From the NCBI GenBank assembly GCA_038046625.1, contig JBBSVV010000030.1, forward strand, positions 1-11,565: DNA of 11,565 bases, given 5' to 3'. The first letter of the stretch is position 1, and the number at the start of each line of letters is the position of its first letter. The position numbers were made by a program, and so were the translations under genes. Source of the DNA: an archaeon (GTDB lineage: Archaea; Iainarchaeota; Iainarchaeia; Iainarchaeales; Iainarchaeaceae). The notes under the pieces were generated by a model. It worked only from the letters and a program-made list of their open reading frames with translations, was not told the DNA's origin and did not search any database. Positions 1 through 11,565 of this stretch are shown one piece after another.

Positions 1-2
1 GC

Positions 3-98
3 GACGAGCGTGAAATCGTTGATTCGGTTCTTGAAAGGCTTTTCGGGAAAAGGCCGAAGAAGAATGAAGGCGAGAAAAAAAGCTTTACGGCCCTGTGA
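3..98 (+). CDS. 3' end of an upstream gene (partial), ...DEREIVDSVLERLFGKRPKKNEGEKKSFTAL*
   Basis: Manual translation: frame is open from the window edge to TGA at 96-98. Protein-like composition; converges on the stop of the next gene 6 nt away. Not in the ORF track because the start lies outside the window. Confidence 0.6.
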   Translation, partial: DEREIVDSVLERLFGKRPKKNEGEKKSFTAL

Positions 99-104
99 AT
101 ATTT

Positions 105-1235
105 TCATTTTTTCCTTTGTTTCTTTTCTTTTTTCAGGAATTTTTCCTTCGCCTTTTGGTGCTTTTCAATTGTTTTTCCTATCAATGAGAGTTTCAGGTT
201 TTCCTCCTCGAGCTGCGCTATTTTCCTTTCTTTTCCCGAAACCGTTTCCTGGAAGTGCCTAATCAGTTCGTTCTTGTCCTTATTGTCGTGCTTCAGTTCC
301 GCGAGCTGTTTCTCGTATTTTTCCCCGAGCGCGTTCCTGATGCCCATTTTTTCCTCCTGCAGCCCCAACAGTTCTTTCGAGTAGGTGTTCCTCAATTGCA
401 GGGTTTCGTGCTCCGTTTCCATGACGATTTTTTTGGCGTAATCCCGCTCCTTCTTCAGTGCGGTCATCACGTCAAGCATTTTGCCGGACATTTGCGCCTG
501 CGTTTCCTCAATAATTGCGGTTTTTTGCCCGAGCTCCGCGTTGTGCCTTTCAAGTTCCGTGAAAGTTTCCTTGTATGTTTCCATTGATTTTTTCATGAGC
601 GCGGTCTGGGTTTCGAGCTGCTTCGCGAGCTCGTTCATGTCGTTCTCGAGGTCAATGGTCGTGTTCTTTTCAACTAAGCCCAAAAAAAAGTTTTTTCTCG
701 TGTCCTCGTATTTTTTCCGCAGGTTCTGGAGTTCAATCTCGCGCTTTTCCAGCAAATCAAGCACGTTCCTCTGCGCCCCCTTTACGTTCATCATCGGCTC
801 TTTTTTCCTTTCAAAAATCCTTATTCTTTCCGCGAGGTAATTGCTTTTGAGGAGCATTGAAAGCGTTTTTTGCTCGAGGTCGGAGTAAAGCTCCGGCACC
901 GTGATTGTTTCGGCGAGGGCAAGGAGCCCTTTTTCCTGGCTTTTCCTTATGCGCGCTTCCTCCATTTCGCGGTTTCTCCTCAGGCTGGTTATGAGCTGGT
1001 TGAGTTCACGCTCGTGATCCAAAGTTTTTGGGGCATTGGATTCCGCGCTTTTTCCGAGTTCCTGCCCGGCAATTTGGAACAGTGCGTAAAGTTCCTCGAT
1101 TCCGGGGAGAATGTTTTCAACATTGTAAATGAACCCTCTTCTTGAGAGCTCCGCCCATTTGCGCGCCGAAACTTTTTCCCTCAATGAGGCCGTTTCCTGC
1201 TCGATTTTGTCGCACAATTCCCTTAGCTCGGGCAT
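105..1235 (-). CDS. Hypothetical long coiled-coil protein (~376 aa, starts MPELRELCDK)
   Basis: Very E/K/L/Q-rich helical sequence with no Walker motifs and a basic C-tail. Start moved to ATG 1235 because the track's 46-aa extension runs through the palindromic element and a TATA-like box lies 23-31 nt upstream of 1235. Confidence 0.85.
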   Translation of the reverse strand: MPELRELCDKIEQETASLREKVSARKWAELSRRGFIYNVENILPGIEELYALFQIAGQELGKSAESNAPKTLDHERELNQLITSLRRNREMEEARIRKSQEKGLLALAETITVPELYSDLEQKTLSMLLKSNYLAERIRIFERKKEPMMNVKGAQRNVLDLLEKREIELQNLRKKYEDTRKNFFLGLVEKNTTIDLENDMNELAKQLETQTALMKKSMETYKETFTELERHNAELGQKTAIIEETQAQMSGKMLDVMTALKKERDYAKKIVMETEHETLQLRNTYSKELLGLQEEKMGIRNALGEKYEKQLAELKHDNKDKNELIRHFQETVSGKERKIAQLEEENLKLSLIGKTIEKHQKAKEKFLKKEKKQRKK

Positions 1236-1257
1236 GACTATGTAATGGCTTTTACTG

Positions 1258-1266
1258 ATATATATT
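1258..1266 (-). promoter_or_regulatory. Putative archaeal TATA box (AATATATAT, preceded by purine-rich AAAG) for the coiled-coil gene
   Basis: Lies 23-31 nt upstream of ATG 1235, consistent with a leaderless transcript. Confidence 0.5.
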
Positions 1267-1306
1267 CTTTGAGTTTTTCCCGAGGCAAGGGGGGTTTGCT
1301 TCATAT

Positions 1307-1399
1307 TATAGCAGACCACAAAAGTTTTTCGGCATGTATGGTGGTCTGCTAGATAGCAAACCATTAAATCCATCGAATTACTTTATTGGTTTGCTATAA
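1307..1399. repeat. Double-hairpin intergenic element, copy 1
   Basis: TAGCAGACCAC (1309-1319) pairs with GTGGTCTGCTA (1341-1351). ATAGCAAACCA (1353-1363) pairs with TGGTTTGCTAT (1387-1397). Ungapped match to 4018-4110 is 77/93 by hand count. Confidence 0.95.
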
Positions 1400-1402
1400 A
1401 TA
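1395..1402 (+). promoter_or_regulatory. Putative TATA box TATAAATA overlapping the right end of repeat copy 1
   Basis: TATA-like sequence 24-31 nt upstream of ATG 1426; no SD-like sequence before that ATG. Confidence 0.55.
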
Positions 1403-1425
1403 GCTCCTCGGACATACTCCTTCTC

Positions 1426-2412
1426 ATGCAAGTTTCGCACAAAAAAGGCATCCTTTTCAGGGACAAGACAGAGCTTTTTGTCGATGCTTCAGGTTTGAAG
1501 AACCGCGAAGCCATAATTACGCATGCGCATTCGGACCATGCGAAAACCAGCTCTACAAACACTTATTACCTTACTCCAGAAACGGCTTCTCTCATTGGCG
1601 CGGAGGAGAATGGCGTTTCCGTGAAGAAAATCCCTTTCGGAAAAAAATTCAAGCTGAATGAATTTGAGTGTTCCTTCCACAGTTCCGGGCACATTCTCGG
1701 TTCGGCACAATTGAAGGTTTCCAACGGCGTTGATGTGGTGCTCACTTCAGATTTCAAGCTTCAGAAAAGCATCCTCTTTGAGCCCGCCGAAATTCTTCCG
1801 AGCAACATTCTGGTCATTGAATCCACTTTCGGCTTGCCGAAGTTTTCCTTTCCCGAGCGCGAAAAGGTTTATGAGGACATGATTCACTGGATGCACAGCA
1901 ACATTTCGAAAAAGAATTTTGTTGTTCTCGGAGGCTATGCCACGGGAAAGGCGCAGGAGCTGACAAAGATTGTGAACGAGTTTCTTCGCGAAACGCCTTT
2001 GGTGCACAAAAAGATTTTTGACCAGAATAAAATTTATGAAAAGGAAGGCATTAAGCTCGGGAATTACCTTGAATTGAACCATAACCTCAATGAATCGAAT
2101 GTGCTTATTGTGCCGCCCTCGATGATTAATGACCATCTTCTTTTGGCTTTGCAGCACCAGCTCGGCAGGCACGTTGAAGCGGCCATTGCCACGGGCTGGA
2201 ATAATTATGGCAGGTACAAGACCTTTCCGCTTTCGGATCACGCGGATTTCAATTCTCTTCTGCGTTACGTGAAGGAGAGCGCCCCGAAAATGGTTTTAAC
2301 TACGCACGGTTTTGAAAATGAGTTTGCGCGCCAAGTGACGCGCCGCTTGGGGATTCCGGCGCGCCCATTGTCAAGGCATGGCCAAAAGACTTTGGGGGAA
2401 TTCTCTTCATGA
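1426..2412 (+). CDS. Metallo-beta-lactamase / beta-CASP nuclease (resembles the ligase-associated DNA-damage exonuclease family)
   Basis: Motifs THAHSDH, GHILGSAQ, TSDFK, ESTFGLP, GYATGKAQE, ATGW, PLSDHADF and THG; C-terminal QKTLGEF. Confidence 0.9.
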   Translation: MQVSHKKGILFRDKTELFVDASGLKNREAIITHAHSDHAKTSSTNTYYLTPETASLIGAEENGVSVKKIPFGKKFKLNEFECSFHSSGHILGSAQLKVSNGVDVVLTSDFKLQKSILFEPAEILPSNILVIESTFGLPKFSFPEREKVYEDMIHWMHSNISKKNFVVLGGYATGKAQELTKIVNEFLRETPLVHKKIFDQNKIYEKEGIKLGNYLELNHNLNESNVLIVPPSMINDHLLLALQHQLGRHVEAAIATGWNNYGRYKTFPLSDHADFNSLLRYVKESAPKMVLTTHGFENEFARQVTRRLGIPARPLSRHGQKTLGEFSS

Positions 2413-2423
2413 ATTTTCCGCGT

Positions 2424-3917
2424 TCAGCTTTTCACGCAGAATTTTATTCCCATCATTTCGTTTCCCCGGAGCCCGAATGAAACGGAGTTGCCGCTTGTAG
2501 TTAATGTTTTTTCGTTGTAAGAATCCTTGACCGATGCCGCTTCCGCGTTCACAAGTTTTTTTGCATCGGAAATTGCAAGCGTATACGGTGTTTCCTTTGA
2601 ACTGTTGCCCTCATCCCACTTCCCAAGTATTATTTTGTAGCACCCGCCCTGTGAGGTTTTGGATATTATCCATGCGATGTTCTGGTCCTGGTTCAGCGCA
2701 ACGCCCAGAGTGTCCCTTGAAAGGTCATCGAACATTTTGTGCATGTAAAGGACGGGCCTTGCTTTTTCAGCCTGCGTAATGAGGCCGTAGTATCTCGAAT
2801 CCTGTTCGCTTGCCGAGTCATCCTGCCAGGCATAGACTGTCTGCACATTTATTCCGTTTTTGTAGAACGCGAGCATGTTGTCCGCCATGAGTATGGGCGC
2901 GTAGCCCGAGTTTCTGGCTTGGCTTGTGGGTGCGTTCCACTCGCTGATTACAAATTCCGGTGTTTTTGCATATCCTGCTTCGCTCAATGCTTTTTTGTAT
3001 GCGTCAACGGCTTTCTGGGCAGCAAGGCCTGTGTTGTAATGGTGCCATGAAATGAAGTCTAATGGAAGGTTGTTTTTTGCCGCGTATTTTATGAGCTCTA
3101 TGTTGAGCAGCTTAGGGTCAGAGCCTATTTTTCCGTCCCATTTGTTCGGCACTGCTCCTCCGACTTTTATGCCCGGGTTCGCTTCCTTGATTGCTTTTGC
3201 CGTTTCCCCGTAAAGCTCGAGGTACTGGTCTGTGTCGCCGCGCCAGAAATTTTTCAAATCAGGTTCGTTCCAGATTTCAAAGTAGAATTCGACGTCCTTG
3301 AACTGGCTGTAATATTCGGTGATTTTTTTTATGGCTGCGTTCCACTTTGCGTAGTCTTTGGGCGGATGCAGCTGGTATTCATAAGTGGTTTCATCTATTT
3401 TTGTTTCATCGCTCGAGCTGCTCAGCCATTTCGGCGTTCCCCAGAAGTCGATGATTATTTTTTTGTTTTTTGTCCTGAATGCGTCGACCTTCACTATGCT
3501 GTTGTCATTCAGCATTTTAACCAGTGAGTTCGGGCACTCGCTTTCGAGCAGGCACGATGAATTCCTGAGGCTCCAGCTCCCTTCGGTCACCCGCGAGGTT
3601 TCATGGTCTTGGAACTCTGTGAGGTAAATCGTTCCCGAGTTGTTTGATGTCGGCCTGAACCTTGTGGAAGATTTGAACAAATCCGTGTTCTGTGCCGAAA
3701 ATTCCAGCTGCGAGATGTTTATTGTGAGCAGTTCCCCGTTCTGGGGCGGCACCTGCGGGCAGTCGCCGCCTTTGTCAATCGGGCAGTTGTTCTGGTTCTC
3801 GTCAGGCGGTTCGCACACCCCGTTTCCGCAAACCGGCTTTTTTGTTGTGCAGGCCGCAAAGAACACGAGCGCGAAAACCAGAATGATGGCAAAAAGCACG
3901 GTTGTTTTGTTTTTCAT
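2424..3917 (-). CDS. Secreted/lipoprotein glycoside hydrolase, clan GH-A, GH39-like
   Basis: Basic plus hydrophobic signal ending FAAC; Cys module CGNGVCE...CPIDKGGDC; GTPKWLS, PPKDY..W, FEIWNEPD (acid/base), PLDFISWHHY and ISEWN (nucleophile). Confidence 0.85.
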   Translation of the reverse strand: MKNKTTVLFAIILVFALVFFAACTTKKPVCGNGVCEPPDENQNNCPIDKGGDCPQVPPQNGELLTINISQLEFSAQNTDLFKSSTRFRPTSNNSGTIYLTEFQDHETSRVTEGSWSLRNSSCLLESECPNSLVKMLNDNSIVKVDAFRTKNKKIIIDFWGTPKWLSSSSDETKIDETTYEYQLHPPKDYAKWNAAIKKITEYYSQFKDVEFYFEIWNEPDLKNFWRGDTDQYLELYGETAKAIKEANPGIKVGGAVPNKWDGKIGSDPKLLNIELIKYAAKNNLPLDFISWHHYNTGLAAQKAVDAYKKALSEAGYAKTPEFVISEWNAPTSQARNSGYAPILMADNMLAFYKNGINVQTVYAWQDDSASEQDSRYYGLITQAEKARPVLYMHKMFDDLSRDTLGVALNQDQNIAWIISKTSQGGCYKIILGKWDEGNSSKETPYTLAISDAKKLVNAEAASVKDSYNEKTLTTSGNSVSFGLRGNEMMGIKFCVKS

Positions 3918-3938
3918 TAAGTAATTTTGTAGCCAGAC

Positions 3939-3946
3939 TTATATAA
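3939..3946 (-). promoter_or_regulatory. Putative TATA box TTATATAA for the GH39-like gene
   Basis: Lies 22-29 nt upstream of ATG 3917. Confidence 0.55.
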
Positions 3947-4017
3947 TACTTGCCGGGTTCTGTGCGAAATGCGGGTTGCACCACAGGCTATTTTAAGGTT
4001 TTCCAGGTGTTCTCGTA

Positions 4018-4110
4018 TATAGCAAACCACGAAAGTTTTTCGGCATTTATAGTGGTTTGCTAGATAGCAGACCAAAAATGTCGCCGAAATATTTTATTGG
4101 TCTGCTATAA
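4018..4110. repeat. Double-hairpin intergenic element, copy 2
   Basis: TAGCAAACCAC (4020-4030) pairs with GTGGTTTGCTA (4052-4062). ATAGCAGACCAA (4064-4075) pairs with TTGGTCTGCTAT (4097-4108). Same spacing as copy 1, offset 2711 nt, direct orientation. Confidence 0.95.
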
Positions 4111-4122
4111 TAGGGGTTTTTC

Positions 4123-5883
4123 ATGGACCGAAGCCATACTTGTGGGGAATTGACCGAGAAAAACGCCGGCAAAAAGGCTATTCTGAATGGCTGGGTTGAC
4201 ACGAGGCGCGACCACGGCAATTTGACTTTCATTGATATCCGCGACCGTTATGGGTTGACCCAGGTTGTCGTTAACCCGGAAATCGCCAAGGCCGCGCATG
4301 AAACCTCGAAATCACTGAGGCGCGAGTTTGTTGTGCGCGTTGAAGGCACAGTGAAGAAGAGGCCGAAAGGCACGGAGAACAAGGGCTGGAAAACCGGTGC
4401 AATCGAGCTTGAGGCGAACAAGCTGGAAATTATTTCAACTTCATTGCCTTTGCCTATTGAGGTTTCCGACAATGCGCAGAGCACGGAAGAAACGCGCCTC
4501 AAGTACCGTTACCTTGATTTGAGAAATCCGGAAATGCAGAAGAAGATTATTGCGAGGCACCGCATAATAAAAATTGTGCGTGACTTTTACGACGAAAACG
4601 GCTTCATTGACATTGAGACGCCGATTCTCGCGAAGAGCACTCCTGAAGGCGCCCGCGATTATCTGGTTCCTTCGCGCGTTAACCCGGGAAAATTTTTCGC
4701 TTTGCCCCAGAGCCCGCAGATTTTCAAGCAGCTGCTCATGCTTTCGGGCTTTGACAGGTACATGCAGATTGCGCGCTGCTTTCGTGATGAGGATTTGCGC
4801 GCGGACAGGCAACCTGAATTCACGCAGATTGATGTCGAGATGAGCTTCATCAATGAGAATGACATCATGGAGCTTCACGAGCGCCTAATGGAGAAAATTT
4901 TCGGCGAATTCATGGGCGTAAAGCTCAAGCTGCCTTTTCCAAAGCTCACTTATGATGAAGCCATTGCAAGGTACGGAATTGACAAGCCTGACACGCGCTT
5001 TGGCCTCGAGCTTGTTGAAGTCACAAAAGAACTTTCTGGAAAGGGATTCAATGCTTTTGATGCAGTTGTAAAAGATGGCGGGATAATCAAGGCAATCAAT
5101 GTTGAGGGCAAGGCAGATTTGTCGAGGACCGAGCTCACGAATCTCGAGGATTTCGTGAAGATTTACAGGGCGAAGGGCCTCGCGGCTTTCAAGGTTGGCG
5201 ACAAGATTGAAGGCCAATTGGAAAAGTTCTTTGGGCAGGATAACCTCAAGGTGCTTGCGAAGAAATGCGGTGCAAAGAAAGGCGACCTCATGCTGATTGT
5301 TGCGGGTTCCCCAAAGATAGTGAATGATTCTCTCGGAAACCTGAGAAATCATCTTGCACAAAAGCTCGGGCTCATAAAGGAAGGGGTGTGGAACTTTTTG
5401 TGGGTGAAGGATTTCCCGATGTTCGAGTGGGATGAGGAGGAGCAGAGGTTGAATGCGATGCACCATCCTTTCACTTCGCCGAAGAAGGGTGATTTGCCGC
5501 TCATTGAAAAAGAGCCCTTGAAGATAAGGAGCAACGCGTACGATTTGGTCCTGAATGGCACCGAAATCGGCGGCGGCTCGATTAGGATTCATTCTCCTGA
5601 TGTCCAGACAAGGATTTTCCGCGCCCTTGGAATAAGCGATGACAAGGCCAAGGAGAAGTTCGGTTTCATGATTGACGCGTTCAAGTACGGTGCGCCCCCG
5701 CACGGGGGAATTGCCTTCGGAGTTGACCGCTTGGTAATGCTTTTGGTCGGTTCCGACAGCATTCGCGATGTGATTGCTTTCCCCAAGAACAAGGCCGCGG
5801 CTTCGCTGATGGATGAGTCCCCGAGCAATGTTGATGAAAAGCAATTGAAGGAACTGCACATCAAGCTTAATCTGGAAAAGTGA
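4123..5883 (+). CDS. aspS: Aspartate--tRNA(Asp/Asn) ligase, bacterial-type, non-discriminating
   Basis: 586 aa with an OB anticodon domain, [21 protein letters not shown], motif 2 [19 protein letters not shown], a GAD insertion, GGGSIRIH and motif 3 [14 protein letters not shown]. Has H31 (RRDHG) and G83 (RPKG). SD-like AGGGGT at 4112-4117. Confidence 0.97.
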
Positions 5884-5889
5884 TTCAAG

Positions 5890-6186
5890 TTGCCAAAGGT
5901 TACTGTTGACAAGGAACTCCTGCTTAAGGTTGCGTCCAATGCGCGCCTCAACCTGTCCGAGGCTGAAGTAAAACAATTTGTCCCGGAGCTCAAGGCGGTT
6001 CTCGAGGCATTTTCAAAGCTGGATTCGCTTGATGTTTCCAAGGAAGAGCCTTCGTTCCAGCCGATTCCTTTGCAGAACGTTTTTCGCGACGACAAAACCG
6101 GAAAATGCCTTTCCAATGAGGAAGCGCTTTCGAACACGAAAAGCAAAAAGGACGGCTACTTCAAGGGCCCGAGGGTGGTTGAATGA
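5890..6186 (+). CDS. gatC: Asp/Glu-tRNA amidotransferase subunit C
   Basis: 98 aa with VASNARLNL, NVFRDD, EEALSN and GYFKGPRV; TTG start; ATGA overlap with gatA. Confidence 0.93.
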   Translation: MPKVTVDKELLLKVASNARLNLSEAEVKQFVPELKAVLEAFSKLDSLDVSKEEPSFQPIPLQNVFRDDKTGKCLSNEEALSNTKSKKDGYFKGPRVVE

Positions 6187-7610
6187 CTGCTCCGTTGAGC
6201 CTTAAAGATTTTGTCTGGGGAATTCAGAGCGGGGAAATTTCAGTTGTTGAAAACGCTTCGCGCATCGTAAAGGAAATAGAAAAAAAGAATCCCGAGTACA
6301 ACCACTTCAATTTGTTTGACGCAAAAAATGTTTTGCAGCAGGCCGAGCAGCTTGAAAAAGAAATAAAGAAAGGCCGCAAAGGAAAGCTTCTGGGTGTTCC
6401 CGTTTCCGTGAAAGATTGCATTTGCGTGAAGGGTGTTGAATCACGTGCCGGCGCGAAAATACTTTCCGGTTACAAGCCTGTTTTTGACGCAACGGCCGTC
6501 CGCAAAGCCAGGGAGGAGGGCGCAATAATTCTCGGAAAGACTGTTCAGGATGAGTTCGGGTTCGGAACTTTTTCAGTGAATGTCACTGCGGGAAAAATTC
6601 CCCTGAATCCTTTGGATAAGCAAAGGAGCTGCGGAGGCTCTTCAGGCGGGGCCGCAGGTTTCACTGCCCTTACGCAGCACACCCATGCCGCGCTTGCGGA
6701 AAGCACGGGCGGAAGCATTGCGGCGCCTGCGGCTTTCTGCGGAGTTTCATCCATTACTCCAACTTATGGTTTGGTTTCCCGCCATGGTTTAATGGATTAT
6801 GCGAGTTCTCTTGACAAGATAGGTACGATGGGAAAGACAATTGAGGATGCTTCGCTTTTGCTGCAGGTTATTTCCGGAAAGGATGCAATGGATTCCACTT
6901 CCCTTGATTCAAAGCCTTTCGCAAAAGAAAACCTGAAAGGAACTGCAATCGGCCTGCCTAAAGAGTTTTTTTCCGCGGTGAAGAACGAAAAACTGGTTTC
7001 AGAGGTGAGGGCAAAAATCGATTCCGCGAAGGGGCTCGGGGCAAAAATTGTTGATGTTTCCCTTCCGTTGAATGCAGAGTATGGCATTGCGGCGTATTAT
7101 TTGATTGCGATGTCCGAGGCTTCAACCAACCTTGCGAAGTACTGCGGGATGCGCTACGGTTTCGAGAAGCCCCTTTCCGGGACTTTTAATGAGTATTTTT
7201 CGGAAGTGAGGAGCGAAGCCTTCGGAACCGAAGCAAAGAGAAGGATTCTGCTCGGCACTTTCGCGAGGATGTCCGGGTTCAGGGACGCTTATTACCTGCG
7301 CGCAATGAAGGCGCGCACAAAGCTGATTAATGAATTCAAAAGCGCTTTCAGGAAGGTTGATTTGATTGCTCTTCCTTCAATGCCGATTGTTGCGCCGAAG
7401 TTTTCAGAAATAGAGAAGCTCACTCCTTTGGAGCATTACGCAATGGACATCTGCACTGTTCCGCCGAACCTCTGCGGGTTGCCGCATTCAACTATTTCTG
7501 CGGGAAAAGTTAAGGGCACGGATTTGCCTTCTTCGCTCATGCTTGTTGCGGACCATTTGCAGGAATCAAAATTGGTTTCATTCTCCGCCGCGCTGGAGGG
7601 CTTGAAATGA
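6183..7610 (+). CDS. gatA: Asp/Glu-tRNA amidotransferase subunit A
   Basis: Amidase signature GVPVSVKD, GGSSGG and STGGSI; also YYLIAMSEASTNLAKYCGMRYG, FGTEAKRRILLGTF and AYYLRAMKAR. Confidence 0.96.
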   Translation: MTAPLSLKDFVWGIQSGEISVVENASRIVKEIEKKNPEYNHFNLFDAKNVLQQAEQLEKEIKKGRKGKLLGVPVSVKDCICVKGVESRAGAKILSGYKPVFDATAVRKAREEGAIILGKTVQDEFGFGTFSVNVTAGKIPLNPLDKQRSCGGSSGGAAGFTALTQHTHAALAESTGGSIAAPAAFCGVSSITPTYGLVSRHGLMDYASSLDKIGTMGKTIEDASLLLQVISGKDAMDSTSLDSKPFAKENLKGTAIGLPKEFFSAVKNEKLVSEVRAKIDSAKGLGAKIVDVSLPLNAEYGIAAYYLIAMSEASTNLAKYCGMRYGFEKPLSGTFNEYFSEVRSEAFGTEAKRRILLGTFARMSGFRDAYYLRAMKARTKLINEFKSAFRKVDLIALPSMPIVAPKFSEIEKLTPLEHYAMDICTVPPNLCGLPHSTISAGKVKGTDLPSSLMLVADHLQESKLVSFSAALEGLK

Positions 7611-7711
7611 ATGGGCTTGAGGTTGCCGAACGCCGCAAGCCCGCGGCGGCAGGGCGGGCCATCTTCGCTGCGCTTGATTGGCGCGAAATATTTTTGGGGC
7701 GCTTTTTATGA
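7607..7711 (+). CDS. 34-aa ORF MNGLEVAERRKPAAAGRAIFAALDWREIFLGRFL (possible coupling peptide or remnant of a duplicated suhB 5' end)
   Basis: ATG 7607 overlaps the gatA stop (ATGA) and has GGAGGG at 7595-7600. Its TGA at 7709-7711 overlaps the suhB ATG 7708 (ATGA). Confidence 0.55.
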   Translation: MNGLEVAERRKPAAAGRAIFAALDWREIFLGRFL

Positions 7712-7731
7712 AGGAGCTTGAGGTTGCCGAA
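7607..7731 (+). repeat. 24-bp direct repeat (7607-7630 and 7708-7731), 22/24 identical, period 101 nt
   Basis: ATGAATGGGCTTGAGGTTGCCGAA versus ATGAAGGAGCTTGAGGTTGCCGAA. Confidence 0.9.
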
Positions 7732-8493
7732 AGGGCCGCGGTTGAGGCCGGAAAAATTGCGATGAAGTATTTCCGCGGCGAATTCGAGGTTAAGTACAAG
7801 GGGCGCAATGATTTGGTTACTAATGCTGATGTGGAGTGCGAGAGGCACATAAAAAAAATAATTTCTTCCGAATATCCATTGCATTCTTTTTTGGGCGAGG
7901 AGGAAGGCGCCTCCGGAACCGACAAAAACGTTTGGGTCATAGACCCGATTGATGGCACAACCAATTTTGTGCATGGCGTTGAGCAGTTCTGCCACTCCGT
8001 TGCTTTGGTGAAGGGCAATGAAATCGTTTGCGGCGCGATTTACAATCCTGTGATGAATTTGCTTTACACTGCTTACAAAGGGAAGGGCGCGTTCCTGAAT
8101 GGCAGGCGCATAAAAGTGTCCCGTTCTGAGTCGCTTGGCGAGTGCCTCATAATAACGGGTTTTCCGTATGATGCGGTAGGCGCGGAAGAAAGCGATGTCC
8201 ACGCAAAAACACTTGCTGCAATCGCTTCATTGAGGGGCCGCATTCATGATGTGCGCCGCTTTGGCTCCGCCGCGCTTGATTTGTGCAGGGTTGCGCAGGG
8301 AATCTGCGACGCTTATTTCGAGTACAGGATAAAGCCGTGGGATGTGGCTGCCGGAATGCTGATTGTGAATGAGGCGGGCGGCAAAGTAACCGACATAAAC
8401 GGAAAAGACGCCTCGTTCATGTCCCCGCACTTCGTGGCATCGAACGGTTTGATGCATTCCGAGCTTCTCGGGCATTTGGAGGGGATGCCTTGA
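7708..8493 (+). CDS. suhB: Inositol monophosphatase family protein (SuhB-like)
   Basis: Motifs DLVTNAD, LGEE, WVIDPIDGTTNF, RRFGSAALDL and PWDVAAG. ATG 7708 (MKELEVAERAAVEAG) matches the typical family start. Confidence 0.92.
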   Translation: MKELEVAERAAVEAGKIAMKYFRGEFEVKYKGRNDLVTNADVECERHIKKIISSEYPLHSFLGEEEGASGTDKNVWVIDPIDGTTNFVHGVEQFCHSVALVKGNEIVCGAIYNPVMNLLYTAYKGKGAFLNGRRIKVSRSESLGECLIITGFPYDAVGAEESDVHAKTLAAIASLRGRIHDVRRFGSAALDLCRVAQGICDAYFEYRIKPWDVAAGMLIVNEAGGKVTDINGKDASFMSPHFVASNGLMHSELLGHLEGMP

Positions 8494-9881
8494 AGGGCAC
8501 GATGATTGGCCTCGAGGTGCACGTGCAACTGAGCACGGATTCAAAGCTTTTTTGCTCCTGCCCCACAAGGGGTTCTGATGCCGAGCCGAACACTCGGGTT
8601 TGCGAGATATGCCTGGGCATGCCGGGCTCCAAGCCGGTGTTGAACAAAAAGGCGGTTGATTTTGCATTGAAGGTTGCGCTCGCATTGAATTGCGAACTGA
8701 ACAATGAATTCTTTTTTTCGAGAAAGACTTATTTTTATCCCGACCTTGCGAAGGATTTCCAGATTACTCAGTACGAGGTTCCTGTCGGCAAAAACGGTTT
8801 TGCCGAGGTTGGCGGGAAAAAAATCAGGCTGCGCAGGATTCATCTGGAGGAGGACCCTGCTTCCCTTGTTCATGAATCCGGCGCGAGGCAGAGCGCGTAC
8901 TCCCTTGTTGATTACAACCGCTCGGGAATTCCATTGATTGAGCTCGTTACGGAACCCGACATGCAGAGTCCTGCCGAGGCGCGCAGGTTTTTGGATACGC
9001 TGCTTACAACGCTCAATTATCTTGGGGTTTATGCGCACGGCGAATCCGTTCTGAAGGCGGACTGTAACCTTTCAATTGACGGCGGTTCGCGAGTCGAGGT
9101 GAAGAACGTAACCGGTTTCCGCGCGGTGGAGGCTGCTTTGGGTGCGGAGGAAAAGAGGCAGCGCTCGCTTGTTGATTCAGGCAAAAAAATAGAAATGGAA
9201 ACTCGCGGTTTTGACGAGGCTACGGGCACAACCTACACTTTGAGGAAAAAAGAAACAGAGGAAGACTATGGGTTCATTGTGGACCCCGACCTTCCAAAAG
9301 TTGTTGTTGATTCTAAATGGCTTTCTTTGATAAAGGCAGGTATGCCTGAGCTTGCCGATTCCAAGAAAAAAAGGTTCATGAAGGAATTCGGTCTTTCAGA
9401 GTACGATGCTTCCGTGCTCGCTTCTGATAAGGGCCTTGCCGAGGTTTTCGAGGATGCCGCAAAGGCGGACGCAAAAATTGCCGCTCGTTTGGTTTCGCGC
9501 GAGCTTGCGGGGATACTGAATTATAACCGCGTGAAGCTCGGGGAAACCAAGGTGAACGGCAAGGCAATCAGCGAGCTTGTTTTGCTGGTGAAAGGTTCAA
9601 AGGTCAGCGACAAGAACGCCAAGGAATCGCTGATAAAGTATGTGCTTGAAGGTATTTCTCCGAAAGAGTCCCTGGAAAAGAATAATCTGCTGATTGATGT
9701 TTCTTCTTTGGACCTTGAGGGGATTGTGAAGGAAATAGTAAAGGAAAATCCGGGTGCGTTCTCCGAGTACAAAAGCGGAAATGAAAAATCCCTGAATTTC
9801 ATTATAGGGCTTGTGATGAGGAAAACCAAGGGCAAGGCAAACCCGAAGCAGGTTCAGGATATTCTGGACAGATTGAAATGA
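8490..9881 (+). CDS. gatB: Asp/Glu-tRNA amidotransferase subunit B
   Basis: IGLEVHVQL, KLFCSC, CLGMPG, RKTYFYPDL, RIHLEED, DYNRSGIPLIELVTEPD, RVEVKN and a C-terminal Yqey domain (IGLVMRKTKGKANP). TTG start with GGAGGGG at 8478-8484. Confidence 0.97.
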   Translation: MKGTMIGLEVHVQLSTDSKLFCSCPTRGSDAEPNTRVCEICLGMPGSKPVLNKKAVDFALKVALALNCELNNEFFFSRKTYFYPDLAKDFQITQYEVPVGKNGFAEVGGKKIRLRRIHLEEDPASLVHESGARQSAYSLVDYNRSGIPLIELVTEPDMQSPAEARRFLDTLLTTLNYLGVYAHGESVLKADCNLSIDGGSRVEVKNVTGFRAVEAALGAEEKRQRSLVDSGKKIEMETRGFDEATGTTYTLRKKETEEDYGFIVDPDLPKVVVDSKWLSLIKAGMPELADSKKKRFMKEFGLSEYDASVLASDKGLAEVFEDAAKADAKIAARLVSRELAGILNYNRVKLGETKVNGKAISELVLLVKGSKVSDKNAKESLIKYVLEGISPKESLEKNNLLIDVSSLDLEGIVKEIVKENPGAFSEYKSGNEKSLNFIIGLVMRKTKGKANPKQVQDILDRLK

Positions 9882-10273
9882 TTGAGATTCCGGTTTCCAG
9901 TTCCGAAAGAAATGAATTCATTGACATAACCGGCAAAATTTCTGAAGCCGTTTCCAAAACCAAAATTGAAAGCGGTTTTTGCATAATTTATGTTCCGCAC
10001 ACAACGGCCGCGGTGACGATTAATGAGGGTTCTGACCCGGACGTGCAAACCGACCTGCTTTTTTGGCTCAATGAGCATGTGAAGCAGAACTCTTCATTCA
10101 GGCATTTCGAGGGAAACTCGGATTCGCACGTGAAAAGCTCGCTGATCGGCTGCTCCGTTTCGGTTCTCATTGAAAGCAATGCGCTTGTGCTCGGTGCCTG
10201 GCAAAAAATATTCTTCTGCGAGTTCGACGGTCCCAGAAAACGAAAAGTTTTTTTGAAAATTTTCAGCGCGTGA
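9878..10273 (+). CDS. yjbQ: UPF0047 / YjbQ family protein
   Basis: HTTAAVTINE..DPDV, H.EGNSDSHVKSSL and LGAWQKIFFCEFDGPRKR; ATGA overlap with gatB. Confidence 0.93.
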   Translation: MIEIPVSSSERNEFIDITGKISEAVSKTKIESGFCIIYVPHTTAAVTINEGSDPDVQTDLLFWLNEHVKQNSSFRHFEGNSDSHVKSSLIGCSVSVLIESNALVLGAWQKIFFCEFDGPRKRKVFLKIFSA

Positions 10274-10294
10274 AAAAAATTATGTTGAAATTAG

Positions 10295-10310
10295 CGCAAA
10301 GATATTTAAA
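10295..10310 (+). promoter_or_regulatory. Putative BRE+TATA (CGCAAAGATATTTAAA)
   Basis: Purine-rich element followed by TTTAAA in the intergenic region; would give a start near 10330-10335. Confidence 0.45.
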
Positions 10311-10339
10311 CGTGATGCATTTTCTAGAGTAGTGGCACA

Positions 10340-10370
10340 TTTTTCGGCGCCGTAAATTTTTTTCGGCGCC
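10340..10370 (+). repeat. 12-bp direct repeat TTTTTCGGCGCC x2, able to form a 7-bp GC hairpin
   Basis: Copies at 10340-10351 and 10359-10370. GGCGCCG (10346-10352) pairs with CGGCGCC (10364-10370). A T7 run follows at 10379-10385. Confidence 0.65.
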
Positions 10371-10427
10371 CTTCAAAGTTTTTTTGGGGGTGTGCCTTGT
10401 TTTTTTGCATCGTATGGAGGTACATGT

Positions 10428-10775
10428 ATGAACGTAGACAGCAGTGGAGTTTCGGTTTTGGCGAGGGCGGACTCGTTCCTCTCGAACAGGCTTTTCCTTT
10501 ACATAATAATATTCGGTTTTTCGCGCTCGTGGTTAGAGCAGAGGCACTCGTTGCTGAAGGCAATTCCTTTTCTTTCGGCTTTTTTCGGTTTGCTTGTTGC
10601 GGTTGTGATGCTCGTACTGATTTCGGTTCTTTCAGCGCTTGAGTATGTTTGGGTTTCCGCTAAAAAAGCTTTTTTTGGTCTCGGAAAACTCGAGGTGAAA
10701 GTAGAGGTTGTGGTGAAGCCTTACCATTTCATTGTGATTGCGCTCATGGTGGTGTTTGTGGCGGTTGTTTTTTAG
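10428..10775 (+). CDS. Hypothetical membrane protein (~115 aa, 2-3 hydrophobic segments)
   Basis: SD GGAGGT at 10416-10421, 6 nt before ATG 10428; hydrophobic helices; stop overlaps the convergent PLD stop. Confidence 0.7.
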   Translation: MNVDSSGVSVLARADSFLSNRLFLYIIIFGFSRSWLEQRHSLLKAIPFLSAFFGLLVAVVMLVLISVLSALEYVWVSAKKAFFGLGKLEVKVEVVVKPYHFIVIALMVVFVAVVF

Positions 10776-11275
10776 CCGGCCTCTATCCATAGTGTGAAGA
10801 ATTCGTTTTCGTATTCCTCCGCGATTCCGCGGTCGAACAGCATGAGGAGGTTTTCGCGGTTGGATTCGTTCGCGTTCTTTGTCCAGTTGTACGAGCCCGT
10901 GAGGACAACCTTTTCATCTATTATGGCGAACTTGTCGTGCAGCGTTGCCCTGTCATAAATCCTGGTTTCTATCCCGTCATCCGCCAAACCTTCTTGGGTT
11001 ACGGAGCTTCCTGAAGCGGACTGGAGCCTGTCCATTACTACCCTTACCCTGACATTCCTTTTCTGTGCATCTCCAAGTGCCTGCCCTATTTTCTGCGATG
11101 TGAACGAGTACATTGCTACATCAATCGTGCTATTCGCGCTTTTGATTGCGGATATTATGCGTTCCTCGCACGCATCTGCTGGGCAGAAGAAAGCCCGTGA
11201 ATCGGCTTTTTGCTGTACGCAACCGCAAAAAACAACCAAAACCAATATAATCGTCAATAAACGTAATTTGCCCAT
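10772..11275 (-). CDS. Phospholipase D-family single-HKD protein (Nuc-like nuclease), lipoprotein
   Basis: HDKFAIIDEKVVLTGSYNWT...N.EN, IDVAMYSFT and VRVRVVMD; signal MGKLRLLTIILVLVVFCGC. ATG 11275 is preferred because a TATA-like TTTTAAA lies at 11299-11305 on the minus strand. Confidence 0.9.
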   Translation of the reverse strand: MGKLRLLTIILVLVVFCGCVQQKADSRAFFCPADACEERIISAIKSANSTIDVAMYSFTSQKIGQALGDAQKRNVRVRVVMDRLQSASGSSVTQEGLADDGIETRIYDRATLHDKFAIIDEKVVLTGSYNWTKNANESNRENLLMLFDRGIAEEYENEFFTLWIEAG

Positions 11276-11308
11276 ATGGTGTTTTTTGTGCAATTTGCTT
11301 TAAAATCC

Positions 11309-11340
11309 GGGGTTTTGTGGGTTTTCCGGGTTTTTGCGGG
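11309..11340 (+). repeat. Phased GGG-T4/5 repeats matching a G-quadruplex pattern
   Basis: GGGG-TTTTGT-GGG-TTTTCC-GGG-TTTTTGC-GGG, period 9-10 nt. Confidence 0.6.
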
Positions 11341-11423
11341 TGTTGTACTGTGTTTTATTTATAAGGTGCGGTTTTGTGCCAATTAACCGGTAAGTTTATT
11401 TTGGGTTTTTAAGAGGGGCAAAA

Positions 11424-11552
11424 TCAGTCCACTGCGGTCAGGAAATTATATGTGAAAACCAGTTTGAGCCAAAAGCTGTACAAGTACAATGCTAAAATCA
11501 AGACTCCTATAATTATGGCTATTGCAAGGATTATTTTGAAAACAAGCTTCAT
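11424..11552 (-). CDS. Small single-pass membrane protein, 42 aa (MKLVFKIILAIAIIIGVLILALYLYSFWLKLVFTYNFLTAVD)
   Basis: Manual translation. GGAGAG lies just upstream at the window edge; basic N-terminus followed by about 20 hydrophobic residues. The frame is open to the edge, so it may be the end of a longer gene. Confidence 0.5.
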   Translation of the reverse strand: MKLVFKIILAIAIIIGVLILALYLYSFWLKLVFTYNFLTAVD

Positions 11553-11565
11553 AAATATCTCTCCA

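Follow-up and report, generated by a model that had tools for sequence, protein, structure and literature searches.

Correia elements of Neisseria insert at TA, and one Sulfolobus MITE family is tied to an IS630-type element. The repeat unit of pneumococcus (RUP), as presented in PMC3049150, is a 107-bp MITE of Streptococcus pneumoniae with terminal repeats resembling IS630-Spn1, thought to be moved in trans by an IS630-family element and over-represented between convergent genes. Correia repeat-enclosed elements (CREE/NEMIS) are described in PMC10969869 as having outward promoters and RNA hairpins cut by RNase III and as being inverted at a site, and the same source gives the Sulfolobus MITEs SM1–SM4 as archaeal non-autonomous elements in tens of copies. 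MITE-rich DPANN genomes feature in a 2024 survey of 8220 archaeal genomes (PMC11602168).

Here we describe two repeats in an 11,565-nucleotide stretch of DNA (the window) from a small-genome DPANN archaeon (G000, 0.99 Mb), each very probably a MITE, or non-autonomous DNA transposon, of the IS630/Tc1-mariner type. The original prediction had set a MITE-like element beside REP/REPIN, structured-RNA and protein-array readings, and it is the MITE-like reading that the data bear out, because the repeat occurs in many copies between duplicated TAs, is present at some orthologous sites and absent from others, and has IS630-like ends. The repeats are an ordinary kind of element, and their one odd trait is a small hairpin kept intact in each half.

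Architecture and folding of the repeats

Aligned without gaps, the two repeats (1307–1399 and 4018–4110) are identical at 77 of 93 positions, and the pattern TAGCARACCA-N23-TGGTYTGCTA has four matches in the window (starts 1309, 1354, 4020, and 4065) as compared to none in 200 dinucleotide shuffles. The arms and spacing of the predicted TA-[..]-GA-[..]-TAA architecture hold; however, its outer TA is a target-site duplicate rather than part of the element, and the final A of TAA belongs to the flank. The element itself is 88–89 bp long, from TAGCA to TGCTA (1309–1396 and 4020–4107 in the window; Table 1), and consists of two outward-pointing 43-bp units joined by GA, a junction unchanged in 21 of 21 aligned two-unit elements (doubles). 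The outer arms, TAGCARACCA and TGGTYTGCTA, are perfect inverted repeats except at the R/Y position, and the two ends are alike over the outer ∼26 bp, each being a two-part terminal repeat made of the 10-bp arm and a TTTCGG block (positions 17–24). The element has no coding capacity of its own; the sole ORF reaching into it (105–1373, minus strand) does so by an upstream extension, and similarity to the sister species G001 ends at 1277.

Table 1. Positions in the window of the two MITE copies, their parts, and the adjoining aspS signals.
Feature	Coordinates	Strand	Basis
TA, left target duplicate, copy 1	1307..1308	.	by comparison with clean filled/empty pairs at other sites
Copy 1 unit A, G-type arms TAGCAGACCA / TGGTCTGCTA, 23-nt spacer	1309..1351	.	
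Copy 1 left terminal inverted repeat, outer 26–28 bp of unit A; TTTTTCGG at 1325–1332		.	
Copy 1 GA junction between units	1352..1353	.	
Copy 1 unit B', A-type arms TAGCAAACCA / TGGTTTGCTA	1354..1396	.	
Copy 1 right terminal inverted repeat, outer end of unit B'; TCGAATTA at 1373–1380, inward TAATTCGA		.	
TA, right target duplicate, copy 1	1397..1398	.	metagenome contigs branch to many flanks at 1398/1399
Putative native aspS TATA box ATTTTAAGG, parted from the gene by the MITE	3990..3998	+	motif position in relatives
TA, left target duplicate, copy 2	4018..4019	.	uninterrupted TATAATAGGGG-type site in relatives; contigs branch at 4018
Copy 2 unit A, A-type arms, left terminal repeat; TTTTTCGG at 4036–4043	4020..4062	.	
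Copy 2 GA junction	4063..4064	.	
Copy 2 unit B, G-type arms, right terminal repeat	4065..4107	.	
Copy 2 unit B, CCGAAATA at 4084–4091, inward TATTTCGG		.	
TA, right target duplicate, copy 2	4108..4109	.	uninterrupted site in relatives; contig branching
AGGGG (ribosome-binding-site-like) and aspS ATG (4123), immediately after the element	4112..4125	+	

As the original prediction had stated, the two copies differ at one position per arm, the four differences (element positions 8/40 and 53/85) forming two compensating pairs in which G-C and A-T are swapped inside each unit, and their spacers hold 12 further differences at a fixed length (spacer 1 has 3 and spacer 2 has 9). By energy, the 93 nt fold best as a single long hairpin (−38.0 and −39.6 kcal/mol, z ∼ −9; fold z-scores range from −6.8 to −9.2) and the two-hairpin fold is an alternative, but the compensating changes keep the local hairpins and not the long one. 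The stem covariation is real and favors two local hairpins over the long hairpin of lower energy. It is seen at three stem positions and rests on few events in related copies, because only 3 of the 21 counted stem pairs change on both sides (18 never do so, and 10 never vary).

Nearly all doubles (22 of 23) combine one G-arm unit with one A-arm unit, the variable base is matched within the unit in all 46 units of these 23 doubles, and the stem reaches into the spacer through lineage-specific base pairs (on average 2.2 extra pairs versus 0.75 with shuffled partners; 78 units). Likely causes of the matched arms and the one-G-one-A rule would be that the 43-bp unit is itself a minimal mobile palindrome with two ends that travel together, and that doubles with four identical arms would be lost faster through instability of their hairpins or through slippage; a contribution from selection on the local hairpins is conceivable.

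Copy number, empty sites, and gene context

The repeats are not confined to the window: G000 holds 17 strict units, or 35 with at most two mismatches per arm, which make up about 25 loci with at least two arms, and G001 has 34 loci. In metagenome runs, the summed contig depth of the element was ∼27 times that of its flanks (274 versus 10, and 1162 versus 43), and contigs diverge into a variety of flanks precisely at 4018, 4109/4110, and 1398/1399. Among the contigs of four groundwater/aquifer metagenome DNA runs, none bridged either window element as an empty allele, and a search for an empty orthologue of the copy 1 site (1307) found none. The sequencing runs listed as matching 2500–7500 of the window were DNA runs of groundwater or aquifer metagenomes, with no RNA run among them. 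Two pattern hits on viral contigs lack TA flanks and have unrelated spacers, so they are unrelated, and matches in bacterial genomes (Finegoldia and others), which have different spacers and T-run flanks, were taken as unrelated hairpins.

Empty orthologous sites were nevertheless found elsewhere in the genome, and comparison of G000 with G001 yielded at least eight clean filled/empty pairs (six with a bare TA, one with TC, and one composite also at a TA). Both flanks lay on one G000 contig for 21 of the 34 G001 loci, and six of these 21 are clean empty sites in G000: four retain precisely TA (C16:9094, C21:21286, C24:12694, and C35:26280), one retains TC, and the sixth is a 43-bp single unit within another repeat, at a TA. 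Presence and absence run in both directions, as the G000 insertions C5:20998 and C54:2811 have a bare TA at their G001 counterparts and a 240-bp composite at C39:910 of G000, also at a TA, is missing from G001. In this comparison of two genomes, an empty site might in principle also have arisen by precise excision instead of never having been filled. Doubles decay to singles by deletion between the direct arms; one product of such an arm1-arm3 deletion is the G000 single unit at C14:12698, which has mixed G..T arms and corresponds to a double at that site in G001. The element is also found nested with other small elements.

Copy 2 lies at aspS between what appears to be the native TATA box and the ribosome-binding site; in element-free relatives, the ATTTTAAGG motif is found ∼45 nt before the ATG of aspS. 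Among 21 aligned aspS loci of family genomes, the element is present in G000 and G001 only, and the remaining 19 have an uninterrupted TATA..GGGG..ATG site. The same TA is occupied in G000 and G001, by different subfamilies in opposite orientation. In-situ inversion was rejected as the cause of this difference because the spacers have diverged far more than the flanking sequence has and because the arms would no longer match after a simple inversion. Another G000 gene (C5:21092) has its start codon 4 nt from an element.

At aspS, the element might either add a hairpin of ∼90 nt to a 5' leader transcribed from the native promoter or supply an outward promoter from within. The TGCTATAAT at the element end resembles an extended −10, a bacterial promoter reading that was dropped in view of the archaeal host. 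GCCGAAATATTTTAT in unit B could be the BRE/TATA pair of an archaeal promoter; this block coincides with the inner portion of the IS630-like terminal repeat, and it lies at inconsistent distances from start codons. A two-repeat TBP gene places G000 in the archaea; no SSU rRNA was found in its assembly. The leftward genes of the window have TATA-like boxes of their own, read from the sequence at ∼26 nt before their ATGs.

The divergent-gene setting noted in the original prediction is true of both window copies but incidental, since the 23 loci that could be classified from crude ORF calls comprise 8 divergent, 7 convergent, and 8 tandem arrangements. Because convergent spacers are occupied as frequently as divergent ones, the element is not a dedicated regulatory site.

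Probable IS630 link and rival explanations

G001 contains two identical 1127-bp insertion sequences with TA on both sides and a 364-aa transposase (DDE_3 with HTH_32/33/23), and the same end sequences were observed in five metagenome relatives, wherever an end is on the contig. The outer 28 bp of the MITE match its right end at 17 of 28 positions at offset 0, which is also the extent to which the insertion sequence's own two ends match each other (17/28); at 20 other offsets there were at most 13 matches, and 0 of 5000 shuffles reached 17. The blocks in common are CCA(A) at 8–11 and TT(T)CGG at 19–24; the ends are similar and not identical, and this resemblance makes IS630 the likely family link. 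Cut-and-paste of the MITE may depend on a DDE transposase of the IS630 family acting in trans, whose two helix-turn-helix domains would bind the ∼26-bp terminal repeat.

As regards a co-occurring transposase, the original prediction had named IS630 and Y1/RAYT types, and the former is represented in G001, whereas the latter is unlinked to the arms. No IS630-type transposase was found in G000 (Pfam DDE_3; no tblastn hit of the G001 protein below E = 2), in G003, G008, and G015, or in five further element-bearing genomes, the G001 transposase was found in only 1 of 215 phylum genomes at E ≤ 1e-10, and no full-length element with TAGCARACCA ends was detected; these are 80–90% complete assemblies (84.6% for G000), from which insertion sequences are often lost, so that such absences weigh little. 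Against an IS630 supply, G000 holds insertions missing from the transposase-bearing G001. Against DDE cut-and-paste, this mode of movement gives no reason for the inner arms, nor for the strict base pairing within units.

The conservation of the local hairpins rather than the long one by compensating changes, and the extension of the stem into the spacer (2.2 versus 0.75 extra pairs), would also be expected if a folded single strand were moved by a Y1 transposase (HUH, RAYT, or IS200/IS605-type) recognizing the two hairpins. The units are inverted copies of one another, as in REPIN, and G001 has seven Y1_Tnp matches. However, IS200/IS605-type insertion makes no target duplication, and TA is duplicated on both sides at the clean filled/empty sites. 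Furthermore, the arms (at most one mismatch) are absent, chance single hits aside, from six loci around Y1 genes in G001 and G015, the one Y1 locus of G001 inspected for ORFs has an adjoining 408-aa ORF and thus resembles an ordinary insertion sequence, the element-bearing G000, G003, and G008 have no Y1 match, and the element ends are similar to those of IS630. We therefore regard a REP/REPIN-like element, as entertained in the original prediction, as quite improbable. An RNA-level module under selection for its fold, be it a leader hairpin, a processing site, or a small RNA, and only secondarily mobile would fit the strong folds (z from −6.8 to −9.2), the three covarying stem positions, and the copies directly before start codons, e.g., those of aspS and the C5:21092 gene. 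This we judge to be very improbable, as both orientations and convergent spacers are occupied, the aspS site holds oppositely oriented elements of different subfamilies in the two sister species, and the covariation comes from few events in related copies; no Rfam model matched the window at E ≤ 1, and seven related loci, long forms included, gave two chance-level hits to miRNA models only (E 0.48 and 0.75).

Four near-identical 10-bp half-sites at a fixed spacing, with divergent genes flanking both window copies, are what one would expect of a transcription-factor operator or of site-specific recombinase sites serving those genes, but such a protein-binding array hardly accounts for the TA duplication, the presence/absence polymorphism between sister species, or the occupation of every type of spacer, and the leftward genes already have their own TATA-like boxes; the chance of it being correct is remote. 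A further reading, in which the local hairpins are required rather than incidental, the 43-bp unit is recognized in folded form (extruded DNA or RNA), G+A doubles are selected to form two hairpins, the elements serve as portable leader/promoter modules for essential genes such as aspS, and the transposase, not encoded by most of these reduced genomes, comes from a virus, the symbiont's host cell, or an insertion sequence residing in the same cell, is unlikely. A MITE of the IS630/Tc1-mariner type thus remains the preferred reading, and the conspicuous palindromes of this genome are accordingly selfish mobile DNA rather than a new RNA gene or regulatory array.

Comparison with known systems

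Knowledge of the exact element boundaries permits masking in annotation. DPANN genomes of 1 Mb still carry active transposon families whose insertions can separate an essential gene from its promoter, and the aspS insertions of different subfamilies at the same TA in sister species are natural experiments on the tolerance of archaeal promoters and leaders. For transposon biology, small questions arise from the strict pairing within each 43-bp unit, from the one-G-one-A rule, and from the rarity of a cognate transposase. No description of the element was found in titles, abstracts, and selected passages of the literature on Iainarchaeum repeats, archaeal IS630 MITEs, and DPANN MITEs.

The bacterial REP/BIME/REPIN sequences, which are associated with RAYT, resemble the element in having inverted pairs of hairpin units, in forming mosaics with other small hairpins, and in being extragenic, but the element differs in its TA duplication and IS630-like ends, and neither a linked Y1 gene nor a conserved 5' GTAG was found here. 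SM1–SM4 of Sulfolobus are likewise archaeal and non-autonomous, but belong to another lineage and have another sequence. Correia elements share the form of small TA-flanked palindromic MITEs beside genes; this is a likeness by description, and archaeal promoters are of another type. RUP, as far as it is described in PMC3049150, is similar in its size, lack of genes, many dispersed copies, target duplication, IS630-like ends, and strong predicted fold. The present element is unrelated to RUP in sequence and resides in an archaeal host, its candidate partner was found in only one element-bearing genome, and the variable base pair is matched separately within each of its halves, both of which are self-complementary 43-bp units.

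Copies, host, and distribution

The two 93-nt repeats of the window, copy 1 (1307-1399) and copy 2 (4018-4110, upstream of aspS), are very probably MITEs. Their original description was accurate: a pattern search found the 43-bp unit TAGCARACCA-N23-TGGTYTGCTA four times in the window (at 1309, 1354, 4020, and 4065; expectation zero in 200 dinucleotide shuffles), and the copies share 77/93 identities without gaps, with a single differing base per arm, G-C and A-T being exchanged inside each unit, and the remaining 12 differences all in the spacers. Both are flanked by divergent ORFs, as had been noted.

The genome holding the window as contig C30 (G000) comprises 986 kb in 57 contigs at 48% G+C and is 84.6% complete; its two-repeat TATA-binding protein marks it as archaeal, no SSU rRNA was found in the assembly, and the sequencing runs containing window DNA are groundwater metagenomes. 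The host is a DPANN-type archaeon of groundwater. Searching this genome and its relatives for the unit revealed a dispersed family, with 17 strict units (35 when two mismatches per arm were permitted) and 25 loci of at least two arms in G000, and 25 strict units and 34 loci in G001, a sister species of the same genus. Outer-end spacings in G001 correspond to 10 doubles (∼93 bp, two units joined by GA), 5 long forms (∼137 bp), and 2 singles (48 bp). Several contigs end in the element interior, summed contig depth in the metagenome runs is ∼27 times flank depth on the element, and metagenome contigs diverge into many flanks precisely at 4018, 4109/4110, and 1398/1399.

Of 41 sampled relatives (G000 counted), 7 had the strict unit; across the phylum, 9 of 215 genomes did, 7 of these 9 within the 23-genome family. 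Beyond the phylum, it occurred in several further small archaeal genomes. Public records bearing it are titled Candidatus Iainarchaeum andersonii, Diapherotrites, Micrarchaeota, Aenigmatarchaeota, and "uncultured archaeon", and the five such genomes probed were all 0.8-1.4 Mb. This patchy distribution is the pattern expected for a mobile element. Five bacterial records (L066, L087, L088, L110, and L124, titled Finegoldia or Peptoniphilaceae) carry the same 10-bp arms with unrelated loops and A/T-run flanks; these arms look like terminator hairpins that match by chance or convergence.

Mobility and the two window copies

Orthologous positions in G000 and G001 were checked one at a time for presence or absence of the element. 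Of the 34 G001 loci, 4 were near contig ends, 8 had an unmatched flank, and in 1 the flanks fell on separate contigs, leaving 21 with both flanks matching one G000 contig. G000 was cleanly empty at 6 of these 21; besides the four exact TA sites (see table), one empty site reads TC, and at the last, G001 has a 43-bp single unit at a TA midway in another small repeat. Clean pairs also occur in the other direction, and a 240-bp composite at G000 C39:910 is missing from G001, which has TA there. The element proper is thus TAGCA to TGCTA, 88-89 bp; the outer TA, first counted as part of the element, is target duplication. Both lineages gained, or precisely lost, copies after the G000/G001 split. 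With many copies, TA duplication, and filled and empty sites, the MITE-like reading of the original prediction is borne out.

Positions of flanking genes, filled and empty sites, and nested repeats (contig:start, or start-end, in the genome named)
Feature	Genome	Position	Remark
Genes around copy 1	G000	1426 in window (RMMBL-domain gene)	hypothetical gene / RMMBL-domain gene, divergent
Genes around copy 2	G000	4123 in window (aspS)	GH39-like gene / aspS, divergent
TA-element-TA	G001	C16:9094, C21:21286, C24:12694, C35:26280	exactly TA in G000; C24:12694 is a 135-bp long form
Filled site	G000	C5:20998, C54:2811	bare TA in G001
46-nt module in long MITE copies	G000	C39:14588-14724, C1:13736-13914, C2:14337-14469, C3:26348-26483, C41:34265-34399	
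46-nt module, other loci	G000	C3:38287, C5:33405, C5:62575, C13:14477, C15:524, C18:3933	
46-nt module, other loci	G000	C36:282, C40:2917, C46:10584, C48:9704, C53:3985, C57:6479	
TATCRAAGGAC repeat	G000	C39:860-1100, C7:30742-30969, C26:1-108	
TATCRAAGGAC repeat	G001	C23:9206, C26:19254	

Gene context argues against a dedicated regulatory site: by crude ORF calls, divergent spacers hold 8 of the 23 classifiable loci, convergent spacers 7, and tandem spacers 8, beside genome-wide totals of 180, 174, and 550 such spacers, respectively. The suggested query of Rfam returned no family matching the MITE, its long forms, or the associated modules. A G000-specific MITE at C5:20998-21095 stands only 4 nt ahead of the start codon (ATG) of gene C5:21092-22291. 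At this site, G001 lacks a leader and shows an AT-rich box at about -30, so the MITE now parts this probably leaderless gene from its promoter. In the window, each of the two leftward genes has, as read from the sequence, an AT-rich box of its own ∼26 nt ahead of the ATG.

Copy 1 had no empty counterpart in the comparison with G001. The 146 bp at 1278-1423 that include it correspond, between the orthologous flanking genes, to 1945 bp in G001 with two genes, which from recognised motifs we take to be a HAD-phosphatase-like ORF (302 aa) and a glycosyltransferase-like ORF (363 aa); copy 1 thus marks a rearrangement breakpoint, the length difference being a deletion or insertion at the element.

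For copy 2, we aligned the 21 aspS loci found in genomes of the family, that of G000 included. With G000 and G001 set aside, the remaining 19 loci have TATA-box-like ATTTTAAGG or ATTTAATGC ∼45 nt before the ATG, followed by unbroken TATA(A)..GGGG/GTGG..ATG. In G000, the element lies within this second motif (ctcgTATA^TAATAGGGG), downstream of the probable native TATA box (3990-3998) and upstream of a ribosome-binding-site-like AGGGG (4112-4116), an arrangement that may affect aspS expression. G001 has an element of the other subfamily at the identical TA in the opposite orientation. Divergence is much greater in the spacers than in the flanks, which are 93-95% identical; this points to independent insertion or replacement rather than to simple inversion or inheritance. 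The aspS product (4123-5883; 586 aa) has a GAD insertion domain, as in the bacterial type; GatA-like (6183-7610) and GatB-like (8490-9881) genes follow.

Hairpins, arm matching, and nested modules

Folded as a single strand, the 93 nt favour one long hairpin, in which arms 1 and 4 pair, as do arms 2 and 3 and the two spacers (-38.0 and -39.6 kcal/mol; z about -9). Despite this preference, the variation among 21 doubles (19 distinct) from five genomes supports two local hairpins. The variable pair was GC in 12 and AU in 7 in unit 1, AU in 11 and GC in 8 in unit 2, and never unpaired; the arm-adjacent pair was CG in 15, UA in 2, and UG in 2. The local-hairpin covariation score (0.137 vs. 0.079 shuffled) was reached by 0 of 500 shuffles, whereas long-hairpin pairing gave G-U or mismatches at the same positions and scored under all 500. 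The copies are related, so these figures overstate independence; both-sided change occurs in only three pairs. The paired arm changes first reported do extend, as local pairing, across doubles.

All 46 units of 23 distinct doubles had matched arms, 22 of the 23 combined one G-arm with one A-arm unit, and both arm types occurred with both spacer types. After removal of 13 loci whose record titles were bacterial or odd, the archaeal records gave 78 distinct units, in which the stem extended into the spacer by a mean of 2.2 Watson-Crick pairs, vs. 0.75±0.15 when partners were shuffled. Arm matching probably has two causes: the 43-bp unit would be a minimal mobile palindrome whose ends move together, of which the single-unit insertion in G001 is one example, and doubles with four identical arms would be lost faster. 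A less likely cause is selection acting on the local fold. The mixed unit (G..T) at G000 C14:12698 is a remnant of the double at the same G001 site after deletion between direct arms 1 and 3, which explains the rare mixed units.

Long forms carry a 46-nt hairpin pair (CCTYG...CRAGG) that splits the inner arm into TAGCA and AACCA, and one site is long in G000 (C39:14588) and short in G001 (C24:3606). This module recurs at at least 12 other G000 loci outside the MITE and seems to be a tiny repeat family in its own right; its hairpins are GC-rich with compensating stem changes. The MITE is itself nested, repeatedly at the central TA, in a TA-flanked palindromic repeat with ends TATCRAAGGAC / GTCCTTYGATA. 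Elsewhere in G000, a Sigma70_r2 match (C49:3889-4095; 37.7 bits, above the Pfam cut-off) within a 392-aa open frame may reflect gene transfer, contamination by a foreign contig, or a divergent helix-turn-helix protein.

Probable transposase partner and known systems

TA duplication is a sign of IS630/Tc1-mariner elements. G001 contains two identical, TA-flanked 1127-bp insertion sequences, whose 364-aa product combines DDE_3 and HTH_32/33/23 domains. Five metagenome relatives share the ends of these insertion sequences wherever the contig includes an end. The MITE ends, read inward, match the right end of this insertion sequence at 17/28 positions, as many as its own two ends match each other; twenty other offsets gave at most 13, and 0 of 5000 shuffles reached this value. 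The common blocks, ..CCA(A) at 8-11 and TT(T)CGG at 19-24, represent similarity, not identity. The units of a double face outward, making this two-part repeat complete at both outer ends (at one end only in a single), and the likeness accounts for the two-unit architecture. This transposase was found in 1 of 215 phylum genomes, G001, and not in G000, in the relatives G003, G008, and G015, or in five other element carriers. An IS630-type partner is probable.

Y1 transposases, suggested as something to look for, matched in G001 (7) and G015 (1), with no association with MITE arms at the 6 Y1 loci compared, and none was found in G000, G003, or G008. At least 4 of the G001 matches (IS200/IS605-type; contigs C5, C12, C16, C32, C33, C40, and C6) fall at contig ends, which indicates that this assembly is broken by a multi-copy insertion sequence.

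The original prediction did not recognise the element as a named family, and in the literature covered by our search, no description of this family turned up. A survey of archaeal MITEs (PMC11602168) already includes MITE-rich DPANN genomes. The kind of element is already known, and this family is an addition to it, working like RUP, the bacterial IS630-linked MITE (PMC3049150), and the Correia elements (PMC10969869).
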